DNA of 64,000 nt from Planctomycetota bacterium (GTDB taxonomy: Bacteria; Planctomycetota; Planctomycetia; Pirellulales; UBA1268). Shown one piece after another: positions 1 to 64,000 of the stretch. The translations under genes were made by a program, and so were the position numbers. The stretch covers positions 106,694 through 170,693 of the forward strand of contig QWOQ01000007.1 of the NCBI GenBank assembly GCA_003669585.1. The letters are read 5' to 3'. Below the pieces are notes generated by a model. That model worked only from the letters and a program-made list of their open reading frames with translations. It ran no database searches and was not told the origin of the DNA. Position 1 is the first letter of the stretch. The number at the start of each line of letters is the position of its first letter.

Positions 1-1
1 A

Positions 2-241
2 TTTCTCTCCGATCCTGATCGCTACAGCCCCGCGCTTTCAGGAGATGATCCAGTGCTTGTTTTCGATTCCTCGAAACAGGTCTCCGGGCAACGTCGATAC
101 GGAGTAACCTACCAAGGACGGATCTATCTTTTTTCGTCAGTCGAATCACGCAACACTTTTTCAGCGAATCCAAAAAAATACAACGAGCGTGTAAGCGTGG
201 CGGAGAATGTCCGTTTGGAAAATCCGACCAAGCGATATTAA
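2..241 (+). CDS. C-terminal fragment of a protein with a YHS/TRASH-like repeat (5' end lies outside the window)
   Basis: The frame is open from nt 2. The translation ...DPVLVFDSSKQVSGQRRYGVTYQGRIYLFSSVESRNTFSANPKKY fits the 'DPV..G..V.G....Y.G..Y.F.S.....F...P..Y' pattern of YHS-like domains. Stop at 239-241. Confidence 0.45.
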   Translation, partial: FLSDPDRYSPALSGDDPVLVFDSSKQVSGQRRYGVTYQGRIYLFSSVESRNTFSANPKKYNERVSVAENVRLENPTKRY

Positions 242-332
242 ATCTGTTGCCAGATTTCATCCGCATACACACAACACTTTTTGAATGATTCCTTTTCTCG
301 GTGGTTCATCGCAACTTTTTTGATGCTGGAGT

Positions 333-1847
333 TTAACCGTCTCCATGTGGGGACTCCCAGCGTCGACTGCGATCGACTGCCTCATGCCATCGAGAAAGCA
401 TATGAGCACGAACCTTCGAATCCATGTTTGGAAGAAAGATTCTTTCAATTTTTCGCGCCTCGAGCGCCTCTGAATCGTCAAAGAACCCCACTGCTCCTCC
501 AGCTAAAAGTGCCGCACCAAGCGCCGTTGTTTCAACGACGCAGGGCCGCTCCACCGGCACCCCAAGCAGATCGGCCTGCATCTGCATCAGAAGATTATTC
601 GCGCTCGCTCCACCATCAACTCGAAGCGTTTGAAGCGTAGATCCAGAATCGGACTGCATGGCAGAAACAATGTCACACACCTGAAATGCAATCGCCTCAA
701 GCGATGCTCGAGCAATGTGGGCCGCAGTAGTTCCTCGCGACAATCCAATTAATAGTCCACGGGCATATGGGTCCCAATGTGGTGCGCCAAGCCCTGTGAG
801 AGCAGGTACGAAGACCACTCCATCGGTCTGGCTCACGCGCAGTGCAAGCGACTCCACTTCAGCCGACGTCTGAATGATGCCCAAACCATCTCGCAGCCAT
901 CCCACGACTGCACCGGCGATGAACACCGATCCTTCAAGACAATACTGCGACGCACCGCCAACATCACACGCGCGCGACGTAAGCAGACCGTGCCGGCTTT
1001 CAATACAATCGGATCCCGTTGCAAAAAAAAGAAACGCACCGGTTCCGTACGTATTTTTCGCCTGGCCTGCCAAAATACAGCCTTGTCCGTATGCGGCAGA
1101 CTGCTGATCTCCGGCGCACCCAGCAAGCGGAATCTCGGCTCCAAACCATTTCGATTCACACATTCCGTACACCTCGCTGCTGGAGCGAATACTCGGCAGA
1201 ATGCATCGGGGCACCCCGAGTTTTTCACAGAGCTGATCGCTCCACGCTCCATCCACGATGTCATAGAGCATTGTGCGACTGGCGTTGGTGGGATCGGTTA
1301 TATGCAGCAATCCTCCTGAAAGTCTCCAGAGAAGAAATGTATCCACCGTGCCAAACAACACATCGCCCGACTCACACCGGGCTCGTAACCCAGGAATCGT
1401 GTCGAGCAGATGTCGGATTTTGGTCGCTGAAAAATATGGATCGAGTACAAGTCCGGTCCGTTTTCGAATCTCCTCTTCAAAGCCTGCCTCGCGGAATTGT
1501 TCACACAGTGGTGCCGAAACACGACTTTGCCAAACGATCGCCGGTGCAACGGCTGTGCCTGTATGACGATCCCACAAAATAGTCGTCTCTCGTTGATTTG
1601 TCACGCCAATTCCGGCGATCATTGAGGCAACAACTCCTGCTTTTTCCAGAACGATTCTTGCACTTGTCAACTGCGACTGCCAGATCTCCTCTGGATCGTG
1701 TTCGACGATTCCGGGAGCCGGAGTGTGTTGCGTGAATTCGCAGTGCGCAGATGCGAAAGGCATCCCGCAGGAATCAAACAAAATAGCTCTGCTCGAGGTA
1801 GTTCCCTGATCGAGCGCAAGAATAAAACGCTTGTCTGTAGATGTCAC
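333..1847 (-). CDS. glpK: Glycerol kinase
   Basis: 504 aa. N-terminus FILALDQGTTSSRAILFD, plus GVTNQRETTILWD, FGTVDTFLLWRL and YGTGAF, the typical FGGY-kinase/GlpK signatures. 4-nt overlap with upstream glpD. Confidence 0.95.
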   Translation of the reverse strand: MTSTDKRFILALDQGTTSSRAILFDSCGMPFASAHCEFTQHTPAPGIVEHDPEEIWQSQLTSARIVLEKAGVVASMIAGIGVTNQRETTILWDRHTGTAVAPAIVWQSRVSAPLCEQFREAGFEEEIRKRTGLVLDPYFSATKIRHLLDTIPGLRARCESGDVLFGTVDTFLLWRLSGGLLHITDPTNASRTMLYDIVDGAWSDQLCEKLGVPRCILPSIRSSSEVYGMCESKWFGAEIPLAGCAGDQQSAAYGQGCILAGQAKNTYGTGAFLFFATGSDCIESRHGLLTSRACDVGGASQYCLEGSVFIAGAVVGWLRDGLGIIQTSAEVESLALRVSQTDGVVFVPALTGLGAPHWDPYARGLLIGLSRGTTAAHIARASLEAIAFQVCDIVSAMQSDSGSTLQTLRVDGGASANNLLMQMQADLLGVPVERPCVVETTALGAALLAGGAVGFFDDSEALEARKIERIFLPNMDSKVRAHMLSRWHEAVDRSRRWESPHGDG

Positions 1848-3556
1848 ACAATCACTCTCTTTCCATAGCGACGTAAAAACCGTTGCGTCAGAGTATTGAC
1901 AGTCTGCTCCAGCGACTCTTCCGCCAATCGACCGATGGAAACCATTTCGTTTGCGACGCTCAAAAGCGATTTCCTATGCAGAACTGGTTCGAATAAAAGA
2001 AGTAACCGTCGTTCCACTACGTCTTCGAGCGTGTGTGCCCATTCTTGATTGAGCGCATGAGATACCGTTGAAAGAGGGAGGGTTGTTCCGTCGATCATTT
2101 TGCACAAATGAAAAGGATGGTTGCCCATTCTATCGATTGCTTGCGAGCCATAGAGACCGATCATTCTCCCCGCAGCGACGCGCGAGAGGCCAGTCTTTCG
2201 TACAAGAAATTCCTCTGCTTGCCAAACGCCTTGATCACCCGTGAGTCCTTGTGCGCCCGGTAGCGGTCGATCTCGACTGCAACCGGTTACTGCGACACCA
2301 AGTGTCTTTAGAATTTTCGATGCAGCCTGCTCTCCAAGACTCCGGCATGTGGTGAGTTTTCCACCCACAACGCTCCAGCATGGCAGCGGTGCGTTTTGAT
2401 GGCGAATGAGCATGTGCCGACGGGTGACCGAAGCAGGAGCGAGTAATTTCCCATTGATCGATTGTCGACCCGATGGAAGCGGTCGCACTCCGCAGTAATG
2501 TTGTTCGAGCGACTCGCGCCCTAGGGCGATTCTGGGGAAAAGTCTCGCAACTGCCGAAAGCAGATAGGTGATTTCATCATCATCTGCCTTGGCTTCCGTG
2601 GGATCTCCAAAGAAGGGCACATCGGTCGTGCCGACCAGTGTAAGCCCGTTCAGAAAGGGAAGCACGAACACTGGTCGATCGTCGAGGGCCTCTGCATAGA
2701 TTCCGCAGCCTTGCAAGGCTTCGTACAACTCCTGAGAACGGAGTACCAGATGGCTCCCCTTCGTTCCACCAATGAGCAACGGACTCTGGAGCGGCAAAGT
2801 TTCGAGTGTACGATCGACCCACGCCCCGGTAGCGTTGATGACTGCATCCGCGCGAACTTCTTTTCTCTGCGAACGACTCTGTGTCCCCAGAGAAGCCGTG
2901 GGCTCAAGAATCACTCTGTTACCCTCGAGCCTCGCGAGGTGATGATTCCATAGTTCGAATCGACTTCCATGCGATGCACACGCCGAGCGAGCATCACTCA
3001 GCAATTCAATTGTAAATCGTTCTGGGGCCACCATCTGCGCATCGACATAGCTCATCGCAATCGGAAAGATCGATCGATCAATTCCAGGCCAGTGGGCGAG
3101 ATCACGGACAACCGAGTGTCGAGGCCACTTCGAATCTGTTGAAAGAACATCGTAGAGCGATAGGCCAGCCCGTACTGCCCATGCTCCGCGACCACCATCT
3201 CCCTGCAGACTTTTGGCGAGTTTCTCAAACCCAACGATTCGAGCAGCCGAGGCGAGTAGTCCACCGCGGCTACGTTTGAGCGGTAGTAAAAATTTGAGCG
3301 GCTTGACTAAATGGGGCGCCACACGAATGAGTCGATCTCGCTCGGCAAGGCTTTCTCGCACGAGATCGATCTCTCCATATTCAAGGTAACGAAGACCTCC
3401 ATGCACCAGACGCGTCGACCATGAAGTGGCCCCCGATGCCACATCAGCCGCATCGGCAACTACGACCGACACGCCCGACAACGCACACTCTCTGGCAATC
3501 GCCGCACCGTTGATACCGGCTCCCAGCACAACAATGGTCACATCCTGAGGTCTCAT
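1844..3556 (-). CDS. glpD: FAD-dependent glycerol-3-phosphate dehydrogenase
   Basis: 570 aa. Dinucleotide-binding motif VVLGAGINGAAIARE, then SWSTRLVHGGLRYLEYGEIDLVRESLAERD, typical of GlpD. Translationally coupled to glpK (ATGA overlap at 1844-1847). Confidence 0.9.
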   Translation of the reverse strand: MRPQDVTIVVLGAGINGAAIARECALSGVSVVVADAADVASGATSWSTRLVHGGLRYLEYGEIDLVRESLAERDRLIRVAPHLVKPLKFLLPLKRSRGGLLASAARIVGFEKLAKSLQGDGGRGAWAVRAGLSLYDVLSTDSKWPRHSVVRDLAHWPGIDRSIFPIAMSYVDAQMVAPERFTIELLSDARSACASHGSRFELWNHHLARLEGNRVILEPTASLGTQSRSQRKEVRADAVINATGAWVDRTLETLPLQSPLLIGGTKGSHLVLRSQELYEALQGCGIYAEALDDRPVFVLPFLNGLTLVGTTDVPFFGDPTEAKADDDEITYLLSAVARLFPRIALGRESLEQHYCGVRPLPSGRQSINGKLLAPASVTRRHMLIRHQNAPLPCWSVVGGKLTTCRSLGEQAASKILKTLGVAVTGCSRDRPLPGAQGLTGDQGVWQAEEFLVRKTGLSRVAAGRMIGLYGSQAIDRMGNHPFHLCKMIDGTTLPLSTVSHALNQEWAHTLEDVVERRLLLLFEPVLHRKSLLSVANEMVSIGRLAEESLEQTVNTLTQRFLRRYGKRVIV

Positions 3557-3612
3557 CCCACTCTTTTCTCCATCGAGTTCAAGGCGTCTCTCACCTTTTT
3601 TCAGCGTTAAAA

Positions 3613-5004
3613 GTGTATTTTCATTGTGGACTTCGTAGCCACGTCGAGACAGACTTGGAATCTATCGCACATACTGACCTCTCCAACACTCACGACTCAC
3701 GCCATTCATCAATGACTCCATACGATTGTTCAACAACTCTATCTGGGCTCGCTCTTTTAAGCTTCACCAGATTGTGTGTTTTTTTGAAACACCGGCTGTA
3801 CGAGTTTGCGGGTCGTCGCTCAACATGGATGCCGGGTCTGTGCATTGCGATGCTTGGCTGGTCGATACATGCTTTGCAAAACCAGAGTCTTTTATGCGCC
3901 AGTGAAACAACGCCTGTTACGCGTTCGACGCGACTCGTCACACCCCACTCGCTCGCACAACTGATAGACGCTCACTGGATTGGAACCGACCTTCGGTCTG
4001 TGGCAGAACAGATCTCAAAACAGATTGAACTGCCAGTCATCATTGATCGTCGCCTCGATCCAGGAACCCCCGTGAACCTTCGGGCTGATGCAGAACCAGC
4101 AGTTGATCTTCTCGAACGTCTTGCGAAATCACTGGGCGTTTCCCTCTCTGTGCTGCATTCAAGTGTTCGACTGGCGCCCAAGACTGTTGCTCGACAGATG
4201 GAAACCGCGGAAATACTTCGAGATCGTGATATTCAATCGCTTGCACCCAGTTCGCAAACCCGATTTTCTTCTCGAGCAGTTCTTCAATGGCCCATCGGAG
4301 CAGTGCCGAGCGAAGTAGTTGAATCTCTCGCCGAAGAACAAAACCTGATCATAGACAACCTCACTCTTATTCCTCACGATCATTTTCCGGCAATCACATT
4401 GCCGCTCATGACACTTGCTGAACGCCTCGATTTACTTCTTGGACATTTTGATTTATGCATTTCAATCACGACGGGCGACGATGCCACGCACATTTCACTC
4501 GTGCCACTTGAAGATCGAAAGGAGATCGTTCGCGTCTACCGTCGTCCGCTTCGTAACTCTGCCGCAACAGCACGCCTCAATGCTCTTGCTACATCCGTCA
4601 CAATCGAAAACGGGGAAACTGACGATTCCTTTCTTCTGCGTGGAAGCGTTGCCGATGCGCGACTGGTGGAGCGAGCACTCTTTCCGGCAGCAACCGTTCG
4701 CCCAGTTAAAAAACCCGCTTCCGATCCTCAGCAAGACCGCTTCACGCTCCGTGTGGCCGCGCCCTTAGAAGAACTCTTCGTTGAGGTGGCTGGCAGACTA
4801 AAACTCAAACTCATCATCGATCGAGATTCACTCGCAAGAGCCTCCATTGACCCGCAAGAAGTGATCCGTCTCGAGCTCTCCAATGCGACGCGAGAACAGT
4901 TGCTCGACGCAATGACGCGCCACGCTGGGCTCTCTTGGTCGATCGCCGATCAAACGCTCTCAATCCGGGCAACTTCAATGAATCCGAATAACTCTGATCG
5001 TTGA
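3613..5004 (+). CDS. Hypothetical secreted or membrane-anchored protein with three STN/secretin-N-like ~80-aa repeats
   Basis: Three internal repeats share the pattern L..V...I...L.L.(V/L)IIDR..L....V.L......A...L...L....G(L/V)S.S(I/V). Example: 'LRSVAEQISKQIELPVIIDRRLDPGTPVNL' vs 'LEELFVEVAGRLKLKLIIDRDSLARASIDPQEVIRL'. The start is uncertain: GTG 3613, ATG 3712 or ATG 3829. Confidence 0.5.
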   Translation: MYFHCGLRSHVETDLESIAHTDLSNTHDSRHSSMTPYDCSTTLSGLALLSFTRLCVFLKHRLYEFAGRRSTWMPGLCIAMLGWSIHALQNQSLLCASETTPVTRSTRLVTPHSLAQLIDAHWIGTDLRSVAEQISKQIELPVIIDRRLDPGTPVNLRADAEPAVDLLERLAKSLGVSLSVLHSSVRLAPKTVARQMETAEILRDRDIQSLAPSSQTRFSSRAVLQWPIGAVPSEVVESLAEEQNLIIDNLTLIPHDHFPAITLPLMTLAERLDLLLGHFDLCISITTGDDATHISLVPLEDRKEIVRVYRRPLRNSAATARLNALATSVTIENGETDDSFLLRGSVADARLVERALFPAATVRPVKKPASDPQQDRFTLRVAAPLEELFVEVAGRLKLKLIIDRDSLARASIDPQEVIRLELSNATREQLLDAMTRHAGLSWSIADQTLSIRATSMNPNNSDR

Positions 5005-5007
5005 TCT

Positions 5008-5334
5008 CTACGAAAGTCCCTTGGCACCGGCAGGGTCGAGTAACCCAGTGAGTTTTTCTTGAATATTTTGTTTGATCGTACCGCTAAAAAATGTCGCCGC
5101 GAGCGGCAGCTTTACAGACACAAGAACCTCCTTGGGCTGCACGGTAACACTTGCCTGAACCTTCATCCCCATTGGAGAGACTGTTACGTGCATCTCGTCG
5201 CCCTTCCACTCAGCGGCAATCGGGCCGGATTGTGAAGCGTATTGCTCGCGAGCAACAGTGACCGCCTGGTCGAGCCGACGCCGAATTTCGTCGGTCTCAA
5301 GTGAATGTGGAATGCGGACTTCGAGCGGCGCCAT
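5008..5334 (-). CDS. Polyhydroxyalkanoic-acid-system family protein (PHA_gran_rgn-like)
   Basis: 108 aa. The pattern I.H.L...E.R......A..Y.....W.GD......S..G.KV...V....V.V...LP.....F.G.I...I...L matches my recollection of the small TIGR02610/PF09650 family. Confidence 0.55.
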   Translation of the reverse strand: MAPLEVRIPHSLETDEIRRRLDQAVTVAREQYASQSGPIAAEWKGDEMHVTVSPMGMKVQASVTVQPKEVLVSVKLPLAATFFSGTIKQNIQEKLTGLLDPAGAKGLS

Positions 5335-5401
5335 ACTTTCTCCGATTATTTCTAAATAGGTGATGGTTTCAAAACAAATTCAAAGAAGACTACTTCAAAG
5401 A

Positions 5402-6169
5402 TCAGTGTATGGAGACTCTTTCATTACCGCAAAGACTTTTCGCCGCAGCCACAAGATGTGCTGATACTCTACCGAGTCTGCCGCCGACGCAGACTCCAGA
5501 TCGCACCGCCACCACATCGGGCCCGAGTTCGGCTGCACGATGAATATCGGCAAGGGTCAGTTTTCCAGCGATCGCGATCTGCATTCCGGCAGCCTGCACG
5601 CATCGGCACCATCGACGAATGACGGTCTCTTCAATTATTTCAAACAGTCCGCCAAAATCTTTCCTGCAGGTGTCCACGAGCACCAAACTATTTCCAGTGC
5701 GAGCCGCCTGAGCAAAAACATCTTCCGGATCCGGTGCCAACACCTCTTTTGCATCAGCATAGGCGACGGGAACACAGAGAACAAAACGCGACACAAGAGC
5801 CTCTAACTCTCCCAATCGCTCTTCCCAGTTCTGATATTTCATCTGCGCCAGTCCAATCTTTACCGCCATTGGTGACACGGTGCGCAGTTCGTGCGCCTCT
5901 TCAAGAGGCAGCTCAAGCAGCGATCGCTGCAGAATCGATGTGTACCCAATTAAATCTTGGGAAGAAACGTTGGCGAGCTCTCCAATCGCCATGGTCCAAG
6001 GAACCTTTTGGCCGACTGCTCGGGAGACCTCCGTCGCTTTGCAAATCGTTGGTCTCCCAAGGCTGCCAGCAAACGGATCTTTGACATCAATAATATCTGC
6101 ACCACCCGCAATCGCTTCGAGCGCTTCAGATTCGTTTTGAACACTCACGAGGAGTTTGCAGCACGTCAC
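5402..6169 (-). CDS. mfnB: (5-formylfuran-3-yl)methyl phosphate synthase-like protein (MfnB/DUF556 family)
   Basis: 255 aa. LLVSVQNESEALEAIAGGADIIDVKDPFAGSLG, AVKIGL, VAYADA, LVDTCRKD and AGKL..DVVAVRSGVC align along the whole length with archaeal MfnB as I remember it. Confidence 0.7.
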   Translation of the reverse strand: MTCCKLLVSVQNESEALEAIAGGADIIDVKDPFAGSLGRPTICKATEVSRAVGQKVPWTMAIGELANVSSQDLIGYTSILQRSLLELPLEEAHELRTVSPMAVKIGLAQMKYQNWEERLGELEALVSRFVLCVPVAYADAKEVLAPDPEDVFAQAARTGNSLVLVDTCRKDFGGLFEIIEETVIRRWCRCVQAAGMQIAIAGKLTLADIHRAAELGPDVVAVRSGVCVGGRLGRVSAHLVAAAKSLCGNERVSIH

Positions 6170-6786
6170 AAAAGTGCCTCATGACAGGAGCTTTCAATAG
6201 AAATTGGTGGAATAACCGATTGGTCTTTTTTGACTTCTGAAAGCTTTATGTTCAATTTTTTAACAAACTCTAGATCGATCGGTTCGCACCAGAGTCCTTG
6301 AAAAACCACCGCTCCACTTTTCCACGATCCCCACGGTTCGAATGTCTTACGTTCCTGAAGCGATGTCTCGCGTTCAGCAATTCGCATCACCACAGTGCTC
6401 GTTCGATGACCGGGTTTTATCTCATCCTGCTGAGAGGAATCGGATTGTGGACCGATGTGCTGAGATCCAAGAAAAAAGCATTCTACAGCTGCCATCGGAA
6501 CCGCATGCCTGTGCTGTGGCGATAGGCGTACAAAAAAAATGCCTTCTCGGTATTCAAGCCGAGGTGAACTTTGCCAAAGCCCGAGGAACAACGCGGCAAC
6601 GAAGAACAAGACCGCAATCGTTCCGCAGATCCACGCAAGGAACGGCAGAACTATTCCCGTCACCCCAAGCACTATCACCACGCCCATACTGATCATCCAG
6701 ATGGCTGTAAGCGGTCGGATATTGCCCCGAATCCACGCTCCTGCGAACGGCTCTGACTGCGCTTTCATCAACACTCGCAGTTTCAT
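6166..6786 (-). CDS. Hypothetical membrane protein (two N-terminal TM helices plus a soluble C-terminal domain)
   Basis: 206 aa. Hydrophobic stretches LTAIWMISMGVVIVLGVTGIVLPFLAW and GTIAVLFFVAALFLGLW. 4-nt overlap with the mfnB-like gene downstream. Confidence 0.5.
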   Translation of the reverse strand: MKLRVLMKAQSEPFAGAWIRGNIRPLTAIWMISMGVVIVLGVTGIVLPFLAWICGTIAVLFFVAALFLGLWQSSPRLEYREGIFFVRLSPQHRHAVPMAAVECFFLGSQHIGPQSDSSQQDEIKPGHRTSTVVMRIAERETSLQERKTFEPWGSWKSGAVVFQGLWCEPIDLEFVKKLNIKLSEVKKDQSVIPPISIESSCHEALL

Positions 6787-6845
6787 AGTCTTTCGAGATT
6801 GAATTCGATCCTTTTTTCTCTGTTTTATCGCGAAACCGTTATTTT

Positions 6846-8420
6846 ATGAACGAACTTTCCGGTGAGCACTCTCGTGATTCTTCCACTCTTGTTTTTGGTG
6901 GAATCTGCTTGGTGCTGCTTTGTTACTCGTTGACTGCGATTGCAGGATGGCCTCAGCATGGTCGCGACTTGCTTATTGAGAAACAAGCTGCCCACGCCGA
7001 TCATTCGCATTCTCATTCCAATGAATCCGAGAGCTCATCGAACCTTTCCACGATCATCCCACCACCTATTTTCACGATTATTCCTTTTGTGCTCTTACTT
7101 TCGGCAATTGCAATCCTGCCACTTTTGCATCGAGTTGAACACTGGTGGGAACACAATTTGAGCAAACTGTTCATCGCAACAACGCTGGGAATGGCAACGC
7201 TATCCTACTATCTGTTTTTTCACCGTGATGCCGTAGAGATCCATTTTCCTTGCCACGGCCTTGCGCAGGCATCTGACTATGGCCCCTCGTGGAGCGTCGT
7301 CTCCGCAGTGCTCGTAAACGCACTTCTCTCAGAATATATTCCTTTTATTGTGCTTCTGTTTTCGCTTTTTGTCATTGCAGGAAGCGTTCGTATTGAGGGG
7401 GACTTGGTTGCCTCGTCGACCACGAACGCCCTCTTTCTTCTCGTTGGTGCACTCGCTGCAAGCTTTATTGGGACCACCGGTGCGGCCATGGTTTTGATAC
7501 GGCCTCTTCTTGAAACGAATCGTGAGAGAAAACATGTTGCACACACGGTTGTCTTCTTTATTTTTGTCGTTTGCAACTGCGGCGGATGTCTTTTGCCGGT
7601 CGGCGATCCTCCTCTTTTTCTGGGCTATTTGGAAGGGGTCGACTTCTTCTGGACGCTTTCGCTTTGGAAAGAATGGCTTGTCACAAATCTACTCATTATC
7701 ACCATCTACTGGCTGTGGGATTCTCTTGTAGAATTGCCAAAGGAAACTCAGTTAGACCTGTCTCGAGATCGCGGTCGCACGCGACAAATGGTGATACGAG
7801 GACTTCTCAGTGTTCCTTTAATGATCGGTGTGATTGCATCGGTTGCATTGCTTGATCCATCAAAGGTGTTTCCAGGCACAGACTGGCATCCTTGGATTTT
7901 TCTGCGCGAGGTTGTGCTCTTGTCCCTTGTGGGAATCTCACTTCGATGCGGTGACGTCACTATTCGTCGCGATAACGGATTTAACTACGGAGCCATCATT
8001 GAGGTTGCAGTTCTGTTTCTTGGAATTTTTATCTGCATGCAACCTGCGCTTTCGATTCTTCAAATCTATGGACCTACTCTTGGACTCTCCTCCTCAAGAT
8101 CTTTTTTCTGGGCCACTGGCCTGCTCTCGAGCGTGCTGGACAATGCACCGACCTACCTTGTCTTTTTCAAGACCGCACAAAGTCTTGGAACCGAAGCTCC
8201 GACGATGGCTGGAGTTGATATCGGCCGCTTGGCAGGCGTAAGTCTTGGAGCCGTGTTTCTTGGTGCCATGACGTATATCGGCAACGGTCCCAACTTCATG
8301 GTCAAAGCGATTGCTGAAAAGCAGGGAATTCGCATGCCGAGTTTCTTTGGCTATATGGTCTGGAGTTTTTGCGTGCTTCTACCTGTATTTGCATTTATTT
8401 CATTTCTTTTTCTTTCCTAG
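6846..8420 (+). CDS. Ion transporter of the ArsB/NhaD (CitMHS-like) permease superfamily, putative Na+/H+ antiporter
   Basis: 524 aa, polytopic with more than 10 hydrophobic helices. The C-terminal motif SSVLDNAPTYLVFF and GNGPNFMVK is typical of proteins annotated as sodium:proton antiporter. Confidence 0.55.
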   Translation: MNELSGEHSRDSSTLVFGGICLVLLCYSLTAIAGWPQHGRDLLIEKQAAHADHSHSHSNESESSSNLSTIIPPPIFTIIPFVLLLSAIAILPLLHRVEHWWEHNLSKLFIATTLGMATLSYYLFFHRDAVEIHFPCHGLAQASDYGPSWSVVSAVLVNALLSEYIPFIVLLFSLFVIAGSVRIEGDLVASSTTNALFLLVGALAASFIGTTGAAMVLIRPLLETNRERKHVAHTVVFFIFVVCNCGGCLLPVGDPPLFLGYLEGVDFFWTLSLWKEWLVTNLLIITIYWLWDSLVELPKETQLDLSRDRGRTRQMVIRGLLSVPLMIGVIASVALLDPSKVFPGTDWHPWIFLREVVLLSLVGISLRCGDVTIRRDNGFNYGAIIEVAVLFLGIFICMQPALSILQIYGPTLGLSSSRSFFWATGLLSSVLDNAPTYLVFFKTAQSLGTEAPTMAGVDIGRLAGVSLGAVFLGAMTYIGNGPNFMVKAIAEKQGIRMPSFFGYMVWSFCVLLPVFAFISFLFLS

Positions 8421-8529
8421 GCCCATTGCATTTGTTCAGTTTTTCGGTCGAAAACCATTCGTCTTAGTTCATTTCTTACATTTCTGACATCCTCTCTCTG
8501 GGTTCGCTCAGCATTTTTTTAGAAACCAT

Positions 8530-9786
8530 TTGCTCCGACACATCAACATAAGAGCGATTCCTTTGAATGCATTTCATTCGCCTCAAGCCTTTGATCTGAT
8601 TACTACCCAACACGATTTGAGCAATCTTATCGACAGACTCAAGGAGCACAGGCACCTTAGTTTCGACACAGAATTTGTTTCTGAACACACCTACCGTTCG
8701 CAGTTATGTCTTCTGCAGGTCAGTGCTCCTGGAATTCTCGCAGCAGTCGATACGCTCGCGGTTCCAAATCTCGATTCCTTTTGGAATCTTCTCTCCGAGC
8801 CAGATCGAACGACGATTGTTCATGCCGGACGAGAGGAACTGGGCTTCGTACTTCATGCAATCGGAAAGCGTCCTACAAAACTTTTTGACGTGCAGGTGGC
8901 AGCAGGACTCGTCGATCACGACTATCCATCCGGGTACGCATCGCTTGTACGCCGTATTCTTGGATTCAATACAAATAAAGGTGAGACTCGAACCGATTGG
9001 CGGCGGCGGCCGCTCTCGGATGCCCAACTGGAATACGCCATGGATGATGTTCGCTATCTAGAGGCAATGTGGGCATCACTCGAAGAACGCCTCTCGCAAC
9101 TTGGGCGCACCGAATGGATGGTGGCCGAAATGCTCACCTGGCAGGATGATGTGGAGGAATCCTTTCTTCGAAAGCGATGGCGCAGAGTCTCGGGACTCAA
9201 TGGTTTATCTCGTCGCGAGTTGGCAGTGGCTAGAGAACTCTGGCATTGGCGCGACAGCGTCGCTGAATGTCGTGACATGCCTGCAAAGCGAGTGCTTCGC
9301 GACGATTTGCTCGTGGAAATCGCAAAACGCAAAAGCGCCGATGAACAACAAATTTCTTCTATTCGTGGCATGCAGCGATCTGATCTGCGTCACATACTCA
9401 AAGATCTTTCGGGTGCGATTCGCGCAGGCCTCGATATACCAGATGACCAGTGTCCAGGCGGAGAACGTCACCGAGCACCCCCGACGCAGCTCTCAATGCT
9501 TGGTCAGTTTCTCGCAACGGCCATCGCCGGCGTCTGTCGGCAGATGAGCATTGCCCCGGCTCTCGTCGGAACCGCCTCTGATATGCGAGACTTGTTGGCA
9601 ATGAAACTTGGCTATCATGCCGGCGATCGCGAACCGCTTCTCGCATCTGGTTGGCGGGCAGAGTTCGTTGGCGAATTAGTCGATGATCTGCTCGCCGGTC
9701 GAGCCACCCTTCGCATCAGTGATGTACGATCAAATGATCCATTGGTGATTGATCGCGTCGATCGAGAGAAACGTTCGAACGTCTAA
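8530..9786 (+). CDS. rnd: Ribonuclease D (DEDD 3'-5' exonuclease with HRDC domain)
   Basis: 418 aa. Exo I FDTEFV, LCLLQV, Exo II IVHAGREEL, Exo III YAMDDVRYL, followed by an HRDC-like segment (RELAVARELWHWRDSVAECRDMPAKRVLRDDLLVEIA). Confidence 0.85.
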   Translation: MLRHINIRAIPLNAFHSPQAFDLITTQHDLSNLIDRLKEHRHLSFDTEFVSEHTYRSQLCLLQVSAPGILAAVDTLAVPNLDSFWNLLSEPDRTTIVHAGREELGFVLHAIGKRPTKLFDVQVAAGLVDHDYPSGYASLVRRILGFNTNKGETRTDWRRRPLSDAQLEYAMDDVRYLEAMWASLEERLSQLGRTEWMVAEMLTWQDDVEESFLRKRWRRVSGLNGLSRRELAVARELWHWRDSVAECRDMPAKRVLRDDLLVEIAKRKSADEQQISSIRGMQRSDLRHILKDLSGAIRAGLDIPDDQCPGGERHRAPPTQLSMLGQFLATAIAGVCRQMSIAPALVGTASDMRDLLAMKLGYHAGDREPLLASGWRAEFVGELVDDLLAGRATLRISDVRSNDPLVIDRVDREKRSNV

Positions 9787-9794
9787 AGTGTGTT

Positions 9795-12680
9795 ATGCCG
9801 CATGCCACCAGCAGATCGTTCGATGAGGCTTTCACCAATCCTCGCGTACACACACTGAAGGCCTCATCTGGAATTTTACACAGTGCAGCACAGTGGCTTA
9901 TTGCCCAAGCCACCGGCGAATCGAAAAGTTCACAAGTAAAACTCGGTCACTGGACAATTCTTGTTCCAGGTCGACGCGCAGGCCACCGTTTGCTCGAACA
10001 TCTCATCGACCTGTCATCGCAGCAGAAACTCGATCTCGAACCGCCAAGAATTACAACCCTCGGTTCATTTCCGGAACTCCTGTACACACCCAGAAAACCA
10101 CTGGCAAGCATCACCACAGAAACGCTGGCATGGGTGGCAGCCCTTTCTCACAGCACTCCCGCTGACCGCGATAGTGTGATTCCATCGCCGATGCAGTCTC
10201 CGGAAGCACTTGTCACTTCTGCGCGCGAACTGGTGAGAGTGCATCGAGAACTCGCGGGAGTCGATCTTGGTTTTCGTGACGTTTGTGCAAAGGCCGCAGA
10301 AATGATTCCAGGCTTTTCCGACCATGCTCGGTGGGAGGCACTGGGCCGTCTCGAAATTGCTTATCTTTTAATCCTCGAATCACACGGTCTCTGGGATCGA
10401 CAAACCGCGAGACGTGTTGCACTTGAAAAAAATGAAATCCAATTCAACGGGCGGTTGGTGCTGTTGGCAACTGTCGATCTTGATTTTCTACAACGTCGAT
10501 TGCTGAGTCGTATCGAGCAATCAATCGACGTTCTCGTGGCACTTCCTGCCCACATTTCGACCGCAGAGGCAGCCTCCTGTTTTGATTCCCTCGGTTGTCT
10601 TATTCCCGATGCATGGTTGACACGCGACATTCCGATCCCGTTGAACTGCATCTCGCATGTTCTCGACACGCAAGGACAATGTGAGAAGCTTGTCGAATGG
10701 CTTCGGCATTCTGGCTCTCACCAAAGAGCTGATGAGATCACGATTGCTGTTCCGGATGCTACGATTGCTCCAACGATCGAACACGCTCTGGCGGCAGAGG
10801 GCGTTGCGGCCCGTTACGGAGTGGAACGCACCGCACGACGATCGACTCCGTACCAGATGCTCTCAGCTGTTTTTGGCTGGATCATGTACCGCGATTATGA
10901 GAGCCTCGCAACACTCCTTCGCTCGCCGGAAGTGCTGCACTTTATCGAGACTTCTGGTGAAACCCGATCACTCGAACTGCTCGATGTTTTTTCTTCGCAG
11001 CATTTGCCGATGAAGATTGATCGTGCTTACCTTGAACAGGCCGTCGCAGAGTCTCGTGGACAAACCGCTCGTCGAGAGAATCAGGATTTACAAGGTTTAT
11101 TAGCGGTTTTGAACTCACTCGACGATTGGCTTCGTCCGCTCGTCGAGGCATCGACGCATATCGCTCATGGAACTGCCGACGCCGCCACGTGGACCGGTGC
11201 AATTCGCCAGCTTTTTGCAACAGTGTATCGCGATTGTTCCCTCAATCTGGAGTGGCCTCTGGATCGAGTCGTCGCACAATCGCTCGAATTACTGTCCGAA
11301 ACGCTTGCTGAATTCGAGACACTCTCTCGCGAGATGGTGACGCTCGCCGGCAGTCGAGGGCTTGAGCACTTGCTCATGGCATTGTGGGACACGGGCGTGC
11401 TTCCTGCTCCCAGACAGGATGATTGCATTGATTTGGTCGGCTGGCTGGAAGTCGCGTTGGATGACAGCCCGTTGCTCGCATTGACAAGCGTCCTTGAAGG
11501 TATTGTGCCATCGAGACTTTCGCTCGACCCTCTCTTACCTGAGTCACTGCGCACGGCACTTCATCTTCTGGATTCGCGACGAACTACTGCTCGTGATGCC
11601 TGGATTTTGTCACTGGCAGTTTCCTCAAGAGAGACCCTGCTGGTGATTGTTCCTCAGTATAGCAGCGATCATTCGCCATCCGTTCCGAGTCGACTTTTGT
11701 TTCGTCGCCCTCCCGATGATGTTGTGCGAATAGCTCAGAAACTTTTTTTAGGCGAGACTCCGAAACTTGTCGGAACGACGATCACCTCAACGGGTTCGCG
11801 TCTCAATGTTCCACGCCCGACAGATTCATCACCGCCTGTCGCGTCCATGCGAGTCACCGAGTTCAAAGATTACTTAGCTTGCCCTTACCGCTATTGGCTA
11901 CGACACCGGCTCAAACTCAGTGAATCCCAGGGGCGCACTGGAGAGATGCGTGGGGCTGATTTTGGAATGCTTCTTCATAGTGTTCTTGAAGGATTCTCGG
12001 TTACAGACCTCGCTTCCTGCACCGATCCTCAAAAACTCTCTCGCGGTCTTTGCGACATTCTTGACAGCTTTTCACAAAATCGATTTGGATCACATCCGTC
12101 CGGGGCGGTGGCTGTTGGCCTAGAACTTGCGAAAAGACGTTTGTCGCAGTTTGCTTCGGTACAGGCCGAACGTGCCAGAGAAGGATGGATGATTCACTCA
12201 TTCGAAACCACCGCTCGTGGAACACTCATTGTCGATAATTCACCAATGAATATCACCGGTAGGATTGATCGTATCGACCATCATCCGCAGACAGGTCGCT
12301 GGGAAGTTCTGGATTACAAAACAAAAGCCACCTGCACACCACCCGATCGGACGCACCGAACCGGTGATGAATGGATCGACCTTCAGCTTCCGCTGTATCG
12401 ACATTTACTGTCGAGCGTGGCTCCATCAATCGATCCGACCATGCTTGCTCTTGGATATTTCAACCTTCCTGCAGATATCGAGAACACAGGGATCACACTG
12501 GCGACCTGGGATGCAGCGATGCTTGCCAACTCTGATGTTGCGGCGAAGGATATTATTCGTGCAGTAAGACAAGAAATTTTCTGGCCCCGACGTGATGAAA
12601 ACTCTCATCTGTTTCCAGAATTTGACACAATTTGTCAAACCCATCGAATTGAACCTTCCGACAGCGAGAACGACACGTGA
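9795..12680 (+). CDS. addB: AddB-like double-strand-break repair protein (degenerate helicase-like N-terminus, C-terminal PD-(D/E)XK nuclease)
   Basis: 961 aa. The N-terminus has only a degenerate P-loop (ILVPGRRAGHRLL). The C-terminus carries nuclease motifs (YLACPYRYWL, GRIDRIDHHPQTGRWEVLDYKT). Gene order addB-addA with a 4-nt overlap, as in alphaproteobacterial AddAB. Confidence 0.75.
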   Translation: MPHATSRSFDEAFTNPRVHTLKASSGILHSAAQWLIAQATGESKSSQVKLGHWTILVPGRRAGHRLLEHLIDLSSQQKLDLEPPRITTLGSFPELLYTPRKPLASITTETLAWVAALSHSTPADRDSVIPSPMQSPEALVTSARELVRVHRELAGVDLGFRDVCAKAAEMIPGFSDHARWEALGRLEIAYLLILESHGLWDRQTARRVALEKNEIQFNGRLVLLATVDLDFLQRRLLSRIEQSIDVLVALPAHISTAEAASCFDSLGCLIPDAWLTRDIPIPLNCISHVLDTQGQCEKLVEWLRHSGSHQRADEITIAVPDATIAPTIEHALAAEGVAARYGVERTARRSTPYQMLSAVFGWIMYRDYESLATLLRSPEVLHFIETSGETRSLELLDVFSSQHLPMKIDRAYLEQAVAESRGQTARRENQDLQGLLAVLNSLDDWLRPLVEASTHIAHGTADAATWTGAIRQLFATVYRDCSLNLEWPLDRVVAQSLELLSETLAEFETLSREMVTLAGSRGLEHLLMALWDTGVLPAPRQDDCIDLVGWLEVALDDSPLLALTSVLEGIVPSRLSLDPLLPESLRTALHLLDSRRTTARDAWILSLAVSSRETLLVIVPQYSSDHSPSVPSRLLFRRPPDDVVRIAQKLFLGETPKLVGTTITSTGSRLNVPRPTDSSPPVASMRVTEFKDYLACPYRYWLRHRLKLSESQGRTGEMRGADFGMLLHSVLEGFSVTDLASCTDPQKLSRGLCDILDSFSQNRFGSHPSGAVAVGLELAKRRLSQFASVQAERAREGWMIHSFETTARGTLIVDNSPMNITGRIDRIDHHPQTGRWEVLDYKTKATCTPPDRTHRTGDEWIDLQLPLYRHLLSSVAPSIDPTMLALGYFNLPADIENTGITLATWDAAMLANSDVAAKDIIRAVRQEIFWPRRDENSHLFPEFDTICQTHRIEPSDSENDT

Positions 12681-15600
12681 CATCTTTGAACTTATCGACG
12701 TCACCCTTTATCAGCGTGCGTGCAAGCGCTGGTACTGGAAAAACTCATTCGCTTACCAATCGTCTTCTTGAACTGCTCCTTGGTGGCGCAGCCATTGAAG
12801 ATATTTTTGCTGCAACGTTTGCTCGAAAAGCAGCGGGTGAAATTCTTGTGCGACTTTTGCGACGTCTTGCGATTGCCGCCGATTCATCAAACCCCCGGAT
12901 GGCTGAGACACTTTCAGCGGAACTTGCTCTTGGAACAGTGAATACCGAGACATTCCGTGATCTTCTTGTAAAGGTCACTGCGTCACTCGATCAACTTATG
13001 ATCGGCACGCTTGATAGTTTTTTTGTATCGTGGGCCGGATCGTCTCGGTTCGAGATTGGGCTTCCTGCGGGATGGTCGATCGGCAATGAGCGAACTCTCA
13101 CTCGACTTCGTCGAATGGCAATTCAACGACTGCTCGTCGGAGATACTATTTCCAACACCACGGCCGATTTAGCCACGTTGATCGTGCAACTCAACGGTGG
13201 CCGGCTGGCCATTGGCCTAGAAAAATCGATCGAGGGCATCGTCACCAGTCTTGCGGGAGTTTTTCGCGACACGCTTCCGGCAGCTTGGAACTGCCTCACA
13301 CTTCCTCCCGAGATCTCAAGCCAAGACATTTCTACCGCGATGCTTGAAGTGTTAGCGTTTTCCTTCACCGACTCGCGATTCACCTCTGCTCGCGACAGCG
13401 ATATCGAGCGCGCTCGAGCACTTCATTGGGATGACTTCGTACAAAAAGGACTCGTTGCCAAAATTGTCAGTGGTGATTTGACCTACTACTCCAAACCCAT
13501 CGACAGCGATGTCGCCAAAGCCTACCGACCACTGATCGAGGCCGCACGAAGTGCACTTGTCGGACGAATAGTGCTAAAGACCCGCGCTATGCATGACATG
13601 CTCTCGCTCTACACACAACTCTATGATGGTCTCGTGGCACAAGAAGGTGTCGTTTCATTTGATGACATCACTCGACTCGTTGGCGATGCGGTCTCTAACG
13701 GGCGAATCGACTCCGCTCGTTGGCGTGGTATTCCCTCGCACCGCCATCTCTTGCTTGATGAATTCCAAGACACCTCGCTTTCGCAGTGGAGAATTCTCAA
13801 AACAATTATTTCTAAGGCTGCGGCTTCCGAAGGAACATTTTATTGCGTTGGAGATGAAAAACAGGCTATCTATGGCTGGCGGGGCGGCAGATCCGAACTT
13901 CTTGAATACGTTGGCAAACTTTTTGAAACCGGTCCAATTCCCCTTTCCACTCGACAACTCTCTCACAGTTATCGTTCTAGTCCGGCGATTCTCGACGTCG
14001 TGAATACTATTTTCAGTGCCATTGGATCAAGTGTGGCGTTGGTCGATCATCCACAGGTCGCAGTACAGTGGGCGAACGAGTTCATTCCACACAGGGCCGA
14101 CAGCAGCAAACAACTGCTTCCCGGATGGGTTCGTCTGCGAACTTCTCCGAGCGGTCACAAAAAAAAGGATACCGCCGACTGTGTCATGGAGTGTGCCGCT
14201 GCTCGGGCATCGGCGCTTGCGCATGCCAATCCTGGGGCGACTCTTGGCATCCTGGTTCGAACCAACCGCGCTGCAGAGCGTCTCATCGCTCAGTTACAAA
14301 GTCGGTATGGAATTATCGCCAGCGGAGAGGGGGGCAATCCTCTGGCTGATTCGCCTGCCGTCGAACTTATTCTTTCGTTGTTCACACTGATTGATCACCC
14401 AGGTGATTCCGTTGCACGGTTTCATCTGTCGACTTCGCCGCTCGCTTCCATGGCAGGTCTGCCTATTTTCGATCCGTTGAACCGAGGAACTTTTCACGAA
14501 GCGTCTGACATTCATCGCCGCACACTCGATGCACTGCGAAGACAACTCATTCTTGATGGATACGCTGCGGTGGTGGACCGCTGCATCCGTGATCTTGATT
14601 CACATGGATCGCCTCGCGATCGTCGGCGTTTAAATCAGCTTGCGCAACAGGCTCGTCAGTGGGATTCTGGAGATTTAGGAAACTTTGAACGAGCAACCCT
14701 GCGGACAGACGATTTTGTTTCAATGTGCCGGCAGACATCGGTTCATGACGTGGTGCCATCGCCCATCCGGGTCATGACGATTCACAAGGCGAAGGGTCTT
14801 GAATTTGATCTCGTTGTGCTGACCGATCTTGATGGAAAGCTCTGTATACACCCTCCAAATATTGCAATTGATCGGGAGGATGCACTCTCACCCATCTCAG
14901 GAGTCATCGCTTGGCCATCGAAACAGGTTCAATCATTGTTGCCTTCGCGGTGGCAAGAGGCGTGTGATGCCGGGCCTCGTGAAATTGTGCGAGAGCAGAT
15001 TGCCACGCTCTATGTTGGACTCACTCGAGCAGTTCAAGGGATGGAAATCATCGTAGCTCCGAGTGAACCTCGCGAAAAGAATTGTCCAAAAACACTCGCC
15101 GGTGTACTTCGCACAACACTTTGCCCACCAGGCTTGGCGACGCCCGCCACAATTCTCTATGAACATACCCATGCCTGCCTCACCGGTTGCGACACTCTTG
15201 ACAGGCCACAGGTCACCGGCGGTGCAACGGAAACAGCATTCATGCCACAGATTTCGCAATGCACTCCGATTGTGTTTCGACATCGTTCGCAGAGCGAACC
15301 ACCTCGCCACGCACCGGTGGACATTCCCTCCAATACAAACAAGAGCAACATTGTTTTGGCGGACAGCCTGCTGGCAGGCCCATCGCAGGCAACATTTGCC
15401 CGCGGAACTCTGATTCACGCATGGTTTGAAAAGATCGAATGGTCCACCACTTCTCCAAATGGCTTTGATATTCCCGATTCACAAACGCTCTGGGAGATCG
15501 TCGCCACTCACTCGCCGCTGCTGCCGAAAGATGCGAACCTTGAAAAACAGTTTCGTGGCATGCTCACGATACCAAGCGTGTGCTCACATCTGGCTCAACC

Positions 15601-15997
15601 TGCTTTGTCACTTCCGGATTCCATTGTCGTGACGGGTCTTGCCTGTGGCCCTGCCGAACCGACGCTCGAACGAGAACGCGCCTTCGCCGTACGAACTCCG
15701 AACAACGGACATGTCGTCAGTGGAAAAATTGACAGAGCGACCATCTGGTCTCGTCATGGAAAGCCTATTGCTGCAGAGATTGTCGATTTTAAAACCGATT
15801 TTCTCGGTGTTTCCCCAGATGAACACACTCGTGCAATCGATGCGAAAATCCATTTGTATTCACCGCAAATGGAACACTATCGAATGGCGGTTGCTTCGAG
15901 ACTGAACATCGATCCTACACACATCACCACAACACTGCTATTTGTTGAAACAGGAATGGCCGTTCGCACCCTCTCTCTCTCAACCATCTCGACCTGA
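12677..15997 (+). CDS. addA: AddA-like UvrD/REP superfamily-1 helicase with C-terminal PD-(D/E)XK nuclease
   Basis: 1106 aa. Walker A ASAGTGKTHSL, motif II LLLDEFQDTSLSQW, GDEKQAIYGWRGG, SYRSSPAILDVVN, VMTIHKAKGLEFDLVVL, and nuclease GKIDRATIW...AAEIVDFKTD. Confidence 0.85.
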   Translation: MTSLNLSTSPFISVRASAGTGKTHSLTNRLLELLLGGAAIEDIFAATFARKAAGEILVRLLRRLAIAADSSNPRMAETLSAELALGTVNTETFRDLLVKVTASLDQLMIGTLDSFFVSWAGSSRFEIGLPAGWSIGNERTLTRLRRMAIQRLLVGDTISNTTADLATLIVQLNGGRLAIGLEKSIEGIVTSLAGVFRDTLPAAWNCLTLPPEISSQDISTAMLEVLAFSFTDSRFTSARDSDIERARALHWDDFVQKGLVAKIVSGDLTYYSKPIDSDVAKAYRPLIEAARSALVGRIVLKTRAMHDMLSLYTQLYDGLVAQEGVVSFDDITRLVGDAVSNGRIDSARWRGIPSHRHLLLDEFQDTSLSQWRILKTIISKAAASEGTFYCVGDEKQAIYGWRGGRSELLEYVGKLFETGPIPLSTRQLSHSYRSSPAILDVVNTIFSAIGSSVALVDHPQVAVQWANEFIPHRADSSKQLLPGWVRLRTSPSGHKKKDTADCVMECAAARASALAHANPGATLGILVRTNRAAERLIAQLQSRYGIIASGEGGNPLADSPAVELILSLFTLIDHPGDSVARFHLSTSPLASMAGLPIFDPLNRGTFHEASDIHRRTLDALRRQLILDGYAAVVDRCIRDLDSHGSPRDRRRLNQLAQQARQWDSGDLGNFERATLRTDDFVSMCRQTSVHDVVPSPIRVMTIHKAKGLEFDLVVLTDLDGKLCIHPPNIAIDREDALSPISGVIAWPSKQVQSLLPSRWQEACDAGPREIVREQIATLYVGLTRAVQGMEIIVAPSEPREKNCPKTLAGVLRTTLCPPGLATPATILYEHTHACLTGCDTLDRPQVTGGATETAFMPQISQCTPIVFRHRSQSEPPRHAPVDIPSNTNKSNIVLADSLLAGPSQATFARGTLIHAWFEKIEWSTTSPNGFDIPDSQTLWEIVATHSPLLPKDANLEKQFRGMLTIPSVCSHLAQPALSLPDSIVVTGLACGPAEPTLERERAFAVRTPNNGHVVSGKIDRATIWSRHGKPIAAEIVDFKTDFLGVSPDEHTRAIDAKIHLYSPQMEHYRMAVASRLNIDPTHITTTLLFVETGMAVRTLSLSTIST

Positions 15998-16016
15998 CGG
16001 CAGACACCTCTGGGGT

Positions 16017-19000
16017 TCAGGGTGTTGGCAGCGGCACCTGATCTGCCGACATCAGATACGAGAAGAGTTCTCGTATCTGATCGTCCGAAAGATTGGTCAG
16101 CATCCCGTCGGGCATCAACGACTGGGGCGTCACGGACTGTTCCGCAATATCGTTTCGATCAATCGTCACAGAATCCTGAACTGTTTGAACAGTAAGCGTT
16201 CGCTCGGTAGTACTGCTGATCACGCCGGTGATCACACGTCCATCTTCAAGCACGATTGAAACAGCACGGAAATCACTGCCGACGCTGGCGCTTGGATCAA
16301 TCACATTTTCCAGCAGATAGTCAAGGTTTTTACGATTGGAGCCGGTGAGATCGGGTCCTAGCTTTCTTCCTGCTCCAAAAAGCACATGACACGAAGCGCA
16401 GGACTTTGCAAAGATTGCGCGTCCATTTGAACGATCAGACTCGGCGAGCGATTTTGCGTCGAGTTTCTCTTTCCAGTGCGTCACAAGAATTTTTCGGTCT
16501 GCCGCACTCACTCGCACCTGGCCCCAGACGCGAGCGAGTTGCTCAGAGAGCTTTTCGTCATCACACTCTGCAATCTGTCTTGCGTGAAAGGCTGAAATCT
16601 CTTCTTTTGCAATCGTTCCAGATTCAACTGCGTCGAGCATAGCCTTGGCGTAGGCCGGTCGCGCAACGAGCGTATTGATCATCGTGGCGCGGTCCGCCGG
16701 TGTAAACATGCCGGCCTTCTGAAGAATCAGCGACGGAGTGTCTGGATGATCGTAACGAGCAAGCCCGGCAAGTACCTCTGAGATCACCGTTCGATCTCCG
16801 AGCATTCCCTGTAGAAACGTAGCTCCATCTTCAGGTGACGTGCTCACCAGCGTTCGAATCGCCTGCCTCCGCGCATCGGCACTCGCTCTGGAATCGCTTG
16901 CAATCAAGCGCACCTGTTCGATGCCGCGTCCTTCACCAAAAAGAACATCCAACTCCCGCACAGCCTGAAGGGTCTGCTCATCGGTACTGCCTGCAAAAGC
17001 CAGCGAAATCTTTTTCCAAGACTCGGGAGCTGGAGCTTGTCGCCAACCGCGAAGACCGTCAGCGGCTCCCAGCAGGGTATCGCGACAGGCTTCTGAATTG
17101 ACATTGTGGGATGCTGCCACAAAAAGCGAATCGACAATTTTGGGAAGCGATTCGATTTCCCCGGCCAATCGTCGTGCACAGTTTCTGCGAACTTGAGGCA
17201 ACGATGCATTGCTAGCCAGCTGTACGCACCGGCTTGGATCGCGAAGCACAGACGGTTCAATGCCGTACCAGATCATCTTCGAAAGCATTCGATCAGCCGA
17301 AAATTCTGAATGAAGACAGAGGCGTTCTGCAACCTGCCAGCGGGTTTCGTCTGAAAGTCGGCTGAGTGATGAAGCCAGGTGCATCTGCACTGGTCCGGAA
17401 ACATCATTTTCTGCATGCGCAAGAATTCGCTTCAGCGATTCAGCAGACGGCTGTTTTCCGTCTTGAGAACACTCTTCGACCAACAAGCGCAAAGCCCAGC
17501 TGCGAACGAAAGCGTCTGAATCTTCAAGGGCTTCAAGCAGAATTGACTCGCTGAGACCACCGGTCACTGAAAGGGCCCACAGGCACTGCATTCGCCACGC
17601 TGGCTCACTTTTTGTTTTCAGCATTTCTACAAGCCATTTATTTTCTTTCTCAAGACTCTCACCTCGCGCGGCCCGCCCCTGCCACGCTCGCACAACCTGC
17701 CTGCCCCACCAACGATTGGTCTTCAAGAAAGAGGTCTTCGTTTCTTCAAAACCTGCCTGGGCAACATCAATCGGTCGACTGTGTGGTGATGTTCCATAGA
17801 TGAGCTTGTAAATGCGTCCACTGGTGCGATGCACGCCATCGTGATCATGGCATTCACCGGTGTCTGACCAGTCAGCAATAAAAACTCCGCCGTCTTGTCC
17901 GGTGATCAGATCCATGCCGCGATACCATGGATCAGCAATAAAACAAAAATCTGGACCGTGACGGGCCGTAAAGCCTGCTGAAAGTGGCTCAAGAATATCG
18001 CTATTGATGCGACGCCCGTGCATGTTGAGCGTATAGACTCGGTCGCGAAATTCCTTCGGCCAATTGTCTCCCTGATAGATCATCAGGCCGATATGCGCAT
18101 GGCCACCGCCGGCTGCGCTGGTCTTATCAGAGACTCCATTGCGAATATCGTTCCAGTGTTCGCCGGTATCCCAGTGCACATGGTCGGCCGTCTGCGGAAT
18201 TAAATCGTAGACATACCGATCAAGATCAGTGCCGTACATTCGTTCGACGTGTGCGCCTTGAACAACGTGCCACAAATGCCCAATCACCGTATTAATAACA
18301 AACATTTCTCCATTGGTATCAAAATCTGATCCCCAGGAATTTGTCATGCCGTGCATCACGTCCTCAACAACCTTGCGGATCGGATGAAACCGCCAAACAC
18401 CGGTATTGATTTGAATGCGTTGCGAATCTCCTGAACCAGGAACACCAATTCGAGACGTGCCCTGAATCCCATGACGACCGTAAAGCCAGCCATCGGGGCC
18501 CCACTTGAGGCCATTGGCGGGTGTATGACCGACGGCCTGTTCATCAAGCCCATCGAGCACAATCTCAGGTGGACCATCAGGCACCAGATCTCCGTTTCGA
18601 TCCGGGATGAAAATCAGATGAGGAAGATTCAAGGCCCAGACACCGCCGAGCCCCACTTCAATACTTGTGAGCTTTCTTCCACCATCCCAAAACACTGTGG
18701 AATCATCATGGCGGCCGTCACCATCACGATCCGAGAGCACCACGATTCTGTCTCGAAGAGTCGTGTCGTAGCTGCCAAATCCGGCGCCACTCCAGGTATA
18801 GTTTTCAGCAACCCAGAGTCGGCCTTGGGAGTCGGTCGTGATCGCGATCGGGTTGCAGATGTCGGGCTCGGATGCGAACACAGAAAGCGAAAATCCCGGA
18901 GGCAGCTTTGCGGTAGCGACCACCTCTTCCGGAGCCATGGGAGTCGTCACCGATTTTTCGGAGTTATACGGAACGGGAAAATCATCAGCAATCGTTTTTG

Positions 19001-19079
19001 TAGCAGCAGTTATCAACGTCACAAAAGCACAAAGAATCTGGAAGCAGAAAATACATTTGGCAGGGTGCGGTCCAAGCAC
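16017..19079 (-). CDS. PVC-type heme-binding protein (membrane-bound-dehydrogenase-like beta-propeller, HEAT repeats, C-terminal cytochrome c domain)
   Basis: 1020 aa. N-terminal signal/TM. Central HEAT-like repeats (EALEDSDAFVRSWALRLL...). C-terminal CxxCH (FAKSCASCHVLFGAG...GPDLTG) and the SLMPDG...L..DQIRELFSYL tail typical of the Pirellula/Verrucomicrobium-type heme-binding domain. Confidence 0.8.
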   Translation of the reverse strand: MLGPHPAKCIFCFQILCAFVTLITAATKTIADDFPVPYNSEKSVTTPMAPEEVVATAKLPPGFSLSVFASEPDICNPIAITTDSQGRLWVAENYTWSGAGFGSYDTTLRDRIVVLSDRDGDGRHDDSTVFWDGGRKLTSIEVGLGGVWALNLPHLIFIPDRNGDLVPDGPPEIVLDGLDEQAVGHTPANGLKWGPDGWLYGRHGIQGTSRIGVPGSGDSQRIQINTGVWRFHPIRKVVEDVMHGMTNSWGSDFDTNGEMFVINTVIGHLWHVVQGAHVERMYGTDLDRYVYDLIPQTADHVHWDTGEHWNDIRNGVSDKTSAAGGGHAHIGLMIYQGDNWPKEFRDRVYTLNMHGRRINSDILEPLSAGFTARHGPDFCFIADPWYRGMDLITGQDGGVFIADWSDTGECHDHDGVHRTSGRIYKLIYGTSPHSRPIDVAQAGFEETKTSFLKTNRWWGRQVVRAWQGRAARGESLEKENKWLVEMLKTKSEPAWRMQCLWALSVTGGLSESILLEALEDSDAFVRSWALRLLVEECSQDGKQPSAESLKRILAHAENDVSGPVQMHLASSLSRLSDETRWQVAERLCLHSEFSADRMLSKMIWYGIEPSVLRDPSRCVQLASNASLPQVRRNCARRLAGEIESLPKIVDSLFVAASHNVNSEACRDTLLGAADGLRGWRQAPAPESWKKISLAFAGSTDEQTLQAVRELDVLFGEGRGIEQVRLIASDSRASADARRQAIRTLVSTSPEDGATFLQGMLGDRTVISEVLAGLARYDHPDTPSLILQKAGMFTPADRATMINTLVARPAYAKAMLDAVESGTIAKEEISAFHARQIAECDDEKLSEQLARVWGQVRVSAADRKILVTHWKEKLDAKSLAESDRSNGRAIFAKSCASCHVLFGAGRKLGPDLTGSNRKNLDYLLENVIDPSASVGSDFRAVSIVLEDGRVITGVISSTTERTLTVQTVQDSVTIDRNDIAEQSVTPQSLMPDGMLTNLSDDQIRELFSYLMSADQVPLPTP

Positions 19080-19125
19080 AAGTCACCTCTTTTGTGAAAA
19101 ATAAAATGCCACAAGCAGACTCTTT

Positions 19126-20358
19126 TTATCGCGGTAGCGACTGCGTTTTGGCAGGATCCAGAAGCCCCAGAACCACCTGCGCATGAATGCGATGCCCAAA
19201 GTCGTTGGGGTGATTGACCCCGTTCCCCGTGAGATCACAACTGTTTTTTCGTTCGAGAAGGTTCTCCCACATGCTTGTGAGATCCGCAAATGCAATGCCC
19301 GGACCGGCAAGCCCAGCAATCGCATCGCGATGTGGCCGAAACTGATCGCGAGGAGTGTGCACCCACTGGTCGTTGCCGATCATCGGAGAAAGAAGGATCA
19401 CTTCTGGCCGGGTTTCCGATTCCACAATACTTCTGAGAAGTGATTGAAGAAGCGTGCGAAACCCTTCTGGATCTCTCGCCCCAATGTGATTCATACCGTA
19501 GGCCACGATCACAAGATCTGGTTTGCTTTCGAGCAATTGTGGACAGTCGGCAATCCCTTGCTCAATACGCCACCCACTGACGGCGCGATTGACAAGCGTA
19601 ATTTGGCTTTTGGTTGTATGCCTTAAATGCTCCGCCACAAGCGAAGGATACGTCGGCATCAGCGGAGGTGCCCCAGTGAGTCCCGATGCATTCAGCCCGA
19701 AAGAAATACTGTCGCCACTCACGGCAAGAGTCAGCGGATCGCCTTTGTGAAGCTTACTTGCGGTCTTGGGAAGATTTTGAAGCGCACTGACAGGTCGATA
19801 GCCAGTCCACTCGGAGGCTCTTTTGTACGTTACTTCGATCTGCTGATCGTGAAACCAGTGCTGATTATCAAAGAGAACACCTTGTTCAAGATCACCTGCC
19901 CTGTGAGCAAGGCTTCTCACAGCGTCCTTCGGTGGAAACAGTGACGACGCTTGAAGAAATGGGATTTTTGAATGTTGCGGAAGTTCTATGCGTCCCCGTA
20001 CTCTGTCGACCACATAATCGAGTCCTTCGACAAATTCCTCTGTTTGGTTAGCGCGAGTTACTTTCAGAGTTCCGATCACAGGAAAGAGAAGTCTTCCAAC
20101 AGGTCGCGTATCTTCTGTTTCCTGCAGACACAAAATGCTCTCACCATGCACTGTCGAACTCGACCACAATGGATCTCCTAGATGCCACTGAGCCAACGCA
20201 TTCAATGAAACAACCTTTTCCTCGGCATGCGACAGGAGAGGATCTCCACACAGCACCCACAAAATCAAAATGCACGGAAAACTATGCTGGATGATTCGGG
20301 TGATTGCTTGTGCAACACGCTCCGCAATCGATTGTTGTCGTGAAGTCAAAAGAGCCAT
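19126..20358 (-). CDS. SGNH/GDSL-family hydrolase
   Basis: 410 aa. Block I LAVSGDSISFG, block III AYGMNH, block V GVNHPNDFGH. N-terminal signal-like hydrophobic segment. Confidence 0.75.
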   Translation of the reverse strand: MALLTSRQQSIAERVAQAITRIIQHSFPCILILWVLCGDPLLSHAEEKVVSLNALAQWHLGDPLWSSSTVHGESILCLQETEDTRPVGRLLFPVIGTLKVTRANQTEEFVEGLDYVVDRVRGRIELPQHSKIPFLQASSLFPPKDAVRSLAHRAGDLEQGVLFDNQHWFHDQQIEVTYKRASEWTGYRPVSALQNLPKTASKLHKGDPLTLAVSGDSISFGLNASGLTGAPPLMPTYPSLVAEHLRHTTKSQITLVNRAVSGWRIEQGIADCPQLLESKPDLVIVAYGMNHIGARDPEGFRTLLQSLLRSIVESETRPEVILLSPMIGNDQWVHTPRDQFRPHRDAIAGLAGPGIAFADLTSMWENLLERKNSCDLTGNGVNHPNDFGHRIHAQVVLGLLDPAKTQSLPR

Positions 20359-20498
20359 TGGACCTGCTCGACACGCCTTCTGCCGATTGATACTGAGTGG
20401 GCGTCGTTATTGAATGGAAAATAAATTGAGTACGACAATGAGACTCGCCTGACTCTTGCATACGAAAAAAAACAAAACTCTCTTGCAGCTCACAAGAG

Positions 20499-20581
20499 CG
20501 GAGGGCAGGGGATTCGAACCCCCAACCCATTGCTGGGCATCTGATTTCGAATCAGACTGCTGGCCAATTCGCTTACCCTCC
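20499..20581 (-). tRNA. tRNA-Ser (anticodon CGA)
   Basis: The reverse complement reads GGAGGGTAAGCGAATTGGCCAGCAGTCTGATTCGAAATCAGATGCCCAGCAATGGGTTGGGGGTTCGAATCCCCTGCCCTCCG. It has a 7-bp acceptor stem (GGAGGGT/GCCCTCC), an anticodon stem TCTGA/TCAGA with loop TTCGAAA (anticodon CGA), a long variable arm (CCCA-GCAA-TGGG) and a T-arm GGGGG-TTCGAAT-CCCCT. CCA is not encoded. Confidence 0.85.
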
Positions 20582-20903
20582 GGAACAGGGCTACTGTACG
20601 AGCCAACCTACTATTTCTCAAGCATCTAGGCCATCGTCGCTTTGCAACGCGACCTGATCGATGTGGCAAGACCAATCAAGTGGACGCTTGCGAGACGTTC
20701 ACGCAATTCAGAAAGTCTTGCCAAAGGTCTATTTGGTCCGCCCATGCGGAATGTTCACAACATGCCGACAACGTCTCTGCATACCGACGGGAACGACCAC
20801 ACACAGACAAGTGTTCATCTTTGGCGTTCTGGTCGATCATTCCAACTGCGGAAGTAAGGACGTCGGGCCGGTCGTCCTGCCGCACAACACAGGAGTGAGA
20901 CTC

Positions 20904-21206
20904 ATGGCAAAAGATACGTGGCGCGTTGTGACCCGTGGTGCAGACGGAGAACTCTATATTCATGATTTCGATTCACCCGAACACATTATTCGATCTCACC
21001 TTCGAATTGGTTCAGATGATTGCAGCACAGACCTCGATCTGCGCGGCGCTCCTATCTTTCGATCACTGATTGGCCCCATGCCAGAGGGATCCAACATTGT
21101 GCGATACGAGACGCCTGAAGTCTTTGAAGCACTTACGAAGGAGTGGAGCATGCCAAGGGCCCCAAGACGTCGCGTTCGCAAAACCGAGACCACAGCGAAA
21201 ATCTGA
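20904..21206 (+). CDS. Hypothetical small protein
   Basis: The ATG at 20904 is preceded by AGGAG (20891-20895) at 8-nt spacing. The 100-aa product (MAKDTWRVVTRGADGELYIHDFDSPEH...) has a basic tail. The longer 20661 start overlaps the tRNA flank and looks non-coding. Confidence 0.4.
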   Translation: MAKDTWRVVTRGADGELYIHDFDSPEHIIRSHLRIGSDDCSTDLDLRGAPIFRSLIGPMPEGSNIVRYETPEVFEALTKEWSMPRAPRRRVRKTETTAKI

Positions 21207-21305
21207 CAGTACGACGATTCGGTTCATTGTTTTCGGCGTAGAGACGGCGAGTTGACGAACAATCTTGAAAAGTGAAGATCAAGAGCTGGTTCTCTAGCTT
21301 CCCTG

Positions 21306-21611
21306 TTGACACACCGGAAAACAAATCCTTTGCAACGCGTTATTGACTTAGAACTCCTTCAACTTCTTTGCTGCCCAGTAGATCGCAGCCCTCTTCACGA
21401 GGCAGGTCCCGATCTGCTCAACGCGATCAACGAAGCCATTCAAAAAAACGCACTCTATACTCTCTCTGGGCGACCGGTCCAGAAACAAGTACACGGGGTA
21501 CTCGTGCGACGCGACAACAGCGTCGGCTACCTCATTCACGATTTTATTCCGGCACTCATCGGTGAAGAAGGAGTCGATCTCGCACCGTTTGAACGTGTAA
21601 GTCTCTCCTAG
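21306..21611 (+). CDS. Trm112-family (UPF0434/DUF343) small protein
   Basis: LELLQLLCCPVDRSPL...YLIHDFIPALI resembles the Trm112p-like fold signature (LL.iL.CP......L). The start codon is uncertain: TTG 21306 or TTG 21330. Confidence 0.55.
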   Translation: MTHRKTNPLQRVIDLELLQLLCCPVDRSPLHEAGPDLLNAINEAIQKNALYTLSGRPVQKQVHGVLVRRDNSVGYLIHDFIPALIGEEGVDLAPFERVSLS

Positions 21612-21673
21612 ACTTTTCTGTGACAACGATTCCACAAAATGAATTCTCTTTTTCTCTCACTTTTTTTGACTCA

Positions 21674-22015
21674 ATGATTGAGACACTTTTTACAAAAATT
21701 ATTCGTCGTGAAATTCCTGCCAGAATCGAATACGAGGACGATCTCTGCCTAGCGTTTCACGATGTTGCTCCACAGGCACCGATTCATCTGCTCGTGATTC
21801 CTAAGCTTCCTCTCCCATCGCTTGCAGCCGCCGGGCCGAACGATGCACCCCTACTCGGACATCTTGTTGACGTGGCTCGCACAATCGCCACAAACTTGAA
21901 TCTCAAACAGGGCTACCGCCTGGTGATCAATTGTGGCATTGACGGTGGCCAGAGCGTTGATCACCTTCACATCCATCTGCTTGGCGGACGATCAATGCAG
22001 TGGCCACCCGGATAA
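21674..22015 (+). CDS. Histidine triad (HIT) nucleotide-binding protein
   Basis: 113 aa from ATG 21674. FTKIIRREIPARIEYEDDLCLAFHDVAPQAPIHLLVIPK and the HIT motif SVDHLHIHLLGG. Confidence 0.9.
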   Translation: MIETLFTKIIRREIPARIEYEDDLCLAFHDVAPQAPIHLLVIPKLPLPSLAAAGPNDAPLLGHLVDVARTIATNLNLKQGYRLVINCGIDGGQSVDHLHIHLLGGRSMQWPPG

Positions 22016-22072
22016 ATTGATCGAAGCAATTTGGTTGCACAGTACGTACCGGGGAGTGTTCACGCGAACGTG

Positions 22073-25000
22073 TTATTGCCACCATTTTCGAAATCGGTCG
22101 ATCATTCCTGATCGCTCTGGAGGCTCTTTTTTTATTGTTTCAGCAGTTTTCTGGACGCCTTCCGTGGAATGAGACTCAGCGGCCATAGCCACCATTTCGT
22201 CAGAGACGTACCGCTCAAGAAATCTTGGCCAGTACCCCCCGAGCTCCACGACGCAAGTTCCTACGTCACCTGTTCCCAGATGGTGATCGATGAGGGCAAG
22301 AATTTTTGAGAGCTGCACTCGCTGCGATCCATCAAACGCCAAATCAAAGAGCCGAACTTCATCGATTCTGATTTTTCCTGGACCGAGCATATCAAATCGA
22401 ACTCGCAGAGACTCGAGTGCCTCTCTTGGAAGATCATCGATCTGCAGAACAAACTGTGACCATCCCGGCTCGAGGTGAGTGGCTCCGAGACCGTCCCCCA
22501 CCGCTGCAAATCGATAATATTCCTGACCGTTCTGGACTCCTTCAACCGCAATTCGAAGCGGTGGCTGCTTCTGACCTGCGTCATGATACAACCACGCTGC
22601 AACGCTGATTCGTCCTGACGATGGAGACGCAAACGGATTGCTACGAAGCGTGGAGAGCCCGTTTGGGGAAGAAAATTCTAGGGACTGTGTTCCTGCCGAT
22701 ATACCGCCGACCACAGCGAGTGACCCTCGTGTTGATTCCACAATCTCCCATCCCGGAACGGTGCCGGATGGTGCTGCTAGTTCAAATCCTGGATTGTCGA
22801 GCAGGGCCATTTGTGGAGGAACCTCAATAATCGCGCGGCGCTCCCTGAGTGATGCAAGCTCTTCGTGCACTGCCTGCTTTACTTCCTGGGTGAATACTGC
22901 GCGAATAGAGTCCACACGAGTCGTTCCCTCTAGGACAACGCCTCGCGTCTCCCAAGCATGAAGCGCAACTGAAATTGTTTGATTGGTAATCATTTCAATT
23001 TTCTGGCCGTCGATACAATCTGTTGCTTGCGAAACCGCAGACGCAGTTTTTATGACCGCTTCCACTGGCACCCGTGACGCGTTGGCAAGAAGTACGACCA
23101 CTCCTCCGGATGCCTGCCTGCTCCGAGCGATCAGCGGTGCATCCGCTTTATCGAGAAGCTGAAACTCTTCATTCGGAAGCGATCCAAACAGACTCGCGGC
23201 TGTTCCCACTGATTCTCGCCAACCACTCAAAAGAATGCCTTCATCAAAAACGACTTCCGGATCGGATGCCAACATCGACTCGACCCAGCGCCGACGAACG
23301 ACCGTCGGGCCCACTGCGTGCAACGAGAGCGGCTGGGTGATTGTGCCCGCCCCGTAGGGACTATGTGTGGAAAGTTTTTCGACAGTCGCTGTCACTCCAA
23401 CACCTAGCCCAACAACTCCCCGTCTTCTGGCTGCCGCAAGACTTCGAGCAACTCCGTATGCTCGATTAATACTTTCCGCAACGCTTCCCCGTAAAAGATC
23501 ATCCGAAGCACACGTAACGTGTGGTGATACGAGCACCACTCGCCCGGGCATAGTTATGAGTTCTGGACTGATGCCGGCCTCTAGGAGCAGATCATCGTCT
23601 GAGGAATCATTGGACAAGGATGGCTTGAGCCGTTCAGCAAACGACCCCTGTGAGAGAAGATCTGTCACGGTCACAAAAAATCGCAGGTCTCTTCGGGCGG
23701 CAGATACCTTTTCAGCAAGACGCTGTGAAAATTCTGCAAGGTTTTTTGCTCTCCACTGGAGCCAGCGTTCGCGAAGAGGTCCTTCAACAAGCTTTGCGCG
23801 TTCTGCAAAACGCTCAGGTCCGATCCCAACGAATGCAAGAGAACAGTCCGCTGCAAATCGGCCAAAAGTCTTATCGTCAAGAGCGGATGCAACCTCTGGC
23901 ATGTGAAGCCACCCATCATAGCCAATGGCTATGGCCACGCCGTCAGCTGCATGACTGCTTGCCACTTGTCCGGCTAACTCACTGACAATGCGTTCAACTG
24001 CATCCTGAACTCGCGAGTCAAGAGGATTATAGAAATGCACTGGAGAGTCACCGGATGTGAAAAACTCTCTGCCATCGCTACCAATACAGAGAATTCCATC
24101 AGCACTTTTTGAATCATTTGTATAGAGCAAATTCTCCAGCTCAATGATCGGAGCAGAAAACTCAAGAGCCGGTACAAACTTTAGTGCACGTCGCTCGAAT
24201 AATCGCAGAAGCAACGCAAGCACATTTTTTCGATTTGGATCGGACCCGGAATCTGCAAGCAACGCAGTATCCCACCGCAGGGTCGAGAGAATTGAATTTG
24301 TTGGCCACATCGATGCCCCATCTACCATCACCCCCACCATCGCTCCACCAGCACCTTGATGCGACACCAAATCGACGAGTCGATTCGCACCTTGAAGAAA
24401 CTGCACCCAGTCACTCACAACTCTTCCCGATCCGGCATCGATGTTTCCTATTGCTGAAAATCGAGAGAATTCAGGATCTTTGAGATAGGCAGCAACCAGG
24501 CGATTGCCGCTGTTTTTCGGACCTGCGTCCAGTGGCTCGGTCGAAACCGACACGCGAACGCGTCCTATAAAGGCCGAGGAGACAACTGAGAGATTTGTAA
24601 GGACTACTGTCGGCGACTTGGTACTTGGCCAGAACATGACACGATGAATAAGTCTCGAAGGTGTTTCTGGCACGCCCGCGAGAGGGCTATCAACGCGCAG
24701 CACTCCCTCGTTTCGTACGGATCCAACAGTACCCAGCGGACCGGGCTCCACAATACTGACGCCGAGAGCCGCTGGAGAATCGCTTGGATATTCAATCTCT
24801 AACAGATGAGGCAGCCCGGGCTGCGCCATCGCGATCACAATTGCCTCCCACGAAGGTTCACTCACAGACTTCGCGGGGGGGAGCTTGAGCATCGGTCCAA
24901 GCAGATGCACCTCGAGAGATGCATCTCCGGCCGAAAGCGGTCCGCTCAGTTTCGGAATGAGGTTCTCAATCGAACGTGCCGCCTTGGCGCTTTTTTCAAA

Positions 25001-26212
25001 TGCATTTGATGCAACATTGATGGATGCATCAAAAACACCACCGCGAGGAAGTCCTGTGAAGGCTGGCATCTTCGGAATGCCGCCAATCGATTCAAGTGCA
25101 CTTGCTCCTGGAATCATTCTCAGTCGCTCAAGCAGCCCCGGGCTTGCGGGATCAAGTTCATAGAGCATCTTCCACGATGGCTTCAGTCCCATTGCGGGGG
25201 CAACATCGCTCACTGCCACCAATTGAACCGCACGGGAGGCAATCGGTCTCATGAATTTTATGTCAGCCCACGGAAGCCCACCGCGATCAAATGCCTCGAG
25301 CACAATGTCGTAGGCTCCTTCTGCTTTTGGAACGGTAACATCGAGGGAAACAGCGGCGTAGACGCGAGGCCCCAACTTTGTTGAGTTCTTGAGTTCTTGC
25401 AACACAACCTGCTGCACAGAGTGCTCTCGACCCTGCCTTGCTGAAACCACCCGAACGCGGAGCTCCACGACACCCGACCTTGCTGAAGCGGGCAGGAACG
25501 GCTGCACATTGAGTCGGATTGATTCACCCGGCCGACGAACCAGATCGCCATCAATCGATACCGCAAGCGAATCGCCCGGAGCTCGCATAATCGTAAGACG
25601 ATTACCATCCCCATCAATCGACACAGTGCGTTGAGTCGACAAGAGCTCTTCAAGTGAAAATTCGATCTGCGGACTTGCAGTGGCATGTGAATCAGGAACC
25701 ATGTTGATAACGACAACAGTTCCTCGCCAGCGATCAACCGAAAAGTCAATCCCATCAAAGCTGCGAGCGTTCGTCCCATGCAAGCTCACTCGGTCCCCTG
25801 TAAGGTGATAACCGCAAGCCGCATCTCGCTCACTCGAAAGCGTTTCTAAATGACTCAGAACTATTGGGGGTGACTGTTTTGTCTCTAGAGATTCGCTTCG
25901 AACCTGAATTGATCCCGACCATGCGTGCGGTCGTCCACCGCCCCACGAAAGCCTCAACCGCATGGGTGGATCAGCATTTACCTCTGGAGCCGCTTGAGTC
26001 TCAACATATCTTCCGCACACAAGCACGGTTATCCATGCCAGAACGAATGCAGACCGATTCCAATTCCCAGGCCTCACGAGACGACGTCGCTGCCGATCGC
26101 AACGAGAAATGAAAAACGCTCGTGACTGTACAGAAATCATGCGTGTATCCGCAGGCCTTAGGCAGAATCGTCGAGAAGGGGGCGGGGATACTAGCTTGTC
26201 TGCGTTGGCCAA
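22073..26212 (-). CDS. Large secreted hypothetical protein (about 1379 aa) with a C-terminal CBM4/9-like segment
   Basis: Long uninterrupted ORF. Signal/TM-like segment SAFVLAWITVLVCG. The central region has alternating beta/alpha character (VGVMVDGASMWP...FVPALEF...FYNPLDSRVQDAV...GVAIAIGYDGWLHMPE) suggestive of a TIM-barrel glycoside-hydrolase-like fold. 'LDNPGFELAAPSGTVPGWEIVES' resembles the start of a CBM4_9 beta-sandwich. The domain calls are tentative. Confidence 0.6.
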   Translation of the reverse strand: MANADKLVSPPPSRRFCLRPADTRMISVQSRAFFISRCDRQRRRLVRPGNWNRSAFVLAWITVLVCGRYVETQAAPEVNADPPMRLRLSWGGGRPHAWSGSIQVRSESLETKQSPPIVLSHLETLSSERDAACGYHLTGDRVSLHGTNARSFDGIDFSVDRWRGTVVVINMVPDSHATASPQIEFSLEELLSTQRTVSIDGDGNRLTIMRAPGDSLAVSIDGDLVRRPGESIRLNVQPFLPASARSGVVELRVRVVSARQGREHSVQQVVLQELKNSTKLGPRVYAAVSLDVTVPKAEGAYDIVLEAFDRGGLPWADIKFMRPIASRAVQLVAVSDVAPAMGLKPSWKMLYELDPASPGLLERLRMIPGASALESIGGIPKMPAFTGLPRGGVFDASINVASNAFEKSAKAARSIENLIPKLSGPLSAGDASLEVHLLGPMLKLPPAKSVSEPSWEAIVIAMAQPGLPHLLEIEYPSDSPAALGVSIVEPGPLGTVGSVRNEGVLRVDSPLAGVPETPSRLIHRVMFWPSTKSPTVVLTNLSVVSSAFIGRVRVSVSTEPLDAGPKNSGNRLVAAYLKDPEFSRFSAIGNIDAGSGRVVSDWVQFLQGANRLVDLVSHQGAGGAMVGVMVDGASMWPTNSILSTLRWDTALLADSGSDPNRKNVLALLLRLFERRALKFVPALEFSAPIIELENLLYTNDSKSADGILCIGSDGREFFTSGDSPVHFYNPLDSRVQDAVERIVSELAGQVASSHAADGVAIAIGYDGWLHMPEVASALDDKTFGRFAADCSLAFVGIGPERFAERAKLVEGPLRERWLQWRAKNLAEFSQRLAEKVSAARRDLRFFVTVTDLLSQGSFAERLKPSLSNDSSDDDLLLEAGISPELITMPGRVVLVSPHVTCASDDLLRGSVAESINRAYGVARSLAAARRRGVVGLGVGVTATVEKLSTHSPYGAGTITQPLSLHAVGPTVVRRRWVESMLASDPEVVFDEGILLSGWRESVGTAASLFGSLPNEEFQLLDKADAPLIARSRQASGGVVVLLANASRVPVEAVIKTASAVSQATDCIDGQKIEMITNQTISVALHAWETRGVVLEGTTRVDSIRAVFTQEVKQAVHEELASLRERRAIIEVPPQMALLDNPGFELAAPSGTVPGWEIVESTRGSLAVVGGISAGTQSLEFSSPNGLSTLRSNPFASPSSGRISVAAWLYHDAGQKQPPLRIAVEGVQNGQEYYRFAAVGDGLGATHLEPGWSQFVLQIDDLPREALESLRVRFDMLGPGKIRIDEVRLFDLAFDGSQRVQLSKILALIDHHLGTGDVGTCVVELGGYWPRFLERYVSDEMVAMAAESHSTEGVQKTAETIKKEPPERSGMIDRFRKWWQ

Positions 26213-26289
26213 TCCAAGCCTGTTTGCATCTCAGAAGAGACCGCAAATCCGCAGGAAAAATGACGTTGCGTTCAGAATTCTCGAATCGA

Positions 26290-27600
26290 CTACGAAAATC
26301 CCTCGGACGCCTTCTGCGATAGCAACGCGGACCAAGCAGATTCAGCAGACCCATTCATCACCGCAACAGCCAATGCGCCGAGTTCATCCGTCACGTCGCG
26401 ACAACGATCAGCAACATCAGATAACTCAAAAAAGTCATCCGGCTTAGAAAAAAGTTGTATCGTCAGATCTTCTATTTTATGCACCGCACTTTTTTCCGAA
26501 GAATCGCAACACCATGCCGCAAGGTGCCATGCCGGTGTAACAATCGCGGCAGTGCGACCCGCCATAGAAGTCACGACTACTCGGTCGCGAGCGTCGTACT
26601 TCCACGATGTAAACAACTGATCAAGACTCCTCGCCGATGAGGGATTTGATGAAGAAACATCTGCCACACCAAATGCACCTCCAGCCACAGTCGTAGAGAG
26701 ATCTGCCGGAATCGTGAGACCTCCAAATCGCTGCGAACTCATTCGGCCCTGGGGATCACAGAGAATCGCCGGCACATGAATCAACTCCCCAAATGGCCTC
26801 GACCATTGAGTTCCGACATATCCATGCAGCCCAAGAGCCATTCCACGAACTCCGCAGAGCAGCACAGTCCATTGATCAGAAGAAGATTCAATCTTTCCCA
26901 TGAGCCTTCCAAGACATTCATCCAGAAGCGTTAATTGACCCGCAAATGCCTGACGAATGCCGACGATCTGATCTGGATCAGTCTGATTGGTTACAGACAT
27001 TTCATCGACAACGGAATCGTTTTTGGGAGCGGGGTCGTCCGGATCAGCGTATGAGAATCGATAGTCCAGCGGGGCATCCCAAGAAACTCCGAGACTCTCC
27101 ACATGGCACCAGACCAGATGCCGTGCACCAGATTCAACCGCGAGGCACGCTTCGTCAAAAATCCGGAACAGATGCGTGCTCTCTGCATGCGTGGCAACAA
27201 CATTCTTGATTGCACCTTCTACAAATCGGACCTCATCTGGATTCATTCCGGTACGTTTTGAAAAGCCTGTATCTTTGAACGGATTGTCTCGCAACCACTG
27301 TGCGTCGGTCACGAGAATCGATTCATGCCCACATCGCCGGACTTGTTCAAAAATGGAACTCTCGCCTGCTGGGCAGACAAGTGATCGAAAGACCTCCTGA
27401 ACATCGTCGCTCGTTACGAGACAGCGGTCGAACACAATTCCTCGTGAAGCGAGCCGATCGACCGATGGCATCGAGACCCACCCGGCACCGCACGCTGAAA
27501 TCATCCACGCCGGAAGACGATCGATCGTGACGATCAGCAAACGGTGAGAAGGCTTCAAAAACTCGGGAACAGGAGATGCTGGCATAGAATTATTGTCCAC
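26290..27600 (-). CDS. Alkaline-phosphatase-superfamily (sulfatase-like) protein with degenerate active-site motifs
   Basis: 436 aa. RLLIVTIDRLPAWMISACGAGWVSMPSVDRLASRGIVFDRC mirrors the sulfatase N-terminus (vDdLr...gcyG...tPnlDrLa.eG..F..a), but no C-x-P-x-R formylglycine motif follows. LVWCHVESLGVSWDAP mirrors the second sulfatase block. Confidence 0.4.
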   Translation of the reverse strand: MDNNSMPASPVPEFLKPSHRLLIVTIDRLPAWMISACGAGWVSMPSVDRLASRGIVFDRCLVTSDDVQEVFRSLVCPAGESSIFEQVRRCGHESILVTDAQWLRDNPFKDTGFSKRTGMNPDEVRFVEGAIKNVVATHAESTHLFRIFDEACLAVESGARHLVWCHVESLGVSWDAPLDYRFSYADPDDPAPKNDSVVDEMSVTNQTDPDQIVGIRQAFAGQLTLLDECLGRLMGKIESSSDQWTVLLCGVRGMALGLHGYVGTQWSRPFGELIHVPAILCDPQGRMSSQRFGGLTIPADLSTTVAGGAFGVADVSSSNPSSARSLDQLFTSWKYDARDRVVVTSMAGRTAAIVTPAWHLAAWCCDSSEKSAVHKIEDLTIQLFSKPDDFFELSDVADRCRDVTDELGALAVAVMNGSAESAWSALLSQKASEGFS

Positions 27601-27743
27601 ATTTAATCTCGAAAGGCATCCCCAGCATGTCTTTCGTATTTCCCACCAGCATTGTTTTTCTGCGCACCATCATTCACACTCCGCATTCCCTTCGACGTCG
27701 CGTCACTGAAATTCCTTGTATTGTCTCTCTATTTTCTTTTTTC

Positions 27744-29342
27744 ATGGCACATTTTTCACACTTTCGTACCGCTCCGCGAACGATGGAGGGCATGCCCCCT
27801 GGGATCCCGTTCATCGTGGGCAACGAGGCCGCTGAACGTTTTTCTTTCTACGGAATGAAGACAATCCTCGTGGTGTTCATGACACAGTATCTCCTGTTGT
27901 CGACCGGCCGCCCCGATTTGATGAACGAAACCGAAGCGCGGGAATCAATGCACCTGTTCGTCGCGAGTGCCTACTTTTTCCCGATTCTCGGAGGCATTAT
28001 TGCGGACGCGTTTCTTGGAAAATACCTGACGATTCTGATTCTCTCTTTGGTGTACTGTGGCGGACACCTCTGCCTGGCACTCATGGACATGCCGGAATCA
28101 ATGCTTGCACACACCATGGAACCGAGGGGATGGCTGCTTGCAGGACTGGCTTTGATTGCAATCGGTTCAGGTGGCATTAAACCCTGCGTTTCGGCACACG
28201 TCGGTGATCAATTTGGACAGTCAAACCGGCACCTGCTTCAACGGGTGTTTGGTTGGTTCTATTTTGCGATTAACTTTGGCTCTTTTTTTTCAACGCTTCT
28301 CACACCATGGCTTCTCAAACACTGGGGCGCGTCATGGGCTTTTGGTGTTCCAGGCATTCTGATGGCGGTTGCCACACTGGTCTTTTGGCTCGGAAGGAAT
28401 CGATTCGTTCACATTCCTCCGCGAGGTCCACATTACTTTGTAGAAACATTCGGGCGGGAGGGTCTGGCATCAATTCTCAAGCTTGTACCGCTTTACTTGC
28501 TGGTGGCTGTTTTCTGGTCGCTCTACGATCAATCCGGAGGAGCGTGGGTTCAGCAGGCGCAGCACATGGATCGCCGGTTTTTGGGTGTGCAGTGGCTTGA
28601 AAGTCAGATCCAGGCAATCAATCCACTCCTTGTGCTGATTTTTATTCCGCTCTTTAGCACCCTCATCTATCCAGCCCTTGGCCGCCTGATCGATCTTACA
28701 CCTCTGCGAAAAATCCTGGTTGGCTTTGCGCTCACCGTGATCGCTTTTGCAATCACCGCACACGCTCAAGGAATCATTGATAGCGAGACTGCACGATTTC
28801 GCAACGAGATTACTCCGCTGGCTGCTGCCGGAACGCTCGATCGGCCTGCCACCGCCGCAGCACTTCGCCAAGTGGGTCTGACTTCTCACGCCAATACTAT
28901 CGAAACACTCATTGACACGGACAGCCTCGTACCTTCAGTGGTCGACGCTGGCATCGCCGTCGATCGTGACGGAAACAGAATCCTGGCCAATTGGCCAACT
29001 GTTGGCTGGCAACTGCTCGCCTACATTGTGATCACAGCAGCCGAGGTCCTCGTATCAATCACGTGTCTCGAGTTTAGTTACACGCAGGCCCCTCCACAGA
29101 TGAAATCGCTTGTTATGAGTCTCTATTTATTAAGCGTATCGCTGGGAAACTTTTTTACAGCAATGGTCAACTCCCTGACGAAGGATGCTTCTGGGCATTC
29201 GGTACTCACAGGGGAGAACTATTACTGGTTTTTTACCGGATGCATGGCCGCAGCGACTCTTCTACTCGTTCCCGTGTTGTGGTGGTATCGCCCACGAGAA
29301 TACATTCAAAATGCCGCCACAGGTGATCGCGCGTCTTCATAA
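27744..29342 (+). CDS. Proton-dependent oligopeptide transporter (POT/PTR2 family)
   Basis: PTR2 signature GNEAAERFSFYGMKTILVVFM, GGIIADAFLGKY, GSGGIKPCVSAHVGDQF, FYFAINFGSF. Start taken at ATG 27744. Confidence 0.9.
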   Translation: MAHFSHFRTAPRTMEGMPPGIPFIVGNEAAERFSFYGMKTILVVFMTQYLLLSTGRPDLMNETEARESMHLFVASAYFFPILGGIIADAFLGKYLTILILSLVYCGGHLCLALMDMPESMLAHTMEPRGWLLAGLALIAIGSGGIKPCVSAHVGDQFGQSNRHLLQRVFGWFYFAINFGSFFSTLLTPWLLKHWGASWAFGVPGILMAVATLVFWLGRNRFVHIPPRGPHYFVETFGREGLASILKLVPLYLLVAVFWSLYDQSGGAWVQQAQHMDRRFLGVQWLESQIQAINPLLVLIFIPLFSTLIYPALGRLIDLTPLRKILVGFALTVIAFAITAHAQGIIDSETARFRNEITPLAAAGTLDRPATAAALRQVGLTSHANTIETLIDTDSLVPSVVDAGIAVDRDGNRILANWPTVGWQLLAYIVITAAEVLVSITCLEFSYTQAPPQMKSLVMSLYLLSVSLGNFFTAMVNSLTKDASGHSVLTGENYYWFFTGCMAAATLLLVPVLWWYRPREYIQNAATGDRASS

Positions 29343-29422
29343 TGTTCATAACCGTGGCCTCGTAACGACCTTTTGTTATTTTAGAAAACAACACAATCGT
29401 GTCATTTGAAAAGGATCTTTTT

Positions 29423-30331
29423 ATGAACCATTCATTCCTCTCGAGAAGGAACTTCCTCGGGTCGGCTGCTACCGTGATTGCAGCCGCTGGCATAGACAGC
29501 CGACGAGCGATCTCTTCGGTTGACGATGCACCACTTTTCAGAATTTCTCTTGCCGAATGGTCCCTTCACAGCACAATCTTTTCTGGAAAACTCGATCACC
29601 TCGATTTTCCAAGGGTTGCCAGACAAGAATTTGGGATCGAGGCGATTGAGTATGTCAATCAGTTTTTTAAAGACAAGGAAAAAGACTTATCCTATCTTGA
29701 TGAAATGGCAAAGCGTGCTGCCGACGTAGAAGTGAAGAGCCTGCTCATTATGTGTGACGGACTCGGAAATCTTGGAGATTCAAACGATGCGGCTCGTACC
29801 AAAACAGTAGAAAATCATTTTTCGTGGGTCGAAGCTGCAAAGCGTTTAGGCTGCCATTCAATTCGGGTCAACGCAGCCAGCGACGGCTCATTCAAGGAAC
29901 AGCAACTCCTTGTTGCCGATGGCTTGCATCGACTTTCAGAGTTTGCCTCCCAGCTCCACATTAATGTGATTGTGGAAAATCATGGTGGACTTTCAAGCAA
30001 TGGCCAATGGCTCGCCGGTGTCATGAAAATAGTGAATCTTCCCAACTGCGGTACGCTTCCAGACTTTGGTAATTTTCATGACTACGATCGCTACCTTGGT
30101 GTGGAAGAAGTGATGCCCTGGGCGAAAGCCGTCAGCGCAAAAAGTCACGAGTTCGATACTGACGGGAACGAAGTACGCACTGATTTTCTAAAAATGATGC
30201 GTCTGGTGACCACCGCCGGATACCACGAATGGGTCGGGATTGAATATGAAGGTAAAGCGATTGGTGAGCGAGAGGGTATTCTTGCGACCAAGAAACTTCT
30301 TGAGCGCGTTCGCACTCAGTTAGCTGCTTAA
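29423..30331 (+). CDS. Sugar phosphate isomerase/epimerase (xylose-isomerase-like TIM barrel) with TAT-type signal
   Basis: MNHSFLSRRNFLGSAATVIAAAG (twin-arginine signal). LGCHSIRVN, VIVENHGG and GIEYEG are typical AP-endonuclease-2/xylose-isomerase-like barrel blocks. Confidence 0.75.
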   Translation: MNHSFLSRRNFLGSAATVIAAAGIDSRRAISSVDDAPLFRISLAEWSLHSTIFSGKLDHLDFPRVARQEFGIEAIEYVNQFFKDKEKDLSYLDEMAKRAADVEVKSLLIMCDGLGNLGDSNDAARTKTVENHFSWVEAAKRLGCHSIRVNAASDGSFKEQQLLVADGLHRLSEFASQLHINVIVENHGGLSSNGQWLAGVMKIVNLPNCGTLPDFGNFHDYDRYLGVEEVMPWAKAVSAKSHEFDTDGNEVRTDFLKMMRLVTTAGYHEWVGIEYEGKAIGEREGILATKKLLERVRTQLAA

Positions 30332-30474
30332 AATCAGCTAGGATTTTATCTCTCTCACTTCGCATGGTTCCGACAATTCCATCTCCGGCTCTGCCTGAAA
30401 CTAATTCACCAGAGTGAGGCCAGAATCTCTTTCGTGATGCCTCCTCCTCGACAAATTCTCGCAATACTGGCATC

Positions 30475-31080
30475 ATGCCTGATTCGTACAAGCACGAAGT
30501 ACTAATCGTTCTGCTTTGCTTTTGTTTTTCACAATTCTTCTTCCGTCATACGAAACCACACACTGTGACATCTCCATCGCTTCCCGCATCGACCACCAGA
30601 TCCCCCACGCGAACTTCCCGAACGCCTTTTCCGCTTTCACACTATGTGCGTACCGGTCCATCGCACGTCGGCACAGGTGTCTTTGCTCGGCGAAGAATGC
30701 GAGCTGACATCGTGATTGGAGAAATTCATGGCGAGATTTTCTCTGAGTCTCCGGAAGACCCCAGTTACTGCATGGAACTCCCGAGTGAAAAAGTGCTCGA
30801 ACCTGTTGCGCCTCTGCGATTCATCAACCATAGTTGCGATCCCAACAGCGAAATCTTTTATTGGGAGGCTGATGACCCCGTCCTGCAGGAGGATCGTTTG
30901 TGGTTACAAACGCTTCGCGTCATCGAATCTGGCGAAGAACTGACGATCGATTACGCTTGGCCGGCCAATGCGGCGATTGTTTGTCGATGTGGTGCAGGTA
31001 CGTGTCGAGGCTGGATCGTTTCACCAGAGGAACTTTCGGATGTTCTCGATCGTGACGTGGCGAACAGCCCTTCCGAATGA
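30475..31080 (+). CDS. SET-domain protein methyltransferase with post-SET Cys cluster
   Basis: GTGVFARRRM, FINHSCDPN, EELTIDYAW and CRCGAGTCRGW (CxCx4C post-SET). The true start is probably downstream of 30475. An in-frame GTG at 30646 would give about 145 aa. Confidence 0.8.
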   Translation: MPDSYKHEVLIVLLCFCFSQFFFRHTKPHTVTSPSLPASTTRSPTRTSRTPFPLSHYVRTGPSHVGTGVFARRRMRADIVIGEIHGEIFSESPEDPSYCMELPSEKVLEPVAPLRFINHSCDPNSEIFYWEADDPVLQEDRLWLQTLRVIESGEELTIDYAWPANAAIVCRCGAGTCRGWIVSPEELSDVLDRDVANSPSE

Positions 31081-31168
31081 ATGATCAACGCCGAGAACAA
31101 ACGTTGACAAAGGTCTTTTTTTACGTTCGATCTTTCTTCCATTCGTTCCCGCTCGGCGGGAGACTGAC

Positions 31169-33457
31169 ATGAGTCTTTGGCAGCGTCTTTTTACGAATCA
31201 TCGAAGATTTTTCGTACTTGGGAGCATCGCAATCACCCTCGTGTCACTCGTGGGAATGTCGCGGCTGCGAATTGATGATGATCTGAGATCCTTGCTTCGG
31301 GATCGTGATGCCGATTTTCGCATGGTCGACGAAATTGCTCGGGAGTTTGGCTCTCCAGAACACGAGGTAATCATCTTTGCCTCTGCACAGTCTGAAACCC
31401 TCTTTACGCCTGATGCAATTGCGGCACTCCATCTGCTCTTAGCCCGTCTCGAACGCGTCGATGATGTGGAGAGGGTTCACTCAATGTTTTCGGTGCGACG
31501 ATTGGGAAGAGTGGGAATTCTCCTGCCGGTTGTCCCGAACGCTGATCGCGACCTCGACACCGACGACCTTCAATCAATCCGTTCTCGGGCCATGAATCAC
31601 CCGCTGGTCGCCGGAAAGTTGCTTAGCGCAGACTCTCGCCACACGTTACTCTTGGTTCGACTTACAGACGACGCGCACGATCCAAAAGTCGCTCGTCGCA
31701 TTCTCGCCGACATTCATACTGCTCTCGACTCTGAAAATCTCCGCAGTGCGTTGACTCTTGAAGTGACTGGCCTGCCTTCGCTGCGTGCTGAGGCGTCTAT
31801 TGCACTTTTTCGAGACATCATGGTTTTTAATGTCGTCGGCATCGTTCTTGCGATTGCATTTTCCTACTGGACAGCCCGACGCTGGAGCGCTGTGATCGTT
31901 GCATGCACGCCGCCTATGGTGGGTGCACTGTGGGCCACCGGACTTCTCGGACTCTTGGGGGTAGGCGTCAACATGCTGACCGCTGTGGTGCCGACTCTCG
32001 CACTCGTTGTTGGCACGTGTGACTCAGTTCATTTTATTGAAGATGTCAGACGCCGCGTTCGACGTGGTAATGACACGCTCACAGCGTCTAGCGCTGCGGT
32101 CGGACGCGTGGGAATTGCCTGTGGACTTACAAGTCTTGTTACTGCAGTCGGCTTTGCATCGTTGGCGTTTGCCCGTATTGATGCGGTTCGATCATTTGGA
32201 ATCGTTTCGGCACTCGGTGCACTCGCCAGTTTTGCCGCTGTTTCCACAATCACGCCTCTTCTGGCCTCAACTCGTCTGGGAAACACGCTTCACTTGGGCA
32301 TCTCTCCGCGATTTGCCACTCAGATGGCCACCCGTCTCGGCAACTTTTCAATTCACCATGAACGTCGAATCGTACCAATTGGAATTGTTGCCACGCTGGG
32401 ATGCGTGTGCGTCAGTCTTTTTCTCGAAGCTGACAACCGCATTCGTGATTCTCTTCCCCGAGGAACTCCGGCAAGTGTGGCACTTGAGCATATGGATGAT
32501 TCGTTTGGTGGCGCCATGGGACTTGATGTGCTTGTGCGATGGCCCGCCTCCGTTGCTTGGAGCGATCCAATGGTGCTCGAAACGCTTGAGAAGGTGCATT
32601 TGACCCTCAACGATTATAAAGAAATTTCGCATCCACTTTCACTCGCAACATTTTCCGGCACTCTTTCACAATCGAGCCTCCAACGACTCCAACCGGACCA
32701 GCTCGGAGATTTTGTTGATCCTCAGGGGCGCACGGCGATCGTTCGATCCCGAGTTACAGACTGTGGTTCCATGAGAATGGATATCATGTTTGGCGAAATC
32801 GAAAAGTCGCTGACCACTCTTGCCCCTGCTGGTTGGACAATCGATTTGGCTGGGATGACGGTTGTTTCTGCACGCAATATCAGACAGCTCATGCTTGATT
32901 TAAGTTCCAGCCTGACAATCGAAGTATTTGTGATCGGCATCATTCTCGCCGTCGCGTTTCGCTCTCCTCTTATTGGGATCATAAGTCTTCTGCCGAACAT
33001 GTTTCCGCTGGCAGCACTTGCCGCAGTACTCGTGGCGACCGGACGAACACTTGAGCCAGCGAACATCATCGTATTTAATGTTTGCCTAGGTCTTTCGGTA
33101 GACGACACCGTACATCTACTTTCCTCCATGAACCATCACCGTCGGCCTGGAATCTCGACTGGAACGGCAGTACGCCGAGCGCTTTACGATACTGGTTCGG
33201 CCGTAGTGCTTGGCGGATTGGTACTCACAGCAGGATTTGCAACCGTACTGGCAAGTCGAGTGCCATCACTTTCAGGATTTGGTCTTTTAGCCGCCACGGC
33301 GGTGATGGCAGCAACCGTATCGGAACTCATGTTGTTGCCGGCAATACTCGTGTGGGCGGATCGAGTGTGTGAAAGCAGGATTTTTTCGAAGTCTCAAACT
33401 GGCTCAAAACCTTATCCGTGCAATAATTCACCAGTCAACTCTGTCAATCGGGCTTAA
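31169..33457 (+). CDS. MMPL/RND-superfamily membrane transporter (lipid-exporter type)
   Basis: 762 aa. It has the two-fold architecture: TM1, then a periplasmic domain, then a five-helix TM bundle (VVGIVLAIAFSYW...LVVGTCDSVHFI), repeated in the second half (VFVIGIILAVAF...LGLSVDDTVHLL). Confidence 0.75.
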   Translation: MSLWQRLFTNHRRFFVLGSIAITLVSLVGMSRLRIDDDLRSLLRDRDADFRMVDEIAREFGSPEHEVIIFASAQSETLFTPDAIAALHLLLARLERVDDVERVHSMFSVRRLGRVGILLPVVPNADRDLDTDDLQSIRSRAMNHPLVAGKLLSADSRHTLLLVRLTDDAHDPKVARRILADIHTALDSENLRSALTLEVTGLPSLRAEASIALFRDIMVFNVVGIVLAIAFSYWTARRWSAVIVACTPPMVGALWATGLLGLLGVGVNMLTAVVPTLALVVGTCDSVHFIEDVRRRVRRGNDTLTASSAAVGRVGIACGLTSLVTAVGFASLAFARIDAVRSFGIVSALGALASFAAVSTITPLLASTRLGNTLHLGISPRFATQMATRLGNFSIHHERRIVPIGIVATLGCVCVSLFLEADNRIRDSLPRGTPASVALEHMDDSFGGAMGLDVLVRWPASVAWSDPMVLETLEKVHLTLNDYKEISHPLSLATFSGTLSQSSLQRLQPDQLGDFVDPQGRTAIVRSRVTDCGSMRMDIMFGEIEKSLTTLAPAGWTIDLAGMTVVSARNIRQLMLDLSSSLTIEVFVIGIILAVAFRSPLIGIISLLPNMFPLAALAAVLVATGRTLEPANIIVFNVCLGLSVDDTVHLLSSMNHHRRPGISTGTAVRRALYDTGSAVVLGGLVLTAGFATVLASRVPSLSGFGLLAATAVMAATVSELMLLPAILVWADRVCESRIFSKSQTGSKPYPCNNSPVNSVNRA

Positions 33458-33694
33458 AAAATCGATTTTTACGGTTTTCAAAGAGTTCTTTTTTAATTTT
33501 TAGGTTTTTGAAGGCTTTAAAGAACGCCTCAAACAGAATATCCTCCAGAATACCTATCTGAGCCACTCTCCCTACCTTTCTATTTTCCATGACTTTTTCT
33601 CTTGGCAAACAAAAAGTCTTCACGAATCGGGCCTGTTTTTAAATGCAGAACCCTCTTGTGATGAGGAAGTTCTTAAAAACCCTTGGAGTTTTGA

Positions 33695-35173
33695 ATGCGG
33701 CATCTTTTTTTTACAGGGGCCTCGGGCCTGCTCGGCGGTCAATTGCTCGCCCGACTCTTGGATCATGGCCGACAAGTGGCTGTGCTGGTAAGACCTACCG
33801 CGAAGGCGTCTGGAAGGGAACGGATCGAATCGATCTTGCTCGCCGAAGAACAAATTCTCGGAAAAATTTTGCCACGCCCTGTCGTTTTGGAAGGGGATCT
33901 AACGAGTCCGCAGTGCGGTCTAGGTGATCAAGAAGTTCAGTGGGTCCGTCGCGCTTGTTCCTCGATACTGCATAGCGCTGCATCACTTGAATTTACTGGT
34001 CCAGATCGTTCGGGTGAGCCTTGGCGTACCAATGTCAGCGGCACTCAAAATCTTCTTGACCTTGCCAAAGAAACCGGGATTGATGAGTTTCACCACGTTT
34101 CAACGGCCTATGTCTGCGGCCTCTCGCCTGGTCCAATTGAAGCCACTGCTTCTGATGGAGCGTACGGATTTCGAAACGACTACGAAGCAAGTAAGCACCA
34201 GGCCGAGTGGCTTGTAAGAAAGGCCCCGTTTCTCCGCAATCCAACATTTTACCGACCGGGTGTTATCGTCGGAGACTCCCGGACTGGTGCGACTCTCACG
34301 TATCACGGCATGATGGCAATGCTGCAACTCATGACGGTGATTGTTCGGAATCTTCCGGCCGACGAAACTGGTTTTCGCAAAGTGTCTTTGCGTCTGTCGA
34401 TGACCGGCAATGAGAAGCGGAACATGATTCCCGTTGACTGGGTTGCAGCGGTGATCACTCGTCTGCTCAATACTTCTGAAACGCGTGGACAGACATTCCA
34501 TCTCACACCTGAACATCCCATTACGATTCGAGAGATCATCGACTTTACAAGCAGTTATCTCCATTCGGGCGGAGTTGAGTTTTATGGCGCGCAAACACCA
34601 TCTGAACTCAACGATACTGAAAACGCCGCGTATGGAGGAAAGGGACTCTATGAGGCCTATGAGCATACGGATCCTGTATTCAACACCGATTCACTCAAAC
34701 AGTTCACCGAAGATCTTCCCTGCCCGATCATCGATGAAGCCATGATTCATCGCTTTCTTGCGTTTGGCGATGCTGATCGCTGGGGAAAACGCAAACGACC
34801 TAGGCCGAAGATCGATTCGTGGGCGGGTGATCTGCTTGGACAACTCGATTCCGAGGGACTCATTGCGATTGCCCGTGCCGTTGCAGGCGGCCGTACCGCA
34901 AGCCCACCGTCAGCGATAGGCATTGAATGCGTCGGTCCAGGAGGAGGATCGTGGACCATCCGCAGGACGTCCAATTCCTCAGCGTTGCTCGAACAAGGGC
35001 TTCAGAATCACCACCATCTTTTTTCATTAAGCTGCGGTGACATCTTACAGCTCGTACAAAACAGTGGGCATGGAATTTCTGCCCTTCAGCAGACGCCACT
35101 CCTCAACGCCTCTCGTGAAACAACCTCTGTGGGTTCACCAACGATCGGCAGTCGAAAAGTGGCGGCTTCGTAA
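33695..35173 (+). CDS. SDR-type reductase of the NAD_binding_4 (thioester/fatty-acyl reductase-like) class with a C-terminal SCP2-like extension
   Basis: HLFFTGASGLLGGQLLARLL (TGxxGxxG), LHSAASL, STAYVCG, YEASKHQAEWLV (YxxxK). The C-terminal ~110 aa (IECVGPGGGSWTIRR...LFSLSCGDILQLVQNSG) resemble a sterol-carrier-protein-2 fold pattern (tentative). Confidence 0.7.
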   Translation: MRHLFFTGASGLLGGQLLARLLDHGRQVAVLVRPTAKASGRERIESILLAEEQILGKILPRPVVLEGDLTSPQCGLGDQEVQWVRRACSSILHSAASLEFTGPDRSGEPWRTNVSGTQNLLDLAKETGIDEFHHVSTAYVCGLSPGPIEATASDGAYGFRNDYEASKHQAEWLVRKAPFLRNPTFYRPGVIVGDSRTGATLTYHGMMAMLQLMTVIVRNLPADETGFRKVSLRLSMTGNEKRNMIPVDWVAAVITRLLNTSETRGQTFHLTPEHPITIREIIDFTSSYLHSGGVEFYGAQTPSELNDTENAAYGGKGLYEAYEHTDPVFNTDSLKQFTEDLPCPIIDEAMIHRFLAFGDADRWGKRKRPRPKIDSWAGDLLGQLDSEGLIAIARAVAGGRTASPPSAIGIECVGPGGGSWTIRRTSNSSALLEQGLQNHHHLFSLSCGDILQLVQNSGHGISALQQTPLLNASRETTSVGSPTIGSRKVAAS

Positions 35174-35276
35174 AACATTCTTTTGTGCACGCCTGTGGTA
35201 TCGATCTCTTTTCTCGCTCACAAAGAAAATCTCTTTGGAGCACTTATTTTGTTGTCCGTTGGTTTACGTTCTTCCT

Positions 35277-36215
35277 ATGCACACAATTGCTGCTTATCCT
35301 ATTCCTCTTGATGACCTCTCTCTCGGCGCTCGGCTGATTTCTGAAATATCTGGTCGTTCTCAAGAAGAAGTTCTTGATCGCCTTGAAAAAGAACACTGCT
35401 CTCTCGGCTTCAATGTTTTGACTGCTCTGAAGGAGCGCGAAGTCAGTCCATTTGTCTTGAGCGAAAAACTTCAAAGCTTTTACAGTGACACCGACGCTTT
35501 TTTGTACGAAACATTCGTTTGGAACCGCTGTTCACTCAAGCAGGACATGCGTCAAAGAGTTCTTGCCGGCCTCAGACGCTGGCTCCCTTTCCATGCAAAA
35601 GTTCTCGTATTCGGAGACGGCATGGGGTTCGACTGCGCGAGCCTCGCACTTTCCGGATACCGAGTGACTTATTTTGAGATCGGAAACAAGTCGATAGAGT
35701 TTGCTCGTAGAATTTTCTCTCTGAACAACGTCTCGGTCGATGTGTGTTCAGATCTCTCCGAAAGTCCTGTGGATTTCTTCGATGCCGTTGTATGCCTCGA
35801 TGTTCTCGAGCATGTTGAGGATCCACCCCGTGTCGTAGGTGAGCTTGTCAAACACCTTCGTTCGGAAGGCCTCTTTTTTTCCCATGCTCCATTTGCGTAC
35901 CTGCACGCAAGCGTCAGCACCCATCTACGAAAAAACCTGCGATGGAGCGGTGACTGGAAATGCCTCTACGGAACATCGGGCCTGATTCCGATTGATGGAG
36001 CATTTTTCTGGAATCCAATCATCATGCAGAAATCCGCTGTCGACCCGTCTCATCGGCAGCGATCGATTTATTCTAAAACGCCTTTATTTTTGCAGATCGG
36101 CGGGTTGCTGCTCTCTCTTTCTCGTTTGTGGAATTTTCCATATTCCTTTCTCTGCTGCAGACTTGTACAGCAACAAGCTAGAAAACTATCTCCATTGTCG
36201 CCGCCTGTTTCCTGA
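35277..36215 (+). CDS. Class I SAM-dependent methyltransferase
   Basis: Motif I KVLVFGDGMGFDCASLA, then YRVTYFEIG, and motif II/III FDAVVCLDVLEHVEDP. Start taken at ATG 35277, which lies downstream of the reductase stop (35173). The 35037 start would overlap the upstream gene by 137 nt. Confidence 0.75.
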   Translation: MHTIAAYPIPLDDLSLGARLISEISGRSQEEVLDRLEKEHCSLGFNVLTALKEREVSPFVLSEKLQSFYSDTDAFLYETFVWNRCSLKQDMRQRVLAGLRRWLPFHAKVLVFGDGMGFDCASLALSGYRVTYFEIGNKSIEFARRIFSLNNVSVDVCSDLSESPVDFFDAVVCLDVLEHVEDPPRVVGELVKHLRSEGLFFSHAPFAYLHASVSTHLRKNLRWSGDWKCLYGTSGLIPIDGAFFWNPIIMQKSAVDPSHRQRSIYSKTPLFLQIGGLLLSLSRLWNFPYSFLCCRLVQQQARKLSPLSPPVS

Positions 36216-36221
36216 TCCACC

Positions 36222-37493
36222 CTACTCTTTTGTCTTGACCATAAAGCTGCCCGCCGATTTTTTGACTTCGTATAGAATCCCCCTCCATTCGATGGCTCGC
36301 GATGTCATCGCCAGCACCACGGCTACAGCATAGACGCCCTGTGTCACAGGCAGCATCGCAGCACGCCACAGCAATCGACCCGCAGAACGCGGACGAAGTT
36401 TTTTCCCACCAGCTGCGACGGCAGTTCTTAGCACTTCTTCAATCATCACAACAAGCGAAATACTGACCACTTCATACAAGGCGACTGCACAACCAACGGT
36501 CACACACATCGGCCAATCTTTTGTTACGAGAGCACCCATGCACATCGCAAGACTGGCTCCAAGAGCGATCGATGTGCTCAGCCCGTGAATCGCGACCAAT
36601 GGCCATAGTGGATGATGCAGCCTTGCGGTCAGTAATTGCCTGGCTATCCAGCGAGTCAGAGGACCAATGGAAACAGCGTCGTCTTGATCAATCGCCACTA
36701 AAGAGGGAAGAAAACGATACTTCCATCCCGATTTCTTGAGTGGTGCCGCAAGAGAAGTGTCTTCACAGAGCGTCGTGCGAATGACCTCTGTCCACCCACA
36801 CGCCTCTACAGCCTGTCGCCGCACCGCCAGTGAACCTCCCCATGGAATTTCAAACGCCGTCATCTGCACGATTGCCCCAGCATTCCAGATTGTTCGAACG
36901 GTCCCCGAAAGAGAGTCGTGCACCGGTTCGTACCAGCGATTTCCAGAGACTGCGCCAACGCCTGGTCGCATGCACTCATCGACTAACGACAACAGCCACT
37001 GTCGAACAACAACAGTATCCGCGTCAATCATTGCGATAACCTGCGTCGGTGGATCAAGTGTTAAAAGTGCCTGACGCAGCGAGGCACATTTGAGTGAACC
37101 TGTCTTGGGGCGTTCAGCCAACGGTTCGAGAATGGCATCCTTCCACGTCGCTCGACCACTTTGTGTGAGTTTCGAAATCGCTGCATTCGCGACCGCCCAC
37201 GCCGGATCGTTCACTGAATCAACGATCACACGGAGTCGCCAGTTTTCATGATTTTGCATTCCAAGAGCGTCAAAAACATTTTCAAGCGTTTCGTCGCAAC
37301 CGCGCAGACACAACACAACCTCAACTGGAATGCGACTGGATTCGCATCGAACGCTCGAGCGAGATACAAACTCGACAGTTCTTGAGCGTATGGCAAAGAC
37401 AAACCATGCGGTAAGAAAGACTTGCGGCACAATCAGCGCTACAAGAACCATCGCAACAATTGCTCCCGGCGATGACACTAGAGGAAAATTCAT
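36222..37493 (-). CDS. Membrane-embedded family-2 glycosyltransferase (ceramide-glucosyltransferase/HpnI-like architecture)
   Basis: 423 aa. N-terminal TM. GT-A blocks VEVVLCLRGCDE...RVIVDSVNDP, DxD-type IAMIDADTVV, GGSLAVRR, CEDTSLA, and an ..RW motif (PLTRWIARQ), followed by C-terminal TM helices. 4-nt overlap with the upstream acyltransferase gene. Confidence 0.7.
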   Translation of the reverse strand: MNFPLVSSPGAIVAMVLVALIVPQVFLTAWFVFAIRSRTVEFVSRSSVRCESSRIPVEVVLCLRGCDETLENVFDALGMQNHENWRLRVIVDSVNDPAWAVANAAISKLTQSGRATWKDAILEPLAERPKTGSLKCASLRQALLTLDPPTQVIAMIDADTVVVRQWLLSLVDECMRPGVGAVSGNRWYEPVHDSLSGTVRTIWNAGAIVQMTAFEIPWGGSLAVRRQAVEACGWTEVIRTTLCEDTSLAAPLKKSGWKYRFLPSLVAIDQDDAVSIGPLTRWIARQLLTARLHHPLWPLVAIHGLSTSIALGASLAMCMGALVTKDWPMCVTVGCAVALYEVVSISLVVMIEEVLRTAVAAGGKKLRPRSAGRLLWRAAMLPVTQGVYAVAVVLAMTSRAIEWRGILYEVKKSAGSFMVKTKE

Positions 37494-38935
37494 CCGTCAG
37501 CCTCACAGAGAACATTCTTTGAGAAACCTGCTCGTCCATCACCGGACCCTAGAAGGTTCTTGACCATTCCTTCAAGCAGATTGGTTGCATCAACCCGTGA
37601 GATTGCATCGGAATCGTATTGGAGTGAAAGCATTCTGCTCCCCGATGTTTCATGCGTCGCTACAGCAATTGAGGTCCCCGGTCGCACCGGTGGCACAATC
37701 CACCACTTTTCAAGAGATGATTCACCCACCCGCACTTGACCCAATGGATCGATCAGCGGTGAATGATGAAAACATCGTCCCACGTTGGAAAACACGGCGG
37801 TGGACTGTGACTTCGGACGCATGATCGTCTGACGAAGACCACCGGGCAGTCGGCGTCGTAGCTCAATACTCAGTGAAAAAATATGCTCGAGCCCATGCGA
37901 CCGAATGAGTTTCATCTCTTTATGCACGCTGGCGATGAGTTGATCTCGATCAAATCGCAGCCTCGGTCTTCGATCAAGAAACACCATGCTCACGCGATTG
38001 GCAGCAGGCAGAAGGTGATCACTTTTCGTACGGAGGCTCATCGGAATATTAAGTCTGATCCAACATGTGTGATTGGGACGGACTGATCGCGAATCGATCC
38101 ATTCGCCAATGGAAGTAATCATGGCCGCTGCCATGATATCATTGACCATGACCTGTTGCGACGAAGCTTGAGCTTCGAGAAGATCGACCTCACATGGCCC
38201 CAGCATCATTGAAATAACAGCTGGCTCCCAGGTTTTTGATTCACTTTTACGCTGGGCGGGAGGAACGCGGATCAGAGACGTCACATGTCGATTGATTTGA
38301 ATCACATTTCTACAAACAAACTGGGCCACTCCCTCAAGGCCCTTGGCCAGCCGTGGAAGCATGCGAAACAATTTGCTCCATGACGAAGCTACCCTGCCTC
38401 GCGAAGCGAGGGCAGCCATAACATCGTCAGCCCGACGCCGTCGTCGACCGGGTTTATTCTCGGCTTGAAGTAACCACCGCTCCACGAAACCAACGAGTCC
38501 GAGTCCGTCGCAGGCAGCATGATGAACGACCAGCACAATCGACCATCCTGCAGGATGTTCGATCACCTCCGCATGAAGCATTGGTCCTGCATAAGGATCC
38601 AGTCGCGGGAGCGTTTGAACCTGCTGCTCCAATTGCACTGACGCTGCGTGTGACGTCGATCGCTTCAGGGCTGGCACCGGCCCAGCTCTCCAGCGAGGTC
38701 TTCCGAAGAAAACTTTTTGCACCCTTGCCGTCAGGAGTGGTTCCTGTTCAAGAGCCGAGTCAAAGGCACTTGCGAGGGTCTCGGGAGGAGAAGAACCCGA
38801 AAAATCAAATCGCGACACGATCACCATCGGATGACTTGGGAAGTCATCCAACAGTATATGTTCTTCGACTGCTGTAAGCGGGAGTCCTTCCAAAGGAAGC
38901 CGAACTGTCTCCGCAATAAATCGATCACGCATCAC
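37490..38935 (-). CDS. Stand-alone HHxxxDG acyltransferase (condensation-domain / WS-DGAT / PapA5 superfamily)
   Basis: 481 aa. Catalytic motif VVHHAACDGLG at about residue 148, the usual position for C-domains and wax-ester synthases. No adenylation or carrier domain in the same ORF. Confidence 0.65.
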   Translation of the reverse strand: MMRDRFIAETVRLPLEGLPLTAVEEHILLDDFPSHPMVIVSRFDFSGSSPPETLASAFDSALEQEPLLTARVQKVFFGRPRWRAGPVPALKRSTSHAASVQLEQQVQTLPRLDPYAGPMLHAEVIEHPAGWSIVLVVHHAACDGLGLVGFVERWLLQAENKPGRRRRRADDVMAALASRGRVASSWSKLFRMLPRLAKGLEGVAQFVCRNVIQINRHVTSLIRVPPAQRKSESKTWEPAVISMMLGPCEVDLLEAQASSQQVMVNDIMAAAMITSIGEWIDSRSVRPNHTCWIRLNIPMSLRTKSDHLLPAANRVSMVFLDRRPRLRFDRDQLIASVHKEMKLIRSHGLEHIFSLSIELRRRLPGGLRQTIMRPKSQSTAVFSNVGRCFHHSPLIDPLGQVRVGESSLEKWWIVPPVRPGTSIAVATHETSGSRMLSLQYDSDAISRVDATNLLEGMVKNLLGSGDGRAGFSKNVLCEADG

Positions 38936-38938
38936 ACT

Positions 38939-40567
38939 TTACTCATCGACGCTCTGTGAGACCATCCCCGCCGAGTCGGCTACAATTTTTGAGAGGGTGG
39001 AAACAGTATGGCAAATCTGTTCTTCAGTGTGCTCTGAGGTGAGAAAAAATCGAATTCGAGCTGCGCTTTCCCGAACCGCCGGATAGAGAATCGGCTGCGC
39101 GTTAATTCCTTTTGAAAAGAGTGCCTGGGAAACGTGAATAGCCCGAGCTGAACTGCCGAGAATCACGGGGATCACCGGCGTGTCTCTGCTGGCTCCGGTA
39201 TCAAGGTTGCAATCGTTGGCCAACTTCAGAAAGAGATTGGATCGCTCACGAAGTCTCGTAACCCGATCTGGTTCACGACAAAGCACCCGAAGCGACTCGA
39301 GTGCTGCAGCCGCATTAGGCGGTGAACAGGCGGTTGAGAAGACGAACGCCGGAGTGGTGTAACCCAAGTAACGAACGATCGCTTCTTTGCCTGCAAGATA
39401 TCCACCGCCAGCACCAAGAGCTTTACTGATTGTGCCCATCCAGAGATCGCCTTCCGCTGGATCCACTCCAAAATGTTCGCATATTCCACGACCGCGATGA
39501 CCCATTGTTCCGAGCGAATGAGCCTCGTCGACGTAGAGCACAGCCCCATGTCGATTTTTTACCTCAATAAACTTGAGGAGGTCTGGGTAATCGCCGTCCA
39601 TGCTGTATACGCCTTCAATCGCTACTACAACTCGTCGATACTGACTTCGAAGATCCCGCAACAAACCATCCAAGGCCCGCCAATCGTTATGACGAAATGA
39701 ACGCTTTCCAGCCATCGATGCACCTGCCCCCTGCACGATGCTGTTGTGTGCGAGTTCGTCATAGAGAATAAGATCGCCGTCACCAAATAAATGTGACAAC
39801 ACTGATGCGTTCGTGCCGTAACCGCAAGGAAACACTACTGCCCGTTCGGTACCAAGAAACTCTGCAAGAGTACGGTCGAGTTCATCAAGAATACAGTTGT
39901 TTCCACCAACCATTCGGCTGGCCGATGCGCTGCAGCCAAATTGATCAATCGCTGCTTTGGCAGCGGTGACCACTTCGGGATGACCGGTGAGCCCGAGATA
40001 ATCAAAACTGGTAAAACTTATGCATTGACGACCTTGTATCGTTGCGATGCGGCTGTTGACTGCGTTATTTGATCGCAGAAATGGATTGACTAATCCCGCC
40101 GATGTGAGCCCTTGGAGCCTTTTTTCAAGGGCGATGCATTCGGGAAACAGTTCGACATCGGTTTCCATATCGGTTCGACCTTTGTCGACCGCTCTGGCTT
40201 CGGACTTCGAGACATGTACTGTTGATATTTTCTGAGCTACGCGTTTCTGTGAATCGCTTGTCTTTATTTTTTGTATCTCAATGCGGTCAAGGGAATCGAT
40301 GCAATGAGTCTCGATACAGTCAACGAGATCCTCACAGGTCGAAATTTCGTCGATCCATTCGTTCGAGAATCTCATGCTGTAGTGCGATTCAAGACGATTG
40401 ATGACATCCAAAAGACCGGATGCCCCAAATCCAACCGTGGAAAGCAATGTTTTTGCTGCAATCGGCGTCGATGAATTCTCTCGACGGGGCCGATTGATTT
40501 CCTGCATCACGAGTTGCGAAACATCTGAGTGCGAATGCGCTCGGCATTCATGATTGTGAACTACCAT
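38939..40567 (-). CDS. Fusion of an acyl-carrier-protein-like domain with a PLP-dependent alpha-oxoamine synthase (serine-palmitoyltransferase/BioF/Kbl family)
   Basis: 542 aa. The C-terminal ~400 aa carry FTSFDYLGL, GYGTNASV, DELAHNSI, YVDEAHSLG and the PLP-lysine block GTISKALGAGGGY. The N-terminal ~95 aa resemble a carrier protein (TVGFGASGLLDVINRLESHYSMRFSNEWIDEISTCEDLVDCI) with Ser50 at the position of the canonical DSL serine. Confidence 0.8.
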   Translation of the reverse strand: MVVHNHECRAHSHSDVSQLVMQEINRPRRENSSTPIAAKTLLSTVGFGASGLLDVINRLESHYSMRFSNEWIDEISTCEDLVDCIETHCIDSLDRIEIQKIKTSDSQKRVAQKISTVHVSKSEARAVDKGRTDMETDVELFPECIALEKRLQGLTSAGLVNPFLRSNNAVNSRIATIQGRQCISFTSFDYLGLTGHPEVVTAAKAAIDQFGCSASASRMVGGNNCILDELDRTLAEFLGTERAVVFPCGYGTNASVLSHLFGDGDLILYDELAHNSIVQGAGASMAGKRSFRHNDWRALDGLLRDLRSQYRRVVVAIEGVYSMDGDYPDLLKFIEVKNRHGAVLYVDEAHSLGTMGHRGRGICEHFGVDPAEGDLWMGTISKALGAGGGYLAGKEAIVRYLGYTTPAFVFSTACSPPNAAAALESLRVLCREPDRVTRLRERSNLFLKLANDCNLDTGASRDTPVIPVILGSSARAIHVSQALFSKGINAQPILYPAVRESAARIRFFLTSEHTEEQICHTVSTLSKIVADSAGMVSQSVDE

Positions 40568-40880
40568 ATTCGTTCAGAGAATCCTTTCTCATTCGCTTCG
40601 TCGCAAAATATGCGCGTGCGGTGATTGACTGCGGATGCCTGCCATCTGCTGGCTGATACTATAGAGCATTTGAAAAAAACGCGTGCACTTTGTTCGCATG
40701 CGAATCGCCGCTCACAAAGAAAGATCCTTCTTACCGTTCATTTAAAAAACGGATAGATGCGGAACCTCGGAAAAAAGGGTTTTCCCCCGTGGAGAGATCT
40801 TTTTATTTCCATGTCTATCGATTAGGAAATATGGATGGGCTCACATGCCACCGGAATCCTCCGCGAATACAACTGCGCCT

Positions 40881-43616
40881 CTACGACCCGAGCAACTTTC
40901 GAAGGACATATGGAAGAATACCCCCCGAAAGAAACTGGTCGAGTTCAACCGGTGTATCGATTCGCACGCGAGCGGAAAAATCTTCTCTTAAACCGTCTGC
41001 CCGTGTGACTCGCACCATCACGTTCGACCGCGGTTTGAGTGAATCATCAATAGGGATGTCGAACGTCTCCTCGCCTGTAAATCCCATAGACTGCCACGGT
41101 TCTGACAATTCCAGTGGCAAGACTCCCATTCCCACCAGATTCGATCGGTGAATGCGTTCAAAACTTGACGCCAGCACTGCTCGAACCCCCAGGAGCATCG
41201 TGCCCTTCGCGGCCCAATCCCGACTACTGCCAGTTCCGTATTCTTCCCCAGCCAAAATAACCAGCGGCGTGCTGGTTGCCTTATATCTCTCGGCGGCATC
41301 AAACACAGGCATGATCTCACTACCCGGTAGCAGACGAGTAACACCACCTTCTGTCCCAGGAACGAGAAGATTACGAATTCGAATGTTGGCAAACGTGCCA
41401 CGCGTCATCACGCGATCATTTCCACGTCGCGCGCCGTAACTATTAAAATCGACAGGCGAAACTCCATGCTTGACCAGATACTCGCCAGCAGGACTTTTCT
41501 CGGCAATGCTTCCCGCCGGCGAAATGTGGTCGGTCGTGACACTGTCGCCAAGAGCGAGCAAGACCCGCGCTGCCTGAATCGGTTTGGGAGCGATAGCGAG
41601 GCTTGAAAACTCAGTCAGAAACGGCGGTTCCTGCACGTAGGTACTTAAGGAATCCCATCGATAAAGATCTCCAAGAGGGGCAGGGACCGCGTTCCACGCC
41701 GGATTTGAATTCCATACGTTTTCGTATCTCACGCGAAACATTTCCGGTTGAACACTCTGTTCAACATGCTGACGAACTTCGTCGGCCGAAGGCCAAAGAT
41801 CAGACAGATGCACCGGTTTTCCATCGTTTCCTATTCCAATTGGCTCACTCGAAAGATCGATGTCGGTTGTGCCGGCAAGTGCGTAGGCAACCACCAGCGG
41901 CGGACTCGCCAGCCAGTTTGCCTTCACCATCGGATTCACGCGTCCTTCGAAATTCCGATTTCCAGAGAGAACCGCTGCTGCCACAAGATCTCCTTCTAAG
42001 ATTGCTTGGGAAACCGGTTGAGGTAATGGACCAGAATTTCCAATGCAGGTAGTGCACCCGTACCCAACCGTTTGAAATCCCAGCGCATTGAGATCTTCAG
42101 ACAATTTTGATCGCTCAAGATAATCACTCACCACACGCGACCCCGGTGCGAGACTCGTCTTCACCCACGGCTTTACCTGCAAACCGCGTTCTCTCGCTTT
42201 TCGAGCGACCAGTCCGGCCGCGATCATCACGCTCGGATTACTCGTATTGGTGCAACTAGTAATAGCAGCAATGACAACCGCTCCATGATGAATCGCTGTA
42301 CTCTTCCCATCGACGGTAACGGTTCCACTATTGTGAATCGACGTTTTATCAATCGCAAAACCACGATTCGACGTCGGAGCACTGAGTAAATCGCCAAACG
42401 TTTTTTTAACATTCGCAAGCGCAACGCGGTCTTGTGGACGTTTTGGACCAGCCAGACATGGTTCGATTGAACCCAAATCAAGTGACAGTCGCGATGTGAA
42501 TTCTGGGACGCTGCCAGAGTCCGTGCGAAACAGTCCTTGCTCCTTGGTATATCGCTCCACGAGTTCGACCTGAGCATCGCTGCGGCCAGTGAGCCGCAAG
42601 TAGCGAAGCGTCTCGTCATCGATTGGGAAAAATCCCATCGTTGCACCGTATTCAGGAGCCATGTTGGCGATTGTCGCCCTATCAGCCAACGACATACTTT
42701 TTAGCCCTGATCCAAAGAACTCAACGAATTTTCCGACGACGCCTCGCTTTCGAAGAATTTCCGTCACCGTGAGCACCAGATCGGTAGCCGTTGCACCTTC
42801 CGGAAGCCGACCGAGAAGCTCGAATCCGACAACCTCCGGCAAAAGAAGCGACATCGCCTGTCCGAGCATGACCGCTTCGGCCTCAATACCACCAACTCCC
42901 CAGCCAACTACACCGAGTCCGTTAATCATCGTGGTGTGACTGTCGGTACCTACAAGCGTGTCAGGAATCGCCACCTTCGGCCCGCCCGGCGATACAGGAT
43001 CGTCTCTTAGAAAAACACACCCGGCGAGATATTCAAGATTAACTTGGTGCACAATTCCTATCGACGGGGGAACCACACGAAAATTACTGAAGGCCTGCTG
43101 GCCCCAGCGTAAAAACGAGTATCGTTCGCCGTTGCGTGCAAACTCAATTTCTACATTCTTGTCGAGCGCACTCGATGAACCGAAAAAGTCGACCTGCACA
43201 GAGTGATCGACCACTAGGTCCACCGGCACCAACGGATTGATTTTGGAAGGATCACCACCGAGGCGTTTGAGAGCCGCGCGCATCGCAGCCAGATCAACGA
43301 CACACGGCACTCCAGTAAAGTCCTGAAGCACAACTCTTGATGGCTTAAAGGGAATCTCAATTTCGGCAGGCTTTGCAGCGTTCCAGGTTGCAAGACTTCT
43401 GATATCGGATTCTGTCACCTCATATCCGTCGGCATTGCGCAGCAGCGACTCAAGAATCGTGCGAATCGAATAGGGAAGCCGAGACGAGTTTGTCACGCCG
43501 GCATCATCGAGTGATTGCAAGCGGTAGATCGTTGCTTCTCCGCTGCCACTGTCGAACGATTGCCTTGCGTGAAATGGATCGATGCGTGCAACGGCTTTTT
43601 TATTCATGATGGACAT
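40881..43616 (-). CDS. acnA: Aconitate hydratase A
   Basis: 911 aa. [66 protein letters not shown] and SGNRNFEGR are all classic AcnA/IRP blocks. Confidence 0.95.
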
Positions 43617-44054
43617 TCACTCTTCTAAGCGTGTTGTGATGAGCTTTGTTGGGCATACCCATTTCGCAACCCAGCGGTGTAATGGATATATAAAAACATT
43701 TTCTGTAATGGCAAGAATCTACAGTTTTTCGCAGGTTTGTCGGTGAATAGAGTCTTGGGTGCGACAAGAACGAGTGCTCGCTGAGAAGCGATTGTCACCG
43801 AACTCATTGTGCAAGTGCGTGACAATGCCAAAGAGTCGGAATCCGCTGGTACGGAGAAAAACCCTTTAAAAAAGCCATTTTTAAAATTTATTGAGTCTCT
43901 GTTCGACAGATGAACATCTGCGGGCTATAGTTCGTTCAGCCGGAGAGGTTCATCTACTTTTTGAATGTTCTTGAATTTTCAAGACTTTGTTTAGATCGCA
44001 GTTTGAAACTTTTCTGCCGAAGTGGATTTAAAACCTGCTTCTTCCTAAGTCTTA

Positions 44055-44142
44055 TCGGCGGCTGATTCCCCCCCCAAAGACCCTCACTTCTAAAGCCGCC
44101 ATCGGGCCTGTGGTTTTTTTAAACCACAGGCCCTTTTCTTTT
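44055..44142 (+). ncRNA. Candidate structured RNA element, copy 1 (GGCGGC / C8 / TCACTTCT / GCCGCC core plus terminator hairpin)
   Basis: tcGGCGGC (44055-44062), C8 tract, tcacttct, GCCGCC (44095-44100). Then a perfect 13-bp hairpin gggcctgtggttt/aaaccacaggccc (44104-44133) and ttttctttt. No plausible ORF. Confidence 0.35.
44104..44142 (+). terminator. Rho-independent terminator-like hairpin
   Basis: 13-bp perfect stem (44104-44116 / 44121-44133), 4-nt loop, followed on the + strand by TTTTCTTTT (44134-44142). Confidence 0.6.
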
Positions 44143-44307
44143 GATCGAAGAAATTTCAGCGACAGTAACGGAAAATTCAACTGCTCTTGAGATTTGGATG
44201 CCACACGCAATTCTGGTCAAACGCTCATCATATTCTCAGTGAGTGGCCGCTAGAGTGCGTCTCGTCGATCGGAGCAATCCAGACGAGCGATCGATTCAAT
44301 AAACTTT

Positions 44308-44383
44308 TCGGCGGCCAGTTTCCCCCCCCAGTTGATCACTTCTTGTGCCGCCTTGAGGCTGCAGGCATCCAGCCTGCAGCCTC
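44308..44383 (+). ncRNA. Candidate structured RNA element, copy 2 (same core, different perfect hairpin)
   Basis: tcGGCGGC (44308-44315), C8 tract (44322-44329), tcacttct, GCCGCC (44347-44352). Then a 12-bp perfect hairpin gaggctgcaggc/gcctgcagcctc (44355-44383). About 200 nt upstream of the DUF1559 gene. Confidence 0.35.
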
Positions 44384-44579
44384 ATCTCATTGTTCAACCT
44401 GGTGCGTATGTCAATGAAAGTCTCTGAGCCTTTTTCTTTTCTCACAAGTGTCTTCCAGCAGAAGCCGTAAGTCGAGCGATACAATAGACTGAAATTTGCC
44501 ACTGACTCACAATTCCCCTACTTTTCTTCCGACCATCAGTTTTTGAAAGAGTTTCCACAAAAGTCCTGCGTAGAAATGC

Positions 44580-45596
44580 ATGGGCACCGTGAACACCGAC
44601 TCTCACAATCGCCGAAACGCTTTTACTCTTATTGAATTGTTAGTCGTGTTGGCAATTCTTGCTGTGTTGATTGGTCTCTTGCTTCCAGCGGTGCAGGCGG
44701 CTCGTGAGGCAAGTCGAAGATTGCACTGCAGTAACAATCTGCGCAACATTGGTTTGGCAATGCACCATTACGCTGTCACTCGCGAATATTTTCCAGCAGG
44801 ACAATTGGCGTATCGAATTGGCACCGGATTTAAAACTGTCGCGTGGAGCGTTCACTTTCTTGACTATCTTGATCAGTCTCCTATTTCACTCTCAAAAGAT
44901 CCTGTTGGAGACTCCTCTGTCGATGCTCCAGATTCAAGGCTGTACGTGCTCGCTCCGCTGGCAAGTCAATACAATCACAAGGCTACTACCACAACGATTC
45001 CGACCTATCTCTGCCCCAGTTCCGCACGTCGGCATCCGTCGCGAGGCAGCGATCAACGAATTGTAGATCTTAACGGCAATAACATGTACGACCCTCTGAC
45101 CGGCGAAGGGATGGCAGCGATCGATTATGCGGGCATCAGCGGTGCAACCCCAAACGCTTCGCGATTCCTGAATTCAATCACAGGCTTGGTCTATGACGAC
45201 AACAACGGCGTGTTGCTGAATGTCTCTACCGGTGGAGGAAAAACCGTGACGATTGCGGAGATCACCGATGGACTTTCTCACACGCTGCTCGTCGGTGAAC
45301 TCAGCGGACGTGGTGTTCTTGGCACCGATTTCAGGGGAGTCTGGGCTGCCGGACAAAACTGTATCACGATCCCCCGAAATGCTTTCGGAGTTCCTCACAT
45401 AAATCCCTCCGCCACGTCACCGACATTTGACGCATGGCCGACCACGGCGAACGCATCGCTTTTTTCGGACCATACGTCGGGTGTCAATGGACTCCTCTGC
45501 GATGGCTCAACGAGATTTATTTCGGACATGATTTCACTCTCTGCATTTGTGGCAATGGGCAGTCGTTCCGGAGGCGAGGTGCCACTCGCTCCTTAA
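44580..45596 (+). CDS. DUF1559 protein with prepilin-type N-terminal methylation domain and H-X9-DG motif
   Basis: 338 aa. [51 protein letters not shown] is the canonical planctomycete DUF1559 N-terminus. The C-terminal [20 protein letters not shown] gives H-x9-DG. Confidence 0.9.
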
Positions 45597-45672
45597 CTAG
45601 AATCTTTCTGTCTGTGGGCGAACTAAAGCGTGCCCATCGACGGATGACTGGCGTACGTTTGGCGTGTGTGCG

Positions 45673-47478
45673 TCACTGGACTCCCGAACCTCGAAGATGC
45701 TCGGTCAAAATAGCCTCGACTTCATCGATTGTGAGAGGATGATGATGAACGCGAACATGTGTCGCTGGAACAATCAATTCACTTACTGCGCCGCTGGTTT
45801 TCGCACTCGCCATTGATACCACGCAGTCTCCCGGCCCGCTGGTGAGCGACTGATGTTCATTGCCAATCACACTGTGCATTGCAACGGTGCAACGTGGATG
45901 CAAATGTTCAATCGCCTGAAGAATTTTTGAGTTTGGCTGCAGGATATCGACAGTCGTTGGCAATCCCTTGCTGTAATCAGCAAAAAATGCTCCCGGATTG
46001 CAATCCACCATTTCTCTGTGCAATTCCACAAGTTCTTGAGGTTTTTTTACCATCATTGAAGAGACCCTTCCGATTCCCAAAGAAGCAATGGTTGACCCAC
46101 GGTGCGGCGTCGCAATGCAGATCACTCTTCTGATAAAAGGTCTTGCTTCGAAAAAAAACTGACTGCGAAACTCCTCTTTTGCTTTTTCGGACATCCGCAG
46201 CGATTCAAACGGAACACAGGCAACTGCATTCCACAGTTCGACGCCCGAATCGATTACCTGCAACTTGGCATGAATTCCGCCGAGACTGTGGCCAACCATT
46301 ACCATATGCCGCAATGCACTGTCTTGACCCTGCGGATCGCAGATTGCCACCGCAGCAGTCAGCTCTTTTCTCAGCACTGCAGAAGAATGCAGAAATCCGC
46401 TACCCGTTGGATAGTGAAAGACCCACGGCTCAAAATATCTATGAAAGGGAGGCCACATTCTTAGTTCATTAATCATGTCGAACCACGTGCCTTCGTCGGA
46501 AACCAATCCATGAATAAACACGACAGGAATTCGGCCGGCTTGGTGAGGTTCCAGCATCTCTAAACGCGGTTGTGTCTGTTCACCAACAAGAAGAGAGTTT
46601 GAAAATGGATTCATAAAACCATTCAAGCCCGATTTCGGCATACCAGCGAGCATGTCTAACAGTGGCGCCGTGAAATCGGCAGCGAGCGGGTTCTTGATCG
46701 AACCGATCTGCACGCGTGCAATCTCTACTGGGTTGGCAAGATCGAGAACTGCTGGAGAGACGTCCGCATGCACAAGACCGACGAGTTCTGAAAGCTTGTT
46801 TGGCTTGTCGAGCGGAATCGAAAAGCGAAGCACTGCTGTTGCGGCAATCGATTGCCTCGGAGGTGCAAATTCACCGCTGACAAGCTTCGCTTTCGTTCGG
46901 ACAGCTACCGGTAGTCCAAAACCACATCGGGTATGACGCCTTGTGATTCGAGCGCTTCCCTCTAGGGGTGCCGGTAGCACTGCCTCAATGACTGACGCAT
47001 CAACCGGGAGTCCCTGTGTCACGATAGGAATAACAACCCTGCCCCATTTCGGACCTATCAGAATGCCTCGTGCTGGATCGATTCGTCCATGCTTCGACGC
47101 ACTTTCAAGAAGCCCACGAAGGCTCTGTGAATAAATCTCCGAGGCCTCATCGACAACATCTCGCGAATCAGGACAGAGCCATATCGCATTCCAGGCCGCC
47201 TGCGCCGCGGCAAAGTATCCCTCGATTGCCCGCGGTTCACACTTTTGCGCGATCGTATTGGATCCCAGAAGCAATGTTTTGGCCTGTGACACCGAGGCCT
47301 TGGCCCGATCATGGAGGGAAGGCTCCTGTCGCGGTGACGCCATTGGATTGATCGGTACAGCCCCCACCGGCTGACAGAATGCAACTCCAAGAATCACCAT
47401 CACGATTGCGAATTCTGCTGCGATCGCTGGGACCGTGTGTGGACGATGTCGTGATTGTTCACTCACAAAAAACTTCAC
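45673..47478 (-). CDS. Alpha/beta-fold hydrolase (lipase/esterase-like) with a long N-terminal domain
   Basis: 601 aa. N-terminal TM/signal. PVVFIHGLVSDEGTW (oxyanion region) and the nucleophile elbow MVGHSLGG. Confidence 0.6.
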   Translation of the reverse strand: MKFFVSEQSRHRPHTVPAIAAEFAIVMVILGVAFCQPVGAVPINPMASPRQEPSLHDRAKASVSQAKTLLLGSNTIAQKCEPRAIEGYFAAAQAAWNAIWLCPDSRDVVDEASEIYSQSLRGLLESASKHGRIDPARGILIGPKWGRVVIPIVTQGLPVDASVIEAVLPAPLEGSARITRRHTRCGFGLPVAVRTKAKLVSGEFAPPRQSIAATAVLRFSIPLDKPNKLSELVGLVHADVSPAVLDLANPVEIARVQIGSIKNPLAADFTAPLLDMLAGMPKSGLNGFMNPFSNSLLVGEQTQPRLEMLEPHQAGRIPVVFIHGLVSDEGTWFDMINELRMWPPFHRYFEPWVFHYPTGSGFLHSSAVLRKELTAAVAICDPQGQDSALRHMVMVGHSLGGIHAKLQVIDSGVELWNAVACVPFESLRMSEKAKEEFRSQFFFEARPFIRRVICIATPHRGSTIASLGIGRVSSMMVKKPQELVELHREMVDCNPGAFFADYSKGLPTTVDILQPNSKILQAIEHLHPRCTVAMHSVIGNEHQSLTSGPGDCVVSMASAKTSGAVSELIVPATHVRVHHHPLTIDEVEAILTEHLRGSGVQ

Positions 47479-47499
47479 CGCTGACTCCTACTGATTTTT

Positions 47500-47709
47500 T
47501 TATCTCCCAAGGTTTATCGGATCTTTGGGACACTCTTCGACGAAGAATTCTTCTGTAAAGTGTTTCCTTGTGAAAACATCGTCGGTCGAAAACGTGGAGC
47601 ACGGCATGGACGTGCCGGCAGAGTCAACCACGAAGGTAAAATATTTCGGACTTCTCACCACACAATCGGAAAACTCGCGTTCAGGTTCCGTAGACTGCTC
47701 CAGAAGCAC
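47500..47709 (-). CDS. Hypothetical small protein (69 aa)
   Basis: It sits 21 nt upstream of the hydrolase start on the same strand. Its composition looks more protein-like than the opposite-strand ORF. No recognisable family. Confidence 0.3.
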   Translation of the reverse strand: MLLEQSTEPEREFSDCVVRSPKYFTFVVDSAGTSMPCSTFSTDDVFTRKHFTEEFFVEECPKDPINLGR

Positions 47710-47809
47710 CCCGGCGATCGCTCTTCAAATAAAGCAGCATGGAGCTTGTATTGGATGGGTACTTGAAACCATCAACAAGCAACAGCGATCGCAGAAATAC
47801 GCTGCGACA

Positions 47810-48346
47810 TCAGGGACGAACGGCAGCCTGTTCGTGGGCAACCATTTCAAGATCATTCTCGAGATACTTCACAGTCCCTTTTGGATCGAGATTGAAATAC
47901 ACGCGACCGTGCGTAATCCAACGATTTCCATCGTGGCGAAACTCTCCCGTTGCCGCCCGCACTCGCGACACAGCCTCGACTTCTTCCATTCCGCCTCCCG
48001 CGATCGCTTCAAAGCTCACTTCGATCGACACAAGAGCTTTCAAGGACCCCGACTTTCGATCACGGGCATAGACAACATCGTCGTCGAAAGAGACATCGAT
48101 CCATCGAAGACCGCGGGGCTTTCCTTGAGCCGCTGCTCGATCAATGAACTTTGCCTCGAGCTGTTCGCGTTGTCTGTGAAAATCTCGCTGAAGACGAGAA
48201 AGCCGATCCGCTTCTCTTGCCTGACGACCCGGACGCAGCAGCAACGTTGTCATGAATGCTGCCAGCGCAGCACCCGCAGCCACAGAAATAATCCACCAAA
48301 GTTGATCCATAAAATCGTTCCGCTCGTTGGCTGCACCTTCAGTCAC
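47810..48346 (-). CDS. Hypothetical membrane-anchored protein
   Basis: 178 aa. One TM helix (LWWIISVAAGAALAAFMTTLLL) followed by a charged coiled segment and a globular C-terminal domain. Preferred over the Ser/Arg-rich antisense ORF 47525-48355. Confidence 0.5.
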   Translation of the reverse strand: MTEGAANERNDFMDQLWWIISVAAGAALAAFMTTLLLRPGRQAREADRLSRLQRDFHRQREQLEAKFIDRAAAQGKPRGLRWIDVSFDDDVVYARDRKSGSLKALVSIEVSFEAIAGGGMEEVEAVSRVRAATGEFRHDGNRWITHGRVYFNLDPKGTVKYLENDLEMVAHEQAAVRP

Positions 48347-48491
48347 GTGTCGTAATACACTGAGAACCGACTGAGATATGAGTCTACGCCTCTGAGATCA
48401 TGTGTCACAAGCAATTCCCTGCTTTGAATGGGACGTGTCTCGCTTTTTCAGAAGTCACGCAACTTTCCTCAGGGCTGATAAACTGTTGCAC

Positions 48492-49424
48492 ATGTCTTCT
48501 CAAACCCATGATTATCCCCTGATCGGAGCTCACCAGTCGATTGCAGGCGGTCTTGACAAGTCTGTCAAACGGGCCGTGGAGACCGGGTGTCGGTGCCTTC
48601 AGATTTTTACGCGAAACATCAACCGGTGGGATACTCCTGCCATCGATCCGGTTGTGGCGAAAGCCTTTCGATCGGCCGTAGAAGAGTCGGGCATTACAAA
48701 TGTCATTGCTCATGACTCGTATTTAATCAATCCCGCTTCAGCTGACGAGAATCTTCGAAACAAATCGATTGATGGACTTGTAATCGAATTAGAACGGGCT
48801 GAGTTGCTCAATATTCGTTGGGTGGTTGCTCATCCAGGAGCTGCCGTCAACGCTCCCGCCGCAGACGCTCTTGTACGAGCAGCGACTGGAATTCGCGAGG
48901 CTCTTGAGCGTACAAGCGGAATGAAGGCCGGAATTCTGGTTGAAACAACTGCCGGTCAAGGCTCGTGCCTTGGTGCGACGTTTGAGGAAATCAGTGAAAT
49001 TCTTTCGCGTGTAGATTCTCCGCGGGTCGGCACCTGCCTAGACACCTGTCATATTTTTGCAGCCGGCTATCCGCTTTGGCCTCCGGAGAGATTTGACGAA
49101 ACGTTCGACACGTTTGACCGACTCGTGGGGTTCGACTCGCTCGTTGCCCTCCACATGAACGACTCGAAGCGAGAATGTGGATCACGCGTTGACCGTCACG
49201 AAGGAATTGGCAAAGGGAAAATCGGTTCGGGGGCATTTGGACTCATTGTCAACCACCCACAACTCTCGCGAGTTCCTATGTATTTAGAAACGCCTAAAGA
49301 AGACGCCTCTGGAAAAGTTTCGGCCGCTTGCGATCGCGACAACATTACTCGCCTGATGTCGCTGCGCGAGCCTCGCTCTCTGAAAACTCAACGATCGACG
49401 CAGACCAAAAGAACGACGGCTTGA
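48492..49424 (+). CDS. nfo: Deoxyribonuclease IV (endonuclease IV)
   Basis: IGAHQSIAGG, CLQIFTRN, AHDSYLINPAS, VVAHPGA, LVETTAGQGSCLG, CLDTCHIFAAGY and LHMNDSK...GSRVDRHEGIGKGKIG are the Nfo metal-ligand blocks. Start taken at ATG 48492. Confidence 0.9.
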   Translation: MSSQTHDYPLIGAHQSIAGGLDKSVKRAVETGCRCLQIFTRNINRWDTPAIDPVVAKAFRSAVEESGITNVIAHDSYLINPASADENLRNKSIDGLVIELERAELLNIRWVVAHPGAAVNAPAADALVRAATGIREALERTSGMKAGILVETTAGQGSCLGATFEEISEILSRVDSPRVGTCLDTCHIFAAGYPLWPPERFDETFDTFDRLVGFDSLVALHMNDSKRECGSRVDRHEGIGKGKIGSGAFGLIVNHPQLSRVPMYLETPKEDASGKVSAACDRDNITRLMSLREPRSLKTQRSTQTKRTTA

Positions 49425-49538
49425 TCGCTCGCCAGATCCATTGATCACTTGAGATTGCATGCACGGCCAAAGTGAAAATAGTTCAAACGTATTCATTCGT
49501 ACATTTGCAGCGCGCTGATGCATGCACTGCAACGGTCT

Positions 49539-50363
49539 TCAGGCAAATGCAACGTCTAGAATCATCATGACCAGAAAGCCACCGATAAACCCCAGCACCG
49601 AAACGTCGGTGTAGCGATCTCGCTGTGTTTCGGGAATGACTTCTTCAACCACAACAAACATCATGGCACCGGCCGCGAATGCTAATGCATAGGGAAGCAA
49701 AGCTTGAATCTGCATTACTGCCAAAGCTCCCAGCACGCCTGCAATCGGTTCGACAATAGCTGACAGTTGTCCGTAAAAGAAACTTGCGCTTCGACTCAAT
49801 CCCTGTCTTCGAAGCGGAATAGAGACAGCCATTCCCTCAGGAAAATTCTGCAAACCGATTCCAATTGCCAGTGCGATCGCCGCGGAATACGTTGCTCCTC
49901 CAATCCCCTGCGCTGCAGCGCCAAAGAGCACTCCAACAGCAAGTCCTTCAGGAATGTTGTGCATGGTAATCGCCAATACTAAGAGCGTTGTGCGATGCAG
50001 CGGAGTTTTTATGCCTTCTTGTTCCTGTATTTGAAAATTGATGTGAAGATGCGGCAGAAGCTTGTCTATGGCAAAAACAAAAAGTGCTCCACACAAAAAT
50101 CCGACTGCTGCCGGCATCCACGGCATCGAGGGATACTGTAGTTCGGCCATTGCAATCGAAGGGGCGAGAAGCGACCAGAAACTCGCAGCCACCATCACTC
50201 CGCCGGTAAAACCGAGCATGGTGTCGAGTACGCCGCGGTGTACGGAGCGAAAAAAGAAAACCGTCGCCGCCCCTAAAGCCGTGAGCAACCAAGTGAACAC
50301 AGTGGCGACCAAAGCGCACTGCACCGGCCCGAGACGCTCAGCAGATTGCAGCAATGAATTCAA
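49539..50363 (-). CDS. zupT: ZIP-family divalent metal transporter (ZupT-like)
   Basis: 274 aa, about 8 TM. Signature blocks HNIPEGLAVG and LQNFPEGMAVS. Confidence 0.85.
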   Translation of the reverse strand: MNSLLQSAERLGPVQCALVATVFTWLLTALGAATVFFFRSVHRGVLDTMLGFTGGVMVAASFWSLLAPSIAMAELQYPSMPWMPAAVGFLCGALFVFAIDKLLPHLHINFQIQEQEGIKTPLHRTTLLVLAITMHNIPEGLAVGVLFGAAAQGIGGATYSAAIALAIGIGLQNFPEGMAVSIPLRRQGLSRSASFFYGQLSAIVEPIAGVLGALAVMQIQALLPYALAFAAGAMMFVVVEEVIPETQRDRYTDVSVLGFIGGFLVMMILDVAFA

Positions 50364-50662
50364 TGCAATTCCACGATTTTTTTAAACCTCTACGATCCTT
50401 GAATTTTCGAAATGTACTGTTCGGCGTGATGATCTGCAATCCGACAGTGAGTCTCCCCTCGCGAGGTGATTCTCAAGAGCAGATAAGAGGACTCTTTCGT
50501 ATTGCATCGATTAAATCGCACTCAAATAACGAAATCCCGCAGAAGATGGTCCTTCATAACCCGTACGTTGACCAATCCGCAGCGCATTCTTATTGTCTAG
50601 GGATGGCAGGGGGCTTGGATTTGTCCCCTAAGAACACTGCTTGCCTGTTTGGAGTCTTGCAG

Positions 50663-51232
50663 ATGGAATCAACCTATTTTAAACGCTTTCGCATGGAAGT
50701 TGACATCGTGGCTGCTCGTTCGGCCATCGGCATTCCCGACGGCTACCGTCTTGTCCCGTGGAACGATTCGCTTCTTGAAATACATGCGAGAACAAAGCAT
50801 CGTTCGTTTCGCGATGAAATCGATTCCATGGTATTTCCCTGCCTTGGTGATGCAGAGGGGTGTCGCCGGTTGATGCAAGAGATTCGTTTGAAGCCTGGAT
50901 TTCTTGCCGATGCGACTTGGCTCATTTCCTGGGGACACAGTCCCGAGGAACTTCAGTGGTGCGGAACTATTCAAGGCATTACAGATCGCAGCGGCATGGG
51001 TTCGATTCAAAATATTGGCGTTGTGCCTGGACACCGCGGTCGAGGGCTTGGCACTGTCTTAATTGAGCGAGCCATCCTCGGATTTCTTGCACACGGAATG
51101 CGTAAAGCAAGTCTCGAGGTTACTGCCGACAATCAGGCTGCAGTCCGACTCTATAGAAGACTTGGGTTCCGAAAGTACAGCACCGTTTACAAGGTTTCAG
51201 AACCAGTGTCATCTGAACCGGCATGCCTTTAG
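50663..51232 (+). CDS. GNAT-family N-acetyltransferase
   Basis: Acetyl-CoA-binding motif A IQNIGVVPGHRGRGLGTVLIERA and LEVTADNQAAVRLYRRLGF. Start taken at ATG 50663 (MESTYFKRFRMEV). The 50354 start would overlap the divergent ZIP gene. Confidence 0.8.
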   Translation: MESTYFKRFRMEVDIVAARSAIGIPDGYRLVPWNDSLLEIHARTKHRSFRDEIDSMVFPCLGDAEGCRRLMQEIRLKPGFLADATWLISWGHSPEELQWCGTIQGITDRSGMGSIQNIGVVPGHRGRGLGTVLIERAILGFLAHGMRKASLEVTADNQAAVRLYRRLGFRKYSTVYKVSEPVSSEPACL

Positions 51233-51305
51233 AAGCCTCTCTACGATACGCGACTTGGTTGATCTACCAGCGTATGGCATTCTCTTTGCGTGAGTTCAAC
51301 GCCCC

Positions 51306-52571
51306 GTGCTGGAGACATCCTTGATGCAGTCGCTTCACAATCACCGCCTTTCCTGCGGTGCAATGCTGCTTGGTGAATCGATGCCCGAAATCGAATCGGC
51401 GGCACTGGCAATTTTCACGCCTTCAGGAGCGATTCACGATCCTCCGCATGGCTGTGGCGTTGCAGCAGTTGCCGGAGAACTGATGTTTCGCGGGGCGGGG
51501 GATCGCAGCGGAAGAAAGCTGATTGACGATTTGGAGGACCTCGGTGCGCACTGGTCACAAAGCGTATCAACGAGCCATTCGCTGTTTAGTGGTGCGATGC
51601 TTGCAAAACATCTTCCGGCGGTACTTCCCATCTACGCTGACATCATCCGACGCCCTGAACTTCCTTTCGGTCAATTTGATCAAGTGCGCGACATGATCCT
51701 GCATGAACTGCGGGCCAGTGAAGATGCTCCAGCCCACCGACTTTTTACGGCGCTGCGGTCAAGCTACTATCCGGATCCGTGGGGACGCCCTGCCGAAGGA
51801 ATCTCAAAAGAAGTCGAGTCGCTCTCGATCGACGATATCCGTCAGCATGTTGCACGTCATGTTCAACCCACCGGAACCCTGATCGCTGTGGCAGGACGTA
51901 TCGACTGGCCACAGGTGGTCGATCAGATGGAATCTCTCTTTGCGGATTGGCATTCCACCAAAGCCACTTCACCGAGTGAAACCGGCACACGCGGAGCGAC
52001 GAGCGGCCACATTTATCACGAGAGTCAGCAGACACATATGGGCCTGATGTGGGCAGCGCCACCCTATTCCAACGAACACTCGTACGAGGCAAGCGCTGCG
52101 ATTGCGATTCTTGGCGGGGGAATGAGTTCGCGCTTATTTCTGGAAGTACGAGAGAGACGGGGCCTCTGCTACAGCGTGTCGGCCGGATACCAAACCCACC
52201 GCACGATGGGAGCGGCTGTCTGTTATTCCGGCACCAGCGCCGCACGATCGCAAGAGACACTCGACGTGATTCTCGCTGAGATACAGCGGCTTCCGCAGGG
52301 CATCCAGCAGGAGGAACTCGACCGCGTCAAGGCCCGGGCCACCAGTTCGCTGGTGATGCAGCAGGAGTCTGTTGGCTCCCGGGCTGCATCGATGGCGAGG
52401 CAGTGGTACCACCTCGAACGAGTTATGCCTCTTGAAGAAGAACTCGCTCGCATTAATCGGATTTCATGCGCCTCGATCGAGTCGTGGCTCTCTTTGAATC
52501 CGCCAACCGATTTAACCGTCTTCTCTTTAGGCGAGAAGGCATTGGAGGTGCCCAGTGCAGTTTCTGCGTGA
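51306..52571 (+). CDS. M16-family (pitrilysin-like) peptidase subunit lacking the HxxEH zinc motif
   Basis: 421 aa with overall M16 layout (SRLFLEVRERRGLCYSVSA is the conserved M16 block). The expected HxxEH position reads GVAAVAGELMFRGAG. 17-nt overlap with the next M16 gene. Confidence 0.8.
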   Translation: MLETSLMQSLHNHRLSCGAMLLGESMPEIESAALAIFTPSGAIHDPPHGCGVAAVAGELMFRGAGDRSGRKLIDDLEDLGAHWSQSVSTSHSLFSGAMLAKHLPAVLPIYADIIRRPELPFGQFDQVRDMILHELRASEDAPAHRLFTALRSSYYPDPWGRPAEGISKEVESLSIDDIRQHVARHVQPTGTLIAVAGRIDWPQVVDQMESLFADWHSTKATSPSETGTRGATSGHIYHESQQTHMGLMWAAPPYSNEHSYEASAAIAILGGGMSSRLFLEVRERRGLCYSVSAGYQTHRTMGAAVCYSGTSAARSQETLDVILAEIQRLPQGIQQEELDRVKARATSSLVMQQESVGSRAASMARQWYHLERVMPLEEELARINRISCASIESWLSLNPPTDLTVFSLGEKALEVPSAVSA

Positions 52572-53814
52572 AGTGCTCCCAAACGGGCTTGAAATCATTG
52601 CCGAAATCACACCCAGTGCGATTTCCACAAGTATCGGTTTCTTTGTGAAAACAGGGGCTCGCGACGAAACTCCTCATGAGGCCGGAGTCAGTCATTTCCT
52701 TGAACACATGGTTTTCAAAGGTACCGAGTCGATGACAGGCGAGGAAATTAATCGCCGCTTCGACGACATAGGCGCCGCAGCCAATGCGTTTACCAGCGAA
52801 GAATACACGGTCTACCATGCAGCAGTGCTTCCCCAGCAACAACGCACGACCGTCGAACTGCTTGCGCCGCTGATGCGTCCGGCGCTACGGGAATCGGATT
52901 TCATCACCGAAAAGTTGGTGATCCTTGAAGAGATTCGCATGTACGACGACCAGCCGCCCTTTGGCGCTGACGATCGTTGTCGCGCAGCCTTCTTTGGCAG
53001 TCATCCGCTTGCATCGAGTGTACTCGGAACCGTTGAGTCGATCGAAGCACTCCCGGTGGAACTCATGCGTGATTATCACCGACGAAGATATTCACCAACC
53101 AATGTCGTGCTCGTGGCCAGTGGAGCCGTTCACTTCGATGATCTTGTTCAAAGCGGAAAGAGTCTTTGCGGTCACTGGGAACCTGTTGATGCTCCACGCC
53201 GTACGCTGCCCGCAGAGCCTCATGGTGGTTTGCAAAATATTGTTCGTACGAGCGCGGCTCAGACTTATATGGTTCGTTTTTCTTCTGGGCCAGATGGTTC
53301 GCATCCACTGCGACATGCGGCGATGCTTTTAGCCAATGTGCTTGGCGACGATTCCGGAAGTCGTCTCTACTGGGAGCTGATTGATTCTGGAGAAGCCGAA
53401 CATGCAGAGTGCCACTACCACGAATATCTTGATGCGGGTGTCTTTGTCACCCAGGTTGGATGTGCTCCAGAAGATGCCGCAGACGTTCAAAAGCGGATCG
53501 AGGAAATTTATGCTCGAGCGATGAAGCATGGAATTGAGCCGGCCGAACTCGAACGCGCACGAAATAAAATAGCTACCCGTGTTGCGATGGCCGGAGAGCG
53601 ACCGAGACAGCGTCTCTTTCAAGTTGGACTCGAGTGGAGTCACTCGGGCCGCTACCGATCAGCGTCCGATGATCTCACTCTTGTCGAACAACTTACGATG
53701 AACGATATCGAACTTGTCATGGCCACCTGGCCCTTAGACAGGCTGGCCATGACACTCATCGCCGGACCTTCGGGCGAAACAGTCAGACGGCCCTTTTCAT
53801 CCGACGGTTCATAG
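52555..53814 (+). CDS. M16-family zinc peptidase subunit (active type)
   Basis: 419 aa. Inverted zinc motif GVSHFLEHMVFKGT (HxxEH), and SRLYWELIDSG. Confidence 0.85.
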   Translation: MQFLREVLPNGLEIIAEITPSAISTSIGFFVKTGARDETPHEAGVSHFLEHMVFKGTESMTGEEINRRFDDIGAAANAFTSEEYTVYHAAVLPQQQRTTVELLAPLMRPALRESDFITEKLVILEEIRMYDDQPPFGADDRCRAAFFGSHPLASSVLGTVESIEALPVELMRDYHRRRYSPTNVVLVASGAVHFDDLVQSGKSLCGHWEPVDAPRRTLPAEPHGGLQNIVRTSAAQTYMVRFSSGPDGSHPLRHAAMLLANVLGDDSGSRLYWELIDSGEAEHAECHYHEYLDAGVFVTQVGCAPEDAADVQKRIEEIYARAMKHGIEPAELERARNKIATRVAMAGERPRQRLFQVGLEWSHSGRYRSASDDLTLVEQLTMNDIELVMATWPLDRLAMTLIAGPSGETVRRPFSSDGS

Positions 53815-53852
53815 AACTAAGATAGGGAATTCATATTGTTCCTTTCTGGGGA

Positions 53853-55403
53853 GTGCCTCGTGGCTCTCCCTCACGAAAAGAATCCACGAGTCTACGGGTC
53901 ACGTGTTTCATGGTTCCACTTTTGGCCAATCGCTGGGCTGTTGCCGTTCCTCCCATCTGGCTTGTTGGTATCGGTGCTCTTCTTGCAGCTCTGACCGTTG
54001 TCGCAGCATGGGGAGTGCTGAAATTGATTGCACCACGAATGGCCGACGAGGCTCAGTCGAGCCTTCGAGATGGTTTTCTTGGGCCGCTTGTCTGGCTTGT
54101 GTTTTCATTGGCTGCCATCGGCATTGCCCTCACGCCTGCAGTGAATGTTGAGCAGATCGGGCGTTCCCTCACACGACTGCTGTTTTCGACAACCACTTCA
54201 AACACTTCGTTTGTGGCTGGACCGAAAGTGAAGCTTGAAAAATTTTTGCTTGAAATCCGTCCTCAAGAAATTGAAGAACTCACTCTTGAAGCCTCCGGGC
54301 CTCTGACAGTTCGTACGGCTCAGCCGATTGAAGGCTTTGCATTAGTCAAACTGCCAGACCTTGACCTCTCTCCAAATATCCCATGGAAATGGAACAAGGC
54401 AAAAGGAGATACAAGCCCGTTTATTGGAACGCGTGCGGAGCTAGAGTTGACCAATGAATCTGACACGCCCATCACCCTCTTGGTAAAGTCTCGAGTGACT
54501 CCAGAGTATCCACAGACTGCGATTCTTCCTTGGACGTGGCTTGTGCTTGTGCTTGTTGTTGCCGCCTACAGCCTCCTGCGACTCATTCCACGGCGTGTGG
54601 CTGCAGTGGCCAGCGCCACTACGAAAGAGGCGATTGGCCAACCGATCTTTTCGGTTGCACTCATTGCGGGCACGGTGTTGCTGATTACTTTTATTGTAAT
54701 CCCTTACAACACCTTTGGTGAAGACGTAAAAATGCTCAAAGACAGCGGCCTGACACTCGTAAAGGTGCTGGCGCTTTTGGTCGTAGTGTGGTCAGCAAGT
54801 GTTTCGGTCGCTGAAGAAATTGAAGGACGAACCGCTCTGACGGTTCTGTCAAAACCAATCAATCGCAGACAGTTTGTGCTCGGAAAATTTGCTGGTCTTA
54901 TCCTTGTCGTGCTGCTTCTCTTTTTGATTTTAGGCAGCGTGTTAATGTTCACGACGAGCCTGAAGGTGGTCTACGATGCCCGCGAAGGTGCAAAGCTTGA
55001 CCCCACGTGGCGAGACTGTGCTGACGAGATGATCACCGTCGTACCGGGCTTAGTGCTTTCGTTGTTCGAGGCGATTCTTCTAGCGGCTGTCAGCCTCGCC
55101 GTCTCCACAAGACTCGGCATGGTTGCGAACCTCATTATCTGCTTCACGGTCTATGCACTTGGACATCTCGTGCCGCTGATCGTGCAGTCGAGCGTGGGGA
55201 AGTTTGCAATCGTTCGATTTGTTGGGCAGTTATTTGCCACAATTCTTCCGGTACTCGAACACTTTACTATCGAGGCGGCTGTTGTGGGTGGCATTCCAGT
55301 GCCCTGGAGCTACCTCGCGTGGGCAGCGCTCTACGCTGGTCTCTATTCAACCGTGGCAATTCTCGTGGCACTTGTTCTGTTTCAAGATCGGGATCTTGCG
55401 TGA
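53853..55403 (+). CDS. Membrane protein with a C-terminal ABC-2-type permease-like domain and a ~230-aa N-terminal extracytoplasmic region
   Basis: 516 aa. SVAEEIEGRTALTVLSKPINRRQFVLGKFAG is the ABC-2/NosY-like signature (E..gT.e.llskPi.R....lGK). About 6 C-terminal TM helices. No ATPase gene adjacent. Confidence 0.55.
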   Translation: MPRGSPSRKESTSLRVTCFMVPLLANRWAVAVPPIWLVGIGALLAALTVVAAWGVLKLIAPRMADEAQSSLRDGFLGPLVWLVFSLAAIGIALTPAVNVEQIGRSLTRLLFSTTTSNTSFVAGPKVKLEKFLLEIRPQEIEELTLEASGPLTVRTAQPIEGFALVKLPDLDLSPNIPWKWNKAKGDTSPFIGTRAELELTNESDTPITLLVKSRVTPEYPQTAILPWTWLVLVLVVAAYSLLRLIPRRVAAVASATTKEAIGQPIFSVALIAGTVLLITFIVIPYNTFGEDVKMLKDSGLTLVKVLALLVVVWSASVSVAEEIEGRTALTVLSKPINRRQFVLGKFAGLILVVLLLFLILGSVLMFTTSLKVVYDAREGAKLDPTWRDCADEMITVVPGLVLSLFEAILLAAVSLAVSTRLGMVANLIICFTVYALGHLVPLIVQSSVGKFAIVRFVGQLFATILPVLEHFTIEAAVVGGIPVPWSYLAWAALYAGLYSTVAILVALVLFQDRDLA

Positions 55404-55668
55404 GCTTTGGCTGGCTGGCAACAACGGTACTGAACTCATGTGATACCAATGAGTTCAGTACAAGAGTGCTCGCCTAGAATATGCGTGCTCGATGGTGTCC
55501 TTGTTCTTCTCTTGCGTGTGGTATTGAATGATGCGTCACGGTGCCGATACTCTTTCATGAGTTGGCACCGTCTTTGAACGTCTCCGATCGTTCACGTGAA
55601 ACTCTCTCGCTCTTCAGAGAAAGTCTCCAAGGCTATTTATAAACTCCTGCGATACGAGGAAACAGATT

Positions 55669-57048
55669 ATGCTCAAAGTCATCACTGGAACTTCGGGCGG
55701 ATATTGTCATGGGTTGTCTCGTCGGAATTTTGTAAAGATCGGTGTTGCCGGGATGGCATCAGCGAGCCTGTCTACCGTTCTTGAGGCCCGCGCTGCATCG
55801 CAAGCCCTCGGCAAACCCGCCAAGGATACCGCCGTCATTCTGATGTGGCTCGACGGTGGTCCTGGACATCTGGATCTCTATGACCTCAAGCCGGAGGCTC
55901 CGGCTGAGTTTCGTGGCATCTGGCATCCGATCAAGACAAATGTTCCAGGCATCGAAATTACAGAACTTTTTCCGCTGCAAGCTCGGTCGGCTGACAAATT
56001 TTCGATTATCCGTTCTCTCCACCATGACAACGGTGATCATTTCACAGCAGCTCACTACATGCTGACTGGTCGCGGTGGCCCGAACGGGAGCAATACCGCT
56101 GGCAAGTATCCCAGTGTCGGCTCTCTTGCATCAAGCGTCTGTGGCGCTCGCAAGCAGGGCATTCCTCCCTACATCAGTGTTCCGTACGCATCGAGCGTGG
56201 GACTTCGTCCGGGATACTTTGGTGGCAACTACCTCGGAGCTCGAACCAATCCGTTTGAAACCGATGGTGACCCCAATGCAGCGAATTTTCAGGTACGTAA
56301 TCTCTTGCTCACGGATGGAATGCCGCTGGGACGATTCGATGATCGCAACGATCTGCGCACGCAGTTAGATCATTTAACGCGTCGAGTCGATTCGAGTGGT
56401 TTCATTGATTCGATGGATCGTTTTCAGAACGAAGCTTTTTCACTCGTATCGAGTGGAGCAGCTCGCAAAGCATTTGACATCGAATCCGAGAACGCATCAC
56501 TTCGTGATCGCTATGGCCGAAATTCATTTGGACAAAGCACACTCTTGGCCAGACGCCTTGTTGAGGCGGGCAGCACATTTGTCACAGTTCATTCTGGTGG
56601 ATGGGACCACCACTGGGATCTTCAAAAGGGAATGGAGACACGATTACCTGAAGTTGACATGGCCGTTTCGAGCCTACTCGAAGATCTTTCAAGTCGTGGA
56701 ATGCTTGAAAAAGTGATGGTTGTTTTGTGTGGTGAGTTTAGTAGAACGCCACGAATGAATAATGGTGGCAATGGTGGACCGCCTCTGAGTAAAGGTACAC
56801 CCGGCCGGGATCACTGGGGCAATGCAATGTTTGCACTCGTCGCCGGTGGTGGAATCAAGGGAGGACGGATTGTGGGAAGTACCGACTCGAAGGGAGAGCG
56901 GCCGCACGATCGTCCTGTCACTCCTTTTGATCTTCATGCAACGATCTATCACGTTTTGGGAGTTGATCCATCGACTCATTTCCTTGATCACTCTGGCCGG
57001 CCTGTGGCAGCAATCGATTCCGGTTCGGTCATCTCAGAACTCTTTTAA
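55669..57048 (+). CDS. DUF1501 domain protein (sulfatase-like fold) with TAT signal
   Basis: 459 aa. SRRNFVKIGVAGMASASL, LMWLDGGPGHLDLYDLKP, SIIRSLHHDNGDH, GGWDHH and GEFSRTPRMN..GRDHW are the typical DUF1501 blocks. Confidence 0.9.
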   Translation: MLKVITGTSGGYCHGLSRRNFVKIGVAGMASASLSTVLEARAASQALGKPAKDTAVILMWLDGGPGHLDLYDLKPEAPAEFRGIWHPIKTNVPGIEITELFPLQARSADKFSIIRSLHHDNGDHFTAAHYMLTGRGGPNGSNTAGKYPSVGSLASSVCGARKQGIPPYISVPYASSVGLRPGYFGGNYLGARTNPFETDGDPNAANFQVRNLLLTDGMPLGRFDDRNDLRTQLDHLTRRVDSSGFIDSMDRFQNEAFSLVSSGAARKAFDIESENASLRDRYGRNSFGQSTLLARRLVEAGSTFVTVHSGGWDHHWDLQKGMETRLPEVDMAVSSLLEDLSSRGMLEKVMVVLCGEFSRTPRMNNGGNGGPPLSKGTPGRDHWGNAMFALVAGGGIKGGRIVGSTDSKGERPHDRPVTPFDLHATIYHVLGVDPSTHFLDHSGRPVAAIDSGSVISELF

Positions 57049-57142
57049 ACAGTCACACGACGCATTGAACACGAAGCGTCAAAAGAGTCACCTACGAATG
57101 GCTATGCGTCGCTTTTTTCTGCGGCGTCGACAGCAGATGTGG

Positions 57143-57946
57143 TTAATACTGAAAACCAGTTCTGCCTGTGACACCGAGCATGGTTGACCCGCTGGAATCA
57201 TTTCCGGGCACACTCCATCGATAGCTCTCGGCATCTTGAACAGCGCGAGCCTGTGCTTTGCCATCCACAAAAAAGGTGAACCCTCCTCGAAAATCTCGTT
57301 CGAAGCGAGGCCCCACTTCAACATCAACCAAATTCGAAGTTGTGGTTTGAGCGAGCGAAGTTCGCATTTCGAAATTTTTACGCAGATCTTCGCCGTCAAA
57401 CGACATCTTCATGGCTCCGCTCCATCGTGCAGGTCCTTCCAGCAAAACCTTTTTGTCGGCAACAAGACCAGCCGAAAGATCGATTCCAATGAAGGTGCTT
57501 TTGAGCATTGCCGTAAGCGGCGAGAGTTGAACGGAGTCAGCTGATGGTCGATCGAGTTCTTTGGGAATTCGTGACGGCGGGCCATTCACCGCCATCTTGA
57601 ATGAAAACTCTTCTTGTTCTTTATCTTTTTGAATCGCTTGCCGGACATGCTTTCCAACGACGCCTGATCCCCCAAAACCGCTGCGTTCAAAGCGACCCAG
57701 ATCGAGCAAGGAGAGGTTCGAGACGAGTCTCTCTACTTCGGAATCAACTTCCGTGGCAGCATCCGCAATGAATTCATGATTCGAGTCGCTGCGAAGAATA
57801 ACCGACTTGCCTGCGGCGAGCATTTCTTCTTCAAGACTTTGCCCGAAAACAATCGTTGACGTTATGAAAGAAAACGAAAATGCACTCACTACGAATAGGG
57901 CTGAAACATATTGTGAATAAATTTTTATGTATTGAAAACGAATCAT
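57143..57946 (-). CDS. Hypothetical secreted protein, possibly an outer-membrane beta-barrel
   Basis: 267 aa. N-terminal signal-like segment (ALFVVSAFSFSFITSTIVFG). The aromatic C-terminal ...GRTGFQY resembles an OMP beta-signal. No family recognised. Confidence 0.45.
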   Translation of the reverse strand: MIRFQYIKIYSQYVSALFVVSAFSFSFITSTIVFGQSLEEEMLAAGKSVILRSDSNHEFIADAATEVDSEVERLVSNLSLLDLGRFERSGFGGSGVVGKHVRQAIQKDKEQEEFSFKMAVNGPPSRIPKELDRPSADSVQLSPLTAMLKSTFIGIDLSAGLVADKKVLLEGPARWSGAMKMSFDGEDLRKNFEMRTSLAQTTTSNLVDVEVGPRFERDFRGGFTFFVDGKAQARAVQDAESYRWSVPGNDSSGSTMLGVTGRTGFQY

Positions 57947-58130
57947 TTGGATTCTCCACCCGGCTTACTCTGGCTAATGCTTCATAAGCTTCAACGTCTT
58001 CTGCTGTTTTCGGTCTATTTTGACCTGCATGAATAGACATACCGCCGAACATGAGGCCTATGCCAGTTTATTCAACTAGGAAGACTTTTCTGTTCTGGCT
58101 GCAATTGAAAAAGGTGCTCGAAGTTTTCAT

Positions 58131-59216
58131 TTATCCAGTCTTTTGAAGCCATCCAGAATCGAAGGCATTTGCAGAATCCGAAGAAGGAATCAGTCGGAAC
58201 ATTTGATCCTTCTGGCCCATCCTGGAAAGCGTGAGTGATTCGAGAATTGCTTCTGCAACTTCAATCGCTCTCAGGCCATCTTCACCTGATACCGTTGGCT
58301 TTCGGCTTTGCCTTACTGCGTCCAAGAAGTCATCGTGCTCAGACACAATTGCATTGCCTTCCGGGATTGCAGGAGCAGTATGGTGAAGTACATCCGTAAA
58401 AAAGCGATCCTTGGCTGCCGTTGTATTCGATGTCACCATACTCAACGCATTAAATTTTCCTTGTCGCACATCCTCTGAGGGCTCGAGCACGCTGATACTT
58501 TTTGCATTGAAATCAATTGAAACCATCGTTTCGGTAGACCATACGTCGATTTTTCGTTCCAACACAGGAGAAATTCGTGAAGCTGTCAGCGTGGCCATCA
58601 CTCCAGAATCAAACAGCAGACGGGCACGAACAGCGTCTTCATGACCACCGGTTGCCACTATTCCTATCGCTTCAACGTTCTTGAGATTTCCTGGCGAGAG
58701 CGAAAGAAGTAGATCGATATCATGAATCATTAAATCGAGCACGACCCCCACATCAAGAGATCGATACGTGAAAGGAGCTCGCCGCACGGCTTCTACCGAA
58801 AGGAGTTGTCCCCGACCAACTTTGGATGCCTTCCAGGCAGGGTTAAAACGCTCCACATGCCCAACGGCCACAACGCACCGGTGGCGATGCGCTGCGGCTA
58901 CAAGTCTCTTCGCCTGCGAGGCCGTGGTAGCAAGTGGCTTTTCAATAAAAACATGAATTCCAGCTTCGATCAGTGGCATTGAAACCGATTCGTGCAGGCA
59001 GGTAGGCGCGGCAATCACCACTACGTCAACGCGCCCAGAGAGATCCTCTGAATTTTCAACCGCATTGCAGGCACACTCTTGCGCAAGCCGACTGCGAGAC
59101 AAAACAATCGGATCGCTTACTGCAATAAGCTCCACATCACTACGGGCAGCAAGCAGTTTTGCATGAATCGATCCCAAATGACCGCAGCCAATAACCGCTG
59201 CTCGAATGCGATTCAT
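58131..59216 (-). CDS. Gfo/Idh/MocA-family NAD(P)-dependent oxidoreductase
   Basis: MNRIRAAVIGCGHLGSIHAKLL Rossmann N-terminus, FIEKPLA, GHVERFNP. Start taken at ATG 59216 (an alternative is 59240). Confidence 0.8.
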   Translation of the reverse strand: MNRIRAAVIGCGHLGSIHAKLLAARSDVELIAVSDPIVLSRSRLAQECACNAVENSEDLSGRVDVVVIAAPTCLHESVSMPLIEAGIHVFIEKPLATTASQAKRLVAAAHRHRCVVAVGHVERFNPAWKASKVGRGQLLSVEAVRRAPFTYRSLDVGVVLDLMIHDIDLLLSLSPGNLKNVEAIGIVATGGHEDAVRARLLFDSGVMATLTASRISPVLERKIDVWSTETMVSIDFNAKSISVLEPSEDVRQGKFNALSMVTSNTTAAKDRFFTDVLHHTAPAIPEGNAIVSEHDDFLDAVRQSRKPTVSGEDGLRAIEVAEAILESLTLSRMGQKDQMFRLIPSSDSANAFDSGWLQKTG

Positions 59217-59329
59217 ATTGTCTCCTTTGCTTTTTTCCAAATCACTCTTTGAAGATTTCCTTTTGTGACGCTTAGGAAATCAGATGGGATTTGAAGACCG
59301 ACATTCTTAAAACACTTTTATTTTTCTTT

Positions 59330-60211
59330 TTAGGCAGTTCGCCGAAAGGATGCCGCTGAGTCGGCCGCCAACAACTGCTTCACAAGCATGGCGTTGAGAC
59401 GGTGTCCGCTGCGGTAGCCTCGCACATGAGCATGAAGAGGGCGGCCAGCCAGCGACAAATCTCCAACCATGTCGAGCAATTTGTGACGAACACATTCATC
59501 TGGCCAACGAAATGCATTTTCGAGTGGACCATTCGGACCGAGAATCAGTAAATCTTTTGGCGTCACCCGCGTGCCAAGACCGCGACTGCGAAGCGATTCC
59601 GCCTCCTGCTGCGTTACAAATGTTCGGGCAGCCGCGAGCTCCATCCGAAAAGTTTCTGGTGTTATGTACACACAGCGATGCTGAGTACCAATCGGTCCAC
59701 GGCCCTCGTAGTCGAGCGTGTATTCAACACACAGACCTGGTCGCCCGTGCGGAACAGCTTCGATCCATGCCGAGGAATCTCCTACGCGAACAGCCTGCCT
59801 GACGACAATTGGCTGAAGCGGAGCCCCAAGACATTCTACCCCTGCGGAGACAATTGCATCCGCAACGATCACGCTCGATCCATCAAAGCCGGGCATTTCG
59901 GCGGAGGTCACCCGGACTTCGCAGTTGTCTATCTCGCTTGCAGACAAGGCCGCTAGAACATGTTCAACCATCTCCACTTGAGCAACGCCGGCCGAAAGAT
60001 TTGTGCGATGTTCAGCTTCAACGCAGTGCTCCAACCGCACCGCAACACGCAATGCAGGCGACAAATCAACCCGCACGAACACCACTCCAGTCCCCGCCGG
60101 AGCCGGATAAAATTCAACACGATTGGTTTGACCGCTCCAATAACCGAAGCCCGAAACAGCCACAGGACGCCGAATGGTCCGCTGCGGCCTCAGAAATGGA
60201 GTGGTGGCCAT
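59330..60211 (-). CDS. lpxC: UDP-3-O-acyl-N-acetylglucosamine deacetylase
   Basis: 293 aa. QRTIRRPVAVSGFGYWSGQTNRVEFYPAPAGTGVVFVRVDL aligns with the E. coli LpxC N-terminus. Also EHVLAAL, MPGFDGSS, HKLLDMVGDLSLAG and RSGHRLN. Confidence 0.9.
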   Translation of the reverse strand: MATTPFLRPQRTIRRPVAVSGFGYWSGQTNRVEFYPAPAGTGVVFVRVDLSPALRVAVRLEHCVEAEHRTNLSAGVAQVEMVEHVLAALSASEIDNCEVRVTSAEMPGFDGSSVIVADAIVSAGVECLGAPLQPIVVRQAVRVGDSSAWIEAVPHGRPGLCVEYTLDYEGRGPIGTQHRCVYITPETFRMELAAARTFVTQQEAESLRSRGLGTRVTPKDLLILGPNGPLENAFRWPDECVRHKLLDMVGDLSLAGRPLHAHVRGYRSGHRLNAMLVKQLLAADSAASFRRTA

Positions 60212-60276
60212 GAATCCAATTTACCGATTGAAGTGTGAACAAGCCTGCAACGAACCGACAAACAAATCACATCCTG

Positions 60277-60945
60277 TCACTGCGTGCGTCGCTGTTGCCC
60301 GGCTGGGGATGCCCGACCACTCTGGTCAGCAACTGCTGAGGCATTCAACATTTTTGTGATATCGGGAGTAATGTCGATACTCGGGTCAACATAAAGAATC
60401 GGCTTTGTGATCCCACGAAGAATGTTGTTGCGATCTGTCGTGTCGATAGGATCACCCTCGAATCGATGGACCACCGCAATTTGATGCTCGCGCGCAAATT
60501 GCGCCACGGCTTTCTCAATCTCGGTATAGACCTGCAAATACGACTGCGCTTCTTTTTCCATAAAATCCTTTTTTTGAAGCTGAGTATTCACGTTAAAATC
60601 GCCCTGCGCTTTGGCGACTTCAGCCTCGAGCTTCTTGTATTCAGGCGTCCCGACGTTGTAGCCCTTGAGTTGCTCCATCATCGTGGTGATGCGATCTCGT
60701 TCAGCTTTAAGACCGTTTTCGGCAGCCATGACTTCGTCCTTCATTTTGTCCATGGCACCCTTGAAGCGAATGTGATTTTTAAACACATACCCTACATCGA
60801 GCACCGCGGCGTGAACGGCCACCCCGGAAGACTGCGGCTGAGCTTGCTGCCTACCGGGCCCCTGAGCCGGAGCCTGCGCAAAAAGAAAACCGCTGCTCGG
60901 TGCAGCCATCACAGCCATTGCAAAAACTAAGGCATATCGTTTCAC
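60277..60945 (-). CDS. skp: OmpH/Skp-family periplasmic chaperone
   Basis: A GTG at 60945 lies 8 nt after GAAGGAG and gives MKRYALVFAMAVMAAPSSGFLFAQA (signal peptide). A coiled, K/E/Q-rich body (FKGAMDKMKDEVMAAENGLKAERDRI...) is typical of Skp. Confidence 0.7.
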   Translation of the reverse strand: MKRYALVFAMAVMAAPSSGFLFAQAPAQGPGRQQAQPQSSGVAVHAAVLDVGYVFKNHIRFKGAMDKMKDEVMAAENGLKAERDRITTMMEQLKGYNVGTPEYKKLEAEVAKAQGDFNVNTQLQKKDFMEKEAQSYLQVYTEIEKAVAQFAREHQIAVVHRFEGDPIDTTDRNNILRGITKPILYVDPSIDITPDITKMLNASAVADQSGRASPAGQQRRTQ

Positions 60946-61185
60946 GAGACGCACTCCTTCACTTCCAAGGGGGTTCAGACTGAATTCAATGTTTTCATAC
61001 GTGTTCAAACATCTGCTCCTTCCGACCATTTGAGACTGTTCGGAAAGGACTGCAGGAGGCGGGAGTTTGTCAGGAGACTCCCGTTCGCTCAAGGGCAATC
61101 ACGCCCTAAGAAAAGAGCTTGTTTTGGATTTTTACCGCTTTGGCATCTCAGGAACGATCAGATTTTGCAAACACTTTCAGATCCC

Positions 61186-63333
61186 CTACCGAGGAGCCCC
61201 AGCGATCACTTCGAGAGTGACTGTTTCTCCATTGCGCAGCACGATCACCGGAACCTTTTCGCCTGCTTTTATTTTTCGAAGCGCGCTGTCGAAATCCTCA
61301 AGCCCCGTCACAGCGCTTTCTCCGAGACGAACAATCACGTCACCTCCCAGGAGCCCGCCACGCTGAGCTGGTGAATCCTTAGAAACACCCGAGATGGCAT
61401 ATCCTTTTTGAGGCTTTCCAAAGTCAGGAATGCTTCCAAAATATGGCCTGTCTCCTCCTCCTCTGACAAATTGTTTTGATGCCACCTCGATATAGTCAGG
61501 GCGTTTCTCTTGGGTTGCTAATTCTTTTACAACAGCAGCCACCATGTCAGCAATGCGCACCATTCCATCGTAATTGATCTTCTCTGCTGTATCCGTTGGT
61601 CGGTGATAGTCTGGGTGACTCCCTGTAAAAAGATGCAACACAGGAATTTTTTTTGCGTAAAACGTCGAATGATCGCTCGGTCCAAATCCTCCTGGTTCCT
61701 TGGCTAGCTCAAACCCAACCTGCTCGGCAAGCTGATCAACGAGCTCTTCAAAACGTGTTGAAGTTCCTGTGCCATGGACAATGAGCTTGTCGCTATCGAG
61801 CCGTCCGACCATGTCAAGATTGACCATTGCCACCGTATCATTCAGCGGAACGAGTGGATGATCTACATAGTGAGCGCTTCCGAGCAGTCCTCGCTCCTCG
61901 CCACTGAAAGCGATAAAAAGAACGCTTCTGGGCAGCGGTCCATGGGCAACAAGACGCCTTGCTACTTCAACGAGCATTGCAGTGCCACTTGCATTATCGT
62001 CAGCGCCATGGTGAATCGCAGTTTCACCAGGCGCAGCAGAGTTCACTCCACCAAATCCCAAGTGATCATAATGCGCCCCCAGCACCACTGTTTCCCCGGC
62101 AAATTCCCCTTGGCCTTTGAGAAGCCCAAGAACGTTACGAGAGGCAGCCTCGACACGTTGAGTGCTAATGCGACCACGGATTTTCCAACCAGCAAGATCG
62201 ATGCTTTGGGGCTTGAGTTCCTTGTCGATCTCGGATTCCAGCTGTTCTATCGAGTGCCCGGTCGACTGCGTAATGACCTGATCGATCACGTTCCTTCGAA
62301 TCTGCAGCACCGGCATACTTCGATGATCCGAACCGTCACCGGCACGGTCGAAACCCATAAGAGTGTCCCCGTTACCCGCAAGATCATCGACTGATTTCCG
62401 AATATCATTCGCAAGTCTCCCAACCTCGACTCGATACTTTTCAATTACCTCACTGCTGGCAGCCGTATTTTTAAGAAAAGTGTCATGCACAATCCCAACT
62501 TCACGGACTGCGGTGTCAAGCGACGTTGAATATCCCGTTTGATTGCGTCGCATGTCGAGAGAATCGTTGACGAACAACACAGCTCCTGCTTCGTGCTCGG
62601 AAGCATTTGCGATTTTTCGAGAGAGGGCTGCGTACTGAGAATTTTCATTTCCGTCAAAAACGCTATGTGGATTTTCCTGCTGAGGTTCGTGACGCAAAAT
62701 GATGATCGCCTTTCCGCGGGCGATGAGCGACGCGTAGTCGTCGTACTCTTCGATCCGAGCGGTGATGCCATACCCTGCAAAGGCCAGCGGAATCTCAAAT
62801 GCGCCACTCCCTCCGGCAGCCAATGGAGTCCAGTCACTTGAAAGCACAAGCGGAATTATTTTCTCCCCGCCGCCATCGGCCGGGCCCACCAATTCAGCCG
62901 TATTTTCTTTTTGTTCACCGAGTTTTGTTTCCAAAGTCATCGTAAATGGCTGAAACGGTCCGTTATCAAGGATTTGAGTCGACAACCCTATCGCAGCAAA
63001 TTCCTTCGCTACCCACTCGGCAGCGGTCTCAATTCCACGACTGCCAGGGCCCCGGCCTTCAAGTTCAGCACTCGAAAGAAACTCAACTGATTCACGCAGA
63101 CGCTGACGGACGTGGGCGTTCTCCGAAAGAGGCTCTGCTGTGGAGATCTCTTTCTTTTCAATTTCATCAGATCGCACCGGAATTCCAGACGCGTATAAGA
63201 TCGACGCGGCTGAAAATACAGCACACACAAAAAGCCCACGCTGTCTCTGTCTGTCGTAAATGCATCGGCTTTGGAGACAGTTCATCAGATACTCCTCAAA
63301 GATTGTCAACAGTTTTTTAATGCGAGGAAACAT
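61186..63333 (-). CDS. M28-family aminopeptidase with PA domain and C-terminal PDZ domain
   Basis: 715 aa. GAHYDHLG, HHGADDNASGTAMLVEVARRL, FSGEERGLLGS and DHSTFY are the M28 zinc ligands. The C-terminal GYAISGVSKDSPAQRGGLLGGDVIVRLGESAV...VIVLRNGETVTLEV is PDZ-like. Confidence 0.85.
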   Translation of the reverse strand: MFPRIKKLLTIFEEYLMNCLQSRCIYDRQRQRGLFVCAVFSAASILYASGIPVRSDEIEKKEISTAEPLSENAHVRQRLRESVEFLSSAELEGRGPGSRGIETAAEWVAKEFAAIGLSTQILDNGPFQPFTMTLETKLGEQKENTAELVGPADGGGEKIIPLVLSSDWTPLAAGGSGAFEIPLAFAGYGITARIEEYDDYASLIARGKAIIILRHEPQQENPHSVFDGNENSQYAALSRKIANASEHEAGAVLFVNDSLDMRRNQTGYSTSLDTAVREVGIVHDTFLKNTAASSEVIEKYRVEVGRLANDIRKSVDDLAGNGDTLMGFDRAGDGSDHRSMPVLQIRRNVIDQVITQSTGHSIEQLESEIDKELKPQSIDLAGWKIRGRISTQRVEAASRNVLGLLKGQGEFAGETVVLGAHYDHLGFGGVNSAAPGETAIHHGADDNASGTAMLVEVARRLVAHGPLPRSVLFIAFSGEERGLLGSAHYVDHPLVPLNDTVAMVNLDMVGRLDSDKLIVHGTGTSTRFEELVDQLAEQVGFELAKEPGGFGPSDHSTFYAKKIPVLHLFTGSHPDYHRPTDTAEKINYDGMVRIADMVAAVVKELATQEKRPDYIEVASKQFVRGGGDRPYFGSIPDFGKPQKGYAISGVSKDSPAQRGGLLGGDVIVRLGESAVTGLEDFDSALRKIKAGEKVPVIVLRNGETVTLEVIAGAPR

Positions 63334-63520
63334 CGCCTCGTGCTAGATATTCTAGCCAAAGAAGACTTCATCGCGGAAATGTCTGATTCCTTCCGAATAT
63401 TGATGTTTCCTACGGACTCTGCCACCGGTGCTTGAGGACATGGAGGCCCATCTGACTTCCGGCAAAAATCTTTTCACTTTCCAGCCCTTTGATTTCTCTT
63501 GGGAAAAATAAAAAGACGTT

Positions 63521-63549
63521 TTGACCTGATTCGCGCCAGTCGCTATTGT
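63521..63549 (+). promoter_or_regulatory. Sigma70-like promoter candidate upstream of the receiver-domain gene
   Basis: TTGACC (63521-63526), a 17-nt spacer, then TATTGT (63544-63549), 34 nt upstream of ATG 63583. Planctomycete promoter consensus is poorly defined. Confidence 0.3.
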
Positions 63550-63582
63550 CCGCAGCCCACCAGTATCATTCCGGAGCTCTCT

Positions 63583-64000
63583 ATGACGAATTCATCGAAA
63601 ATACCGAATGAGAAAAGTCCTCGCAGCGACTCAACCGGTATCCTGAGCGTGATACATGATCCGAGCATCTTGTCGACACGGATACTGCTGGTGCACGACA
63701 ACGAGGACGCTCTCGACGCTCTGTCAACTATTCTGAAACGACAGGGATATAACGTCTACACTGCAAGAACCCCCGAAGATGCGGTCGAACAAAACATCCT
63801 ACCCGATGTTGCGGTTCTTCATCTGGCTGATCATTCCTTATCACGCGAGCATCGCGATCTGCTTATCGCACAGTGGTCGGCTCGGGGAACGCGAATTGTG
63901 ACTGTTGGGAATCCATGGGAACGTCGGGCGTGTTATTCCGATGCCTTTGTTGCAGAACCCTACCGTTTTTCGAGGCTTGTCCTTACAATTCTTGAGGTTC
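63583..64000 (+). CDS. Response-regulator receiver-like domain protein, N-terminal fragment (runs off the window)
   Basis: ATG 63583, open to the window end. RILLVHDNEDALDALSTILKRQGYNVYTARTPEDAV...PDVAVLHLAD follows the CheY-like (beta-alpha)5 pattern, but the acidic pocket and the phospho-acceptor positions are non-canonical. Confidence 0.5.
   Translation, partial: MTNSSKIPNEKSPRSDSTGILSVIHDPSILSTRILLVHDNEDALDALSTILKRQGYNVYTARTPEDAVEQNILPDVAVLHLADHSLSREHRDLLIAQWSARGTRIVTVGNPWERRACYSDAFVAEPYRFSRLVLTILEV

Follow-up and report, generated by a model that had tools for sequence, protein, structure and literature searches.

The 64,000-nt stretch of planctomycete DNA analysed in this study (the window) carries the aconitase gene acnA and, in the intergenic region next to it, two copies of a structured element on the opposite strand (Table 1). 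In copy 1, the arms GGCGGC (44057-44062) and GCCGCC (44095-44100) close a loop (44063-44094) that holds a run of eight C (44068-44075) and the octamer TCACTTCT (44084-44091). Copy 2 follows at a spacing of 253 nt, with its arms at 44310-44315 and 44347-44352, the C8 run at 44322-44329 and the same octamer at 44336-44343. The earlier note had described two tandem motifs of this kind, each with a perfect hairpin behind it, and both the sequence and the folds agree with that description. The composite pattern was found exactly 2 times in 64 kb, compared with 0.00 times in 100 shuffles, and there were no further runs of eight or more C elsewhere in the 64-kb window. Both copies folded as described on the + strand (z = -6.0 each), and the 3' hairpins of both were rated terminator-like by prediction. 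A covariance model built from relatives matched copy 1 at 44038-44157 (110 bits) and copy 2 at 44291-44407 (69 bits, E ~9e-20). Because one model built from relatives scores both, the copies are homologous. Apart from this tandem pair, the model gave one weak 22-bit match over the 64 kb and nothing else strong.

Table 1. Features of the acnA intergenic locus; positions are those of the window
Feature	Position	Strand	Description
acnA, aconitate hydratase A, 911 aa	40881..43616	-	Divergent conserved neighbour; Pfam Aconitase + Aconitase_C, E = 1e-166
Copy 1 promoter	43903..43931	+	TCGACA (-35), 17-nt spacer, TATAGT (-10); A/T tract 5' of -35
Copy 1 predicted transcript, ~205 nt	43938..44143	+	Fold, covariance model, strain comparison
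Copy 1 element	44057-44142	+	Stem-loop, then 3' hairpin
Copy 1 large-loop hairpin, presumed seed region	44057..44100	+	GGCGGC/GCCGCC closes 32-nt loop UGAUU-C8-AAAGACCCUCACUUCUAAA
Copy 1 intrinsic terminator	44104..44142	+	Perfect 13-bp hairpin 44104-44133, then TTTTCTTTT
Copy 2 element	44310-44384	+	Stem-loop, then 3' hairpin
Copy 2 large-loop hairpin	44310..44352	+	GGCGGC/GCCGCC closes 31-nt loop CAGUUU-C8-AGUUGAUCACUUCUUGU
Copy 2 3' hairpin	44354..44384	+	Perfect 13 bp, loop AUCCA, then TCTCATTGTT

Within the intergenic region, the + strand has no sigma-70-like site besides the promoter of copy 1. The 5' end of the predicted transcript was placed approximately 7 nt past the -10 box, and its 3' end in the U-tract. 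This transcript folds (z = -5.3) into a structured 5' part, an unpaired stretch, the large-loop hairpin and the terminator, whose loop is UUUU. The AT-rich 5' portion exceeds that of relatives in length, and the RNA gene is predicted to measure approximately 205 nt in the window versus 135 nt in relatives. The core large-loop hairpin of copy 1 aligned with the near-invariant core of 86 relatives. Compared with a strain of 99.1% identity, the segment 43993-44174 had zero SNPs, and the whole 960-nt intergenic region had 22. Copy 1 begins outside the range 44041-44400 given by the earlier note, with its promoter at 43903-43931.

For copy 2, promoter and terminator prediction found neither a recognisable promoter nor a clear U-tract. 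The TCTCATTGTT that stands 3' of its hairpin is poor and is no real U-tract, whereas TTTTCTTTT follows copy 1. A second strain of the window's species (L103) has copy 2 at equal spacing, and the sole SNP inside copy 2 between the strains is in the hairpin loop, at 44367. No second copy was found in 100 related loci (loci up to ~15 kb). A metagenome scan for the window's lineage yielded a single contig, which belongs to the same species and is 99.1% identical, and copy 2 is therefore without evolutionary depth. These comparisons identify copy 2 as a presumptive lineage-specific tandem duplicate of copy 1.

Relatives of the element were found with the exact 19-mer CCCCCCCCAAAGACCCNCAC from the copy 1 loop, which matched 96 species-level genome loci, nearly all of them Planctomycetota MAGs, many from Lake Mendota and other lake series; by our estimate, approximately 4 such matches would be expected by chance. 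All matches had common flanks outside the search pattern, namely UCUCUUCA-GCGGCUGUU on the 5' side and (N)UC(N)A(N)AGCCGC, a hairpin and UUUUCUUUU on the 3' side. The conservation of the loop is partly ascertainment, since 19 nt were fixed by the pattern. Five loci that were reached through acnA orthologues, independently of the pattern (three of them near-identical), also have the RNA. The architecture common to the family is an A-tract, a promoter, a variable 5' hairpin, a CA-rich linker, the GCGGC stem and a covarying intrinsic terminator. The promoter TCGACA-17/18-TAnnnT with an upstream A-tract was present in 93 of the 94 distinct upstream regions of relatives, 47-89 nt 5' of the GCGGC stem, and the linker is unpaired (A 42%, C 38%, G 10%, T 11%). 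The stem is invariant, and the loop on it (C8-13 AAAGACCCACAC; ~30 nt on 5 bp of GC stem) has a C run of 8-13, then AAAGACCC, then CAC(N)UC. Full-length folds had three hairpins (z = -4.6 to -6.8), and a core of approximately 50 nt was almost invariant across genomes whose AcnA is 74-85% identical to that of the window.

The terminator helix showed compensatory changes in 7 of 10 pairs, with 99.8% of cells paired. There were 72 double-sided changed cells versus 15.9 in shuffles (0/500 shuffles as high) and 1-5 in slid controls. The 3' hairpins thus keep their structure and change their sequence across the family, as had been noticed from the two copies of the window. Covariation backs the large-loop stem at one pair only because the stem is invariant; its foot pair goes from A-U (70) through G-U (9) to G-C (2, the window copies). 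Many relatives have CCCC in the terminator loop, and the C run in this loop is nowhere longer.

The RNA gene directly adjoined acnA in 89 of the 90 informative loci (of 96 in total), 82 of them divergent and 7 co-oriented; in the remaining informative locus acnA was within 3 kb, and 6 loci were uninformative. This adjacency may partly be inherited synteny. The gene 3' of the RNA differs: it can be a DUF1559 gene, a convergent 601-aa gene (in at least 10 loci) or acnA itself. The link to DUF1559 drawn earlier is not supported, the constant neighbour being acnA on the upstream side. In 7 species the module is inverted in place and has retained its own promoter in each. In relatives, each locus has a single copy whose genomic position is constant; the promoter is ~55 nt before the stem, and 170-450 nt separate the terminator from the next gene. 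Inversion in place and a convergent downstream gene indicate an independent ncRNA gene and not a leader, a riboswitch or a dispersed repeat. In addition, many relatives have GACAC both in the -35 box of the RNA and a little upstream of that of acnA, and it is absent in the window; whether it might be a shared operator in the divergent promoter region is speculation.

Pfam gave zero matches for the three mechanical ORFs, 52-76 aa long, that overlap the region. Across relatives the C run is 8-13 nt long in steps that are not multiples of three, so any reading frame would shift, and AUG is absent from the transcript of one relative (L002). We regard the elements as non-coding on this evidence, and the earlier statement that no credible ORF covers them is upheld. 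Taken with its anatomy, the RNA is predicted to be the product of a small non-coding RNA gene that has not been described before and is duplicated in tandem here; the gene would bring its own promoter and terminator, and its RNA would expose a loop of poly-C. Among the generic features of a trans-encoded sRNA, the sequence shows an own promoter of conserved position, an own covarying terminator, lack of coding capacity and independence of the orientation and identity of the flanking genes.

At gathering scores, Rfam 15 found only a tRNA in the whole window, and permissive scans of 43600-44600 and of L002 gave nothing near threshold. As far as comparison with these models can tell, the RNA family is new, with no match in Rfam 15 at any gathering score, as the earlier note had supposed. 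In a 2022 census, the PVC group as a whole had no more than 8 sRNAs listed (PMC9029176), and sRNAs, riboswitches and Hfq go unmentioned in a 2025 review that covers a century of work on Planctomycetota (PMC12673574). We found no planctomycete sRNA in the literature, and no regulatory RNA has yet been described in Planctomycetota. The family would be the first well-defined sRNA family of the phylum, with clear gene boundaries and approximately 96 species-level representatives in abundant freshwater lineages, and the element is ready for conversion into an Rfam family.

The sub-threshold Rfam resemblances in L002 were all to C-rich-loop sRNAs: ar14/cuckoo (RF02344; 23.3 bits, gathering score 58.8), 6C (RF01066; 21.4 bits, 47), sX13 (RF02232; 20.6 bits, 50) and LhrC (RF00616; 20.2 bits, 110). 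The LhrC family of Listeria and the ar14 or 'cuckoo' RNAs of Alphaproteobacteria are multi-copy or tandem sRNA genes, and they expose pyrimidine-/C-rich motifs (UCCC, CCUCCUCCC) in their loops. These motifs are absent from the planctomycete alignment, which has C8-13 and CAC(N)UC instead, and tandem duplication was seen among planctomycete loci only in the window's species. RepG of Helicobacter pylori has a C/U-rich loop that pairs with a variable-length homopolymeric G repeat in an mRNA leader. Regulation is tuned there by the length of the tract, which makes RepG a precedent for pairing between two homopolymers. The tract that varies belongs to the target in the case of RepG and to the RNA itself (8-13 C) in the planctomycete family, and homology between the two is not expected.

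Studies have shown that the C-run hairpin loops of 6C, an RNA of Actinobacteria (M. tuberculosis B11/6C), pair with G-rich mRNA sites independently of a chaperone (PMC6486639, experimental). The likeness is that of a short sRNA with a C-run in a hairpin loop, and the CCCC in the terminator loop of many relatives adds to it. As the second-best sub-threshold match in L002, 6C aligned over the whole model (E 0.5-0.8), and it had no match in 43600-44600 of the window at E up to 10. 6C needs two hairpins with at least 6 C in their loops and forms two compact C-rich loops, whereas the planctomycete RNA has one ~30-nt loop closed by 5 bp, which alone has at least 8 C; it also belongs to another phylum, has a fixed acnA neighbour and carries a conserved CA-rich linker. 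Similarly, sX13 of Xanthomonas represses mRNAs with G-rich RBS motifs through C-rich apical loops without needing Hfq (PMC3771888). The C-rich loop is the shared trait; sX13 has three stable stems with short C-rich loops and the planctomycete RNA one such loop, there is no sequence homology, the phylum is different, and the window region had no Rfam match to sX13.

Precedents in function, for sRNAs with ties to aconitase and central metabolism, are given by RsaE/RoxS, whose C-rich regions act on G-rich Shine-Dalgarno sequences and which regulate TCA-cycle genes (PMC6158497, PMC8216469), and by the iron-sparing sRNAs IsrR, FsrA and RyhB, which repress aconitase (PMC11257911). For IsrR, FsrA and RyhB aconitase is the target, but for the planctomycete RNA it is the genomic neighbour, and no pairing with the aconitase start region is predicted. 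None of these RNAs had an Rfam match in 43600-44600 of the window or in L002 at E up to 10, and no Fur-box-like site was identified at the locus. By inspection, an IRE-like aconitase-binding hairpin was ruled out, there being no CAGUG loop with a bulged C.

In this study, we believe that the locus is best explained, with somewhat better than even confidence, by copy 1 as an independent sRNA gene with copy 2 as its duplicate, the RNA acting in trans by base pairing as we infer. By analogy with known C-rich-loop sRNAs, it would most likely use its poly-C loop, an anti-Shine-Dalgarno-like sequence, on G-rich RBS. At translation start regions, the single-stranded loop would bind G-rich sequences of the Shine-Dalgarno type. 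Its C run would pair with G runs, and CACCUC/CACUUC, which resembles the 16S anti-Shine-Dalgarno CACCUCC, would pair with such sites even after C-to-U changes, as U still pairs with G. Such pairing may block ribosome binding in the manner of 6C, sX13 and RsaE/RoxS. Among the options offered by the earlier note, this C-rich-loop sRNA aimed at G-rich RBS fits the anatomy best. Planctomycetota would then join Actinobacteria, Firmicutes and Proteobacteria as the fourth major lineage in which a C-rich loop acts on G-rich RBS. The strict acnA linkage suggests a role in central carbon or iron-dependent metabolism, or transcriptional control shared with acnA; the RNA would accordingly control the TCA cycle or iron-/redox-dependent metabolism.

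Targets were sought for the loop among neighbours and related loci. In the relatives, the acnA start region was rejected as a target: across 69 loci, 99% of the windows within acnA coding sequence bound the loop better (median rank 0.99), because acnA leaders are G-poor. The 3' end of acnA was also rejected. The window has there a G6 site, UCUUUCGGGGGG at ~40921, which is a one-bulge complement of the loop and is not conserved; relatives have GGCGGC or GGTGGC, so the complementarity in the window is due to chance. Among the genes of the 64-kb window, the best duplex energies were within the random-window distribution, and BLAST for complementary sites in 676 kb of related loci gave trivial GC-rich matches only. 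Against the start regions of neighbours, the loop had a median rank of 0.07 for p601, the 601-aa gene (n = 6), and 0.19 for the aminotransferase gene, and these signals are weak. With G runs close to its start, p601 is nonetheless a first candidate target. The near-total conservation of the ~50-nt core could equally reflect protein binding.

This last point leads to the readings that compete with base pairing in trans. The RNA may be a decoy or sponge, its stem and poly-C loop titrating a factor that binds C-rich RNA, such as a translational regulator that binds the acnA leader as well, or Rho, which prefers unstructured RNA rich in C. A near-invariant core of ~50 nt is more than a short seed needs, and titration would account for the acnA adjacency, which direct pairing does not. 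The 5' acnA leaders of relatives are 44% C and 21% G, and 48% of them have C runs of at least 5, compared with 0/33 aminotransferase and 0/6 p601 leaders, but 27% of 15 DUF1559 leaders, a small control set. These acnA-leader runs often stand just 5' of the AAGG ribosome-binding site, like the C(n)-AAAG of the RNA. However, in the window the leader of acnA lacks any C run and is not rich in C, though the organism keeps two RNA copies, and the RNA has a single motif whereas the known sponges CsrB and CrcZ have many; we consider a decoy unlikely. Still less probable in our judgement is the idea that the RNA mimics the C-rich acnA leader, the shared 'C-run then AA(A)G' being bound by one factor (a translational regulator, Rho or apo-aconitase). 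The RNA would then compete for the factor and set aconitase output, with the 8-13 C length as an evolvable tuning knob; if true, RNA decoys would gain a circuit of a new kind, and Planctomycetota their first described system of post-transcriptional regulation. The earlier note had also offered a cis-acting 5' leader of the DUF1559 gene, either an attenuator (terminator/antiterminator) or a tandem riboswitch-like element. Both window copies are indeed upstream of and co-directional with this gene, which is also downstream in several relatives, and the predicted fold allows UGGCCGCU (44244-44251), upstream of copy 2, to pair with the stem's 5' arm. Nevertheless, relatives are single-copy, different genes lie downstream, the module has an inverted orientation in 7 species, the promoter and the strong terminator set the RNA apart from the next gene, and neither the family alignment nor the consensus fold has a conserved alternative (antiterminator) helix. 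The leader reading is thus already largely refuted and very improbable. Two similar copies in one intergenic region and the overlapping mechanical ORFs would fit a small gene for a protein, or a structured repeat of the dispersed kind, whether REP-like or left behind by a mobile element. The constant position of one copy per related locus, the lack of another strong covariance-model match in 64 kb, the C-run steps and the lack of a Pfam match stand against it, and this reading, including the earlier suggestion of a genome-specific repeat, has hardly any chance left and counts as already refuted by the sequence comparisons.

The status of copy 2 bears on the favoured sRNA reading itself. It is quite possible, although we lean the other way, that only copy 1 is functional and that copy 2 is a decaying, non-expressed duplicate, so that 'two tandem RNAs' is an overstatement. 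Copy 2 has no canonical promoter and a poor U-tract, scores 69 bits versus 110 with the covariance model, has the AAAGACCC part of its loop replaced and has no counterpart in any relative. On the other hand, its 6-bp stem and its 13-bp hairpin are both still perfect, CACUUCU is retained, and the C run, a homopolymer prone to mutation, is still exactly C8. Between the two strains, the only SNP of its core is in the hairpin loop, whereas the flanks carry many. Finally, a -10-like TATTCT lies at 44231-44236, 73 nt before the stem, which is within the family range.

The motif sequences that had been described for copy 1 and copy 2, the two homologous RNA elements of the window, were found in place, and the pattern count and folding agreed with the description of both. 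The composite pattern GGCGGC...C6+...TCACTTCT occurred exactly 2 times in the 64-kb window and 0 times in 100 dinucleotide-preserving shuffles, and no C run of at least 8 nt was found in the window besides those of the two copies. Each copy was folded into a 6-7-bp GC stem closing a 31-32-nt loop (the large-loop hairpin) and then a perfect 13-bp hairpin, with a fold z-score of -6.0 for both on the + strand. The U-tract was confined to copy 1, as the earlier note had observed. The copies are separated by 253 nt and are housed in one 960-nt intergenic region beside acnA (aconitate hydratase A).

Coordinates of the features in the window
Feature	Position	Strand	Remark
tRNA-Ser(CGA)	20498-20581	-	Rfam 31.4 bits vs gathering score 29; confirmed by ARAGORN
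Third covariance-model match	30414-30532	+	22.3 bits, E ~7e-5, weak
acnA (aconitate hydratase)	40881-43616	-	Pfam E = 1e-166; divergent neighbour
Predicted promoter of copy 1, TCGACA-17-TATAGT	43903-43931	+	126 nt before the stem
Copy 1	44057-44142	+	described sequences present
Copy 2	44310-44384	+	described sequences present
DUF1559/prepilin-type gene	44580-45596	+	other flank of the intergenic region

Orthologous acnA loci were retrieved via the protein (AcnA approximately 80% identical), independently of the motif, and 5 of 5 (three near-identical) held one element copy adjoining acnA. The genome collection was also scanned with the loop 19-mer CCCCCCCCAAAGACCCNCAC, which gave 96 loci, one per species-level genome and nearly all in Planctomycetota MAGs from lakes, compared with approximately 4 matches expected by chance according to our estimate. 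Outside the search pattern, the 5' flank UCUCUUCA-GCGGCUGUU and the 3' flank (N)UC(N)A(N)AGCCGC were near-invariant, and a GC-rich hairpin and UUUUCUUUU came next in every locus. With a covariance model trained on 88 sequences, the scores of copy 1 and copy 2 were 110 and 69 bits, respectively, and by this score copy 2 is a true paralogue of copy 1. Exactly one copy was found in each of 100 related loci; therefore, the tandem duplication is specific to the window's lineage. It was also present, with unchanged spacing, in a second strain (99.1% identical).

Of 94 distinct upstream regions, 93 contain a predicted promoter, made up of an A-tract followed by TCGACA (nearly invariant), a 17-18-nt spacer and TAnnnT; in the relatives it sits 47-89 nt before the GCGGC stem. 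From the inferred start, the RNA of the relatives would be approximately 135 nt long with four predicted parts, namely a 5' hairpin of species-variable sequence, an unpaired linker (A 42%, C 38%, G 10%, T 11%), the large-loop hairpin, and a terminator. The predicted transcript of copy 1 is approximately 205 nt, its AT-rich 5' part being longer than in the relatives. The predicted terminator helix is strongly backed by covariation: compensatory changes occurred at 7 of 10 pairs, 99.8% of the cells were paired, and 72 cells were changed on both sides, compared with 15.9 ± 3.3 in shuffles and 1-5 in slid controls. Covariation cannot test the large-loop stem because its five GC pairs are invariant across the family; only the pair at the stem foot changes (70 A-U, 9 G-U, and G-C for both window copies). 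C runs of 8, 9, 10, 11, 12, and 13 nt were found in 22, 26, 35, 9, 3, and 1 loci, respectively. Judging from this variable length, the lack of AUG in the predicted transcript of the relative L002, and the lack of Pfam matches for overlapping mechanical ORFs, the RNA is non-coding.

Among the 96 loci, acnA was the divergent neighbour in 82, its start lying 230-400 nt from the C run, and the co-oriented downstream neighbour in 7; in one locus it was 3 kb off, beyond an inserted DUF1559 gene, and 6 loci were too short to show it. The co-oriented loci (L009, L031, L033, L047, L051, L080, L085) have the order DUF1559(-), RNA(+), acnA(+), aminotransferase(+), and in them the RNA module alone is inverted in place. 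Promoter and terminator are both kept in the inverted module, which runs in the direction of acnA approximately 130 nt upstream of it (approximately 1 kb in L047); acnA retains a promoter-like TACGAT / GGTTCGCTACGATACGC box of its own, placed after the terminator and ahead of the ATG. The gene on the non-acnA side varies, with a DUF1559 gene in some loci and, in at least 10, a convergent gene for a 601-aa protein of unknown function (p601). The variable downstream gene, the in-place inversion, and the constancy of acnA argue against a cis-acting leader, a DUF1559 terminator/antiterminator, and a dispersed (REP-like) repeat, all of which the earlier note had entertained: the sole constant neighbour is acnA, not DUF1559, and the RNA is inverted together with its own promoter. 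In gene order and predicted signals, these loci show an autonomous transcription unit with one constant association, acnA. The motif GACAC was found within the -35 box of the RNA (TCGACAC) and, in many relatives, just upstream of the putative -35 box of acnA (GGACAC-TTCTC...TA(G/C)GCT). It may be a regulator half-site common to both promoters, and it is missing from the acnA promoter region of the window.

No Rfam family matched the RNA, and no planctomycete sRNA was found in the literature searched. The tRNA-Ser(CGA), which has a long variable arm, is the sole Rfam match at gathering score in the window. The only resemblances found in Rfam were to ar14, 6C, sX13, and LhrC (23.3, 21.4, 20.6, and 20.2 bits, respectively), sRNAs noted for their C-rich loops, and all scores were far below the gathering scores. 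Experiments on 6C (PMC6486639) and sX13 (PMC3771888) have shown Hfq-independent repression of translation through pairing of such loops with G-rich start regions. Control of aconitase by the iron-sparing sRNAs RyhB, FsrA, and IsrR (PMC11257911) and by the TCA-regulating RsaE/RoxS (PMC6158497, PMC8216469) is a functional precedent for an acnA-linked RNA. Small regulatory RNAs that combine a C-rich seed loop with an intrinsic terminator are a known kind. The family itself is new, widespread in abundant freshwater planctomycetes and strictly linked to aconitase.

From its sequence features, we believe that this is very probably an expressed, independent RNA gene. If so, given the resemblance to C-rich-loop sRNAs and the precedent of 6C and sX13, the likeliest mode of action, with a somewhat better than even chance, would be pairing of the exposed loop in trans with G-rich ribosome-binding sites. 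Two loop elements, the C run and CAC(N)UC, are kept in both window copies and all relatives, and the latter resembles the anti-Shine-Dalgarno sequence of 16S rRNA, CACCUCC. Compared with GAUCACCUCCUU, GAUCACUUCUU of copy 2 has only C-to-U changes, which, from what we know of the 16S 3' end, would presumably still pair with G.

The earlier note had already proposed a C-rich-loop sRNA acting on G-rich ribosome-binding sites, and this stands as the most likely reading; however, the start regions of the 64-kb window paired with the loop no better than background, and the acnA start region is excluded as a target in the relatives. In 69 loci, the loop paired worse with the acnA start than with 99% of the acnA coding windows because the acnA leaders are G-poor. 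We also considered one C-rich-RNA-binding factor for both the acnA leader and the RNA, with the RNA acting as competitor. In the GC-rich relatives (L002-L102), the acnA leaders (60 nt ahead of the ATG) are unusually rich in C and poor in G (44% and 21%), and C runs of at least 5 nt were found in 48% of 89 acnA leaders, in 0 of 33 aminotransferase leaders, and in 0 of 6 p601 leaders, but the control set is small and such runs also occur in 27% of 15 DUF1559 leaders. The acnA C run is often directly 5' of an AAGG ribosome-binding site, resembling the C(n)-AAAG of the RNA, and a common factor would account both for the position beside acnA and for the great length of the invariant core. Nevertheless, the window's own acnA leader (43617-43700, -) is not C-rich, and we regard such a competitor as unlikely.

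For pairing in trans, p601 is a possible target, put forward as a lead only. For pairing with the loop, its start region outranked most coding windows (median rank 0.07, n = 6), although this enrichment is weak and the start positions are uncertain, and p601 often has a G4-G6 run within approximately 20 nt of the likely start codon. These remarks refer to approximately 47343-47478 (-) in the window and to the p601 homologues of L019, L046, L050, L059, L089, L091, L099, and other loci; this conserved neighbour has no Pfam match. At the 3' end of acnA, UCUUUCGGGGGG (40921-40926, -) is complementary to the loop CCCCCC-AAAGA with one bulge. This G6 site encodes S-G-G at the GGILPYVLR motif. Relatives have GGCGGC or GGTGGC there, and the site was rejected as a target, its complementarity being probably due to chance.

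Copy 2 retains the stem, the C8 run, CACUUCU, and the perfect 3' hairpin; its AAAGACCC segment is replaced, and the U-tract after the hairpin is poor. No canonical promoter was found for it; the one -10-like sequence noted, TATTCT (44231-44236), precedes the stem by 73 nt. UGGCCGCU (44244-44251, +) can pair with the 5' arm of its stem, GGCGGCCA (44310-44317), a pairing that takes the place of the large-loop hairpin when the structure of 44243-44395 is predicted; its relevance depends on the 5' end of copy 2, and no equivalent was found in relatives. Between the two strains, 22 SNPs were counted over the 960-nt intergenic region, with 0 in 43993-44174 (copy 1) and a single one, in the hairpin loop, in the copy 2 core, which weakly suggests that both copies are under constraint. 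Copy 2 might be a duplicate without function, which we consider somewhat less likely than not.

The third covariance-model match has AAUCUCUUUC, then a 9-bp stem (GUGAUGCC.../...GGCAUCAU) around a 27-nt loop beginning with UCCUCCUC, and a U-rich stretch comes next. Its flanking genes are an AP_endonuc_2 gene and a SET-domain gene, and its fold z-score is -2.7. Chance may account for this match; alternatively, it may be the leader of the SET gene or a distant paralogue whose loop resembles an anti-Shine-Dalgarno sequence.

Two contigs of one MAG (JBBDNW01; L019/L055) each stop at or inside the RNA gene, suggesting that this sequence, highly conserved and with a homopolymer in it, is a point where assemblies break. 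Contigs with planctomycete-type acnA and the RNA were also found among those labelled 'Candidatus Kuenenia' or 'Chitinophagaceae' (L014, L031, L037, L042, L043, L046, L049, and further L053, L074, L076, L084); these are probably mislabelled or mis-binned MAGs.
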